DNA of 64,000 nt from Ylistrum balloti (taxonomy: Eukaryota): assembly GCF_031769215.1 (NCBI RefSeq), contig NW_026782173.1:806001-870000 (forward strand), given 5' to 3'. The notes under the pieces are model-generated. The model did not search any database. It was not told the DNA's origin and saw only the letters and a list, made by a program, of their open reading frames with translations. Position 1 is the first letter of the stretch, and every line of letters starts with the position of its first letter. The translations under genes were made by a program, and so were the position numbers. This document shows, piece by piece, positions 1 through 64,000 of this stretch.

Positions 1-582
1 AGTGGTATGGACAAGGATATTGTTTTGACAAACTGTCAAGATATTTAAATGACTTTTGAAATGGTCATTTGCCTTTCCCAAAAATTTTGAGTACGTGTAA
101 CAATAATGTTCAAAACCACATGTTCTAACACCTTAATAGTGATTTAGGGAAAAAATGTAGGATACCATATATGACCTTTTAGGGCGTATGCCTCAATACG
201 GGCGCTCATGCCCCTTTTTCAGGAAAATTTCTTGACTGAGTGTCCAGTTGCATATAGAAAGGATATAAAAGAAACTACACCAACTTTTTTTTCAGAATAT
301 ATAAATAGGAATATGCTAGGGATTACTCTGACTGCACTGTGGACATTGAAAGCAGGCCTGATTTAGGTCATTTAGGTTATTAGGTCATAAACAGTATTCA
401 AATTCCTGGACTTTGCCTGCAATCTTTCCCTACATTTTGAAAATCCTGCATATGAAAGGAGTACAACAAAGATGATGTAGCATCTTTCTGAAGCCTCTGC
501 CCAAGAAATATATTTTATATGACCCTTGATGTTAAAAGCAGGTTAAATTCTAAATAAAACATCCTTTATATAAATTTCTTAC

Positions 583-676
583 CTCTCCTTGAGATATTTC
601 TTGTGAACACATTTGTTGTTTCCAGTCCTGGTGTGTTTGACACATACCTCGTGACGTTCACATGAAACAGTACACC
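583..676 (-). CDS. Exon 3 of a secreted testican/SPOCK (Drosophila Cow)-like protein; follistatin-N (FOLN)-type Cys module; gene continues past the left edge of the window
   Basis: Acceptor ...ttttacctcacag| and donor GAG|GTAAGA. The 94-nt exon is open in phase 1 to phase 2: (R)CTVSCERHEVCVKHTRTGNNKCVHKKYLKE. The C-x3-C-x5-C-x10-C spacing and the CVHKKYL ending resemble the testican FOLN module (C.RHKVC...CVSRKHL). Not in the ORF track. Confidence 0.7.
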
Positions 677-1053
677 CTGTGAGGTAAAACAAAAAAGATA
701 CTACAAACACAATAAAAAAGGGTAATAAATCTTTATCTTATATTGCATCAACCTAACCCCTTAATTCCTCAATTAATCATGCCAGTTCAGTTTCTTCCTA
801 GCATACACATTCAAGTTTTTTATCATTACTTTATCGTTTGCCTTTATTCTTAAGAGCAAAAAGATCTAACGGCTAAACTTTTAATCTTGTCTGCTGAAGA
901 TTGTCCTCGTGTTACCTGAAACATGGGTATCTAATCAATTATTTAATTACTTTTAAATTTTCAATCTTGTGTAGTTTATGGTTGCTTTATGTCCTGTTAT
1001 TGATAACAATCAGGATCATTTAAGGACATGACAGGTTAGAGTGATGGAAGAAA

Positions 1054-1177
1054 GCTGGAGTTCTTGGGAAAAAAACTACTAACCTGCAGCCAGCATCTGG
1101 CTATGTATACATATAGGCCTCAATCCTCTGACCCAGAGGTCATGTAGACACCTTAACTACTTGGCCACTGAAGTCCC
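1054..1177 (-). mobile_element. Decayed tRNA-derived SINE
   Basis: Minus strand starts gggacttcagtggccaagtagttaag (A-box-like tRNA head). It ends with ttttcccaagaactccagc, a degraded version of the SINE core seen at 8970 and 26830. Confidence 0.45.
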
Positions 1178-1319
1178 TTACATTTTCAACCATACCATCT
1201 TTTTCAACGATGAAAGAATACAATAGACAACTTTTATCCGATAAACAAAAGTTACTTAACATAAATAAACAGTCTTTCCTTCATTCTGAAACAAAATTCA
1301 ATATTTAAGATATTCTTAC

Positions 1320-1401
1320 TTTCAGCTGTTTCAATTGTAAAATCCAAGTGCTTCTTCCTTAATACATCATCCTGATCGATCATAAGAGTGGTATGCTTTC
1401 C
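1320..1401 (-). CDS. Exon 2 of the testican/SPOCK-like gene
   Basis: Acceptor ...cattttttcaaatgctgcag| and donor GAAA|GTAAGA. The 82 nt are open only in phase 0 (GKHTTLMIDQDDVLRKKHLDFTIETAE), matching the phase-0 end of exon 1 and the phase-1 start of exon 3. Confidence 0.7.
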
Positions 1402-2031
1402 CTGCAGCATTTGAAAAAATGAATTAATATGCAAAACATACATAAGACAAATGCAGCTTCCTGCACTTTGAAAAATATACTGAAATAAATCTCAATCAAT
1501 TATATGTGTACAATTTGTAAACATTTCTAAAGGTTCAATTAAATATCACTTTCAAAATTTCTAAATTCAAGAACCTTATAAAAATGGGAATTAACTAGAT
1601 AAGAAAAGTAAGATTTAATACATGTAAATGACGCAATATATATATCACAAAGAGTTTTGGAAATTTGGACTGATGCCAAAAACCAGTATTTCATTAATCG
1701 TATTATGTACATTTATCCTGATTATACAATTGTTTTCTACCACATGCTTAGCCTTTCGTGTACTAAATATATATGCTACGTAAACATGCTTTTATACAAT
1801 ACAAAAAGTAAACGATCTGGTATCATCCATTTGTAATGAATAAAGTTCAGTAACCAATGTCAAAGTATTGTTAATTTGAAAAGTACAAAATGTTACGTAA
1901 TATTTCTGTATATTAAGATAAAGTATGAGCGATTAATTGAGCATATACTCGAACGATACGATCACGCGATACCTGTAATACTATACAGGGATCAATACAG
2001 GTGCGACCGTCGTTTCTTAGTCATGACTTAC

Positions 2032-2208
2032 CAAAAAGTTTTTCCGGTTGTGGTGTGTTTTACCTCTCGCTTCACGGCGCAACTTTTTGAAATCTGACAG
2101 ATTAAAACGTTTCATTTCACCATGGACACGACTTTTCATGTGTTCTGCATCTATAGTCCATATCAAAACTGCCAGCACCAAAATAGGTGCTAAACGTGCT
2201 CCAACCAT
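2032..2208 (-). CDS. First coding exon of the testican/SPOCK-like gene: signal peptide plus basic propeptide-like segment
   Basis: AAGATGG start context; hydrophobic signal peptide MVGARLAPILVLAVLIWTIDA; 59 codons ending at a consensus donor TTG|GTAAGT (phase 0). Confidence 0.75.
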
Positions 2209-3547
2209 CTTCGCCGTCCTCGAAAAGTTCCCTTAATGAAAACTCACTCACATAACTTCTATTATGAGTTGGGAGTGCTTATTATATTTTATAGGTAAAT
2301 CAGGTTTCCGAAATAGCGATAATGAAGGACAATGTCGTATCAGTTCTCAGTGATTTAGAGACAAAACATGAGAGATGTAATAGTTCAAATAACATTAACC
2401 TTTCTGCTCGGTATTATAATTACGGCAGTACTAATATAATAATCAAAAGAGCCGACAAACCCTGTACGTATAGACCCGTCCAAAAGTTTGACAGTGATTC
2501 ACTGACACCTAGCGGAAGTACCCACCTGTACAGGTGATTAGGAGACACGACACGTAGGAGTTATCGCTCTTGTAACTTAGTGTTAATCTCGTCTGTATAT
2601 TTATGACCATACTGAAAATAAGCAATGCTGAGAATTCAACTGATTTTTTCTCTCGTTTACTGGATTTAAAGAGTCCTCAACGGTTCAAACACACAGCGTA
2701 TCATATAGGAAATTGCTTTGTTGTATTTCTGTACGGACTTACATATAATTATGTAAGATAAATAATTGAACAATTTTCGTCTTGTCATGGACTTAAAATA
2801 TTCTATTCAATCAAGTCCGAGGTCATGTTCAGTAACATATTGGAACAAGTATTTCAGTATTCCATATAGGATAAAGCTGAAGTAGGTAAAATAGTGTATT
2901 TTGGTAAAAATATCAATTAAAATAAATATGACAAGACTTGATTTCATTTGTATCAATATTAAATTAACGACGACAACATAATTAAGTTCTGAATTATTTT
3001 GTAAGAAAAATAGAGATATGACATAAAATTTCTAAAATGTCGACAAAACGGTATTGGTCAGATTTAGGTTTGTTCGTTATGATGACATTATACTAACTTA
3101 TATATATCCATATCTATTAAAGGTGAGCGAAACATGATTTTACTAAAATGAGTCATTAATACGAAAAGTCGGCTTCGTTATCCTCATCATATCTGTACTT
3201 ATATGAATTTTAATTGAACATTGTTGTTAGTTTTGGTAACTGTATACATTTTTGGTGCGCTTTAACAAAACTACGGATACAAGTTGATCGAACCGTTCAT
3301 TTTCAGCTATTTCTATGAGACAAAATGTTTTCATACCCATGTAATCCAGAAATTTGGTTATTTTCTTCACAGATAACATAACATAACATTTCTTTGTCTT
3401 ATAAAAGGTGGACAACCGCCATCTTGGAAGTCTCTATGTCACGCTTTTACCCGAGTCGTTTACTATATACATTTATCATCTTCCCACGCTCCGACGTCAT
3501 CCACCATCTTGAAAATGACTGAGCTTACATGTGTGTTCCCAAAATAT

Positions 3548-4014
3548 GTTTATGACACCGCGTCGAAAAATATTGTTTTTGTGCTGTCTGTTTGTCTGTT
3601 GCCAACTTTAACCCTGCCCATAGCTATTACACCGTAAAAGGTTGGCCTTTCATATTTGGTATGTGTGTTCCTTGTAACCAGAATGTTTCACCATGTGACG
3701 TTGACCGTGACCTCTGACCTACATTTGATTTTTTAAACATTTCCCATTACCATGGCACCATAAGAGGTATGGCTTTCATATTTGGAATGTGTGTCTCTTT
3801 TAACAAGATCTTTCCGATGATACCAAAATTTCAGACCATGTGATTTTGACCGTGACCTTTGACCTACATTCGAAAGTAAAAAAAAAAAAAAACATTACCA
3901 CAATGAATACATAAGTGTTTCACAAAGTATGGATGTAATTAACACATGTCTACAACGTACAGCTTTAACGTCCCTCTTCCAAATTTTGTTGGAACCGGGG
4001 GAATACATCTTGTT
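3548..4014 (+). mobile_element. Non-autonomous Helentron/HINE-like element with two internal subrepeats
   Basis: Short (gtct)n tract near the 5' end. Two related internal units (ggc.tttcatatttgg.atgtgtgt...tgaccgtgacct.tgacctacatt) at ~3645-3725 and ~3771-3870. The 3' end reads ccgggggaatacatcttgtt. This matches the recalled HINE architecture of bivalves. Confidence 0.55.
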
Positions 4015-4930
4015 TTCAGTGTTATTTAGAACTTTATATAATTTATACAATTATTTTCAAAGAACGACAATATTAAAAACTTAGTCTACACAACCACCAT
4101 TTGTTTTTTTTCTTGAAGATCCAAGGAATAACATGAACAGAACAAATCGCTTCATTTTCAATTCTATGTAAGAAGTTTTGAAGTTTAATGTGTGTTTTTT
4201 CATACTTTATTCCATGAACGAATAACTAGATTTACAGGGATCATTCATTAAATTATACCAGTAGTGCCATGTATCACAATCATGAATTCATTTCGTTGCT
4301 TTTTTTCTACTGCCATTCCAAATGTATCCCCAGTGGCTGGAAAACACTCGCAATTGCACAATTCATGATTCAAATGCTGCATGGTAGTTTCCCTTTGGTG
4401 GGACAAAACAATTCTTGACGCATTTTCTTCGGCGAACGAAAAAGGAAATGAGTCACAAAGACTTTGGTCTAGTGGATACTTTGTTCTCATGTTTAATAAA
4501 TACCATACAATGTTACTTGTGTGGAATCGAATTACATGAGATAAAGTCCCTTTGTCTCTGTAAAACTTGGCATTGGTGATTCTCACTTCTGTGGTGTCTG
4601 AACTAACTGAACACAAGTGTTCTAAAAATGACGTCAATATTAACATTCTTCGCCATCTTTGTATGTGTGACAATCACCTGCCTTGCTTTAATTTGCGCAT
4701 AAGTAACTCTTATCAACAATACCGTACTGTTTCGAAGCTTTTTAACACCATTCGAACGCTTGATCTGTTATTCACGCTCAGCAAAAAAATGGACGCAAGG
4801 CTTTTAAATTTGAATCTCTCGGTAAGAACGTTGTGTGTCTTGCCAAATAAAACGCCAACCACACTAGCTATTCCGGAAACCGTGTATAAACTACCCTTCC
4901 CAACCAATGTTCTCAAATCACACAACAGTA

Positions 4931-4931
<1 letters not shown>

Positions 4932-4979
<48 letters not shown>
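4932..4979. repeat. 48-nt poly-C homopolymer (poly-G on minus strand)
   Basis: Uninterrupted C run seen directly. Confidence 0.95.
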
Positions 4980-4980
<1 letters not shown>

Positions 4981-5473
4981 CACCTTTTTTTTTTATACAG
5001 AAACCAACTGTTCTGTCTAGTTGCATTTCCTCTTGTATATGAGTTTTATACTAAACCATCCGGGAACAGTTTTCATGGAGCGAACAGAAGTACTGTGTTC
5101 TTCACAACTGTACATGTATCTATTTTGGATGTAGATGTAAACCATAATCCGTTTAACTATAGGTATTTCAGCATTCAAAATTATGTTATTTAACAAGTCA
5201 ATATGTTATTTACAATTGCGTCACCAACCTGCTCATTTCGTATGGGACTGTGTTAAAATTTGGCACGTGCATATCTATTTAAAACATTTGCGGTGTGCAA
5301 TGGCGTTATACAGTTTCATTAATTCTTGGTACGGAAACTGTGTAGTGACAGAACTAATTGAGTTACCCTCGTATTTTATGTAAGTTCATCAAATTATTGG
5401 AATCCGATTAAAATACATCTCTTCAATACGCCCAAACTTAATACGTAAAGTCTCGTAGTGAATTGGAATTAGT

Positions 5474-5479
5474 TTTAAT
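5474..5479 (-). terminator. Candidate ATTAAA polyadenylation signal for MIOX
   Basis: ATTAAA on the minus strand ~460 nt downstream of the MIOX stop; no closer AATAAA noticed. Confidence 0.3.
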
Positions 5480-5941
5480 AAGATTGAAATTATTTATAAT
5501 TCATTCAATGAGCAAATAAGTCGATCTATCTGAAACCAAGTGTAACTACAGGAAATATATGGACTATCAATTTGATGAAAATAAAGTGTATATTAACTAC
5601 AAACACCCGTTCAGGAATACAAATATTTATCATATATCTACATACATATACAAAAGTACATATACCAACAACAAGCATGTATATATCTACAGCGACAAAC
5701 AATTCTATGATATAATAAACATACTAAAATGTTCAATTCTAATTTATGTAAGAACACAAACTGGTTACACATAGTCTGGGATATTGATACTGTAATTTAA
5801 GGACAGGCAGACAGCCTATTTGCTAACGTTATGAAATTATAATTTCCGTATGTGACAATACCTCTCTATTCTAAACAGCCCATCCATGTCTACAGTAAAC
5901 TATTTAAAGCACCTTAGTATCGTCTGATTCAGGTATACTGT

Positions 5942-6802
5942 CTACCACTTCACCTTGCCGGGGATGTATTTCTCCACGAGTGCACTGTAATAGGCCTGGA
6001 GTTCATCCACATCCGGCGTCACAGCGCTCTTAGTGTACAAGTCAAACTTGTTAAATTCATTGATCCAATCCTTCATCTCTTCGTCCTTGTTGTTACTCAA
6101 GTATCCGTAAGCCCCACTCGAGTGCCAGGGGTAGAATGAGTGGTACCGGATCATGTACAAACCCTCTTCCGGTATCTTGCATGTGTTGAGGTCAGAGGTT
6201 AAGACGCGGTACAAATATTCATCATGGCCCCATGACAAAAGAACTTTATCCAATCCGCAGTTTTCCTCATACATTCCCAGTTTTGTATTGTATTTTTCAT
6301 TTTTCATGTCCGGATTATCTTTGAAACTCTCCCGCCCGAAAACGATTCGATCGTCTGGGAGACAGCCTACAGGAAAAGTGTCCCCTACCGTGGACCATTG
6401 TGGCTCCCCCCAGTGGGCCATAACTTTGCCTGCGTCGTGGATCAGACCTACCACATGGAACCAGTCTTTGTCCGGGTGCGCCCTACGAATACCCTCGGCA
6501 GTTTGATAGCCGTGCAAGGAATTCGGCATATCAACATCAGGATCACTTTCATCCAAAAACGAGTCAAGGGAATTCAACGCTTCCATCATGGTCATTTCGG
6601 CGTGATTGAATTTGCAATATTGGTCGATCTTTCCCTGGACATATTCCACTGTCTGAAAAGTATGCATGCTTTTGTATGTGTCAATGACCCGAGCGGGACA
6701 CGTATGGATGTTAAAATTTCGATATTCTGTTTTGTCCTTGTACTCTGGTCGGTATTCCGAGGGATCGCTTAAAACTATCCGTTTCTGCACTGTCGAAGCC
6801 AT
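5942..6802 (-). CDS. MIOX: Myo-inositol oxygenase (inositol oxygenase), 286 aa, single coding exon
   Basis: Full-length ORF with family motifs DESDPDVD, HGYQTAEGIR, HDAGK, EPQWSTVGDTFPVGC, SWGHDEY, IRYHSFYPWH and KFDLYTK. The di-iron His/Asp ligands are present. Ends KYIPGKVKW, like animal MIOX. Confidence 0.97.
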   Translation of the reverse strand: MASTVQKRIVLSDPSEYRPEYKDKTEYRNFNIHTCPARVIDTYKSMHTFQTVEYVQGKIDQYCKFNHAEMTMMEALNSLDSFLDESDPDVDMPNSLHGYQTAEGIRRAHPDKDWFHVVGLIHDAGKVMAHWGEPQWSTVGDTFPVGCLPDDRIVFGRESFKDNPDMKNEKYNTKLGMYEENCGLDKVLLSWGHDEYLYRVLTSDLNTCKIPEEGLYMIRYHSFYPWHSSGAYGYLSNNKDEEMKDWINEFNKFDLYTKSAVTPDVDELQAYYSALVEKYIPGKVKW

Positions 6803-8884
6803 TTGAGTCTCGATGTTCCAGTTTTAGAAAAAAACAGTAGCTGTGTATGTTCCTTGTGCAAGTCCGCGGTTAGTGTGCCAGGCACGACAGTCGTTTCAAT
6901 TTTAAATGTCTCTTGTCCTAGATAAACCCCAGGTCGACCTCGAGGCGGCTGTCCCCACCGATAAACAACCCATGCAATCTCGTCCCGAATTTGTCAATAC
7001 AAAACGTTCGACTTTTCACCTATAATGGTGTTCTATATACATTTCCTGATGAACTTGATTTTTTTTCAAGAATTGACTTATAAAATACGTAAAAGCAGTT
7101 TAGTCTCTATTTGATATATTGTACTTAAGAATCAATCAGGAGAAATACTGCTGCCATTCATAGTTCGTTGTTTATTGCCCCGTGAACAAACAGGATCATT
7201 CTGACGCAGTATCCTTGTAATAGCTGGGGGCTATCTCAGTGAGCAACACAGAGGAGGCCCGTCGCATGTCATCAAGAGTAATAAGGGTCCATTTCTCAAA
7301 GGTTATGTTTTCCGTTAACTTAAGGTATCCATTTTTCCCGATCTCATAAATATCTGTTTAGCATTAAGAATTATGGGGAGAGATTCCAAATTTCTATATA
7401 GCACATGTGTTTTGTTGCATTCCTACCCTGAAGGCTGAAGAACAGGGCCCAGAAAAGGGAATTACGTTTAACAGAAATTAATGTTTTGGCAAACTGGTCT
7501 TTAACGGGAGAGAAACAGAGATGGGTCGCAAGAGATTAGGTTATAAAAAACTACTTTAGCATTAACTAACATGCGTTTAGGTGCATCAAGTGTGGCTCCA
7601 GAAATGTTTCCGGAGAAAATGGAGAAACATGAGTATCTCGTTAGTCTAAAACTGTCAATTTTTCAGCTTTCTCAAACAGGAAATGTGGAAAGCAAAATGA
7701 TGGCACAACAGAAATTTTAAAATCATATCGCATGAATATGGAACAAGATCAGCTCGTAAAGAGTGAGGTAAAAGTCATTTCATATAGATGTCTTAATATT
7801 TAGTTTCTTGAGAGAATGTGGATTAAAAAAAACGCTCACACGACTATTTTTTAATTGTAAACTAAAACATTATGACCAAAAATGTTGAATGTCAGGTCTG
7901 GTATTTTGACGTTGTAAATGTGACAACACTTTTTACTTTAGTCATTATTTCGTCCACTAAGGGAACACCCGTGCACTTGCATTTTTTTCAACAGTGTTTA
8001 CAACAATGAAAATTGTGTGGCCTCATATTCAGACGAGGTCAATCTTGTCAAAATTTAGTTCAGAATGAACGAAAATGTATATCTTTACAAAATTTCAATA
8101 TATATACGCACACACGTCAATTATCGATATTGAATTATCCTCCTTTTCAATATGGCATCACAACATTTTTTTTTCACTCGGAGTGTGAACAAATAAGAAG
8201 AGTTCTACTCGTTGTCCTCGTGGCTCTTATCACAACAACCTGAGGTCAAACAGCCACGGTATCTGGAGTTCGTGCTCGACTGCCTTTAGAAAAGACTGGT
8301 GTCAAAAACAAGGCCGACATGAGTGTGAAACTTGGGTTACACAAACAGGTGTAGTGTTTATCATCTAGGTGTACCCACAAATCAAATAAGGCACACGATA
8401 TTTTATACATTGAGTTGCTATTGCTGAACGGTAGAGCATCGGACTAATCTAATGTATATTTTAATCCCTAGCTGGGCGGACTATGTTGTCTTGTTTAAGA
8501 CATCATAAATCAATTTCTATTGATACCAAGCGACGAGCCTCCCGAATGGTGTTCAGTGAGGTAGCCAATGTGACAGCGCCTCCAAAGGACACTGACTGTA
8601 CGATATATCTATCAAAACATCCAGTTCCCAGTCCGGTTGACCGAAAGACATGTGATAAACCTTCTCCTGCATAGATGGATAATGAAGTCCTTGGCCAAAT
8701 ATTTTGTTGGTCGACGAATGACAGATGTTGCAATAAGTACCGTTCCAGAAATTAAAAAGAGCAAGGTCGACGGCAGTGAATAATAATCTATATATAATAC
8801 AAGACTTTCATTTACTATGTAAGAAAAAAAGATCACAATATCGCTAACCCATATTGCTGCGGAACGTTAAGGATACTTACAGGA

Positions 8885-9030
8885 TGGTCGGGTGGCGCAG
8901 TAGGGTTTACTACTCCCGTACAGACGTGAAAAATGCATGTAAGCTATCTACCTGATCACTTCGGCATTCCCCGGGCACTCCGGTTTCCCATAGTATGGCC
9001 CCCTGCGCTTTTCCGAGGCAACCAGAGTGA
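8885..9030 (+). mobile_element. Decayed tRNA-derived SINE
   Basis: A-box-like gggtggcgcagtagg head followed by the core ccgggcactccggtttccc. Confidence 0.45.
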
Positions 9031-12000
9031 TAAATGAAAACGTAAGATATTGTTTCCTACTTGTAAATAAAGTCTGTTCATTTACTGTAATTTCACAGAA
9101 ATCTTTTAGTAATTAATGATTTTTCCGCCAATTTATAAAGACAGAATTCTGGCCTATTTCCTTACACAGATTTCATCCACGTATATTATGTGTGTTCAGC
9201 TTCAGTAATTCGGAGCGAGGTGGATATCTTTGAACGGATTTTATCTTTTCTTCATTGAGTTTTCTTTATTAATTCTATATAGGAGTTATTCTTTAGCTTT
9301 TGGTTTATGTAACGGAAGGTTCATATCGTATTGTCAGGTGAATGACTTAATCACTGAGCATAGGAAAGAAGCTGACTTTGAAAAAGATCCAAGATGGCCG
9401 CCACTGGGTTCTAGTCTCTTTAATAGGTCAATGCAGATTGTCAGAGAAATCACAATGGCCAAATCCTATATACACAAAGGTAGAAAATATAATGAGGAGA
9501 TGGTAATATTAAAGGAAAGACTACACTACATTATGCTGGAGTTAATTCTGGTATAATTTGTTTAATACTTGATCATATATGAACACTCCTAGTACACTAA
9601 AGTTCTACAAAGAACAGTGCTAAATAGTGCCCAATGTTGACTTTATTGGTTCCATTGATTACAATGTCCAGATCACTTACAGACATTATAGGATCCTGGT
9701 GGGGAAATAATAACATCATGTCAAAATGTCCAAGGACCTTGCAGACAGTATGTCCACAGTACTTATCCAAAACGATCAGTAATCCATTCCATACGATGTA
9801 GTGTCGAGGTATCAAATTCACCGACGTGGAAAAAGTCGATGCCATTCTTTGACACCCTTCTAGAATGATGACAATATTAGCATTGGTCTATAGGCAGTTG
9901 GCCTTGTATGAACTTTGCTCAACAGATGTGAAATTATTGTTACAGACGAAGAAGACATGAAGCAAAATCAAAATGCAATGAAAGCATGTGAATACCCTAA
10001 ATTGTGCAATTCAGAAAGTTAACAAGGAATTAAGGGAGAGCAAAGAAAAGGACAAGAGATAAATCACCGAGGAAAAGAGCAAAAAAAAAAAACCGAGGTC
10101 GTGATATTATAACAGCCACGAAACCTCACATGACTCTTTGTAACAGTTCACCCTAAGGATTAAACACCCAATGAGAACAGTGTTAAACGAAGCATATCAA
10201 CAGTGTTATCATTTTGTCTTCACACTATTTCCAATCAGAATCTTCATCATGAACGGCGATCCAAAAGATACACACAGACACAATACGAGTAGATTGCTTT
10301 ATTACGAAATTAACACGTACGAAATCATCGACGTGTTCGTGTTACCTGTGTCAGTAAAAACAAGAATTCCTTTATGTATATATAGAATGTTTCGAGGGAT
10401 TCGTTACATCCAATTGACGGTGTAGTTATATTGGGTGGCGATAGGTAGCGGATGGTGGTCCTTAGCGTCTCGTACACTACATGCGTTAGACTCAAATTCT
10501 GATTAATTTTATTCCTTGCGTTTCATATACAACATAGTGAAATAATGTAACAGTGCAATAGTGCTTTACAATAAGTACATCAGTTATACATATACAATAC
10601 ATTTTCTTAATTGTTGTGTAGATCTGAATTAAATCTGTGCTAGCACGCGTCACACTCACACTTAATTGATCGTCAGATTAGATCCGATATTCTGTTGAAA
10701 ATTGTATGTTCCTTCTCATCAGTTTTGTATATTGGGTTGTCAAAATGATATGAAGACGCAAACAACATCTTACATAAATTCAATAGGCATGAAGATTAAA
10801 CCAGAATAAGGTTTTTGAGCTTCAGAATCGGAAAAGAGACAGAGAGCACAATATTCCATTATATAATGCTAATGACACACAAGTTACATCTACATTCCGC
10901 CTCATTGCAAAACTCCATGACCTATTGATGAGAAAGTCATCTAATCCGCAATATGCCGCAGTCTTCTCGTATGCAAATAGGCCTTACTTAAATAATCGCG
11001 TATCGAGTGTCTGACTGTAAATCAGTGAGTTTTAGAACATGTTCGCAACCACACATTTAAATCCCCAACGCTCTTCATGTATTTCATTTCATTAAAACAA
11101 ACCCAAAATCAAACAAGCGAACAAAAAACAATTTCCGTTAAAGCGGTTTGTAAAATTCAGCCTTTAAGCTTGAAATGTTCAGTACCGTTTTGAAGTGGTT
11201 TACTTGGGCTCGCGTTTAAGGAATAATTCGGGCCACTTGGTTAAAGCGTTTGTGTTTTATTCACTTTCCTATCTCATCACCCGAAAAGATCGAGATATTC
11301 CAACGCAAGACATTTTTGCGTCAGAAAACCTAACGTCTGATGCATAAAAGAAACATTCATTGCGATAGGTTACGGAATGCAGTTTGTTTACCCGTCATTT
11401 GTAGACATATACAATTATAAATATACATGCAAGGTCTCGAGTCCTGTAAACATAGCATTTCGAAGGGACTCGTAGAGTTCCTGAAAAAAAAACCGAATAA
11501 ATTTTACATTGTGAGACCACTATTCTAAAACAAACTTAAAAAGGACCCGTGAAAATAAATGGTAAATTGATCTCTGTATATATATGTATATAATAAAAGG
11601 CTAACAAGAATCACAAATTATTGCTGATTAATGGTTGTTATTACGCTGTAATACATTTGTAAGAATCAGAATTGGACCACTGAAAAAAAACACCACGTAG
11701 TTTGAAAATATAACGCGTTTGGAATCTTCACGAGAAATAAAAAATTAATTAACAGTAATAACACATTTTTTTCAGAGTTGATATGAATATATTTCTTCTT
11801 TTGTCTAATTGACTTCCGTACATTTGTGTTCTATCAATTTTAAAAAGGATCTTTATCCCCAGTGGTGAGTCGATTCCGTGTCAACAAAGTTCAATATCAA
11901 ATTATCTTTCAAATCATTTATATAAAATATTTATACCAATACAACATGTAACATAGAATGGCAGTGTATCTAAGGCACTAGAGGAAAATGTTTCAAAATA

Positions 12001-12066
12001 TGTAACATATAAAATAGTGTATTTGATTTATAAGTGAAAAAAGGAGAAATGAAAAAAATGATAAAA

Positions 12067-12371
12067 TTATTCTTGAAGAGGAAAGCGTAATGTAGTTTTG
12101 TAGGAGTTGTAACTTCCTCTACCCTTGATAACAAGTTGGTCGTTGTAAAGGTATGCTGTAGCGTAGGAATCGGTTTCAAGACTCTCTACAGTTCCGGGAA
12201 ATGTTATGTGCAATATACCGGAAAAATCTACACTACTTCCACCCTCGTGGTCATGACCAGCTAAGTAACAAACGACACAGTCACTGAAATCGGTTAAGAC
12301 CTCCATAGCATCTGTGCAGTTTAACAATAAATCCATATTGTTTGCGCTATGCTCAAATATAGGACAGTGAC
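12067..12371 (-). CDS. ADPRM: ADPRM paralog 1, coding exon 2 (332 aa total with exon 1)
   Basis: Acceptor ttttcaattttag| restores G-H-C-P; contains the CYLAGHDHEGG metal-ligand motif; TAA at 12067-12069. Exon sizes 694+305=999 nt, in frame. Confidence 0.93.
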
Positions 12372-12589
12372 CTAAAATTGAAAACAAACAAATAAATAAG
12401 TTACATATGATGCAAGGAACGATAATTGTAAAAACAACTGCCGGGTTTATGCTTCACTTTGAGTATACGTTTGCAACTACCCATGGAAACTCGTCTGATT
12501 GAAGCCTAATATTATGCAGTACATTTTCAATATTTACGTTGCCTCGCCGATAAATTTGAATTTTGTTGATTATGTAATACTGAACTTAC

Positions 12590-13283
12590 CCATGATTATA
12601 ACATTTACTCTCTTATTTGTAGCGTCCCTAAGGTGTTCCTTCAACCAGTCCATTTGTGTTCCTGATATTGCACCATTTAACTTAAGGAAACGACGACACA
12701 TTCCACGAAGTCCGTCAGGATCGTTCAAATTCTCCTTTGGATTATTGCCCTTTATTATTGTCTCGGCCTCTTTATAAGCAGGCGAGTCTTCTGACAATCC
12801 CAACATGCTTATTTCATAACAGTTAAGCACGACAACTTTCAACTTCCGATGTATGCTGAATGAGTAGTAAGATTTCCCCTTTGGACATGTGCATTGCGGC
12901 ATGTTACCACTAAATAGAGGGGTGCTCATGAGTTCTTCCTGTGTGAAATTATAGAGCTCATGGTTTCCCCATGTGTGATATATCGGACCCGGAAACGCTT
13001 TCAGTACTTCAAGAACCGTTCTTAAGGCACTTTCCGAAGCCTTCTCCTCTTTGTTGAATCCGTCGATGACATCACCAAGTTGAAGGACACAATTTGCTTC
13101 TTCCGCTGTCCAGTCTGATACGGCTCGTTGTAACAAGGTCAAGGCCTTTCGATAAAATCTTAATCGTGTTTTCCGGAAATTGTATCTATCTTCTATATCA
13201 GCATATTGTACATCCGCGATGATGCCCATCTTACACACCACTTCCTTTTCCTTTGTCAGTTCAGTGTTTCCGTTGCAATCCAT
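12590..13283 (-). CDS. ADPRM: ADPRM paralog 1 (Mn-dependent ADP-ribose/CDP-alcohol diphosphatase), coding exon 1
   Basis: Motifs GIIADVQYAD, YNF..TRLR.Y, QLGDVIDG and HTWGNHE of the ADPRibase-Mn metallophosphatase family. Donor ATG G|GTAAGT at 12589. Acceptor 16 nt upstream of the ATG. Confidence 0.95.
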
Positions 13284-14096
13284 ACTGGTATTTTTGCACC
13301 TGTAAAAAGCACCAGTAAATAATAACGGTCAAATTACATAATCATCATTATTTTGATAATGTGAAACAGCATAATGATGATTCGTCAACATATATTTAAA
13401 AATCCATCTATCGAAATCAAATTTGAATAAGAAATTCAAATAATACCTGAACATTTCAGTATCGGTATAAAGCTGACAACTGATACCAATTCCCAGTCTC
13501 ATAATATACATGCTGTACAATGAGCAAGGGGTCGGGAATCGGTTCAAAGCCCTGTAAAGTTGACTGATCATAAGATAGTGATTTTCCGCGGATAATTTGG
13601 ACCACTCAGACTAACTGAAATGGTACACTGAACGTGTGATTTACATACTATTTAGGCCTCAGTTTTTATGTCTATGTATATATTATGATGTAAGATTGGT
13701 GTTACTACAGACTTGAATGGTTCCGTAAAATTATTCGATATACATTGTCTATAAGTAAAACCCATTTCACAGCTTGTCCAAATACGACCGAATTTTTCAA
13801 CCTTATACCTTCATTATATTATTATCATTAATTGGACTAATGCAAGTCTATTGATATGTTACACGTACAGTGTGTGTATACATACACACGCTAGTGTTAT
13901 TGTGTGTGAACTACTCGCTATACATATATAATGTATCTCGATTGACATTTCATGTATAAACATAAACATAATTCAGTTAACGTTTAGTAAAACTATCTAA
14001 AGTCTTTTGCATGTCACATATACCAATCATGCTTAAACAGCTACTCTCGTACTTGTAAATCATATACATTTGTGGAGTAGTGTTCTATTAACCTAC

Positions 14097-14200
14097 CTGA
14101 CTGACCTCCGTCACCCTCTTTCCTTGCGTGGCTTTTGCTATCATTGAGGACCTGTTGACGTTGTTGACTAGTATCTGTTCAGACAATGACGTCAGCGGTG
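14097..14200 (-). promoter_or_regulatory. Candidate non-coding 5' exon of ADPRM paralog 1 with a full CRE palindrome (TGACGTCA, 14187-14194)
   Basis: Minus-strand donor CAG|GTAGGT at 14096. The acceptor at 13300-13301 requires an upstream exon. The GC-richer island contains TGACGTCA. The upstream boundary is not determinable. Confidence 0.35.
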
Positions 14201-16070
14201 CAGTTCATACTAAAACAAGTCACTAGCTTGACAACATAACAACTTCCAACTTCTCTCAAGTGTCACAGAAACACTAGGTCGGGGTGGAAACTACGGAAGG
14301 GAGATAACTCTAATATAAAACACACACGGAAACACTGTAATCTGATCTGGGTAAATAATGAATAAGGCATGAGCTACACGTAAATACAAGGACAGACATG
14401 TTGTATGTTACTAATATGCGTTAAAGCTAATTAACTGTATTGTCCATAAAACAATTTGCTTACTGAATTATTTACTTAAAAGTTATCATGGAATTATAAA
14501 GAAGTTTGTTGTATAGTCTGTTATATACAATGTACAATGTACACTGAAGCACAACGAAGCTTATTGCGGCGTATAATTCAAGCCTCGAGATAATTAGCAC
14601 CAGTGCACATGTCTCCTTAGCAACTCATTGTCAGCGAACTTTCCATGCACGAGTGACCTCTCTTGCATTACTAGGTTAATTTACAAATGTCGCCGTCACC
14701 CGAATATGAATGAAGAAATAAGTGAAATGGGACTTATTATGAAAAAAATTAATGTGTTTAAAAAGGAACGTTGTTATACTTTCCCAAAGAATGTCACTTA
14801 ACAATATTGTTCCTCTTCTTAAACATGAAAATAATGTTAATGGAATCATCTGTTTCATGCATGATTTGGTTCATAACTTACTCTGTTACATGTGACTGTC
14901 TCGTGTGACAATCTATTACTACAAGAAAGAGGACGAGATGAAAAAATCTTTGTGAATTGTGAAATTATCATCTTCCGGCCTTTAATCAAACGCCAATAAC
15001 AAAATTAAGCTTATCGTATGTCTTCGTCATACAACAACACTGTACGTCATGTAATATAACAAGATCCAACAGTTATTAGATACAAAACATTACAAAGAAA
15101 ATGTACCCGTGGTATATCAATTAGCGATTAGAAATTAGCTTGATTGGCAACGAGGAAAAATAAAGCAAAATTCAAAATCAACTGTAGTGGTATGATCATA
15201 ACAAAGCCGCTGGGTTCGATGTTTCACTTTTATTAAGAGAGAAACATTCCAGAAAAATACAGAGACAGACTTACTGACAAAAGAATCCAACCGTTCACAC
15301 GGAGAGAGAACAATAATAGAAAGACAGACACTTTCAACCAATCTTACAACTTCATCAAAGTCCGTCAAGTGTCACATGTCGAGTCTGTAGCTGACCACAA
15401 CTTACATACAACACACATACATACGTACAAAGCTAAAAACAAAGAAACGTACTCGACAACCAATTCAGTATATTGTACTAAACGACAAATTAATTTATTT
15501 TAAATCCAACATAATTTGACAATTATATTATAACTTAATATTTTTGACCTTGTTACATAACTACAAAAATAGCTATTAACTGGCCTGAGTTTAATAATTA
15601 AGTATATGTAGTTACTTTAAGTTGGAAAGTCAAGGTAAAGGATAAACAAAAATGACTCCCCCCTCCTCCCCTCAAATGGTTAGTTAGAGCGACTACGAGA
15701 CAAATGTTTGAAAATGTATAAAAGCCCACTATGTACACGTACCTGTATCAAGACTATAAGGAAAATTATATCACGTGAGATGAAGCTGCATTAATGCCGA
15801 TCAATACACAAGTTAACGTTTTGAAAAAAAGGTAATTAATATGGGACAGTCCTCGAGTTACCGTTGTATCTCGACATCATATTAACCTTGTCGTTAACTT
15901 AGGAACTTTCCAGTTAGTAACGTGTTAAATGACGTAAGGTCATTCCGTTTGATTATGATGTCACAATTCAAATCATGCCAACTTTTCTCATTATTGGTCG
16001 ACCAGTATATTACACTTGAAACATTAAATGAATTTTCCGCACTTGAAAACGTCTTTTTCTTAAGTTATAT

Positions 16071-16372
16071 CTAGCTGATTGGAAACTTGAGTTTTGCTTC
16101 GTGGGATGAGTAACTTCCCATGCCCTTTATGACTAATCGGTCACTGTAGAGGTAGGCTGTTGCATTAGCATCCATATCTTCACTTTCTATAACTCCGGCA
16201 AATGTTACGTGTAGTATACCGGAACTGTCCACGTAACTTCCGCCCTCGTGGTAATGACCGGCGAAGTAGCAGAGTACACACGCGCTGTATGTAGCTATTG
16301 CTGCCATGATTTCTGCGTAGTTTAAGCATAGAAACATGTTGTTTGTACTCTTCTCACAAATCGGAACATGAC
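16071..16372 (-). CDS. ADPRM: ADPRM paralog 2, coding exon 2 (329 aa total)
   Basis: Acceptor tttttcctatttaag| restores G-H-V-P; contains CYFAGHYHEGG; TAG at 16071-16073. Exon sizes 688+302=990 nt, in frame. Confidence 0.93.
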
Positions 16373-16702
16373 CTTAAATAGGAAAAATACAAGATTCATT
16401 AATTAGTTTCTGTACCTGGATCTGCCAGCGACAAACACATATTACGGATCAACAGTATTTGTCATTAGTTCAATGTAATGCGATCTGTTTAGAATTTAAA
16501 ATGAATTCGTCTCTCACTTGCTACATTGTCACGTTTAACTGAATTCGTTACAAAAAGTACGCAGTGACACGAGTTATATGATTTTAATATGACCGTAAAA
16601 CAAGGCAGAAAAAACGACGAAATTTCTACGTCATCAAATTGGATGTACAAACCGATTAATATTCATTAATATACACGCTCATATATTTATAAGAAAGCTT
16701 AC

Positions 16703-17390
16703 CCATTATGATGACGTTTTCCTGATCTTCTTCAGCCTTTTGTAAAATTTCTTTCAACCATTTCAGTTGGGAATTTGACACCATTCCATTAAATTTGACA
16801 AACCGACGATTTGATCCCTGCAATCCATCTGGATTGTTCAAACTCTCATTTGGATTATTTTTTGAGATCAGTTCATAGGCCTCTTTGTATTCTGCGGAGT
16901 CTTTTGGTAGACCCAACATACTTATTTCATAACAATTCAGTACCACAACTTTCAGCTTCCTGTGAATGTTGAACGAATAATACGTCTTTCCATCTGGGCA
17001 TGCGCACTGTGGCATGTTACCACTGAACAAAAGGGATCTTTTAAGCTCCTCCTGTGTGAAGTTGTACAATTCATGGTTTCCCCACGTGTGGTAAATTGGA
17101 CCCGGAAATAGATTTAAAATATCAATAACTGATGCAAGTGCACTTCCGGAAGCGTTGTGTACTGTGTTCAATCCATCTATGATGTCACCGAGTTGAAGAA
17201 CACAATCCACTCCCTTGATTGTCCAGTTGGTAACCGCTCGTTCGAGTTTACCAAGAGATTTCCTGTAATTTCTTAGTCGTGTTTTATGGAAGTTGTACCT
17301 TTCTTCTAAGTCGCCATACTGGACATCAGCGATGATACCGAAACTGCATTCTGCACCTAAACAAACTGATTCTGGACAATTCAGAGTCAT
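16703..17390 (-). CDS. ADPRM: ADPRM paralog 2, coding exon 1
   Basis: Motifs GIIADVQYGD, QLGDIIDG and HTWGNHE. Donor ATG G|GTAAGC at 16702. Acceptor ttattttccag| 5 nt before the ATG. Confidence 0.95.
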
Positions 17391-19910
17391 GATTTCTGGA
17401 AAATAAATATGTTATCTTTACATGATATATTTAGACAAATTATTTATGTATAACGGTAATAATACAAACGATTGTTATGTTACAATGAACATGGTTACTT
17501 TCAGACATGCTGATCGCTGATGCACTACCACGTGTATTTCTTAAAGTAGACTTAAATCGCCATGCATCATTAAGTATAGAAATAAAATTTTCAATGGTTC
17601 AAAGTGATAACAATAATCTTGTTATATACACTCATAGTTCATCAAATCTAGTAAACCAGTCTTTCGAGAATCTTACATATTGTATATGATTCGGTAAAGA
17701 TGTACAATCTGGACATGCCAGTAAAGGTATGACTGTGTTTATGGGTCACTCTTTATTATATACCGGATGTATCAACAAATTCAACTGCCACGTCACCGAA
17801 AATGATTTCACAACAACGTGTAAAATAAAGGGAGGCAACTCCCGTGAGTTTTTGTGGCCAACATAGGCAATGCCCACCCTCTAAATGAAACTTCGCTTTT
17901 CTTGCATACCAAAGACGATTAATAGCTCTCAAAACGAATCTAGTACTTTAAATTAATATTTATATAGGGTGACGTGACATGTAATTTTAATTTGTTTTAT
18001 AGAATGTCGTGTTATGACCTTAAAATCAACGGAACCACAAGTATCACTATTATGTCCGTCTACACAGAGTAACCAGACGTGGGAAACATCGGACAAATTT
18101 GAGACAGCGAGATTTGTACTCAAAGTATCATGCCAATATTGATGGACGGATATTATATAATTACAGAAATACTTCTCCATCCTCTAAGAAGAAAGAAGGA
18201 TACAAACTACACTTGTTAAGATTATACTACACTTAGATACATAGGCATTACACTAACCGTATTATATTTTCATTTCCGTTTGTATTTCATACCTACATTA
18301 AATATTATTTCACAAACAAAATGGTACAGTCCATTCCGAACATAATAACAGATAATTACAATCGTTATATTATAAAAAAAAATCAACATGACAAGCCATA
18401 TTGCATCAACATTAAAACAATTTTATTTTCCTTGAATACTTTCAGAATTTAACATTTCATGTCGTTTCCTTTAGATAAAAATATTTCTTATAAATCATTT
18501 GAAAGACATTTACATATTAATACTGTATTAGAAATATACAATTGGAGAAATGTATCACATGACATACACAACACAGATAAAACTTTAACCAAACAATTTT
18601 ATGTATCCCGCACTCCATTATTTTACTCCAGTTACTAAATGTCGTAAATTGATTAAAGATCAATTAGTGCATGCTCCATATCAATAAATACTTTCAACAA
18701 TTAGTTAGGATAGGATCACTCTATGGATTTCGTTTTATTTCATATCATTTGTAAGAGATGTAAAAATGTGTTTTCCATTACAAAAATACAAATAACTATT
18801 AAATAAAATGATTCTCAATCACAATCAACAGTTTTATTTCAGGAAATAGATATTTCAGGTGTTAACTACCGTCATACATTTTTTGAAGGATAAACAAGAA
18901 GCTTTTTATTAATACGCATAAAATCAACCTGCATTATGTTTTAAAACTGATGAACAAAAGCAAAGAAAAGTAGAAATACTTGTTTTAGAAGGGAGATAAC
19001 TCCCACAGCTAAGTCAATCATGACGAGATCAGGTTGAAATTGCATTAGACTTCCTCTTTTGTGTTATATACATGTTTTGATCAGTGTGAAGACACAATAG
19101 TAAGCATTAATAGAGGACTTAATAATGTAGACTAAACTATATAAATTGCATATAGAGGCACTTGATGTTCTGATTAGGCTAGGAAAGGACAAATGTACAT
19201 CGTAATTCAAATAAAAATATTGTGAAGTGTGGTGAACTTTTATAAGAAATATATAGAAAGAAAATTAAAATTACCCCTGAAACAGAAATATTTCGGACAT
19301 GTAAAGATAAAACTAAATTTGTAACATTGATAAGCTGACTGAATTAATTATCTACTTATATGAGAAGTACCTCAATGAAAAAAAAAAAAAAAAAAAAACA
19401 TGGGTCATTGTCACAAATGAATTATTGAATGACCATATACGACCGAGACAACCATTATTAAAAATAAAACGGGGAAAGTCATGAAACCTAAAAAATAAAA
19501 GTAGATGTATAGTTTTATCTACACCTATGTGTATTATTAACATGGTCCCTTAAACCTACCAACTTTCATTAAAATTCCCAAAGACAAAAAACCAAAACTA
19601 AAAAATTATGTCAAATTATTAATGTAAATGGGAATCAAATCAACAACGACAAATTACATCGGAAATAAAAGAAATAATTTAATACTACACTTCCAAGGTA
19701 AGAAAATAAAAAAGGGAATATTAGTCTCATATAACTATATAAACCAAAATGACTATTAGAATTGATTGAAAATAAATATTTGATAAAATCCGTTATAATT
19801 CATCCTGAAGTTAGATATCAAAATGAAAAAAGTCATGTGTTGCGGATATGTATATGGTATGATCTAAGTTTATGTAAACCAAACATGACCTGTCTGTCTT
19901 TTTTCTATAA

Positions 19911-20212
19911 TCATGTGATAGGGTATCTGAGTTTTGTTTCAAAGGAAGGATAACTCCCTTTCCCATGTATGGCGAAGCTGTCTTTGTAGAGGTAGGCTGT
20001 AGCATGGGCATCTGGTTCCGAACTTTCCACAGTTCCGGGAAAAGTCACGTGCAGAATTCCGGAACTGTCCACACAACTTCCGCCTTCGTGATCATGTCCG
20101 GCCAAATAACAAAGTACACATTCTCCGTGATTCGACAGTATTTTCAAAATGTCCTCATGGTCATAACATAAACATGCACTGTCTGCACTTCCCTCATGTA
20201 TGGATATATGTC
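19911..20212 (-). CDS. ADPRM: ADPRM paralog 3, coding exon 2 (333 aa total)
   Basis: Acceptor tttttgttttctag| gives GHISIHEGSADSACLCYDHEDILKILSNHGECVLCYLAGHDHEGG; TGA at 19911-19913. Exon sizes 700+302=1002 nt, in frame. Confidence 0.93.
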
Positions 20213-20791
20213 CTAGAAAACAAAAATATTGATATGTTTACCAGTCTTAAGAATATTTTACCTATATTTTCATATATACCATTTTATCAATCAATAATGC
20301 TATTTCATTAATTGGTTCTGATTTTTTAACAGTAAACAAACACGGAAATAAATATTTTGGCCCTTATCTAGCAGTTTACACACACAAATGTGTATCAAAA
20401 AGAATAAAGGTAATGCAAATCACGTTACCTACATATATGCATCGCTAAGCGTGAACCTCCAGATTGGCACTATGTTTAAAATAGGTTTTTGTACAGATAA
20501 ACATGAAGATTTGCTAAATCAAGTGGTTTAATCGCCGTAGGCAATATAAAACACAACACTGCTTGTACCTGACATGATATTTGACATCATTCATGATCAT
20601 TAAACAGAGAATTCGAAATAATGTCAACATTCTGTTGTTAAACATATACAACATGATGAAACCGATCCCTTCCAGAGCATGTCACACCGAAAGACACTTT
20701 GGTAGAGATAGGATCAAAGTGAAATAAGTTTTTCTCTGTAAACAAAATGTCCTGAATCAAGACGTGGTAAAGTAAAATTATCACAACATAC

Positions 20792-21491
20792 CAATAATGA
20801 TAACATTAGTCTCGTTCTCTCTGGCCTCTTGTAGGGTCTCGTTTAACCACTGCAGTTGTAAGGAAGACAAAGTACCATTAAATTTCACAAAACGCCGATC
20901 TGTTCCAGTAAGACCCACCGGAGAGTTAAGATCCTCGTTTGGATTTTTATCTCTGAGCATTTTTTCTGCCTGTGTATACTCTTCAGATCCCTCTGGTAGT
21001 CCAAGCATGCTTATTTCGTAACAATTCAATACCAAAACCTTTAACTTCCTGTGAACATGGAATGAGTAGTAGGACTTTCCTTCAGGACATGTGCACTGAG
21101 GCAAGTTACCGCTAAACAGAACTGAGTTCATTAGTTCTTTCTGTGTGAAGTTGTAGAGTTCATGATTTCCCCACGTGTGGTAAACCGGAACCGCAACATG
21201 TTTAAGCGCTTCGGTTACTGTTGCTAAGGCACTATCGGACGCATTCTCAGCTTTGTTGAACCCATCGATGATGTCACCAAGTTGAAGGACGCAGTCAACA
21301 TTTTCAGTGCTCCAATCCGTAACGGCCCTTTTCAGTAAGGTCAAAGCCTTTCGATAAAACCGTAAACGTGTTTTGGTGAAATTGAAACGATCCTCTAGAT
21401 TTGCATACTGTACATCAGCGATAATGCCAACTTTACATATGGGTTCTTGATGATTTTGCGTGGATGATTCAGATGTACAGTTTGTTAACAT
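20792..21491 (-). CDS. ADPRM: ADPRM paralog 3, coding exon 1 (start MLTNCTSESS at 21491)
   Basis: Motifs GIIADVQYAN, QLGDIIDG and HTWGNHE. Donor ATT G|GTATGT at 20791. A strong acceptor tcgtcttcttttccag| lies 18 nt before ATG 21491, so the longer ORF-track start at 21563 is probably intronic. Confidence 0.94.
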
Positions 21492-21935
21492 ATCCAAGAC
21501 AATGTTGATCTGGAAAAGAAGACGATTCCGTGAAAAGAACATAAACTTAATAACAAATCTCAAAAAGACATTTTGCCTATTCGTGTGCTAATTTTCGCCA
21601 CAATATTTAAAATACAGTTTTCACTGCTGTAAATACACAGATATTTACTCAAGAAAGAATGCATGTACCAATCAAGATATGTTTCAGAGATAAAGATTTA
21701 TTGTGCATGTTATGAAGTAATCGAACAAGTATTTTTTTAAAATTGACCTCATGGTTCTGCTGTGTTCGTAAGCGATCGTTACCATTGTTTAACATATCAC
21801 ATTATCTACACAGAATCATTGCAGATGTCAATTAATAAGATAGAATATAGTTTTTGTTGTCACAATACTAGACCCCAGTAATGATAATATCTGAATGTGC
21901 ATTTTATGGTATGTACATTGTTGTACTCCGAGTAG

Positions 21936-22290
21936 TCGGACAATCTGTCATCCACATTCTGGTGTGTGGCACATTGAATGGATGGATGATGGATCATTCA
22001 CTTTCTAGTGTGTGGCACATTGAATGGTTGGACGATGACTCGTCCACATTCTGGTGTGTGGCACATTGAATGGATGGACGATGACTCGTCCACATTCTGG
22101 TGTGTGACACATTGAATGGTTGGACGATGACTCGTCCACATTCTGGTGTGTGGCACATTGAATGGTTGGACGAAGACTCGTCCACATTCTGGTGTGTGGC
22201 ACATTAAATGGTTGGACGATGACTCGTCCACATTCTGGTGTGTGGCACATTGAATGGTTGGACGATGACTCGTCCACATTCTAGTGTGTG
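21936..22290. repeat. 46-bp minisatellite, ~7.5 units, each with a 7-bp-stem hairpin
   Basis: Consensus tgtggcacattgaatggttggacgatgactcgtccacattctggtg. The cgtcc motif recurs at 22041, 22087, 22133, 22179, 22225 and 22271 (period 46). Internal inverted repeat TGGACGA-tgac-TCGTCCA. Confidence 0.97.
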
Positions 22291-23071
22291 TGTAACAAAA
22301 TGAGTAAAAAAATGGGTTTAATGGTAATTTTGGAATGGTGTGTATCGTAGAGAGCAGCATCTTAGTTTAAAGTACATCAGGTCAAAAGTCAGTTAATCCC
22401 GTGAGTGATAGATAGTGATGCACGCCTGATAACGGGCGGGGTGTGTACCCAAGTGGTGAAGCACCGTGGCAGAATATCGCCATTATGATTGATCAGGACA
22501 GGTAGATGCTTTCTTGTATGCCTCGCGCTGGCGAACACATTTGTAAGTAAACAAGATAAGAAACAATGTATAAGGTAGATCAAAGATGGGAAGTTGATAA
22601 CGGGTACTCCTAGTCGCACGTGCCTTCATAATTAGATGCTCCGGGGGCTGGGTTATTGTTGTCCAGTTGAGACTAGGCTTAAATTAAGTATTTGGGTATT
22701 ATTTATACAAAGATAATTGCCAGCAGAAGTGTAGTCGAGTCTGGGATCGAGTAGCTAGAGAGAGTTGGGAGTCGGACGTGCAGACGGGCAGAGTCCCGTA
22801 TGGGACCTGCTCCGCGATGGAGTGGGTCCTGGCCAAGTTGGCCCATGGACATTTGTATGGAACTCTTTGATATGGACGGGCAGGTTTTTCGTTGTTGTCT
22901 GCCTTACACAGGTGTTTAGTTTTGGTGCCACGACATGATGCTGTATGTTGATTAGGAACTATCTTTTGTAATGGATACTAACGCGAAGTACTAACTATGG
23001 AAAACCACTATACGATGAAATAAAAGTTTCGGTCAACCCAAGTAAACACTGTGTTTAGTCATTGTGTTACA
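22291..23071 (+). mobile_element. Solo LTR (781 bp) of an LTR retrotransposon inserted into the minisatellite
   Basis: Begins TGTAACA and ends TGTTACA (inverted TG...CA termini). 5-bp target-site duplication GTGTG at 22286-22290 and 23072-23076. AATAAA at 23019-23024. GC-richer than the flanks; no internal coding region. Confidence 0.88.
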
Positions 23072-23202
23072 GTGTGGCACCCTGAATGGCTAGATGATGA
23101 CTTATCAATAATCTGGTGTATTGCATTCTGAATGACTGGACAATGTTTCGTCCACATGTTGGCGCACTCTAAATGAATATTTGGACGGTGACTCGTCCAC
23201 AC
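23072..23202. repeat. Three degenerate units of the same 46-bp minisatellite on the far side of the LTR
   Basis: gtgtggcaccctgaatggctagatgatgactt..., ctggacaatgtttcgtccac and ttggacggtgactcgtccac continue the array register after the TSD. Confidence 0.85.
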
Positions 23203-24029
23203 GGGCCATATATTGGAAGACTACCCAGTGTAAGTACGTTATGTATGATCGTAGCAAAATATTTAAATGCTCTCTGTACTAAAATGTTTAGTTCTGTTTT
23301 CAGACTTTCAAAAACAAAGTAGTGGAAAGGGTTTTTGGGAAATGTTGCCTAAACATGCAACCAGCCACACATAAAAATGTACTATACTAATATAGTTTGC
23401 ATTTACTACACCTGTTGTCTCACAGGAAAAGTATGTTTATAAAATATTTAATTAATAATTGCAGAAGGACCATTTAGTTTCATATCTATTGTTATCACCA
23501 CAATAATACAATTCTACCAACAAAGTTACTTTATTAATCAAATCTAAAATATCTTTTAAAAACTTGCCTAATCTACATCAGGGACGCTATCTACGCCCCT
23601 GTCTACATGTATATACATACTACATAGTCTGTCTGAAGTAGATTTAGAGAACACACCTGAAGTGGAGATTGTAGATATGCCCTCACGTTATGGTTGAGTA
23701 AGGACAATCGCTGATGTACACACAGACGTGGGAGTTCAAGTATGAGAGCAGCCCAAACCAGTTTCATTCAGAATCCTCTATGACAAGGCTCCTTACCCAC
23801 TTCTGATGATACGTTTGTTTTTACTCAAGTGTTCCGGTTAAGGGGCATAACTCTAACATATTTGTTCATGCCGGTTCAGAGTGGCATTTTTGAGACGCTT
23901 CCCTAATCTCATCAAGCAATCTCTAACAAGAAAAACAGAAACAGTTTAGGTAATCCCGTTATGTAATTCAGCCATATTACTCATGAATGTTTCATGACTT
24001 ATCAGATAATACGATAAAGATGTATACAA

Positions 24030-24710
24030 TAAATGTGGACACAACTAATCTACTTTTATTTGTTCCTGTGCTTAGGTATGCTTTATGTGTCTTTTTACTT
24101 TTGTAGTTTTGCGACATTATCCTGTCTGGCTTTTTACATATATGTGTGTATCTTTTTGTTTGATTTTTATTTATTATTTGCTACCCATCTGTATTTTCAT
24201 TTAATCTGTTGCATGATTTTTTTTTACTTTGGATAACCAGCAGTATTACTTCTAACATTAATTTCCTAGTCATAATTTTATTTTCATCGTTTCTCAGTAG
24301 TTTTAGCTTACACTATATTAGTGTATATCATGTCAATTTTTACACCTTGCTATATTAGCATGTATGTATGTTACACCGCCTTTGGTGTTTTACTAGTATA
24401 TATATATACAGAAATACTTGAGTGATATTCTAGTTTTCTATATTATGTTACGTAAACCTCACGTTTATTGTTCTCCTCTCTGTCCTAACTATTATATACT
24501 GCTGAGTTATCTTGTCAGTCTTATGTTTTACTAATTGTGCATGCTAGTCTGCTTTCTGTGATATATGTCTATAATTCTTATGTCCCATTTATTTACTTGA
24601 CATGTTCTGTTTTTATGTTGTTTGTCGCAGAAATAGCGCTACAGCGCTAATGTTGTCTCTGTTTTATATGTGCGACACTAAATAAAGTTTCTTGAATCTT
24701 GAATCTTGAA
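24030..24710 (+). mobile_element. 3' end of a 5'-truncated LINE (CR1/L2-like tail); 5' boundary uncertain
   Basis: T-rich tract, perfect hairpin TAGCGCT-ac-AGCGCTA (24634-24649), AATAAA (24681-24686), then a (TCTTGAA)3 tail. No recognisable RT coding sequence. Confidence 0.5.
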
Positions 24711-26799
24711 AGCTGTTCGGCGTAATCTGACCGGCTGCTTTGTGTGAAGTACAGTATACCTGTAGCACATAGGTATGATATTTAAAGGCTGTTGTGAATG
24801 TAGCAGTATATTTTAAAACTGCATTTACCTCTATCATTTCTATAAAATATTTTCGTAATAAAATTGTGTGAAAGGTGATAGAAACCAAGAAAGTAAAATC
24901 TTGCTTGGTACACGAATACGTCAATATAGCGTCATGTTAAAAGCAATCTTTACAAATACTGAAAATTGAACGAAACATGAAGAACGCTTTGTTTGGAAAG
25001 GGCAATTTCCCTTTCCCTTGTCGAATTTATTCGTAGGTTTGGTAAATTAAAACATCTCGCGACCCAAATTGGAGTACTTTTCGAAGAAAATTGTAAACAA
25101 TTTCTACCGAGTAATTTACAAATAGATAAGTCGACTTTCATCTCATGCTTCAGTAATATGTCAGCTGCGCGTATGTCTAAAAATAGAGCGCAACATGGCT
25201 TACAAACTGAGAAAGCAATGCGTTTCAACAGGTAAGAGTACACACAATGTTCGTTTTTTTAGAAATAATTAACATACTCTGAAATATTTGTTTTCGGTTT
25301 ATAAAACTTCACTTTCTCATTAATTTTAGTCACACTTACCTATAAAAATATTCATTTCAGCAATACCTTTCTGTATCTCCCTCCCCCCTCCCCCATTTTT
25401 TTAAATAGAGATAGCATTAATTAATTAATAACATAGAAGACAAACACTGATAAAAAAAATATCAAAGTTACTTAAACCTTGCTTGGAATAGTCATTATTC
25501 ATTAGTATAGTAAAAAAAATTCTGCGTGAGCTGTTTGAAAAAAAGTTCCATTTTCGGTACGTTAAGAATAAGTACTTCAAACAGAGAAAAACCCAAACAA
25601 ATCGTGATAATTCACATAGAATAAAATATTTATGAAGGCAGTTAAAGTTAACAACCCCATTGTAATGTACTAAAATAAAACAAGCCAATTATATCAAACA
25701 TACTACTGGTTACATGTAGGATCATAATGGATATAGACTTACAGTTGTTACACATCTGGAACTGTAAAGGCTTTATAGACACCATGTCTTGACTTTCTAT
25801 ACCATTTGTAGGTCAGTCTGGCTGTCCTGAGAATCTGTCCTTAATCTTCTTAAGAACACATTACAATTTCAATGTTTAGTTAATGACTGAAATCCTTTGC
25901 GTGCAGACGGTCATTTGGCTTGTAAATAGTAATAATGACGGCGCGAGCCCTTGATCCTAGTAGGATTATCACGTGTGTAAATGTACACGTGTATCGGGTG
26001 CTTACATGATGACACTGATAAAGTGGTGAACAGATTGCGAAACATTTCTGCGGCTGTTGGAAAGTTGAAAATCTTCTGAAATTTTTATTATAGTGTGAGT
26101 GACCCACTTTGATGTATCAAATCAGTGTACCTAATATTCAGTCTCAAAAATAACATCTCTTTGTCCTCCTATTATGATATCATATAAACTGATTTCATCT
26201 TTATTATCGGTTTGGGGAGTATAAAGTTGCAAATGATAAAAACATGGGGAAAAAAGTTGATAAAATAATGACAACTATTCAATATGTATGTGTTTTCAGA
26301 GATTCTTACAATTTTCCGTGGGAGATAAAATGCAGTCACAACCTGAATATTTCGGGATACTATTTGTCTTACACAGTTAACATTGAGCAGATGTCGACTG
26401 TAAACGTCCCATCCGACTGAATCCTAATAAAGTTCGACGTACAAGATAAAATAAGCAACGGTGACACGCCGATCGGGAGCAGGCCTAATCACCAGCCCGC
26501 AGACGTGATATGGGGTTTATCGTGTAATGGTTTCTATCGAGGCCGACTCGCGAGATCATCGATTTCTTATTATTTTGAAAGCAATACCAAGTTTTGTTTT
26601 TTATTGTTGACATTTGGATATAATATATAGCCCATCTAACCGCATAAACCTTTACCATGTTACCATATGTAATTCCATTATTTTTTATGGCGAGTCTCTG
26701 TTGGGCATGTGACGAGCAATCTTTAGATTTATGTGTATGGTATTTAAATATTATTCTTGGAAGGCTAGAATAAGAGATCGGCCGATTTGCTGATATTGT

Positions 26800-26956
26800 A
26801 TCATAAATAGGGGTCGTACATCCCGAAGGAAACAGATGTACCCCGGGAAAACCCAAGTAGTCGAGCTGGTAACCCCGGCCTTTTCACGTTCAGGGAATCG
26901 AACCCCGGATGGCTAGGTGAAAGGCGAACGCGTTACGACTGCGCCACAGGACCACC
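26800..26956 (-). mobile_element. tRNA-derived SINE (best-preserved copy in the window)
   Basis: Minus strand: GTGGCGCAGTCGTAACGCG (A box) and GGTTCGATTCCC (B box), then core gggttttcccggggtacatctgtttcc. No proper tRNA acceptor stem. Confidence 0.7.
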
Positions 26957-27359
26957 GAAATGTGTTTATATGCTCCACCGTCAGAAAGTAATCCATGAAA
27001 CGTGTAAGTGGTAATCACCGACAAAAACTTCAATATTAACCATTATTTTATAAACAACAAAGGTAGCACCTAACCTTTCCCCCAGAAACAGAAAACATCC
27101 CACGTAACAATTATTCTACGTGCAAACACTGCACATTGAAACTACACAGGGACCATATCGTCCCAACTGCTATGTTCCAGAGCACAAAGAAACCATATTG
27201 TCAAGACTCCCTCAGTTTCAGTGTACAAAGACACACAAGTGAACAGCATCTTTGAATAAAAAAATAGAATACAAAATGGTCAAATAATGAATTAAACTGC
27301 ATCATACAGCTGTTTCATCCTTCTAAGACTGGTCAGTGATGCTAAGGACCTAGATATCA

Positions 27360-27760
27360 CAGACTTAGCTCTCAGTGTACACAGAACACTAGACTGTTTA
27401 GACTAAGTCCCAGTGTACACAAAGACGGAATGAGTTTTAGAGTACGTAGAAACAATTTGTGTAAGGTCCAGTGTATAAAAATACTCTGAATGACTAAATT
27501 CGAAAGTAAACCGGAAAGAATATTGTCTAGACTAAGTTCCAATGTCTGAAGGAACAAAATGTCCAAATTGAGTTAAGTGCACACAGAAATTGGATAGAGT
27601 GAGTGACGGTGTACATAGAGACTAAATTCCAGAGACATACACTATATTCCATTGTACAAACAAAACTGTCCAAGCTCATTAAGTTCAAGTCTACAGTGAA
27701 CCCAAATTGCCAAGATTAAATGATATCCAATGAATGCAAAGTCTGACTACACAGAAACCA
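27360..27760. repeat. Highly degenerate minisatellite (~30-40 bp units, motif gactaagttccagtgtacacagaaac)
   Basis: Recurrent cagtgtacaca and gactaa[ag]t[tc]c motifs at irregular ~35-bp spacing. Confidence 0.5.
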
Positions 27761-29069
27761 AATTATTTACACTGATGAGGCACTTAGCATGGACAGGAAT
27801 GGCTCATCAAGTTGATATTACGAACAAAAAACCTTTGTTTAACGGCTTTCATTTTTGCACGGAAAAGGAACACGCTCGGAAGAAAATTACATCTCAAACA
27901 TAAAAGTCTTACATAATTTTTATGTTTTTTTTTTATTTTTATGATCTATGCATTTCGAGCGACGTAAAAGCGCCAGTGTTGGTCTCACTAGGATTCATCC
28001 AGCACATATAGAGTGGATTAATTCATTTAGACACCATAAAAGTTTGATATCTAATTTGTAATCCCTCCTAGAACAAAAAACATCCAAATAATACTATGGA
28101 ATACACGACTCAGACTTAACATCAGGGAGCTATCTAAAGCAACTTTTTTCTTAATGCTAGACAAAGAATGGTTTTATTGGAAATAATCAAATCTCAGATT
28201 TTCTCTTCAAAATAAATCTTTATTTTCGAGTAGTAACTGTAAATTTCCCCATGGCCTTGGTATTTTGTATTGAGCGAATTGATCGTCTGTAACCTATAGT
28301 ACAAGTTCCCTGGTATATGTCAAACTAATAGATTGATTCTGACAGTGACTTCAAGCCGCCTTCAATAATTAGCCTATTCTGTTACCGGGCCATGTTAATG
28401 CTGATAATCGGGTCATGCTTGGTCCCTCGTGATCGAACTGAAGCCAAGAAAGTTATCGCATTAACAGATTGCCAGACTTGAATAATTATCCCAGTTGTAT
28501 CATTTATCCTATGTTAGGAGAGTCCTTGCTACAGTAAATGAATCATTTAGAATATTGTTTGAAATTTTTGACATGTGAATCTTTCTCAGTAACTCTAAAA
28601 TTGACCGAATTCATTTGTATGATATTTTGCATTACAGGACCAGACAAACACAATCTTTGCTCCTTTGCTTCATCTCTTCAAAATCATTTCACTATTTCAT
28701 ATTCCATTTATTAAAATCATCATTTTGAGTCAAGTTCGTCTGCCTTGCAGACAACACGTAAAAGTTTTACCCCCTCCCCTCCTTCCATTTCACATCCTCG
28801 ATGCTCCAGGGGATACGATCACTCTATTCACCCTGGAATGTGTCATCGCAAAATTGAAGGTTCCATGTGCGACATCGTGTTGTTGTTAGATGAAACTAAA
28901 TTTGGAATCGATAATTTTTTAAAACAACCATGTTTCCTTATATATTCTTTAAAACTATCTCACTTTTGACGTTAGTCGGGCGTTTACCTTGCAAGGAAGA
29001 CTTTAAATTATGTCTCCAAGAGACATAGCAGAGTCTTAATAGTAGTTACTGCTATCTACTTATTTTAAT

Positions 29070-29330
29070 ATGGTGGTAGGGTAACGACCTGGTTCGGCCT
29101 TTGAAATATACAATGTGACTGAGGTGATTGTCCAGTTTAGGGCCTTAGGTTGTATACTTCAAGGTGATAGCACTATAAATCGGCTCAGTTCCGCACCTTT
29201 ACAATGAGGCTTATCGAATGATATCCTATCCTCCTACAAACACTCGCACTCAACATATACACTCGCTTCGCGTGCATGGCCGTCCTTACCTGGCCATAGC
29301 TGTGGAAAGGACATTAAACAATATAAAACC
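29070..29330 (+). mobile_element. SINE of a second family (3' end like abundant oyster SINEs)
   Basis: gatagcactataaatcggc...ccgcac...gccgtccttacctggccatagctgtggaaaggacattaaacaatataaaacc resembles the recalled bivalve SINE body and 3' end (cgtcctt...agctgt...ggacgttaaac plus A-rich tail). Confidence 0.55.
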
Positions 29331-32300
29331 ATTATGATCAGCGTTATTTCAACTCTTTTTCGTCGTTGTTAAACGCGATTCAGCATAAGATGTAAACATT
29401 TAGAGGATGTCAGACAATTTAAAACATTAACTTGAATACCATCAATACGTATTGAAATCATACCAGTATCAATACGAATCAATTACGTCACGAACGCCTC
29501 TGGGTTTCATGCAGTGTGGATAAACAGGTCTATGTTATCCAGCGCAACAGAAAAGTTAAAATGGTCGACAGTGATTTAATCCTTGTCTCGTAAACAAAAG
29601 ACAATCACAAAAAATAGGCATAGACATGCTCGGTGTGAGTGTACTTGATAATACAAGTGCATTTGTTGTCATACATTTTTTTATTCTAAACATTTAATTA
29701 TATCAAACATTTTTCCTAACAAGTAAACAACACTACCAAATAACAAGGGATGCTGATACAGGTAATGGCCCGTGGCAAGTACTGCTGTAGTAATTTCTGT
29801 TGTTAGGATCACGATGGTGAGTATTGTCGCCGTGGTAGCCTGAGTTAATGAGGCAGACATCCTCGACAGACGCGCGAGAGGAATTAGAGACAAGATGATG
29901 ACACGACTACAATGTAACTTATCACGACATTATTGTCGATGTCCAGCATACTCCGGAAATAGTACCGTACTTGTGTTGTTCGTATTTAATCAATTCCGGT
30001 CGATACACCGCAACCTAGCAGTACAGGGTTTAAACACGTCAACAGGATAAGGGCATCAAATACACCGTTTCATCACACCTCGCCTTAAATCAAAGAACAA
30101 AGATATATGCGAAGGTATGATGACCTCCGTAAATCTATCCCATCGCTTCTATCAACCGAACCCCAAAATCGATGTAAAGCAATGACGAATGTCTGGGTAT
30201 AAATGGCGACCCACACTTCGGCTGCTTCTGAAGCCTGCATCATTTGTCGTAAAACTCCACAAGTCAACTTCACTAACCAACTAGCAATGGACTGTTCGCT
30301 TCACTTTATCAGAAAGCGACGATCTGCCATTGACAGCTACTACTCTATAAGATAAATACAACAGTAGTTCATATTCTAACATGAGAATCGACTCTGCCCT
30401 CTGGTTTGAGTACAAACAGTTTTTATTAGAAACTTTTTTTTTCTTTTTTAAATCTCCTAACCTTTATTTTGTCTCTATTCTGACTGTTTGATATCCTCAT
30501 CTGCTTAGCTTTGGGACGACTTCTTACTGATACAATCTTAGTCGGTAATCTAAGCTAGTCTTGGCTGATCAATATGATTTACCATTAGAAACGCCAAAGC
30601 AGACGAAACGGAAGAGCATAAACAATGGAAGGTCAAAGAGACATATGATTGATGTCGCGCCACCAACAGTGTCATATGGGCGTTTGAATGTTATATAGTC
30701 GTATATAGAAATGTGATACAAGCTACACGTACGTCGGTTCTTACAATTCCTCCTCAAATTATAGGATAGATCACGATAAATATAACGATTTATCATCAGT
30801 GCCAACGATCTCTTAACAATGTTCATGACGACAAAATAATCTTTCATGCCATATCTTGTTTCATCAGATATTTACTAGAAGAACGAAAAATAACACTCAC
30901 AACTTCTTTTGAAAAAAATCTGTGATACATTGTTCACTTGACCTGATATCAGACGTTGAAATGGCTGTTTCCGATTCCGGATAATGATCTATTAAGATAT
31001 ATTGACGTTTCTGCTAGATTACTTGGCAAACCGGAAGTACATGACAGCTGCAATGAGGACACATTTGCCAAGGACAGACGTGATCAAAGTTGGATATATT
31101 CCTACCTCTATGATTGTTAAATGAATCATTGTAGTATCTGGGTTATAGCAATTCATAATGACTGTATTGACAGTTATTGTTAAGGGATTGTATTTTTGCT
31201 ATTTTTCAAAATAGAAAAAAAAAAAAAATTATAACCATAAAATTAATAGAGAAAAACTACGGTCCATTTCACGATTTCACGATAAAAAGGTTGTATGAGC
31301 AGTTCGCATTAATGTTTGTGTGATTTTTGCGCGTTCCTAAACAAAACAGGTACACAGAACAATTTATATAAATGTTTCAAAACTTTAGCAATGTATGACT
31401 ATCACAGAGTCAACACTTCTGCAATAGGTATTAATGTGCATGATCGTGTGTGCATGTATGTTCCACATTAATAGCTTTAAGGAAATCAGCTTTCTGACAA
31501 AACACATTTATAGAAATATATACTGAAGCTTTGATTGTAAAATGACATTACCTCGAGGCATTTGTCAGATGCTTCGAACATACACGTATCTGCCATCGAT
31601 CTTTGTACTGCTTATCAAATATACTACTGACCAGACGAACCTTGATATAAAAGACATACATTATAGGAGACGTTCTAGCCAAGACAACAGCCGTCCAAAG
31701 GTATCAAATACACATTGAACAGTCGACCTTCAGAAAGTCATATTCATGAATCATTCAAAGCAAGACTAACATTTTTGGATGACCATGATCCCTGATGTCC
31801 AGAAGATCTAGCACGCCTTAATGTCTATGTACTTATTTGTATAAACGAAATGTAGACGACTGCTGCATGTAATACGATGTAACATTTGAATATATTTTAT
31901 TCATATTTAGTATATTTGTGAATTGGATTGTAAAGTATGTTCAATATGATAGTAATTTATCATGTAAAATTAGAGATTTATGTTCAAATAATTGTGATAT
32001 ACTTAGATATCCATTGCACAAAAAGATATTCATATTCAATATATATAAAATTTAAACAAATTGTCAATTAATGATTGAATTTTATGAAACAAGTCTTAGG
32101 AATATTAAATTTTGCAAACCATGGCGAGCACAAGTTAAAACATATTTTAGACATTCAAAACAGCTATATTTTGACAGGTTTGAAGTGGTTAATGTGTAGG
32201 GCAAAATCAATTGGAGCCAGTCGTTTTGTTGTGTCATTTTTAACTTATCATGTAACTTCATTGTTTATCTGCCATCACAGTCACAGTGAAACTCCCCTGG

Positions 32301-35300
32301 GTATATTCTACAACTGACATATACGCAAAAATACATTGGATGGCAGGCGGATAATTGACAGATTTAGATACAAATGTTATTTAGAGTTAACAGGGTAACA
32401 GTTTGTCAGTGTGTAATAGAGACCCGGAAGTAACTAACGTTTTAGAATAATGAAGCTCTTACATTGATTTTTTGACCTTTCAACAGCTGATGTCAGAGGA
32501 CAGTAGGCACAACAGGATGCCCTTCTTTTCTGAGCAAACATTCACGTCATTGCCAAAAATTGAAAATCAATAGGAAACGAAAAGGTAGTAAGCGAACAGA
32601 TAATATAAATATACCACATGTATCAATATGAACAGCAGATTCTGTAAAGAACATAAAGACAAGTCCCTAAGTGTTATTATCATACCGACTCGACCACTAC
32701 ATACGACTAGCAAGGATCTCCGTATGTTTGTCTCTGGTATGATAAAAATGTACTTTTAAATGCATACATCCCTTCCCTTGATGTTTGTTGAATGGAATTG
32801 ACGTATTCTAACCAGACATACCACTAAATGAACTTGTACACGCACATGAAATTGTTTTATTTACTTGGAAAGAAAAAAACAGACGTCATACTGTGTAGGT
32901 AGTCCTTGCTGACGAGACTGGTTAGTGTTGCAGATAGCCATTGCCCTGGACAAGCAACCTTCTCTTTGGAATTCAATGACCATTCTAAATGAAATTCAAT
33001 CCTCTGTAGCAATGTTTTATATGCATAAAGTTCTTCTAAAACGTCTTTCTTGATTGGTTTTATTAGGACGGGTACCATCAGCATCAGATAACTCCTTTCC
33101 ACGTTGTTCTACAGTTTACGTTTTCTGACAAATGTGATAATGATTTTTTATATATATTTTTATTCACTTGTTTGTTTATTACTCTGCTACGCATACCTAT
33201 TTGGTATATTTATTTATTCCCAATATTTTCCCTTTATGTTTTTGGACTGAGGCTTATGTACGATAAACAGGATACTTAACACTATTTTGATCTGCACATG
33301 TTTCCAGAATTATTATACAAGCACCACACATATCGCATTGTCATCGCTGTAGATATAGGCGATGGAGGCACCTGGTAATCTAGCAAATATAAACTGATGC
33401 GTCTTTGAAAGTAAAGAGTGTAACCAGACAGTTGATAATAGGCAAGCTTCTGACAATAGATAGCTGGTATAGAAATGACATTCTGCCCTGCTAAGTATTA
33501 TTAATATTATAAAAGCTATATATTAGGTGTAGTTTCCTGATCAAATGGTCCAGTCAGAAAGGACATAAGTCATATTAACAGATAACTCTGCCAATTCTTC
33601 CTAATTAATCACTAGCATAAGGACGTGAACTCATAATATGACAGTGTAACATGAAATGGGATTTCACGAAAGAAAGGGGAAAATACTCAAACATCACCAG
33701 TTTGAACTGAACGTCATTCTGATCAATTACATTCTCGTATTTACATGCATTAAAATTCATACATTCATGTTCATCCTATTCAATACTGGGCGACTAACAA
33801 ATGGCGCAAAGTACTACTTTAAAAACTTTGGTTGGTCACAACTTTGGGACAGACCCAACAGGTATTGTAAAGAGAGAAAATGGAAAGGAGAAACGTGTTT
33901 AGAAAATAATGAAGTGTCTACAGCTGTAATAACGGATTTGTTTATGTAAATATTCCACATTTATGACAAACAAGCTTGAATAACAATTTGTGATGTGTGA
34001 ATTTAGAACGGTCATATAACAGCTCTTTTAAGGTCTTCAGAATATCAACAAGAACTAATTATAACAAATTGAATAACATTATTGTTTTACATAAACAGTA
34101 GCTCACAAATGTATTATATACCATTAACACATTTGACGGACTTAATGCGGCATCTATTAACCTGTTACATGTAAAACAACTGTCCAATAAATGGGAATGT
34201 AACCAGGAAACAGACAACAAGAGCTCAGAATCCTGTTGCATCACTTTATGTTAAGACAAATGTAAACAAGCTGTTCTGAATATTGTTATATGTTTAACAA
34301 GAGTACAACACATGTGATTTCATTTTTATGTTCCGTAACTTAATGCAAATACAACGAAAACATTACACAGACTTATCGTTTGTTAGTTTTGGCTTTAAAG
34401 TATCTCAGTGAAATGAAGACCGTGCTGATGGATAACAGAATCTTTGTAAATTGTGTGAGTCAAACAAATTAAATGTCGTGTACAACGTATTGATACTTTA
34501 CAGTTAATCACCCAGTATTGTAAACTATATGTCTTGAATTATGAGGCAAGCGCAATATTGGTTTTCTCAGTCTTTTCTTAAGACTTTGACTCCAAGCATC
34601 ACCAACTAGTTAGAGAAGAAAGAAACAGCTGTATAATGCAGTTAAATTCATCTTTCCTAATTCTAAATTTGTATTGAATGGCGAAACACATTTGTTTTGT
34701 TTCGTTTTTTATACAATGCTTCCAAGTATTGTTGTGTTTAAGCAGAGACAATATCATGCAAAATCTTTTCCTTTAAAGGCATAGATATCAGTAAGTTGAA
34801 AGATGCCTTTGTCAGGATGCATAATTTCCAAAGGTTTCTGAAAAGCACTTTTTTGATTTCTATTCGTGTCAATTCACTGCATCCTTGGAACTTTAGAACT
34901 TACATCTACTTATGATCTCTGCATTGATATCGTAAAGTTATTGTAACCATGGAAATGCGATGATGCCAACTGCCGTTCAACGTGAAAATGGAAAATGGAC
35001 AGGTTAACAACAACCAAAAGATTTATCACCTACAGAATACAGATGAGCAATAGGCACATCCACAACCAATTTTTAACAACAGATTGATAATGGTCTTTCT
35101 TCGTCGTTGGGTGATTATTGATGTGCTTCCGGTCCGAATATGATACAGGGCTTTACATCACAGCAACAGTCCGGGTTATATTGACAATGTTCCCGGATGA
35201 TTGCACCGCTGAATAAAATGCTATAAGCTGGATTTGGAAGCTACCAATACGAATTATTAAAAAAGATCCTTCCGTGCTTTGTTCGTCTTGTAACAAAAGG

Positions 35301-36924
35301 GTAATATGGGCACGGTCTCAAATGGAGTGACTCAGGAGTAATTTAAGAGTGATTAAACAATAAATATTCTTGTTCCTACTAAACGTGTGATTTGTCGGAA
35401 AATTCAAGAGGTGTTTGAATGAGATTGTTATAAGTAAAATATTATTACTGATTTTATGAACTTGTTTAGAAAGGTTAAAATGAAATACGTTATTGGATGC
35501 GGTATCGTTTTAAGAATACAAATATGAGGATTAATTAAGAAAATAAAATACTTTATTAAGACTGACGACATTAGGAGTTTTGATACGTAGACAGCTGACA
35601 AAAAATGTCTTAAAACATTGTCAGGGGAGAATGAATCGTTATTTTCTTGAGGAGTGAGTCATGAAATAAAAACCTGAGATCCGATATGTTTTCAAATGTG
35701 ATGTTTACACATCATAAACAAAAATTACAATGACAGCCTAAAGGAACAAGTAAAAGATCTGTTGTGTGTCATGGTATTTCATAATAATTATGACTAAAGC
35801 AAGCACATCATGCAACCGGCCTTCCAATTAAATTTCTACGACTTCGTGAAGATAATTGGTTTCATTTCCGTGTGGATTTGGGTCATCAAGGTATGTACAA
35901 CCTAGAATATAACCGATAGTCAAGGAAGGGGGATTAAAATGGCGTCCAAGTACAATGCATGGAGTAATTTAATAAAATAGTAGAACTTATTAAATATTCC
36001 GATATGATGTTCATGTTGTTGTAGCGGAACTGAGATGGGTGACTTCCGTACATCGATTGGCGAGAACGCATGCCTACAGCGCGTTGATATCAGATTCGAA
36101 TCAGGACCAGTCATGTTACATTTTTTCTCCCACGTGTGAAAAAACATTTTTTCTGATAAAGGAGTTTTCTTTTATTTCCAAATTTCTGCAATCACGTTAT
36201 TAACTTGTTATGGGTTCTTTATCTAAGACATCAGATTGTACCTTGATATCTCTCAAGGCTGTTTCTGCAGTATGAGTTTTTCTACTCCTGAGCAACAACG
36301 GCTTGCCTGGCAAACCATTCGACAAAACGATGGTTTGTTTCCTGACAACGACAAATAACAAAAATTGGCAAGTTATTGGTCTCTGACTGTCATTTAGCGT
36401 AAAACAAGTCATTGAAAAACATTCCCATTGTTTGTAAAATGTCAAAATAGAGGGAGTCATATTACCATGTACAGGTTGTGATATTTCAATTTGATGGCGC
36501 TTTAAATGACATTTAACGTGCATCCATAACCATCTTCATGTGACGTTTGAGTTGTTGAGTGTTCGCGCAAGTGAGGAGAGCTATATGTTTTGTTCTAAAG
36601 CCTTGAAATACTAATGCGGAAAAGTCATCAAACTTGTATTTGGTGTTTCCTCTTTGTCACGCAAGGAGGCGGAGGGATCTCTTTCAAAAGTATAGTACAA
36701 GGTGTGTTAGTAAGCTTTGATATTGTTAATGGGTTTGCCTTGTGATATAGCAAAAACCATGTACACCATGGAACAGTTAAGGAAAGAAGAAAATGCCCAT
36801 AGCGTCTTTCCCTTGAAATGTTAATTAGGAGGAATTTTGAAGTTACGTTGGAGGGAAAACAATTATATTTTGTCACCTGCTAAATTAATTTGATCTTGAG
36901 TATGTAACCCTAGTAAAATAATAA

Positions 36925-36990
36925 CCGTATTTAGCTCGATGGGTTGAGACTAGTTAGCCGGAGGTTCCGGGTTCGAAACCTTGTTGAAGC
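36925..36990 (+). mobile_element. Isolated tRNA-like SINE head
   Basis: TAGCTCGATGG (A-box-like, 36932) and GGTTCGAAACC (B box, 36970); no cloverleaf closure. Confidence 0.35.
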
Positions 36991-39900
36991 ATGGAAGTAA
37001 ATAATGACCTCTGTTACAATATGATATTGCACTGATAGGGGAACCTTTCAGGCAACTAATATCTTTTTTCAAATCACTGTAACGGAGATCGCGTGTCCTT
37101 TATAAAGGAACAATTAATGATTTGGTGAACGTCATTTCTCATTGTTTTAATTAAGGCAATTACGATCAGTTCGTACGGGGATTATTGTAAATATCACTAA
37201 ATACCATTGCATCCTGATCGATAGCAGACGTGCCAAGCAGCCAGGATTTCTCGCGAGTTTTTTTTTAGGTTTTTTATCCCCATTCCGATAAAATCTAGGT
37301 TCCAAGTCAATCTCGACTTTGGTTGTCCATAATAGCAACATATCTTATCTGAAAAAGACTAGTGCGCTTAACTAGAAAGGAAAGGGTGTTATATTGCACA
37401 TTCAAAACAACCAACAGTACCATTAGCAGTTCAAAGAAAATACGAAATATCTAAGCTAGAATAAAAAGAAAGAAGAAAAAAAAAGTGATAATTCAAATAT
37501 CTGAACACACCAATGTTTCAAGACAGTAAGGATTCTATCATTCGGGCATGTTTTTCTTAAATTCTTGTAAGAAAATAGTGTTTTCCCCAGTGGTGCGACC
37601 ATGACTTAATTGCTACTTTTAAGGAAAAGGGAAGCCGCACATACAAGGAAAATGTCAGGTGCGGCAACTGAAAGACCTCTCTGATGTATAAAACAGTATT
37701 AGTCAAAAATTCTTGCAACATGGATTCATGGATTAAGAGTAAGGAAAGGAAGCCCCTCATTGATATTAATATCGTAACAGTTGTCGGTATGAAGAAAATT
37801 CCACATAAAACACAGTATATAGTTAATGCATCATTTATCCTCTCTACATCTTAATTTATTTTTATCATTGTGCTTTTTAGGTCTGACGACAGCTGTCACA
37901 AGAGATTAGAGAAGATTTGCATTATCATTTTGATTAATTCAGTATAACTTGCTGCAACTACTAATGTTTTCTCTCCGCTGTAATATCACAACATGGACAC
38001 ACTATCATGAGGTTAGATCACAGTTTGAAATTGGATGATAGGAAGGATCTTAGATAGCCTTCATAAGTAGAAATATCAGTAAGGGTTAAGGTTAATTCCG
38101 AGTCAAGTGTGAGACAACTGATCAATATTAATAACTAACGACTTTAAATATCAATCAATAGAGAAATAACGGTCACTGCTTGGATTATCGATATCACAAC
38201 CAAAAGTTAGGTAACGCAAAATGATGTCTTATGAGCTAAAATATGCAATTTGACAATATCTCCGCATCAGATATTCTTTATAGACAGGTTGAATTGTTCA
38301 TATAGGTTGCTACTGATATTATCGGAACCTCCGGTATTCGGTATGGACATGCTTCCGGCGTATTTTTTATGGATTCAACTTTACATGTTTACAAGCACGA
38401 GAAAGAAAAATCCAACGCTAGGATGCAATGTATTTGACAGTAAATTATTGAGATGATGACAAGTCAAATCATATTTAAATGTTATCATGTATGTAGAACC
38501 ATAGAAATGTGTTGGTGGAGTTGTATTTCCAACTAAGAGGATTTCACCGATAGTCCAATATCTACTCAGCAGCCTCATCTTTACCTTAACATTTTTGTGA
38601 GGAAGTATGTCTTATTTATGACAGATATACACTACCGGCTTTTCTATTCTTATGTAACCACAGATATCGTTTGATAGGCAACCTTTATCTTCGCAACTGC
38701 GAAACTGTGAAAGTCATGTGGAGAGGGGGTTTAAGGATGACAGAACAATTCATCAGCGCCACGTTTATTGTGCCATTGCACTAAAACACCGTTGTCTAGA
38801 CAACATACTTACTAGTAATAAATCAGATAAGTAAACTACGACCGATTTTGTATACTTTGGTTTGTCCTAGTCAGAAGAGAAACCAAACATACCTTGCTTC
38901 GACGGACTCCCAACACTGAAACCAAATGCGGTAAAAGTATTGCTAAGCGAGATGATACAAAGTATAAAAGTATTGAGGAGGTTAATCGCAACCTGCAGAC
39001 ATTCCAGAACCAAACTTTTCATTATTGTACATACAAGTCTATCAGTTCAACGAATATGTTTACATCAAATATTACCTACAGCATAAGGTTCCCTTAGTCA
39101 CATAATTGAAGAAATAAAAGATCACCTTTGCCCATGTGGTAATAATTGGTAAAGAATTTCATCTCTTTCTTTTTATCAAGAAGGTTAATTGCATCGTTGC
39201 GATAAAATTTGAAAAAATTTGAAAAAAAAACAAATTTTTTCTTCCTTGATAAGGTTTAATAAAAACAACAAAGAAAATACCATGTCAACAAAGTCTTTCG
39301 ATCTCAAAATTGATGAATTAAAGGCAAAATAAGAATTAAACATAAACACAATGAAATCCCTGATATTAATCTCTCCAAAAGTGCATTACGGTACCTCATT
39401 TTGACTGTTAAGGACTGTTCCAGAAGTTAAAGCATCTGCAAACGTTTAGCACTGACTGTGGCAATGATATGTCTGTTCTTGTTATAGCCGATATGCCTTT
39501 CTACGTATCTAAGCTTTGTACATATTCTCCTACAAATTCAAAATTCAAAATTCAATTTAAACAGCATTTGTAATAAGCTGGTCAGTTTAGCTGTTATAAC
39601 TACAATCAGTACTCAGCATCAGTCTGCTTGTTTACAAATTAATGTTTTTCTATTTTTAAAAAACATTTTTGTCGTGAAGAATATTACATGAAATATCATT
39701 TCATATCAGTCGATGTCAATTCGGAGACAACACAAGACAACAATATAACGATATTTATCTTCTTCTCTTCGACGTTTTCTCAAGATGACAATATATTATG
39801 TTAGATTCAAGATGTTCTACGTCTTTTAAAAAAATTAAGAATCCTTGTCTCACCAGTGGCAGAAACAATCTGTCAGTGTTTTCCTCTACATCTAACCGAC

Positions 39901-40565
39901 TTAATTTTTTCACTGCGTTGATTCATTTACTTGAAAGCTGTATTTAATAACATGGAGAACAGATCCTATCAGGAAGTCATTCCTCTCGGGTTATCCTTAA
40001 GAATACACTGCAACAATATACATTGTTTACGCGAGCGAAATCCTACCGAAATGCTTGATACTGAAATATAAGAACACTGTAAAAGGAACACATTGTTTTA
40101 ATGTGTTTTATTTTCTTTACTACTAATACAATTTCTCTTTCATCAATGTATCTCGTTTTCATTAAATTTTGTGATAAATGTCAATTACAAGTCTGGTAGG
40201 CTTTCCCTATATCAATCTCCTATTGCCATTGTGGAGTTTTCATTGTATATATCAGGCGTTTAGAGATCAATCCGTTATATAGACAATCATTTACAGATCA
40301 TACAATCTGTTTTGATTACACTGAAACTTCATCCTAAGTTTGTTTTGTCAAAGGTAATTGAAATGTTTATGAGGAGACACAACCTGAAGAATTCCTCAGA
40401 AGCAAATAAGTACCTGATATTGACATGATTCAGAAACTAATTAAGGCTTATGCATTAAAGAATACAATAGTTAACTCTCGATATCAGTTAAGTGCTTAAA
40501 TCTATCTCATGCGGTTTGATATTGGCAGCAAATGACATTTAAATTTTTTGTTTTGTTTTACAAGG

Positions 40566-40603
40566 TGTAACGTCCCCGCAAGAGCCACGGTCATATGAGG
40601 ACG
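40566..40603 (-). mobile_element. SINE 3'-end relic
   Basis: tgtaacgtccccgcaagagccacggtcatatgaggacg is the reverse complement of a 3' end like the 29280-29320 copy and shares agccacggtcatatga with 62855-62901. Confidence 0.4.
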
Positions 40604-43267
40604 TGTGTCATAAAACGAATATAAAGATTGGAAAACAAAGCATAAAGCGAACAAAGAAAAGAAAAAAAAGAGAGAAAAAGGCCTAGATCACAACTATTGC
40701 AATTCAGACATGACTCCAGGTTTATGCTCCCAGAGAATACAGAGTGCAAACTCACGATATCCGTGAAGTGCATGTATATAGCAAATAGAGATTGATATTG
40801 TCTTCATCCATACGAAAAGTCTGTCAACATTTAAAGACATCAAGGTCTACACAAGAAAGAGTTTTTTTTTCAAAAGATATATCTTTAGACAAAAACATCA
40901 TAACGCGAACACGACCATTTTTTTCTATCTTAAATGATAGGCTTGATATACATTTCTCCAGCATACAGTAACCATGAAATCCATATTCTTCTTACAGAAT
41001 GATGTCTCAGGCAGATGTCTTTGGTAAATATCAAAGTTTCCACACCACTCGATGAAATATGACTTTTTCAGCAAGAAACATACAACATCCTCTACATGTT
41101 TCAAGGTCTGTTAAATGTTAAATGTTGTATTGTCAACCAAGATATTATAAAATTCAGATAAATGGGTCAGCGATAATCTCGTTCAGCAACCATATGACCG
41201 TGTATAACTTGATGACGAATGGAAATATATATGAATGTGCATAATGACTGACCGATGATTAATTTCACTAGAATCTAACTAATTATATTACATGGATAAT
41301 CATATGTTCACTGCCAAGTGAAAATGCCATGGTTTACTTTGATATGCAAATTTATTGTTAAATTTTTCTACCCCTGGGGAGTTGCTAACATTTACACTAG
41401 GTGCTGGTATATTATTTAAGTGACTGCATCATTTCTGAAATATGACGACGGTGTCCTACAGATTGTGGGTACTACCCAGGGTCGCTTTTATGAGTAAAAC
41501 ATAACATAGAAATGACAGCATCCCATCCAATTAGGTCACAGTCCTCACTTCCTACAGATTTCAAACTGATTGTCAAGCAAGTTTGGACTTTTTCATTCGT
41601 CTTGCAACGGAACAAAACACATGGTTACCCTTCTTAAGCAAATACCTGACGCTAAAGCCAAAGGTGAATTGTTGTAAATGAAATTTGAGAAGAAAACCAT
41701 TGTCAAAGATAAAGATCCCAAACTAACCCCCCATCTTTCGATCTTGCAATGAGGACTTATTATACTATACTTCGTTCATTCCAAATGGACAGTTCACTAA
41801 TATGTACCAATTTCAAATATTAAATAATTTCGCGTTTACCTTTTTTCGTAAAATATCATAGGTTCTGTATTAGGTAACGTCATATCAACAACTATAGTCA
41901 TTTTAGGACGATGGTATAAACACTTCGCATATCAAGCATAAAAAGAATAAAACGTATTGAAAGTAAATTTGCATGCGGCTGTTGTAATGGTAGGTTCTAG
42001 TTATCAAAACAAACAGACATTCAATCGATACTCTTGATTGATGTGCATATAACCTAATACCAGTGCGGACCATTTGTTTGGAGGTCATCAGTTATCTGTA
42101 TGTGACCTATGCCAAGTAAATAATATTTAGTAAATTCAGCAGAAGATTTGCTAAGTGTGAGTGTATTAACTGTCTATCAGCTGAAGATTTGTAATCGATC
42201 GGCGATCCCTATACATTGTCAGTAGTTTCACCTATCGTCTTGCAGGACGATACCAAATCGAGAAAGCGGTGAAGTCGGACTGTGATTGACAGTATTGACC
42301 CCTACAAGACGCCTGCTTGTCGAGAAAAGACATTTGTTTCACTAAAGGAATTACGGAGAAAATACGATTTTGGATTAGCTGTAGAGAGCAGTCGTGACTG
42401 TCGACCGAGTTATCAGGGGTCACGTGTTATCAAGTTACTGGTATGGCAAGATTTTATACATAACGAAATTCCACTTGAAGGTCATGTTTAAGAAATGCTG
42501 TTGTAGAATGTTGGCAATATTACAAAGTTTTTGATATGAACATTTCATCGTCTTGTTGCAATTACTATTTTTATTTTTTTTTAGAAAGTGTTGTTAAAAT
42601 TCGAGACCCGCTCATTAATGAAGAAGGGAAACTACCTGCACAAAAATGGTCGTTTTTGCATTAATTCGTTATGAAAAAAGTTCTTGAAGTTCCATTACTA
42701 AAGCTATACTACAACAGCATGTACAGATATTGTAAGATAAAGATATACGACCTTCTATTTTTCTGATGAAAAATTCCATATATACTAGACTAAATGAATA
42801 GTACTATAAAAGTAGACAATTACAATCTAACATCATATCACAGAAGAAATTAAAATATTTCCTAATAAGATCGAGATAAAACTTACCTGTAGTCTTTATC
42901 ACCCTATATCTCACCAATACATAATATGTAAGGTGTTGCGTTCAGATATATGGTGCTCTTGTAGTTAATGTCTTAAAATCAGGTACGTTATATTTCAATT
43001 CAGTATTAGACATCAGCTACCCCAAGCTTTATATATGGAACACTGTGAACTTAAAGACCCTGAGAGTAATTTTATATTTAAATATAATGTTAAGAATGCC
43101 GTAAAAATAATAATAATGAAAACCCCGTCAAAATCCGTCGCCCCAGTGTCGAGTTATTAAAGCTCAAAGTTGTCGATTTTCACCTGTTCGCCCAGACCTA
43201 ATTAGCCGAATCGTCATTTCCGCGGAATCGAGGCTCTTCTACTCGTGACGTCATAAGTTCCACAGAA

Positions 43268-43478
43268 ATGGCAGTCAACATGACTGACAGTGACAACGAC
43301 ACCGCAACCGAGAGCGATTTGAGCATGAGTTTTGTGGAGTCTGATTATGGTGTGAATGATGTGTCTGAAGACGGAATCCAGTCCTACCGATTTGAACTGG
43401 AATTACAAGACGAAGTATCCAGTGAGGAGGAAAATGACCCTTCGAAAAGTGACGATCGCTTGGGCAACATAGATTGGC
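43268..43478 (+). pseudogene. First exon of a Kolobok accessory protein (P2X7 C-terminal-like Cys-rich family), truncated
   Basis: Acidic N-terminus, then GIQSYRFEL...DRLGNIDW, matching the recalled family pattern GIQPYxFEP...RLGNTDWC.CG.C. Similarity stops at TG|GCACGT, possibly a mutated GT donor. Confidence 0.55.
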
Positions 43479-44360
43479 ACGTACTTCACTGGGTCTCACC
43501 AGTAGTCGTGAAAGTAGTCGAACAGTGAATCGTCGTTTCAAAGAAACAAAATAAAATTGGGTGTGGTTTTGGACTAATTTTACTATCTTCAAGTCTCGAT
43601 CAACAATTTCTAACGTCGGGAAATCGCGTTTGTGCAAGACTATGCATACATTCACGAGGTGTCGGGAATTTTCTTACCGAAGAAGTTTCGTCCGAGGGGA
43701 ATTTTTCTTTCCAGGGAATTTTCGTAGCACTATGGATATATATAGATAGGGTGTCAACAACCAATTATAACACCCTCCGCTGTGTTAATAATACAAATTT
43801 GATGTTTTAGAAGTTTAAACAATTATTTGACTGGTTTTTACCCTAGCACTGGTACGCGTCTGTTGTTAGCCGACAGGCGTGTCGCCTCACAGGTGTCACA
43901 ATTGTTTTTTCCAGCCACAGAGGTGCTAATTGTGAGTTTTGATAACGTCTCTACACTGTGAACTGTGTTTTCAAATCAAGATTGGTGATCTTATTGTTAT
44001 TTTTGCGATCGCAAAATTAATAACTAAACAACATAGTCTGCTGGAAGATCTAAAAACCAAATACACCTTATACAAACAACATACACACATAACCTATTCT
44101 GTAAATTCTAATAATTCTATTCTATACTACATAATAGTAGTATGAAAATTCTCGGGGTGAAAATTCCCGTGACCCATTCACGACTAGGCCTTCTCCGAGT
44201 ATTAGGCGTTCACGATTACGAAGGAATAATATTCCTATGACCGCCCAAGTCATAGGCTAGCCTATCAATTTAAAATGTATAGTTGTAGAATTAATAACAA
44301 AATATCAACCTAACAAATATACTTTTATTTAATCAACAATCAGTTTTATTTATCGACGTC

Positions 44361-44427
44361 ATGCATCGACACCCCATCCGTGTTAGGACAACCATACACA
44401 CCGCTTCCCTCCTCGATAGGAAGCCAT
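44361..44427 (-). pseudogene. Frameshifted N-terminus of a THAP zinc-finger transposase
   Basis: aaaATG gives MASYRGGKRCV, then after a 1-nt frameshift GCPNTDGVSMH. This fits the THAP start C-x2-4-C...VSxHxFP. Confidence 0.55.
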
Positions 44428-47400
44428 TTTAGCGGATTTAAGCGCTAATTCACCGACCCCTCGTTCACTACCTTAGACATTGCGAAGATGTGAAGTACTT
44501 TCACGTAAATAAACAAAGAAATTACCACGGAAAATCCCAAAATAGATCACAATCACATGTAGCACAGTAAAGACAATATGGCTGCATCAACAAAAGCGTT
44601 GAACTTATGACGTCACAGGTTTGGGTGCCCGATAACGAGGTCAACGCCTCTCAGCCCAAGGTGTGTTTTTCAGAAAAATCGCAATTTCTCAGTAACGGAA
44701 CATTCCACGGCATTCGCGTTTTCGGCATAGTGTATTTTATGTGCAGAACTATTTTTCAAGGTCAACATAGCTGACCTCTCAGGGTACACTTTAAAATCTG
44801 TTGTTAAATCTCTTATTCAAAACCGTTAGTTTGTCTTCGTAAACCGCCGCCCACTTTCCGATAAACATGGGCAAATTACAAACAAACCGGGAGGTGTGTA
44901 TTGTATATTTGATATAATAGGTGACCTTCTTAGCCTTCTTAAGCCAGTAAACATTCCGAAAACAAAATGAATACAAACGTCAGCGAATGACGTGAATTAT
45001 CACTTAGAAGAGATTCAATGTGGCACGAGCCTGCTGTCTGAAAACAGGTCCTGTGATTCGTGTACCGGATAACCCTGTGTTACACGTGTAGGAACATTCT
45101 ATGACCTATGAATCTACGGGTGTACTTTATGAACTAACCCAATGACGCTTCTCACCCACCTGCCAACATCGTCTATATCACCAGGATCGACCTCACGGGT
45201 CCTACGCCAGGCTATCATTCCTCGTGACATGTCTTTATGTGTATATAGATAACATTTACTGTCAGAATTCCGTTGTTGTCCTTGCATTAGCGTGAACATA
45301 AAACTTTCTAATATTAAACATCTTAAACTTAGAATTTGAAATATAAAATTATTCAATGTTATACGTATGGCAAAAGTGATTAACACGTCGAAATGTTCAG
45401 TGTTCATGTCATCAAGATAGATGGCTTCAGGAATGTTTCCGGTTTAGGAGCCGAATCAAGATAAATTCTTCGACAAATCATATTAGTTTTCTCATGGGCT
45501 TTGAACGTCTGAGCTGGCAGTTGCAATTAGTTGGCACTAACGACCTGGATATGACGAAATGTTATCTCAAAGACTCACAGGAGCCTAGACACTGGTCAAA
45601 ATCAGGAAGACCTGAGGCATAACACAGCTTTGTCCTAGGGTTTGTAGTCCCCAGATGAAGTTTAGATTGTTTTGCTTTAGGTTCTATGTTCTCGGAACAG
45701 CTAGAGTCATATGAAGACGGTGTTCACGGCTGAGGAATGTACATACCGACGATTGATAGTGCCATCACACTGAAATGATTCAAGAGTTAAAGCTCTTGGC
45801 TAACTAGAGCAAATAAATATAAAATACTTAACAACAACAGGACAAAAATTAAACTAAAATAATTAAGACAATAACATTGAAAGGATAATTGTGAGCTATG
45901 TACAAACGTATGTAAAGATGGAATGTGATGGAGAATATTCCATTGCTAGTCAATCCTGTGCACACGACTCATTACAAAATGGAGAAAGTTCTGTGGTGAG
46001 TGAAAGTGGCAAAATAAATCTAAATACTTGACAATTTTGGAATTTTAATTTGCTCTCTAGCTGGCCACTTTCATTTTTAAATGCCTTTATCTGCAGTAAC
46101 TTGGCAATTGATTTGGTGTTTAGTGTCATTTGACTGAGAACTGAAGTAATTAGAGTTTGTTCATCTTGACTGAGATAGAGTTGTCATTGTGAGACAAGTT
46201 TTAGCCGTTGCCAGTGTAAATTTAATTTCAGTGAGATGTCCTGTTACACTATCCAGGTTATTCTTCAGTGTAAATAACGCCCATCCTAACGTATACCAAG
46301 GAGCATTATACATAGCAACCAGAGAACTTTTGATTAGCCAAACTAAAAATACATTTTACTGTTAATGCGTTTTAATCGATAAGATACACATAGTATTTCT
46401 TTGTCAAATTTTCAACTCACTGTATTTTTTCAAGCGTCTTCATTTTAATATTTCAATGTCGATATTTTCCCGTCGTTTCAAATATTTAGAATTTGAATAT
46501 TCTTTACATTATTGTTTAGTTATAAGTTATATTTGTTGGATATTGGCCGTAAAATGTAAATTATGATTAATCTTCATAATTGGCGATCCTTACCAATATT
46601 GTTTGTTTGTGGTATTATATTTTCGAAAAGGCTAAGACCTTAAATACACAGATCATCAGACATTATGAGCATTTGGCGGCATTCATCCGCTTTGACTACG
46701 CATGCTTTTATTTTCATCATACCGACATCATTACACCATGTGTTTTGCTCACTTATTAAGTAAATTTCTCTATTTAACTTCGCTGCCAGTAGAAGGCTAA
46801 GCATTCGAGTTATTGATCCGCTATACTCATGTCGTTGTTATTTCGATTATTTTTCGTTTTTCGACAGAATTTATTGCAACTAATCATTACATGTATTAAT
46901 CGATTATACGCTTTATTGATTGCTAATCGTCATTGAAGCGCCCAGCACAGGAACACACACACAGAGTCGCACCGAAAAGAATTGTACCAATTAATTTACT
47001 AACCTATGCAATGTGGCTGAAATCTTGTATGTAAGGATGCCTCCAGAAGCTGTGCACACCCTGAAGAGTTTTGACTCCAACGGCAGATGTATGTCTCAAT
47101 AGCAAACACATCACTGGTGCTCCTCAAGGCCAACTGGATTGTAGACCTATTGTGAAGTAGAATAGCCCAATTGGTCCTTATAAGGACATTTGATAATGAG
47201 ATACATAAACTCGACCGTAAGTCGAGCAATTTGAAAACAAAAATAACATGGCGTATTAGGGCATTAGCACAGACACAACGATATCAGTGGTGAACTGTCA
47301 GCGGCGTCATTGTACAAATTTACACGATACCTCTGGTGCTACCTGATTTTCAAACAGATTGATTATCAGGTTTAATACATTCGACATGATATAATAACAT

Positions 47401-50400
47401 CTTATGTGGTTATCAAATTAAAAAAAGGAAGTTATATTACAAGTGAATTAACAGAGTTGTCTGTCTGTTGCTAAGCATTGGATAAGATACAGAAGGACTT
47501 GTTCAGTATTATCTCAGTCGGGAGGCGTATATCAACCTCACTTGAGCAATATTTTTTGTTATTCTTTTTTCAACGACCTTTGCATCCGCTTTGTGGCATT
47601 TCAGTAGACAAGAAAATGTAATAAAGTACAAGGAATGAAAGTGGACAAGAGAGATACGGAATAGGATAGAGATGGAGGCGACTGATCTTGTGTTCCTATG
47701 AACAAATATTACCTTTTATCGACTCAGAGCCCTAACCTAAGCCTGACCACTCGAAACCAGCTACACCAATACAAGAACGAACATCACACGCAAAGCATGC
47801 ATGGAAAGGCATTTTGTTGTTCTTTTTCACGTTTGTTTCTATAAATCTATTCTTGTCGATGCTTCCTGATGCTTTCATCAATTCTGAACTAAAAATTATG
47901 ATACATTGTACATGTGTTGATATTCCTTTTGGAGTTTGTAAAGAAACTAACTTAATTATTGATAATCATTGCAGCAATGCGAATTTCTTTTATTTCTAAA
48001 ATAATTTTTCCAATTCTATTCCTTGTGTAAGACCACACTTTGAGTCAATTCGGTAGTCTTATGCACGTTTCCTTGATATATAACGTATTTACTAGCATGT
48101 CTGCTTGATTTATAGCGATTAACACAGAAGGAACGGAACTTGGGTAAATGGTTATTTGCATACTAGACTGTGCAATAAGGAAATAAACACATCACGTTTT
48201 CGCAGACTTGATAGTGCCTTATCATTGCAGATATATTCATGACTTTGGTGCCATATATTTTCGTTTTGTAGCTACTGTGAAATGTCAACTGATGACTATA
48301 TACCATTTTGTAAAATAACTGTAAATAACTAATTGAAATGGAATAGAAGAAAATTGTTTATGGAAATAAATTTTTGTACACGGAAAACATAGCTAATAGA
48401 TATAGACGCAGATTTCCAAAGATTTATCATAAAGTAGACAGGGTATTGATTTTTCACTAGAACCCAGAATCTTAAAAAATGGAATGAGTTCACAGGGATG
48501 ATATTGAACGGACCATTTTGTTTGATGCTAAATAAAATAGCACTGATTATCGATTATAATCTTGCTGTATTAGACCTCATTAGGCTAATGATATTTTAAG
48601 GTACCTGATGTGTGACTGATATTTTCCAGATAACAAAAACAAACATATATTTCAATATGAGTTCGCAATTCATCTGTGACAACATTAACGAAATTGCTTC
48701 AAGCTAATACAATATAATACAGCTTTTTCCCAGACAAATCTTTATTTTTCCAGTGTTCTGCCCTCAGCTTTCTGGGAAGGAGTTTTACAATGCAGTTGTA
48801 AACATGTTCATTATCAGGTGTCTCCAAACAAAAACGCCACTCTTGGCTTAATACCTTGCTTCAGGTCTTACTATTGCTTATCCGTCAGGGACGGGATTGC
48901 CTATGTTCTTTATACAAAACATGAGTTATCGTCTTCTCACCAGCTTTATATATTTACATTCTATTTACATGTACAAGTATGTCATCAGTATATTAAATTG
49001 TAGTATATGAGACTGTAAACTGTGATTCATAATCATTCGGTCTATGTAGGAATACAGCTCGACTAGATGTTTCTCCGGTAAACAAAAATGGCCGCTGGTC
49101 ACTGTTGGAATCAATAAACCGACCTATAGGAATTTACTCCGACATGAAGAGGCTACAAATTTTGAGAAAACAAATCAATCATCAAAAACGTGGTTTACAC
49201 CAGAAATTCTTATTTCAAAGCGAAATGCATACAAGAATACGACGTTTGTCAATGTCTGATAGACAGCGATCTGACATAGATGATTTTTTTACAAATTAAA
49301 AATTGTTTTTTGTTTCAAACAAACGGAAACAATAAAAAACATAATTACACATTTCTGTAAAACAAAAATCATTAACTCATGCTATTCAATATGATTGTTG
49401 TAAATGATGACAAGTATATATTATTTTTATTATTTCGGTTGTTCTAAGATATGAACATGCTGACGTCAGTATTTTGACTGTATTTCCGTCTGCGGGAAAT
49501 TACTTTTGTTTCAGTTTACGAAAATCATATATGATAGACAATACCATTTAGCGGGCAACATTTCATTTTTAAGTAATCTATCAAAAAAGATTTGTAAAGT
49601 TTGACCGGATGGGAAATCAAGTAACCTGTCCTGGTTCCGACATTTCAGTGCGAAGACACTATAAAATACGACCTCTGAATAACTCATACATCCAAGGACA
49701 CCGTATTAATTTCAAGGAAGTGAAACGAACGTCAATATATCAGGATGTATATCAAGTTAACCTACTCCTAATTCTGGTATTGCAATGAATTTCTAAGATT
49801 GTACAAAAACTAGACATTAAAGTGAATAATATTTTCAATGCCAATTTACAATTGTAAACAAAAGGAGTCAAGAATTACTCAAACTGTATCATACTAACGG
49901 TTATGCTAATGACCTTTATTTTAAAACCCAGAAGAATCCCGAGGAAAAATCGAAATCGATCGAAAGAAATATCAACATTTAGATAGATGGGAAGGTGCAC
50001 ATTCTCCACAAACTCGTTATTTTTTTACGATATCCATTATAATTTCAAATAAAAATTAGGTTGTATGTTTTCATACTGAACCGTTCCTCTATTCGAATGA
50101 ATTAAAAGTGATATACAGAGATCAATTATCGATAATGTGAGATATGAAGCAGTAGAACTATTTTCATAAATATCAGTCAAGGTAACATTTGTAATAATGT
50201 GATTGTATGCTGGTAAAGAGCCAAAGTTGGTTTTCACGTGCTCAATTATATAGATGATGAACACTTAGAACTTGAACCTGGTCTCAGCCTCCTTTTACGT
50301 TTAAAGGCGTCCTTGTATAAATATTAATTTCTTTCATAATTTCCCCTTTTAATCGATTGCTTTGTACCTTTTGAACCTAGATTGTTTACATATCAATATT

Positions 50401-53400
50401 TTGACCTAAAACCTGGTTAGAAATAAATGTAAGTAAATCTACGATCCGACAGTGACAGTTTGTGTTGGCTTCCCGCAGTTTCAGACCTTCTGGCTTCCTT
50501 TCTCGTTCAATGCAATCGAGAACAACCTAACAGCTGTCTTTTCTGTTGTTAATGATAGGGCCTTTTACTCTGTGTGAATAATTTGCCTCGAAATACTGTT
50601 TTCTTCGAAATCATCAAAAAGTTCTAAATTCATAAAGTAACTTCTTGAAATGGTTCTTTGATTATTTTTCTTAAATACTGAAGGCAAGAGCTTGATGTGG
50701 CCTAGGCTGTGACAGGACAAAGAACCTCAAGCGATTATTTCATATTTTGAATTAATTCATTACATTAAGGACATATCTCAAGAAAAAAAATCTGAATGAT
50801 GAATTCTGTCAAAACACAGTGATCGTGAAACATGATTTGAAGATTTAAAAACTCGACTTGATAAGGATTTCAAAAGTTAAACTAATTAGTTGACATGTTC
50901 AGTTTAACAGACAGAGAAACCGTCATTTCAACTTTCAATAAAGCTGTCGTTCGAAAATTCACATCATCCCTCGCTGACTCAGATATCCTCTGGGAAAACT
51001 ACTGCGGAAAAATAACTCCAGATAATGTGTGTTGTTTCTGCAGACCTCGATGTTAACAATTCCAGGCTCTATCCATGTAGCCATTAACACCTTTTCACTT
51101 ACATGATTGTTATTGCTCGAATCATAGCAAATTGCTTCCAGTTGAGAATTGGTTTATCATTCTATCGAGTTTGGCGTTTATTTCGAGAGATCAATCCCTG
51201 TTGTTGCCATTGTATCAGATTTCCGGAGGACATTGCCTGTTTGTGTTAGGTGATAAACACACGTGACAACAGAGCAGTCATTACAGGGATTATTCGTAAT
51301 AAGTGTTTACTCAGTAAATGGTCAACAAATTTAGAATGGATTTCCAACACGGTGCGAAGGAAATGAGTGCCTCGTTTGTTTAAAATATTGATAAAGAATA
51401 CTTAGAATACTCCGACATTCATTTGATCTCGATTCTCACATAGGATCGTGATATATACAGAGGAATGATTATGTCACCTAAATATATTCTAAGGCACGAA
51501 GACGTTGCCATCGCAATTATCCTCTCCACAAACAAGACGTTATAGATAACCTGAATAAAACATAACATGCAAATTTATTTCAATAGCAATACCTTTCAAT
51601 CATATGAGAGTCCAAAAGTTTACAATTTATCCTAATAGCTTGATACATAGAACAAACCTTTCCTTACACTCCTCTACCAGGAAAACGTGACAATATTGGC
51701 TCCATCTATCTGTTTTATTTCTTTCCCTTTCCTTGTGTTGTTTTATTGATGTCTGCATAGATAAAGGTCATAGATATAGATATGATCATATGTGGCGATA
51801 ACAAACATATACGGAAAACCTGATTCAGCCAAAATTATGTGAAAGTAGCAGGGCGTAAAAATGGTACCTGTTGTCTCAATACATGATTCATAAGAGGCGT
51901 TTAAAGTTTTTATATTTTCCTTTTTAACCATTTTCCTTAATCCCCCTTAAAACCGCAACACTTCTCCAACTTTAGTCTTTAGTAGAGTGCTTCCCCTGTA
52001 AAGATGCTGGGGATTCTATCTCCTTGTCGAGACAAACAACAGTATTTTACAATGGTGGTTAATTTTGCCTGGATTACGCCCAGCATTGTGATAGTATAAT
52101 GACTAATTTGCCTGTTGTAGTGAAAGGACGGCGGGTTCTGTTGGTGCCTCAAGCGATACACGTGTGGTAGAACTATTAAGTCTGCATCATTTCCGCATTC
52201 ATCTCGTATACATATGGAAGCCTTTCTTAAATGAAGATTATAAATAAACACAAGAGTGAATGACACTTTGTAATACAAATTTAGAGTTAGGCACAGTAGA
52301 GGAAAACAATACTACTAAGTTACATTATAGAGCTTTTTTGTCCTTATCGTAAGTGATAAGGACTTAAATTTTGAATCCTAGGTGATGTTTGGGGAAGTGG
52401 TCAAAAGAAAAGTCAAAGTTCAGACGTGGAGTTGCACTAGATTCAACACACTTCGTCATTTTCATATATCAGAACAACTCCAAATACATGTGTATATTCA
52501 AAACACATATTGAATACAAATCAAGAGGAATAAACTAAAATATGATAAAAGGACGATAAGAAATATAAAACAAAACAAATCATTTATAAAGATAGTACAA
52601 AAGACACACAAGTAAAAACCTAACAACTTTGCATAGAACGAACAAGGAATGTTTAGTACGATGTCAGTATGATATGACTCAATGTGTTGTCTTACTCATA
52701 CGTTATTTTAAGTTTTAGAATCACGACACAACACCGAGTTAGTTATTGGCTACATCACCAGTGACTATTGCGAAATTGTACCCCGGAAATGAGGCTTACT
52801 TATTGCACCATAGTAACTTGCCACCCAAAACATGACATTAGAGTGACAACCCGCTGACATGTCAAGTAATACGTTACATTTTTTTATTGCAGACATACTT
52901 ATTTAATCTATTTTTCAAATTTTGGCGTTTTTCAGTAAACGTTGACTCCCTGCACGTGTACTGAAACAGTTACGCCAGCTTACAAAACAATAGTCGAAGT
53001 GTCATGATGAATAGAGAGGGGTATCTTTTAATTCTGAACCACTTCGTTTTTCAGACAGTATGAAACAAAAGTGGTCGAGATTCATCAGATTATAACCTAC
53101 TTATCCCTCCTTTCAATGTAGTGAAAGCAAAATATGAGACACTTGACATTATACAATATTTTGCATTAGTTGGTAAATTACCAAAAATTAAGCGTATACA
53201 AATTAGATATAAAAAACATTTATTTCTAAAAAGTATATGTATTAAAGATCTTAAATATGTCTATTAATTACCATCCTGTAGAAAAACAAGGAAAATTGTA
53301 TAGGAAGCTAAATTTAAATGGCGATATTGATTGGAAGAAAGATTATATACTACACTTTGAAATTCCAATTTACACCAGTAATTTTGAGAAAGTTACTAAA

Positions 53401-56400
53401 ATAAATTGATGTAAGAAGTTAGTTGAATAGTACCAACGACGATATATTTCAAAATAGTTGAAAAGGATCCACATATAACAAATCAATTGATACTTATACT
53501 CATATAATAGATTCAACCATCTTTTGTTAACGGGAAAAACAAATCATTCAATTGAGAAAAATGTAGCAACAGGAAAAACATCATTATAAACTTAAATCAG
53601 AAATGGTTTTCCATAAGCATTTGGAAAAAATAACAATAACTACATATAGATTTTGAAATGATTATTAAAAAATGACAAACTTCTTTTGAAGGAAGACTCT
53701 CAGAAAAGAAGATGTTTTTGCTGTAGAAACAACAAATGCTAACAAAATCGTGACATCAAAGACCATACATCAGAAAATTCGTTCTTAGTTTTATATTTTA
53801 TGTACAAGTGTTTCATTATCTTATTTGTTTCTTGTATTTTGCTGCTGTTGTTTTATTGTAAAATATGCAAATATATCATATATAGGTTCTCACTTGGATG
53901 AGCTGAATATCTTGGTACACATGCATATACACATTTTCTCTTATACTTAAGGAGCAATTATTGGTTGTATTATATTGAAATATCAAAAATTGCAGCTATT
54001 TATGTGTGCATGTTTTTGTGTTGAATAAACTCACTGTATAAATGCATTTAATGAATGGATGGTGGAAGAGAGAAGATTACATGTGATTAAATGAAAATGA
54101 ACAGAATGACCCTCCGAGAGGTTCCATTATGCAAGGGGATGAACTCAGGGTCCCAACCTTAGCATCCTTCCAAATCATTTGCCAGAAAATAAAAAAACCT
54201 AAACTTTCAAAATAAAGATAAATGATTGCTTGACATTAGAAACAATACATTTGATACTTTTTAATGTTAAAAATTTGTGTTAAAGCAATATAATTCAAAC
54301 AGGAACCACTAAGAAATTCAGAACGGTTAACCCTAAAATTCAGTTCAACCTACCTTATCCATCTATTAACCCATGGACACTGCGTTCTATGATAATTGTA
54401 TACAATGAGAACACGTGGGAACCAACAGCAAAAATACTATTTTACAACTGCTGCAGGCATTCGTTTATTTCACTTGTTTCTGTACCTCATGTTATTGTTA
54501 AGTCTTTAGTGCGCGGCAGTTAGAACTATATTGGTTATATACGTCAATAACAAACGATACAGGAGTGTATGGTCCTTGTATTAGGCCCTTACATAGACCT
54601 GTATGGTGGTACATATCTGTCTGTTTATGATTGTCCGATATAACCTGCTTTCGTTGTCTCTGCTGTGGTGGCACGGTGCGTTCGTCATATACTGGCTTTA
54701 GAGATAATCCCACAGTAAGGAAGGATGATGGCTAAAAGGCAATCCGCCTAGGCATAGACACATATCACACAGCATCACCATTCAGATCGACTACTATCTG
54801 CTGACAAACTGCCAGTTACACCGGCGTACAGGTATGTACTAAATTTACTTAAAATTGTGCATAATATACCCACTGCAGGCGAATATTTGAGTATATCAGG
54901 GACGTAATTGTACACATGTATGTCGGTATAAATTTATTGTGTGAAGAAAGATAATCTAGATGTATGGATATTTATTTTGAAGCCACTGATTGGCATATCA
55001 TTGGCAGTCGGTAGTCTCGGGTATTGTATAGATGTGTATTTCTGAGATTAAGTTTGTTTGGGACTATTCGGTCTGAAAAAAAAAGTAATACACTAATTTT
55101 CTTCTTATTGACAGTCCAATAGTCTCTTGCATTCCAACGATATATATTTCCAAGATTAAGAATGTTTTTACTATGACTTCTGTTTGAAAAATTCCAAAAA
55201 TGAAGAACATCAATGTGCTACGCATTGCATCTGTAATTTTATTGAATAATTTTGTGATGTGTTAAGAGTGCTGTCCTATTTACCTTACCGATGTCATATT
55301 TTTAATATCTGATGCATATCAAATAAATGTTTGTTAATTTTATCGAAACAATACTTGTGATCAAAATCATTAATTGTTATTTTTTTCGGATTTATATGAT
55401 GTAACTTCCTGAAGATTTTCAAATATTATAGGACATTTTATTTCAATACGAGTGTTTATGATCGGATTGTCATTATTTTGCTTTAATCATGCCTTAGGGA
55501 AAAGATAACGAATGGTTTTACGCGTTGTTACAATTGCATAATCCACCGCACCAGTTTACGACAAACGTTAAACATTGCATAACAAGGCATCGATCTGAAA
55601 TGGAAGGTATCATGGATTAATAATTAATGTAAAAAATATCACGACATGCACGTGCCAAAATATTTTTTCTCTTTTTCTCTATTTTGAGATCATTATGATA
55701 TTTCTTTAAACATTGGACTGTTTCTAAGTATATACCGTCGATCTGAATACAGTTTGGGTGACATTTAATAGAATGTATGTAGGTATGTTTACCTTCATAA
55801 AGATTTACTTTTTACTCTAGCTAATGACGCGTTTAGATTTGCCGCTTAACATATCACTGACATCATCAAATTCAACTACCGGAAATGCCGAAATTTTTCA
55901 GATGGAATAATAAAGTCCGTCATAACATGCACATCAAACAGTTTTTGCACAAATTGAATTTCATTTTAGACAAAACGAGTGTTTATTCGTCAAATAATAT
56001 TAAATACTTCAATAAAAGCTATTATATTTCACTTGTATTCATACAAAATTCGCGCATTGTTATCAATTAATTGGGCGTGACGCGGTTTCTAAAAAAAGCT
56101 TGGGTTGGAATGACCACTTGGATGGCAAGACGTGAAAGTAAGTGCGGAAAAAATGACGACATTTTCCTCTCCGTTATCAATTTTTTAAAAAAATTATCGT
56201 ATATCCATAAATGGCAGACAATCCCGGGGCTAATGTCATCGATGTATTTCTAGAGAATGTGATCTGTGAGTCATTGTATTTCGAAATCGTGGTTGATCAT
56301 GTGTGACGATTTGACCTGCAGTGGCGAGGTCTACATTCCATTTATCGGTAGTTTCTTCACAGGGGAGTGAAATGGTTAACAAAGCTGTACACAAAGCTTT

Positions 56401-57263
56401 TTTTTCCTGTCAAGAAGAATTGTTTCTCGTGTAGGTTTCGTTTTTGTGAAATAAAGTAGGAATGTATGCATGCAAGCTCTGTTTATTTATTGTTACTGGC
56501 GGTCATGTTTATTTTCATTGGAGACACTATCAGCTGTATAATGACCTCATCACTGTAAATTATATTATTTTCAGGAGAAAATGACATAATGTTGTCTTTA
56601 TTTGTCGCGACCATTGTGTATTGTGTGGGTTGGAAATATGAACCGGGGTTTCAGATGCATGGCCTCTCTATACTCTTCAGTTACCTAGTAGTTATGAAAT
56701 TGGTGAAAAGAAGTAAAAAAAATATTCACATATGATAGTTAGATCCAGTTTGAAGAAAATTATGGGGAAGTTTTAGGGGAACGATCGTTATACCAAAGGG
56801 AAACATTGAATTGTTGTATGTGTTCGATATTGTTAATAGTGTGCCTTCTGTTATTTACAAGGCAAGTGTCGCCGTTGGAGTAGACGATAATTTCTCGTTC
56901 GGAATATCTGGGTTTATTCTCTTTCGTCTTTTTCAATTATCACCATGTAAACGTTTTTCGTTCGTGTTTTCCCCTCGTTTAATTGTTTTTTTTTTTTAAA
57001 AATTGACATCGTTGATCATTTGTCAATACCAGGAAGTCTTGGGGTTTTGTTCCTTGTTTCAGATCAATCATTTTAATTGTGTAGTAAATCACTTTTCTGC
57101 TCAACCATCCTCTGCTTGACATTCAGTAGTTAAATAGTTGACATTAAGGGTTGGTTAATATGTTGTAAATGTGGCAGGTTGATATGTTCTAATACTGCTT
57201 CAAAGCTTTGATAGGTTTCAGCATATTTAAGTACAAAGTCATTGCTATATTTAACTAAAGAGA

Positions 57264-57610
57264 TTTATTGACCACGTCCATCAGAAATGGAAATCAAAGA
57301 CACGACAGACTCTTCTGCATCAGCCAGTATTCTCGATCTTTTCTTACAACGAAACAAATATGGACAGCTTTCCCAAAAGCTGTATGATAAACGAGATGAT
57401 TTCAATTCCCCTATCGTAAAATTTCCATTTCAGGATAGCAGTTCCTTGCATCCCATACATATGGTATTTACATGTTGCAGTTGATTCGAAAGTCAAAGGC
57501 ATGTTCCCATTATCATTACCATTTATGTTCAAAAAGTCGTCAACTGACGGAACAACTTGTAACACAGGGTTTCAAAAGATCCGTCGACCGAGTTTTTATA
57601 AAATTATTCC
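57264..57610 (+). pseudogene. Penelope-like (Naiad-type) retroelement reverse-transcriptase C-terminal fragment, frameshifted
   Basis: PSEMEIKDTTDSSASASILDLFLQRNKYGQLSQKLYDKRDDFNSPIVKFPF, then after a frameshift YGIYMLQLIRKSKACSHY...LTEQLVTQGF. Matches the recalled motif string ELEIKDTT...SASYLD...LYDKRDDF.F.IVNFP...YGVY.SQLIRY.RAC. Confidence 0.8.
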
Positions 57611-60600
57611 ATGGCATTGCAGACATGCAATGATTTCGATATTTTTCATTTGAAAAAATAATGATAATAATAAGAAGAATTTTAACATGTTTGAGAAAAG
57701 CGGGATTTTTAGTTGTGGTTATTAAACATGAGTCAAACGTACATGATATACTTACTATTTACTTAACAAACATGGGAACAAAAGTGACCTTTAGAATCCT
57801 AGATTTCATTGTTAAGGATTCGACTATTTTGAACCAAAAACATTTGTTGTAATGAAATGGAATGGCACGATAGGCAGAAGCTTTCATATGTAAATAGTGA
57901 AGACATTCAAGATATCTAAATAGTTTTCAGTAATATCAAGTAGAGCTCACGTCTTACCAAATTTGGCGTTCATTATACCTGGTCTTAATTTGACAGCAAG
58001 CGAAGCAGTAGTCTTTTAGTATCCAAGATATGATCATTTGCTCTTGCAGATAATATAAATGACGGGACCTATTAAGTGCCGTCGGAGACATAAAGAGAAT
58101 CTTAAAGCTGTTGCCAAGATCTAAGATAATAACATGTTTCGTGACAATGACATCAAAGTTTTGTTAAGGGCCTTAAAAGATGTTTAAAGACGCTCAATAC
58201 ATCTGCTTGAAAATGTTATCTAATTACGTTAATGATGTTTATTTAATATGAAAACCCTGTTGTGAGTAACAATCATGTTTGTAGGTTGTTTCCTGTTTAA
58301 CGTTTCTTAGTGTCCGCGTTTCGCTTTTGTGACAGTAGTTTTAGGATAAGCTCAATACACGTTACTCCCGGAACAGACGGAGTCAAGGAAATTTGCCTCC
58401 GAAAGCAATGATCAGTTCATGGAATATCAATAAAGCGTTGACAGATGTCTGTGTAATTGTGGGGGATCTTGTAACCCTATAATAATTGCTGGAATCGTGT
58501 TGTTTTACTTAAAATCATTGCTCGTCTCCGAACCAACTCCAACATTTCTTATCAAACTCCACACATACAGCGACATCTAACGTACTACCGGCCTGCTCAG
58601 TAGGCAACGACCGATGCTAAATGTCAACTGTCTAGCACCGCAGTAAAATGTCTTGTTACCGTAGAAATTCGTATTGAAATATCCTATGGTTACAGTACGG
58701 TCAAACCTTATCGTTACGGTACGGTCACACCTGGCCACCTGGTCGAAAGGGCGTCGATATCCGTTCATGCTCCCTTTTTGTTCCAAGGAATAAAATGAAA
58801 TACAGAAGTGTGTAAGGACATCGCTAGGTACTTCGGAAGTTTGTCTATCACATAGATCGTGATCTAAAATTGATACCCCTTCCTCGTCACGATGAATCCG
58901 GAGGTTTTCAATATTTCATATTGAGGAAAGATACTATTCATATAAATGAATACTTGATTTATTGACATCATTATTTGTTCACGTTTAGTTGTATACTATA
59001 GCCAAAGCTAACATGTATGCAAATATGACGTTTGCAGACTAGTATTTTACGCTGATGAACATATAATACTTTCTTCGATTATTCGCGCCTTTCTTTGTGT
59101 TCAGATATATAATATTCCGCAGTCTGGGAACATATATGTTCAGATTATGTGAATAGTCCACACTAATACTTTAAAGTGTATTTGTCATTAAAAGTAATAT
59201 CGTATTCTACAGAGGATTATGTGGAAGTTTTGCTATTTCCAAAATGGTCGCATTAAGAAATTTTATGTTTCCTTGTTTGATGCTTGTAAGTGTGCCTGTC
59301 GCTTCCTTTATTGTTTACCTTGTTCTCATTTAGAAAAACGACGTGACTGACTTAGATTGAACAAGGTTTACATGGCGGGTGTCGTCCACGAAGCATAAGA
59401 CCCTCATTTACATCAAAGTTGCCTTAGTTTCATCGAATCCTACTTTATATTAATTTCTTGTTGACATGGCGGGCTTTGCTTTATTGCTGCCAATAGTCTA
59501 TAGAGCACCTTTCCCTTCTGCAGGTTGTAGATTAATCCAAACGTGTTTAAAAGTCAATGAACTGTGGCATGCTAAGCACCTAAGCTGTCTTTCGTACTTT
59601 AATTAACTTTATCATTTTCTACACATCTGTTGCAATAGGATTACCACATTTCCATTAAAAGTTGTTTATCAATAGGTTTTAAATATGTAAAATTAAGTTT
59701 AAAATCAATATGTTGCAATCTGTTGACATCTGCGTTTTCATATTGAAATTAAGCATATTATATGACACTGAAAGGCAAAATGCTTTGAAATATACTTACA
59801 ATTTATCGTAAAGAGATATAATCCAAATTTCTGTTGTATGATGGAAAATTAGATAATTGCTTTCGGTATAGCTTTTCTTTTTTATGTCTTCGAAATGTAT
59901 TGAATTATAGGGCTGGTGTACCTCCCTATTTTGATATTTCGTTCCACCGATTTGGATTTTCCAGAGTTGCCTCTTAGGTTTTCAAAAGTTAGACTTTACC
60001 ATCACTGACGAAGAAGGACGAAACAGCTGGCTAATGCAGTTTAATTCATTATTTGGCTCTGTGCCTAATCTGAAATTTCATTAAAAAGGCACTCTTCACC
60101 TGTATGTCATTTGTACATTCTTCGAACGTGATGTACTTAGAGATAGCTTCGGCAGAGAATATCAACGTAGCATCTGGTTGTCGGCGTTCAATTTTACGAT
60201 AATTTTTCAACCATCGGCAAAGAATGATTTTAGAGTCATTATATTTTAAATGAAGTTTTAAGAAGGCTGAAAGAAAAGTACGTAAGCTATCAGCTATCAT
60301 TACCATTTATCGGTCCTGAAGTACAGGCAAACTTGCTGTTTACCTCTTCCGTTTGCTACACATATCTAATACAACTGACTGTCTATGCAACAACAGCTTA
60401 GCCGTTCCTTTACAGCTTTAACTGTGTCTGTGGATTTTAATATAAACACACATGTCGAGTCAACGTAAACCGTTTATCAGACAAACTGTCGATAAACTAA
60501 ATACTTCTGTTAAAGTAGTTATCACAATAGCAGTTGGTCTTGAGATATTCATTAAAATACGTATTGTTTTGTATTGTTGCATTATTCTGAGATACAAATG

Positions 60601-61743
60601 TCCTAAAATATACACATGTATTTACTAAATGCAAATATTAAACATTACATATGGAGTGAGAACGTTTGATGTATCATCTGATAGCTTTCAGTATTTGTTT
60701 TGGCAGTAGGTAAAATTAGCGTTATGGACGTGGGTATAAAGTAACAGTACATGTTGAAGTTGACACCAATTTTATAAAAAAAGATGATATATATATAGCT
60801 TATTCCTTTTACTTTGACATTACTTTTGACAACAAGAAGACGCCATTTTGAATTTCCGGTGTATCTTGTATTCTTCCATGTCATGCTGTTACCAGATAAG
60901 AATGACTTGCAAAAACTGCTTTTCTTGTACTTGATTAGAGCAAACCCAAAATGTACACGGAAAAGATTTGATGGAAAGCGAACTTCTTCACCCTTCTCTC
61001 CATAACAATAACCGGTTTATTTCAATGCAGTGGTTAGACAGCAATAGTGTGATTGGTTAAAACAACAAAAGTTATATAATCAATATTGATGACACCAGTA
61101 ATCATCAAATCGTTTAAGTCCATTATTTCACAGATAAAAATGTAATAAATACATATATTTGACCTTTGGTATCAAATTAAGATCAATCTTCTATTTTTGC
61201 TCTATTGACAAGAGGATGAAACAAACTGCTGTAAACATTTTCGTCGCTTTGTGTATACCCGTACCTAAATAAACCTTAAAACTCTGACTCACAACTTAGA
61301 GTTGTGAATCATTGATGTGATGATGGGTATCATTTGGTTTTTTGTTTTCGTTTTGTTTAATTGGAATAAACTGATTATGATAAATATTTCAGAAAAAGCT
61401 TAACCGCACCTAAAAACACCAGATAATAATAATAATAATGAAAATAAAAACAACCTAAAAATGTAACAATCCGAAAAGTCTCATTCACTAATGTGCGTCA
61501 ATGATCAAGTATGATGAGCGATACAGTAACTGTATCAAATAATTATTTCATAAATGGAACTTTGAGTTCACGGGTATGTTTGAAATCAGAGCAGCAATCT
61601 CAATCAGTATATGTCTGATAGTCAGAAGTAGGTCACATCCATAACAAAAATAATGACCTTGTCTCAGTAAAATCAAGTCTTTTGCTTGTTGTTCTTAATG
61701 TTTGACACCAATGATTTTGTCAACTGATTTTGATAAAAAAAAA

Positions 61744-61790
61744 GGGGGTGGGGGTTGGGGGGGGGGGTTGGTGGGGGGTTGGGGGGGGGG
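61744..61790 (+). repeat. G-rich tract with G-quadruplex potential
   Basis: At least five runs of 5 or more G separated by 1-5 nt loops. Confidence 0.8.
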
Positions 61791-62524
61791 TTAGTGGTTT
61801 CAAATCGGATTAAGGCAGTCTAATATTGTTTAGTCATAAGGTTTCATAAACTTTCACATTACCGTGTTACAAATAATCCAGCACACTTTCAATAAGCATT
61901 CTCGGTTTCTGCTGGACCAATCCTCACTGAGCAGGTGGTGTTGACCAGTCACACCAGTGCAATATTTGTACTTCCTGTGAAATCATTAATTTCCGTGGGG
62001 GATTTGTTTTTCATTTACTTCGTCGGTACTCTCAAACCATGAATTCATATGTCCACGAGCTGTCATAAGCAGTATCAATCGATTACTTGGACTATTATTA
62101 TCCTGGAAATTAAATGGCCGCGAAACAATTTTTCCTGAAAAACCTCGAAAACTGAGCTCTTTAAGTCTACAAGTCTTCTAATGATTGTTTATCTCCAATC
62201 TGCAATACCAATAGTATTGTTCCAGTCATTCGTTTTGAGATCTAACTAAATCGTTCGCCTGCAGCTATCTTGTAAGTGTTTTAGATACATAGCACATGGA
62301 CATGATTATCTACTAAATCCCAGTTTGGTTTTGTAAGCAATAGCAATACAGATAATTCTCATGTTCCTAAAAAACAAACCAAATAGATCATTATAATCAT
62401 TTTCATCCAATTATCGCTTTCAGTCAAGTGTACCTCTATTGCATGTTTGTTTCCAGTGTTGCTTATGTAATTATTTGTTTTGCGTATGAAGTTTAAGGTA
62501 ACTAGATATGTGACCATTTGTAAT

Positions 62525-62620
62525 GAATATCTGGTACTCTCGGTGGAACTGCCATATAAGTCCCTCACATATATCGAATATCTGGTACTCTCGATGGAAC
62601 TGCCATATAAGTCCCACACA
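62525..62620. repeat. 51-bp tandem duplication (2 copies)
   Basis: gaatatctggtactctcg[ga]tggaactgccatataagtccc starts at 62525 and again at 62576. Confidence 0.9.
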
Positions 62621-62854
62621 TTTGGCGCTCTCGGTGGAAGTATTCTAGAAGACATTCACATATAACACAAAAACAAGTGCTCATCAGCAGGAAGACTCAG
62701 CATCGAACTGAACAAATGTTGAAACGGTGAAGGAGAGGTCGTGAGTTTTATAATCAATAAAAATGGGATACTAAACTTATATTAGAATACTTTTTAATAC
62801 TACCATTCGATTGAGATGTTCGTTTGCATAGCCTAAGTAGCACAAATCTTCCCT

Positions 62855-62901
62855 GTTTATTTGGTATTTTAAGTCCTCACAACAGCCACGGTCATATGAA
62901 G
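62855..62901 (-). mobile_element. SINE 3'-end relic
   Basis: gtttatttggtattttaagtcctcacaacagccacggtcatatga is a reverse-complement SINE tail related to 40566-40603. Confidence 0.4.
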
Positions 62902-64000
62902 TTGATTTCCAAGGATGAGAGGACAACTGACGGGGTGATTTTAGGTTGTTATCACTTTGCAATAACCTCGACACAAGAGCACGCTTTCCAGTCATATTAT
63001 ACTGACTAAAGACTAACCAGTGTTTTTAATGGCAGACTAATACCTTTTCCCTATTAGAGCGGACGCAGCATTTATCCCAAAAGTAAGATGACACAAAGAA
63101 ATAAGAAGAGCGAGAAACGCATAGATCCCAAGTACAATTTCCTCGTATAGATATGTTATGTGTCAGCAGATGTCGTCTTTATATCCTACCAACAGTATTG
63201 TTCTACAATGTTACGGCAATCTCTGGCTGATTCTTGTTATAACTTTACCATCTCTACAGTTAGCAATCTTTATTCACATATGACAACTTTTCACTCTGAA
63301 ACTATGTTTTCGTCGGCAGCTCGTTTTACAAGATTTCTTTCTCGGAACACAGAAGCGGATGTAAGAATAACAAACAGGTTATCTCTATGACGCAAATATA
63401 GACCTGACAGTTTGTTGTTAACGAATCACGATTGTTATAAATTCATACTTTAATTAGTTATATTTACCATTGACATTTAGCATTTACATCTTCAAGCATG
63501 ACAGGGATTTGCAAGGAAACAGCTTTGCTTTGCCGGCTTATGACATCTACGCAGGATTTTGTTTAGGGCTGAATTTAATTGATTTACAATAAAATCAAAT
63601 TTCAGTATCGACAGTGTAATAATTCAAGCGGGACAATTATTTTGACTGTGAACCGTCAGTATTTCAATGTAATGATTAGTGATGTCATTCATGGTACTAT
63701 AAATTACACGTCCATATGATTAGTTATTAGAATGGCATTGTCCTGTAATTATTATGTAATATTGATTTTTTTATATTATAGTATGATAAATTAGCCATCT
63801 ATGTAGATATTTTCTAGAAGTTAATATGTTCACAAGTTAAGTAGAATCTTATATGAGTCTGCTCCATAGCTAAAGATTTCTCAACGCCCGGATTGTAAAT
63901 TGTTTTGAAACCTATTCATCGCGCCATCATAAATGTCCTATGACATGTGGGTTAAAAATGATGACGTTAGCAATTTTTGACAATGCTTACCCTGGACAAG

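What the first reader, a model, noticed from the sequence alone, without database searches (positions are those of the whole stretch)
12331..20174. Three different residues (Asp, Phe, Cys) at the pocket position that gates cyclic-ADP-ribose hydrolysis
Seen: counting 12 codons from the exon-2 His ligand gives Asp in copy 1 (GAT, 12331-12333), Phe in copy 2 (TTT, 16332-16334) and Cys in copy 3 (TGT, 20172-20174). Known (recalled human numbering H241-LPIYPDASDNV-C253): mutating Cys253 to Ala selectively raises cADPR phosphohydrolase activity. Inference: an acidic, a bulky aromatic and an ancestral residue at this one site point to three different specificities. The neighbouring W256/N257 positions also differ (L-N, L-N, Y-D).
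Basis: partly seen in the sequence, partly recalled or inferred. Interest (0 to 1): 0.7.

Follow-up and report, generated by a model that had tools for sequence, protein, structure and literature searches.

The report
Three scallop ADPRM paralogues, divergent pockets
A scallop carries three old, intact, side-by-side copies of the enzyme ADPRM that keep the same catalytic core but each hold a different residue (Asp, Phe or Cys) at a pocket position known from human mutants to tune substrate choice, which makes them a natural but still untested experiment in enzyme specificity.

Summary
On the minus strand of this Ylistrum balloti (scallop) window lie three intact ADPRM-like genes. The codon 12 residues after the motif-IV His ligand is GAT (Asp), TTT (Phe) and TGT (Cys). 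It aligns without gaps to zebrafish Cys240, the equivalent of human Cys253.

A three-way difference in one genome is not unusual: 20% of columns show one. The cross-species evidence is what counts:
- The triplication is shared, in the same gene order, by Pecten and Mizuhopecten; Argopecten encodes all three types, with c2 then c1 adjacent.
- Each residue is kept within its orthologue group: DDDN, FFFF, CCCC.
- All three genes are under purifying selection (dN/dS 0.08-0.18).
- This column is the best three-way discriminator of 320.
- The Phe copy also carries Tyr/Phe at the human Thr279 position.
- All scallop copies lack the near-invariant Trp256.

Across 130 diverse family representatives the site is variable but 93% small residues; Asp, Phe and Tyr are rare.

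"Three different specificities" remains inference. Published mutants predict that the bulky Phe copy is worse, not better, on cyclic ADP-ribose. No expression or enzyme data exist. This is ordinary gene-family divergence, well documented, and a good enzymology lead.

The parts
12067..12371 (-). Copy 1 (c1-type, 332 aa, = P0007), last coding exon including the stop. It holds the motif-IV His233, Asp245 and the motif-V GHDH.
   Evidence: AG acceptor, phase-1 join, translation identical to NCBI's Ylistrum balloti protein.
12590..13283 (-). Copy 1, first coding exon (Met1 to the first base of Gly232). It holds motifs I-III, Phe37/Arg43 equivalents and Leu202 at the human Phe210 position.
12331..12333 (-). 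Copy 1 codon GAT = Asp245, the human Cys253 position.
   Evidence: Orthologues: Asp in Pecten and Argopecten, Asn (AAT) in Mizuhopecten.
16071..16372 (-). Copy 2 (c2-type, 329 aa, = P0010), last coding exon including the stop.
16703..17390 (-). Copy 2, first coding exon.
16332..16334 (-). Copy 2 codon TTT = Phe243, the human Cys253 position.
   Evidence: Phe (TTT) in all four genera.
16251..16253 (-). Copy 2 codon TAC = Tyr270 in G-H-Y-H, the human Thr279 position. It is aromatic only in the c2 group (Y, F, F, Y); Asp in the c1 and c3 groups.
   Evidence: PMC5773619 places Thr279 near the same 'northern' ribose as Cys253.
19911..20212 (-). Copy 3 (c3-type, 376 aa in NCBI's model, = P0001), last coding exon including the stop.
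20792..21509 (-). Copy 3, large middle coding exon (motifs I-III).
   Evidence: AG acceptor at 21511-21510, GT donor after 20792.
23657..23767 (-). Copy 3, upstream coding exon (37 aa, net charge +3). It is present in the c3-type gene of all four genera and absent from the c1 and c2 types; possibly a targeting peptide.
   Evidence: GT donor.
20172..20174 (-). Copy 3 codon TGT = Cys290, the human Cys253 position.
   Evidence: Cys (TGT) in all four genera.
20163..20165 (-). Copy 3 codon TAT = Tyr293 at the human Trp256 position. Copies 1 and 2 have Leu (12322-12324, 16323-16325).
   Evidence: Trp in 125 of 130 family representatives.

Best explanation
[quoted passage not shown] They arose in the scallop lineage after it split from oysters and before Ylistrum, Pecten, Argopecten and Mizuhopecten diverged. 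All three have been kept as working enzymes. Shown: intact reading frames and splice sites, all metal ligands and catalytic residues unchanged, purifying selection on each gene, and conserved gene order. Also shown: the substitutions that separate the three orthologue groups concentrate in the lining of the substrate pocket, and the human Cys253 position is the strongest three-way discriminator. Inferred: the chemistry is the same (attack by a metal-bridged water on the phosphoanhydride or phosphodiester), but the sub-site that holds the part of the substrate distal to the nucleoside differs. That part is the terminal ribose of ADP-ribose, the 'northern' ribose of cADPR, or the alcohol of CDP-alcohols. 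So the three enzymes would have different substrate preferences. The c3-type (Cys290 with Asp317) is closest to the canonical enzyme and additionally carries a conserved N-terminal extension. The c2-type replaces two pocket residues with aromatics (Phe243, Tyr270), which removes volume and one negative charge; by the published steric logic it should be poor on cADPR and may favour smaller or hydrophobic/cationic leaving groups. The c1-type puts a second acidic residue (Asp245) beside Asp272, which may favour cationic alcohols such as choline or ethanolamine. Which substrates each copy actually prefers is not known.
For: Identity and integrity: 2NXF is the only solved sequence relative (E 1e-22). 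Pfam Metallophos is above cut-off for all three. An AlphaFold model of copy 2 has pLDDT 94.9 and matches 2NXF at TM 0.90/0.94. Introns are GT/AG, and my models equal NCBI's proteins. Motif residues D, Q, D, N, H, H, H, H and the Phe37 and Arg43 equivalents are invariant in all 12 scallop genes. Age and retention: the scallop clade has 100/100 support and is sister to oysters, with three starred orthologue groups. The gene order c3, c2, c1 is the same in Pecten and Mizuhopecten; in Argopecten c2 is followed by c1, with the c3-type gene on the same contig but outside the fetched flank. dN/dS between Ylistrum and Pecten is 0.08, 0.18 and 0.15 at dS 0.7-1.1, and paralogue dS is saturated. Pocket divergence: the site reads DDDN / FFFF / CCCC and ranks 1st of 320 columns as a three-way discriminator. 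Other top columns flank the His ligand (zebrafish 229, 232), Phe37 and Arg43 (26, 32) and motif V (266, 272). Top discriminators are enriched near literature active-site residues (P 0.002-0.08 over several definitions), and 3 of the 12 strictly fixed discriminating columns lie within 7 residues of the site (P 0.012). Rarity: among 130 representatives at 50% identity the column is 93% small residues. Apart from the scallop cluster's own representative, Asp occurs in 3, Phe in 1 and Tyr in 1, and none has aromatics at both the 253 and 279 positions. Functional relevance of the positions: C253A raises cADPR efficiency 11-fold, C253V lowers cADPR kcat, and D250, V252, C253 and T279 all lie near the northern ribose.
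Against: There is no biochemical data for any mollusc ADPRM and no expression evidence here; the only run holding this stretch is genomic DNA. The position tolerates several residues across the family, and every human mutant at 253 stayed active, so the differences could be near-neutral. Within-group conservation is expected for most columns at dN/dS of 0.1-0.2. Enrichment in the paper-defined family-unique regions alone is not significant (P 0.23). My active-site shell was defined after seeing the ranking and uses distance along the sequence, not in space. Cys does not by itself decide cADPR activity, as the contrast between zebrafish and rat shows.
Confidence: 0.55

Rival explanations
1. The three genes were retained for reasons other than substrate choice: different tissues, timing or cell compartments, or dosage. 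On this reading the pocket differences are near-neutral changes at a tolerant position that became fixed early in each lineage.
For: The column varies among C, T, A, N, S, G and V across the family. Human C253A, C253G and C253V are all active enzymes. The c3-type alone has a conserved, positively charged N-terminal exon that could direct it elsewhere in the cell. With dN/dS of 0.1-0.2, most columns are conserved within a group anyway.
Against: This column is the most radical three-way discriminator of 320, and the other top discriminators cluster round the active site. Asp and Phe are rare states family-wide. Phe co-occurs with an aromatic at the adjacent Thr279 position in all four genera, which looks coordinated, not random.
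Confidence: 0.27
2. One or two copies (most plausibly c2, with its filled pocket) no longer hydrolyse nucleotides efficiently. They would act as binding proteins, or on a quite different phosphoester, outside the ADP-ribose/CDP-alcohol range.
For: c2 loses pocket volume and an acidic residue (Phe243, Tyr270). All scallop copies lack Trp256 (Trp in 96% of representatives) and the otherwise invariant Asp at zebrafish position 148. Phe210, whose mutation to Ala costs 40-70-fold in the human enzyme, is Leu in most c1 and c2 genes.
Against: Every metal ligand, the GNHE His and Arg43 are intact in all 12 genes. Purifying selection is strong. The copy 2 model is a confident, complete 2NXF-like fold.
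Confidence: 0.08
3. The pattern is an artefact: mis-assembly, annotation error, or a misalignment that puts the residues off the Cys253 site.
For: None found.
Against: The alignment from the His ligand to the site is ungapped in 2NXF and in nearly all homologues. The codons are the same in three other scallop genome assemblies. An independent DNA run of Ylistrum covers the Asp and Phe codons without a listed difference.
Confidence: 0.01

Closest known systems
Human ADPRM (ADPRibase-Mn, EC 3.6.1.53) and its Cys253 mutants (PMC4334965, PMC5773619)
   Same: Same family and fold. Same motif residues (Gln27, Asn110, His111, Arg43, Phe37 equivalents). Same spacing from the His ligand to the site (12 residues) and from Phe210 to the His (31 residues).
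   Different: Human has Cys253, Val252, Thr279 and Trp256. The scallop copies have Asp, Phe or Cys; Met, Met or Ala; Asp, Tyr or Asp; Leu, Leu or Tyr. The engineered changes that favour cADPR make residues smaller (Ala, Gly). The natural scallop changes add bulk (c2) or charge (c1).
Zebrafish ADPRM, PDB 2NXF, the structural prototype
   Same: 38% identity to copy 2, TM 0.90/0.94, rmsd 2.0 A. Cys240 and Asp266 as in the c3-type.
   Different: A single-copy gene. It has Trp243 and Pro230/Pro233, which scallops have replaced. It has the Cys but no cADPR phosphohydrolase activity.
Single-copy mollusc ADPRM-like proteins (Crassostrea, Saccostrea, Lottia, Patella, Aplysia)
   Same: Nearest relatives on the tree. 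They are uncharacterised biochemically and keep the same catalytic residues.
   Different: One gene each in the fetched hits. The site is Asn (oysters, Lottia) or Cys (Patella, Aplysia), and Trp256 is retained.
Biomphalaria glabrata ADPRM-like protein (XP_055897755)
   Same: Another mollusc protein with a bulky aromatic (Tyr) at the Cys253 position.
   Different: Arg, not an aromatic, at the Thr279 position. Trp256 is retained. It is not part of the scallop clade.

Membership tests
ADPRibase-Mn-like family (ADPRM) within the metallo-dependent phosphatase superfamily | The five dispersed metallophosphatase motifs, with Gln instead of His in motif I: D-x-Q, G-D, G-N-H-E, H, G-H-x-H | tested here: met
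   All present in the three copies and in all 12 scallop genes. Pfam PF00149 is above its gathering score for each.
ADPRibase-Mn-like family (ADPRM) within the metallo-dependent phosphatase superfamily | The family-unique s2s3 element with the Phe37 (specificity) and Arg43 (catalytic) equivalents | tested here: met
   The peptide N-F-x-K-T-R-L-R is conserved; Phe and Arg are invariant in 12 of 12 scallop genes.
ADPRibase-Mn-like family (ADPRM) within the metallo-dependent phosphatase superfamily | The family-unique h7h8 element with the Phe210 equivalent | tested here: inconclusive
   The element is present and aligns. The Phe210 position, mapped by its 31-residue spacing, is Phe in the c3-type but Leu in 3 of 4 c1-type and 3 of 4 c2-type genes. 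Leu196 could not be mapped, because no human sequence was at hand.
ADPRibase-Mn-like family (ADPRM) within the metallo-dependent phosphatase superfamily | Fold of the structural prototype 2NXF | tested here: met
   Copy 2 model: pLDDT 94.9. The best PDB match is 2nxf (E 1.7e-38, TM 0.90/0.94); the next match has TM 0.60. Copies 1 and 3 were not modelled.
ADPRibase-Mn-like family (ADPRM) within the metallo-dependent phosphatase superfamily | Phylogenetic placement among recognised ADPRM orthologues | tested here: met
   The scallop clade is sister to oyster ADPRM-like proteins, inside a mollusc group, next to vertebrates. [quoted passage not shown]
ADPRibase-Mn-like family (ADPRM) within the metallo-dependent phosphatase superfamily | [quoted passage not shown] | not testable with these tools
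   This needs recombinant protein. No invertebrate member has been assayed.
cADPR phosphohydrolase activity (a property of mammalian ADPRM and of engineered mutants) | A small residue (Ala or Gly) or at most Cys at position 253, with room for the northern ribose | tested here: not met
   This applies to copies 1 and 2: Asp245 is similar in size to Cys but charged, and Phe243 plus Tyr270 is much bulkier. Copy 3 has Cys290 with Ala289, which is compatible, but the Ala is not conserved in its orthologues (A, V, L, V). The prediction comes from the literature only.

The most novel reading that the evidence does not exclude
The scallop triplet is a naturally specialised set of nucleotide 'erasers'. 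On this reading, at least one copy has a primary substrate outside the canonical ADP-ribose/CDP-alcohol range, for example a cyclic or NAD-derived signalling nucleotide. The Asp, Phe or Cys residue, together with the Thr279-position residue, would be the main switch. That would make these the first natural ADPRM enzymes with switched specificity.
Probability: 0.15. Interest if true: 0.7.

Novelty: new member of a known kind. Interest (0 to 1): 0.42.

Why it matters
ADPRM is the only known enzyme that opens cyclic ADP-ribose at its phosphoanhydride bond. Its specificity has so far been studied only through engineered human mutants, and no invertebrate member has been assayed. The scallop genes offer three natural, long-maintained variants at exactly the positions those studies found decisive (253, 252, 279, 210), on otherwise identical catalytic machinery. 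Assaying them would show whether position 253 is a real evolutionary specificity switch or only a laboratory one. It might also yield natural enzymes selective for particular nucleotides. If they turn out alike, the case becomes a clean example of paralogue retention without change of specificity.

Tried and rejected
1. Expression: the single run that holds the stretch (X1) is genomic DNA of another individual, with contigs continuous through introns and intergenic DNA. So there is no evidence for or against transcription or the splice junctions.

2. Pfam on the last-exon peptides alone gave nothing useful; the whole proteins were needed.

3. A second word search, seeded with the Lottia protein to widen invertebrate sampling, returned mostly vertebrates again. 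The representative library was therefore used.

4. Enrichment of strictly fixed discriminating columns in the paper-defined unique regions s2s3, h2 and h7h8 was not significant (P 0.23).

5. Order of the two duplications: the three groups form an unresolved trichotomy.

6. Ancestral state at the duplication node: Cys and Asn are both plausible, and counting codon steps does not decide.

7. Human Leu196 was not mapped. No human protein was among the fetched sequences, and I did not type one from memory.

8. Side-chain contacts (Phe243 to Tyr270, distance to the metals) could not be measured, because the structure tool returns no coordinates. Pocket location rests on the published docking models.

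9. Earlier notes of this scan hold only the sibling note on the same stretch.

10. Rejected: pseudogenes or assembly artefact, and recent duplication or gene conversion, because paralogue dS is saturated.


Full report
WHAT IS THERE

The window has no N runs. [quoted passage not shown]

Three genes lie head to tail on the minus strand:
- Copy 1: 13283-12590 plus 12371-12067, 332 aa.
- Copy 2: 17390-16703 plus 16372-16071, 329 aa.
- Copy 3: 23767-23657 plus 21509-20792 plus 20212-19911, 376 aa.

All introns are GT..AG. The intron before the last exon is phase 1 and splits the Gly codon just before the motif-IV His ligand. tblastn finds no further copy in the window.

CHECKING THE OBSERVATION

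Twelve codons after that His the minus strand reads:

| Copy | Codon | Coordinates | Residue |
|---|---|---|---|
| 1 | GAT | 12333-12331 | Asp245 |
| 2 | TTT | 16334-16332 | Phe243 |
| 3 | TGT | 20174-20172 | Cys290 |

- The only solved relative is zebrafish ADPRM, 2NXF. The alignment from His228 to Cys240 has no gap.
- Published mutagenesis primers give the human peptide PIYPDASDNVCLAWN.
- A DNA run from another individual covers copies 1 and 2 and lists no difference at the Asp or Phe codon.

By itself it is not beyond chance. The paralogues are only 61-63% identical, and 65 of 327 columns (20%) have three different residues.

WHAT THE LITERATURE SAYS

- In human ADPRM, C253A raises kcat/Km for cADPR about 11-fold with little change for ADP-ribose, CDP-choline or 2',3'-cAMP (PMC4334965).
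- C253G does slightly better in a mutant background, and C253V lowers cADPR kcat. Asp250, Val252, Cys253 and Thr279 all lie near the 'northern' ribose of docked cADPR (PMC5773619).
[quoted passage not shown] The zebrafish enzyme has the Cys yet lacks cADPR activity. Mollusc homologues exist but have never been assayed.
- No paper in the library links ADPRM with scallops.

AGE AND RETENTION

- In a maximum-likelihood tree, 11 scallop proteins form one clade (100/100) that is sister to oysters. It splits into three starred orthologue groups, whose branching order is unresolved.
- Pecten maximus and Mizuhopecten yessoensis carry the same three genes in the same order and orientation (c3-type, c2-type, c1-type). 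In Argopecten irradians the c2-type is followed by the c1-type, and its c3-type protein is encoded on the same contig.
- Nei-Gojobori dN/dS between Ylistrum and Pecten orthologues is 0.08 (c1), 0.18 (c2) and 0.15 (c3), at dS 0.7-1.1. dS between paralogues is saturated, so there has been no recent gene conversion.
- Every metal ligand, the GNHE His, and the Phe37 and Arg43 equivalents are invariant in all 12 genes.
- A model of copy 2 is confident (pLDDT 94.9, pTM 0.93). It matches 2NXF at TM 0.90/0.94, with the next hit at 0.60.

These are three functional, anciently duplicated ADPRM genes.

THE SITE ACROSS SCALLOPS

| Group | Cys253 position (4 genera) | Codons | Thr279 position | Trp256 position | Phe210 position |
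|---|---|---|---|---|---|
| c1-type | D, D, D, N | GAT; AAT in Mizuhopecten | D | L | L, L, L, F |
| c2-type | F, F, F, F | TTT | Y, F, F, Y | L | F, L, L, L |
| c3-type | C, C, C, C | TGT | D | Y | F, F, F, F |

- Of 320 columns in the 12-gene alignment, 137 are identical throughout and 171 vary within some group. Only 12 are fixed within each group yet differ between groups, and only one of those is strictly three-state.
- Columns were ranked by BLOSUM62 similarity within groups minus similarity between groups.
- The other leading columns are zebrafish positions 232 and 229 (just after the His ligand), 26 and 32 (next to Phe37 and Arg43), and 266, 272 and 242.
- Three of the 12 strict discriminators lie within 7 residues of the site (P 0.012).
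- The top 10-20 discriminators are enriched within 2-5 residues of literature-defined active-site residues.
- That shell is linear and was chosen by me, so I treat the enrichment as supportive and not decisive. Enrichment in the paper's 'unique regions' alone is not significant (P 0.23).

THE SITE ACROSS THE FAMILY

In 103 mostly vertebrate homologues the column is C 62, T 11, N 6, S 6, with F and D only in scallops.

I ran a profile search of 1.84 billion representatives, used because the claim rests on rarity elsewhere. It gave 1,212 proteins at E 1e-30 or better. In the 130 best with aligned motifs:

| Human position | Residues in 130 representatives |
|---|---|
| Cys253 | C 64, T 28, A 10, N 8, S 5, D 4, G 3, V 3, and one each of E, L, Y, I, F |
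| Trp256 | W in 125 |
| Thr279 | aromatic in 8 |

- So the position is variable but 93% small residues.
- Apart from the scallop cluster's own representative, Asp occurs in 3 clusters (a diplonemid and metagenome sequences), Tyr in the snail Biomphalaria and Phe in one metagenome protein.
- No cluster has aromatics at both positions 253 and 279.
- Cys occurs in amphioxus, a hemichordate, a crinoid, Patella and Aplysia. Asn occurs in oysters and Lottia. Cys is therefore probably ancestral for bilaterians, but the state at the scallop duplication is ambiguous.

INTERPRETATION

Shown:
- Three retained, catalytically intact paralogues.
- Paralogue-specific, long-conserved and radical differences at the Cys253 position and at neighbouring pocket positions.
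- A coordinated aromatic pair in the c2-type, and a scallop-wide loss of Trp256.

Inferred:
- The sub-site for the non-nucleoside part of the substrate differs, and so substrate preference differs.
- The published steric series (Gly, Ala better than Cys, Cys better than Val for cADPR) predicts that the c2-type is a poor cADPR hydrolase.
- The c1-type has two acidic residues (Asp245, Asp272) where the c3-type has one and the c2-type none. That could discriminate cationic alcohols, but this is speculation.

I put 0.55 on real specificity divergence involving this pocket, 0.27 on retention for regulatory or localisation reasons with near-neutral pocket changes, and 0.08 on loss or a radical change of activity in some copy.

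LIMITS

- No RNA evidence was available, and no enzyme data exist.
- No model coordinates were available for measuring contacts.
- Human Leu196 was not mapped.

No finding on other DNA was returned.

Noticed in passing
window 5945-6823 (-): A 293-aa open stretch matches the whole Pfam MIOX domain (myo-inositol oxygenase, E 6e-109, profile positions 3-249 of 249) in one uninterrupted frame, about 5 kb downstream of copy 1.
   Followed up: partly
window 21951-22290: A 46-bp tandem repeat, 7.4 copies, 93% matches, inside the first intron of copy 3. It produces long spurious open frames on the minus strand.
   Followed up: partly
window 23657-23767 (-); L001 1360-1473; L003 from 3775: Only the c3-type gene has an extra N-terminal coding exon (23-40 aa). 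It is conserved in four genera, Leu/Arg/Cys/Ser-rich with net charge +3, and could be an organelle-targeting or signal peptide. It was not tested with a predictor.
   Followed up: partly
window 16338; 12207, 12224, 12297: The DNA run X1 (another individual) carries Asn241Lys in copy 2, two residues before Phe243. In copy 1 it carries Phe281Ser, Ile287Val and Leu257Val. At 281 and 287 the alternative allele equals the residue of the other two paralogues, so the reference allele looks derived there.
   Followed up: partly
exon 1 of all three copies (12590-13283, 16703-17390, 20792-21509): All 11 scallop proteins have Asn where 92 of 92 other homologues have Asp (zebrafish Asp148; LLDAYD becomes VLNCYE). 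They also share changes at other well-conserved columns: Arg104 to Gln, Pro233 to Glu (Lys in one), Phe6 to Cys. The stem branch of the scallop clade is long (0.5).
   Followed up: no
P0269 (Biomphalaria glabrata XP_055897755): A snail ADPRM-like protein has Tyr at the Cys253 position and Arg at the Thr279 position. Bulky residues at this site may thus have arisen more than once in molluscs.
   Followed up: no

What the first reader, a model, noticed from the sequence alone, without database searches (positions are those of the whole stretch)
12067..21491. Intact tandem triplication of ADPRM: a possible diversified 'eraser' set for NAD-derived signalling nucleotides
Seen: three full-length paralogs (332/329/333 aa) within 9.4 kb, with no stops or frameshifts. 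All keep the D-x-Q, GDxxD, GNHE, GH and GHxH metal ligands plus the Phe37- and Arg43-equivalent residues. By eye they are only about two-thirds identical, so the duplications are old and retained. Known: vertebrate ADPRM is normally single-copy and hydrolyses ADP-ribose, CDP-alcohols, 2',3'-cAMP and, in some species, cyclic ADP-ribose. ADPR and cADPR are products of TIR/SARM1/CD38-type NADases, and bivalves have expanded TIR repertoires. Inference: the cluster may be a subfunctionalised module that turns over different immune or stress second messengers.
Basis: partly seen in the sequence, partly recalled or inferred. Interest (0 to 1): 0.75.

Follow-up and report, generated by a model that had tools for sequence, protein, structure and literature searches.

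The report
Scallop ADPRM gene triplet, pocket-diverged
Three intact neighbouring copies of an ADP-ribose-splitting enzyme gene sit in this scallop genome; all scallops examined share the same trio, and the copies differ most in the parts of the enzyme that choose its substrate, so they probably do different jobs, but an immune role is unproven.

Summary

- **Origin:** the order C-B-A recurs in Pecten, Mizuhopecten and Argopecten. A tree gives three orthogroups inside one scallop-only clade, so the triplication dates to the scallop stem.
- **Constraint:** each lineage is under purifying selection (dN/dS 0.07-0.21).
- **Active site:** all metal and catalytic residues are kept.
- **Divergence:** it peaks in the two substrate-contacting elements. 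The position matching human Cys253, which gates cyclic-ADP-ribose hydrolysis, is Asp/Asn in A, Phe in B and Cys in C.
- **Copy B:** it also changes the residue next to Arg43 and the x of GHxH.

Differing substrate range is therefore plausible. By the human steric data, however, A and B should hydrolyse cADPR worse, not better. I found no evidence for a link to immunity or TIR signalling: no RNA runs, no NADase or TIR genes among the called neighbours, no literature. This is an ordinary lineage-specific family expansion that yields a neat, testable enzymology hypothesis.

The parts
12590..13283 (-). ADPRM copy A, coding exon 1 (aa 1-231 plus first base of Gly232)
   Evidence: ORF and GT donor; whole model equals P0001, 332 aa; Pfam Metallophos; 2nxf E 1.6e-42
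12067..12371 (-). ADPRM copy A, coding exon 2 with stop; Asp245 (12333..12331) is the human Cys253 equivalent
   Evidence: AG acceptor, phase 1; residue mapping
16703..17390 (-). ADPRM copy B, coding exon 1; has Asn next to the Arg43 equivalent (TRLRNYR)
   Evidence: model equals P0010, 329 aa
16071..16372 (-). ADPRM copy B, coding exon 2 with stop; Phe243 (16334..16332) is the Cys253 equivalent; GHYH motif
23657..23767 (-).
   Evidence: tblastn with P0008; ATG, GT donor; conserved in Pecten and Mizuhopecten with indels in multiples of three
20792..21509 (-).
   Evidence: model equals P0008, 376 aa
19911..20212 (-). ADPRM copy C, last coding exon with stop; Cys290 (20174..20172) is the retained Cys253 equivalent

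Best explanation
[quoted passage not shown] Shown: two tandem duplications in the scallop stem lineage produced C, then A and B. Gene order, the two-exon core structure and the reading frames have been kept in four scallop genera under purifying selection. All dinuclear-centre ligands and the catalytic Arg43 and His111 equivalents are kept, so each copy should still be an active phosphoanhydride or phosphodiester hydrolase. Inferred: the copies have divided or changed substrate preference. Paralog-specific, ortholog-conserved changes concentrate in the two family-specific elements that line the substrate cavity. C is the conservative copy: it has the shortest post-duplication branch, the best match to zebrafish ADPRibase-Mn, and keeps Cys253 and Phe210. 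It probably keeps the ancestral ADP-ribose/CDP-alcohol profile. It also carries a conserved, unstructured, net-positive N-terminal extension that may direct it to an organelle. A (Asp/Asn253) and especially B (Phe253, Tyr/Phe at the x of GHxH, Asn beside Arg43) have a narrower or chemically altered pocket floor. [quoted passage not shown] I expect A and B to have shifted preference away from cADPR, towards other or smaller substrates.
For: Family: Pfam PF00149; 2nxf matches at E 1.6e-42 to 1.4e-79; the AlphaFold model of C has pLDDT about 98 over the domain and superposes on 2nxf at TM 0.94, rmsd 1.6 A, far ahead of the next hit. Identity with NCBI models P0001, P0010 and P0008 of Ylistrum balloti. 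Order C-B-A on one strand in Ylistrum, Pecten, Mizuhopecten and Argopecten. ML tree: orthogroups A 100/99, B 100/99, C 98/91; all scallop sequences form one clade at 100/99 apart from Mercenaria, Mytilus and Ostrea; post-duplication stems are A 0.21, B 0.20, C 0.10. dN/dS between orthologs: A 0.07-0.15, B 0.13-0.21, C 0.11-0.16; paralog dS above 2. Residue mapping uses the published mutagenic primers and alignments: Q27, R43, N110, H111, H241, H278 and H280 are kept in all. Position 253 is D/D/N/D in A, F in all four B, C in the C group. Among 59 other family members it is C 26, T 19, N 4, D 2, S 1, G 1 (three are gapped there) and never F. Divergence hotspot: residues 241-260 of A have 30% identity between groups against 67% within groups (overall 66% against 79%); the second hotspot, 171-195, holds the Leu196 equivalent. 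Extension exon of C; pLDDT below 50 for residues 1-46.
Against: No enzyme assay and no expression data exist for any copy. No RNA run was found, so expression of all three rests on gene models and on purifying selection. Residue roles are carried over from human mutants at about 40% identity, and every scallop copy has also lost the otherwise near-invariant Trp256 equivalent, so the pocket geometry may differ from the human model. Position 253 in A is not strictly fixed (Asn in Mizuhopecten). The x of GHxH varies across the family (D, A, T, S, Y), so B's Tyr/Phe there is not unique. The targeting role of C's extension is weak: simple charge, hydrophobicity and amphipathicity measures were indecisive, and the Argopecten extension differs in sequence.
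Confidence: 0.7

Rival explanations
1. Redundant copies kept for dosage: the three genes encode enzymes with essentially the same substrate profile. The sequence differences are neutral drift in tolerant surface or loop regions, and retention reflects demand for more enzyme or different promoters only.
For: All catalytic and metal residues are identical. Mytilus edulis also carries a tandem pair, about 73% identical, that keeps Cys253 and Trp256, which shows that duplication of this gene can persist without pocket change. A gene-conversion tract between B and C in Argopecten shows some interchangeability of the C-terminal part.
Against: The differences are not scattered. They peak in the two substrate-contacting elements and are conserved within each orthogroup across four genera. 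Phe at position 253 is unique to group B among 70 family members. Retention of all three copies with dN/dS of 0.07-0.21 and saturated paralog dS is hard to explain by dosage alone.
Confidence: 0.17
2. One reading: the trio is an eraser set for NAD-derived immune or stress messengers (ADPR, cADPR and its isomers) made by the expanded bivalve TIR, SARM1 and CD38-type NADases, with each copy tuned to a different messenger.
For: [quoted passage not shown] The three copies differ exactly at the residue that gates cADPR hydrolysis in the human enzyme.
Against: No expression evidence is available. The called flanking genes include no NADase or TIR gene: only MIOX lies downstream, and nothing is called for 10 kb upstream. 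No paper in the library links ADPRM with TIR domains. In the human enzyme, smaller residues at 253 favour cADPR and the larger Val disfavours it, so Asp and Phe argue against better cADPR turnover in A and B.
Confidence: 0.1
3. One or more copies are dead or artefactual: unexpressed pseudogenes that happen to be open, or assembly duplications.
For: No RNA data could be laid on the locus.
Against: All three are intact in four genera, with strong purifying selection in each orthogroup. The copies are about 40% diverged. An independent DNA run yields separate contigs for B and C at equal depth.
Confidence: 0.03

Closest known systems
Vertebrate ADPRM / ADPRibase-Mn (rat, human; zebrafish structure 2NXF)
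   Same: Same fold (TM 0.94 to 2nxf). About 40% identity over the full length. Same D-V-Q, GDxxD, GNHE, GH and GHxH motifs. The family-specific s2s3 element with Phe37 and Arg43 and the h7h8 element with Leu196 are present.
   Different: There are three tandem paralogs here; my own recollection, not tested here, is that vertebrates have one gene. All scallop copies lack the Trp256 equivalent. A and B replace Cys253 with Asp/Asn and Phe. B also changes the residues matching Tyr44 and Thr279. C has a 43-aa N-terminal extension. The core has two coding exons, whereas PMC5773619 places residues 37 and 196 in exon 2 and 252 and 253 in exon 4 of the human gene. No biochemistry is available.
Engineered human ADPRibase-Mn specificity mutants (F37A+L196F+C253A/G, V252A, C253V; PMC4334965, PMC5773619)
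   Same: Natural variation among the scallop paralogs hits the same pocket positions that were mutated to re-aim the human enzyme: 253, 252, 250, 279 and 210.
   Different: The engineered cADPR-specific enzymes carry smaller residues (Ala, Gly) and lose Phe37. The scallop copies keep Phe37 and Leu196 and carry larger or charged residues at 253, so the expected direction of change is the opposite.
Single-copy or two-copy ADPRM of other bivalves (Mercenaria mercenaria, Mytilus edulis)
   Same: Same two-exon core with the intron in the same place. 43-48% identity.
   Different: Mercenaria has one copy within 10 kb either side. Mytilus has its own tandem pair, about 73% identical, which keeps Cys253 and Trp256. 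Neither shows the three-way pocket split.

Membership tests
ADPRibase-Mn-like family (ADPRM) of metallo-dependent phosphatases | Calcineurin-like metallophosphoesterase domain | tested here: met
   PF00149 above the gathering score for exon 1 of A, B and C
ADPRibase-Mn-like family (ADPRM) of metallo-dependent phosphatases | Closest solved relative is the family's structural prototype 2NXF, over the full length and by fold | tested here: met
   phmmer E 1.6e-42 (A exon 1), 6.3e-65 (B), 1.4e-79 (C); Foldseek TM 0.94, rmsd 1.6 A, next hit 29 orders of magnitude weaker
ADPRibase-Mn-like family (ADPRM) of metallo-dependent phosphatases | First motif D[V/I]Q (Gln in place of the superfamily His), plus GDxxD, GNH[D/E], GH and GHxH | tested here: met
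   All present in A, B and C and in all 11 scallop proteins scored; B has GH[Y/F]H
ADPRibase-Mn-like family (ADPRM) of metallo-dependent phosphatases | Family-specific s2s3 element with invariant Arg43 and aromatic residue 37 | tested here: met
   YNF..TRLR in all copies; mapping through the published primers
ADPRibase-Mn-like family (ADPRM) of metallo-dependent phosphatases | h7h8 element with the widely conserved Phe210 | tested here: inconclusive
   The element is present. Position 210 is Phe in the C group but Leu in three of four A and three of four B sequences
ADPRibase-Mn-like family (ADPRM) of metallo-dependent phosphatases | [quoted passage not shown] | not testable with these tools
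   Needs recombinant enzyme assays
   The called neighbours are only MIOX downstream and nothing within 10 kb upstream. Window 33768-64000 was checked only for long ORFs, and the two put to Pfam matched no family
   No RNA run holds the locus
   Only an indirect inference is possible: bulkier residues at 253 lowered cADPR hydrolysis in the human enzyme

The most novel reading that the evidence does not exclude
The scallop trio is a natural specificity series. Copy B has a Phe253, Tyr279 and Asn44 pocket unlike that of any other family member examined. It would have acquired a substrate outside the known ADPRM range, for instance a distinct cyclic or NAD-derived nucleotide. Copy C would be organelle-targeted. 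Together they would partition the turnover of nucleotide messengers in scallop stress or immune signalling.
Probability: 0.12. Interest if true: 0.7.

Novelty: new member of a known kind. Interest (0 to 1): 0.35.

Why it matters
ADPRM is a poorly understood enzyme. Its physiological substrate is unsettled, and the papers read here characterise only rat, zebrafish and human forms. One of them states that the family is absent from invertebrates (PMC3407115); the scallop, clam, mussel, snail, amphioxus, crinoid and tunicate hits show that this is out of date. The scallop trio offers a ready-made natural experiment. Three enzymes about 60% identical share a catalytic core and differ at the positions that human mutagenesis showed to steer substrate choice. 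Expressing them would test whether those rules hold across the family and could reveal new activities. Beyond that, this is a normal lineage-specific tandem expansion already present as automatic gene models.

Tried and rejected
- **RNA evidence:** Laying it gave contigs only, which helps against an assembly artefact but says nothing about expression.
- **Literature:** searches for ADPRM with scallop, mollusc, Pectinidae or TIR domain found nothing relevant. One search failed on a syntax rule.
- **NCBIfam:** only sub-threshold hits to a bacterial cAMP phosphodiesterase model, which is uninformative.
- **Targeting of C's extension:** charge, hydropathy and hydrophobic-moment heuristics were indecisive. 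No dedicated predictor was available.
- **Ostrea locus:** the look-up for P0025 found no record.
- **Earlier scan notes:** a word search for NADase or TIR notes in this genome was empty.
- **Branch or branch-site selection tests:** not run. No PAML or HyPhy was available, and paralog dS is saturated.
- **Pseudogene, haplotig and B-as-pseudoenzyme readings:** considered and rejected on the evidence.

Full report
**What is in the sequence**

Between 12067 and 21491 the minus strand carries three genes built the same way. Each has a long first coding exon and a roughly 300-nt second exon, separated by a GT-AG intron that splits a Gly codon after its first base.
- Pairwise identities are 62.7%, 61.6% and 60.5%.
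- tblastn finds no other copy or fragment in the 64 kb.

A word-based protein search shows the window comes from the scallop Ylistrum balloti. [quoted passage not shown] A and B equal P0001 and P0010, but the model for C (P0008) is 376 aa.
- The extra 43 residues come from an upstream exon at 23767..23657: an ATG preceded by an in-frame TGA, 37 codons, then a GT donor. It is spliced in phase 0 to an acceptor at 21509. My three-exon model translates to P0008 exactly.
- The exon is homologous in Pecten maximus and Mizuhopecten yessoensis. It is clearly better conserved than the flanking promoter and intron, its indels are 3 and 6 nt, and the TGA-ATG and the donor are kept. It behaves as coding sequence.

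**Family membership**

- Each first exon passes Pfam's Metallophos threshold.
- The only strong solved relative is 2NXF, the zebrafish ADPRibase-Mn prototype: E 1.6e-42 for exon 1 of A, 6.3e-65 for B and 1.4e-79 for C.
- An AlphaFold model of C, built on a 62-sequence alignment, has pLDDT about 98 across the domain and below 50 for residues 1-46.
- The model superposes on 2NXF at TM 0.94 and rmsd 1.6 A, with the next hit 29 orders of magnitude weaker.

**Origin and retention**

Four scallop genera carry the same trio in the same order and orientation, C then B then A: Ylistrum (L001), Pecten (L002), Mizuhopecten (L003) and Argopecten (L004, L006).
- A maximum-likelihood tree of 24 sequences recovers three orthogroups: A 100/99, B 100/99 and C 98/91.
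- It places all twelve scallop sequences in one clade (100/99), apart from Mercenaria, Mytilus and Ostrea.
- A and B are sisters (90/86). The post-duplication stems are 0.21, 0.20 and 0.10 for A, B and C.
- The triplication therefore arose by two tandem duplications on the scallop stem, before these four genera diverged.
- Pairwise dN/dS between orthologs is 0.07-0.15 (A), 0.13-0.21 (B) and 0.11-0.16 (C), with dS of 0.5-1.4. Paralog dS exceeds 2. All three lineages are under purifying selection.
- Contigs from an independent public DNA run cover B and C separately at similar word depth, with about 1% SNPs. This excludes an assembly artefact.
- Mercenaria has one copy within 10 kb either side.
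- Mytilus edulis has its own tandem pair, about 73% identical.

**Where the copies differ**

I mapped the human residues studied by mutagenesis through the published primer tables (PMC4334965 S1 Table; PMC5773619 Table 2) and alignments.

Kept in all 11 scallop proteins scored:
- Gln27, Phe37, Arg43, Asn110 and His111;
- the GH histidine;
- both histidines of GHxH.

Differences by position:

| Human position | Group A | Group B | Group C | 59 other family members |
|---|---|---|---|---|
| Cys253 | Asp, Asp, Asn, Asp | Phe in all four | Cys | C 26, T 19, N 4, D 2, S 1, G 1; never F |
| x of GHxH (Thr279, near the northern ribose of cADPR) | Asp | Tyr or Phe | Asp | variable: D, A, T, S, Y |
| Residue after Arg43 | Phe | Asn | Phe | Tyr, Arg or Phe in most |
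| Residue before Leu196 | Asn | Ser | Asp | variable |
| Phe210 | mostly Leu | mostly Leu | Phe | mostly Phe or Tyr |
| Trp256 | Leu | Leu | Tyr | Trp in 49 of 55 |

A sliding-window comparison puts the strongest excess of between-group over within-group divergence at residues 231-265 of A. This is the h10 segment around position 253, where identity is 30% between groups against 67% within them (overall 66% against 79%). The second peak is at 171-195, inside h7h8 around Leu196. Both segments are substrate-contacting according to PMC4334965.

**How it most likely works**

- Shown: three intact, constrained, catalytically complete ADPRM genes of scallop-stem origin.
- Inferred: they differ in substrate preference. 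C is the conservative copy, and A and B are derived copies with an altered pocket floor.
- Direction: in the human enzyme, C253A and C253G raise cADPR hydrolysis. [quoted passage not shown] Asp and Phe at this site therefore suggest that A and B are worse cADPR hydrolases. They may be better suited to other or smaller substrates.
- The N-terminal extension of C is net positive, poor in acidic residues and predicted to be disordered. This fits a targeting presequence, but simple heuristics do not settle it.

**The immune-eraser idea**

Its basis is external knowledge. Mammalian ADPRibase-Mn acts on ADPR and cADPR and is enriched in rodent immune cells. Nothing found here adds to that.
- No RNA run was available.
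- The called neighbours include no NADase or TIR gene. Only an intronless MIOX lies 5.3 kb downstream, and nothing is called for 10 kb upstream.
- No paper in the library joins ADPRM to TIR signalling or to molluscs.

It remains a speculative minority reading.

**Novelty and verdict**

- The genes are already in NCBI as automatic models. I found no published description of the triplication or of the pocket split.
I reached it independently and tested it.
- PMC3407115 states that the family is absent from invertebrates; contradicts this.

Overall this is a normal lineage-specific tandem expansion of a known enzyme family. It comes with an unusually clean, testable specificity hypothesis, and I rate its interest as moderate to low.

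Noticed in passing
window 5942-6802 (-): An intronless 286-aa myo-inositol oxygenase gene (Pfam MIOX, E 5e-109) lies 5.3 kb downstream of ADPRM copy A on the same strand. I see no obvious functional link.
   Followed up: partly
window 21951-22290: A 46-bp minisatellite (7.4 copies, 93% matches) sits in intron 1 of copy C. It creates the spurious 120-aa ORF at 21998-22360, which has no Pfam match.
   Followed up: partly
L004:11171-11387 and L006:15918-16134 (Argopecten irradians): The 3' part of B's last exon is 92.6% identical at DNA level to that of C, and the last 58 aa are identical. This looks like a gene-conversion tract between paralogs, and it makes Airr_B's C-terminus C-like.
   Followed up: partly
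L007:10001-11496 and 17900-19872 (Mytilus edulis): An independent tandem pair of ADPRM genes is 73% and 69% identical over the two exons. Both keep the Cys253 and Trp256 equivalents, so tandem duplication of this gene is not confined to scallops.
   Followed up: partly
all scallop ADPRM copies, e.g. window 12324..12322 (A, Leu248): The Trp matching human Trp256 is present in 49 of 55 other family members, including plant and oomycete sequences. In every scallop copy it is replaced: Leu in A and B, Tyr in C. This implies a remodelled h10 helix on the scallop stem.
   Followed up: partly
window 16338 and 20085: The independent DNA run X1 carries nonsynonymous variants. G>T at 16338 gives Asn241Lys in B, two residues before the pocket Phe243. 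T>G at 20085 gives Glu319Asp in C.
   Followed up: partly
L002:19522-19620 (Pecten maximus): A duplicated fragment resembling the first 33 aa of copy A (85% identity) lies 1.6 kb upstream of the Pecten A gene. The called genes use it as an alternative first exon.
   Followed up: no
literature: [quoted passage not shown] The protein search returns clear members from bivalves, gastropods, amphioxus, a crinoid and a tunicate.
   Followed up: partly
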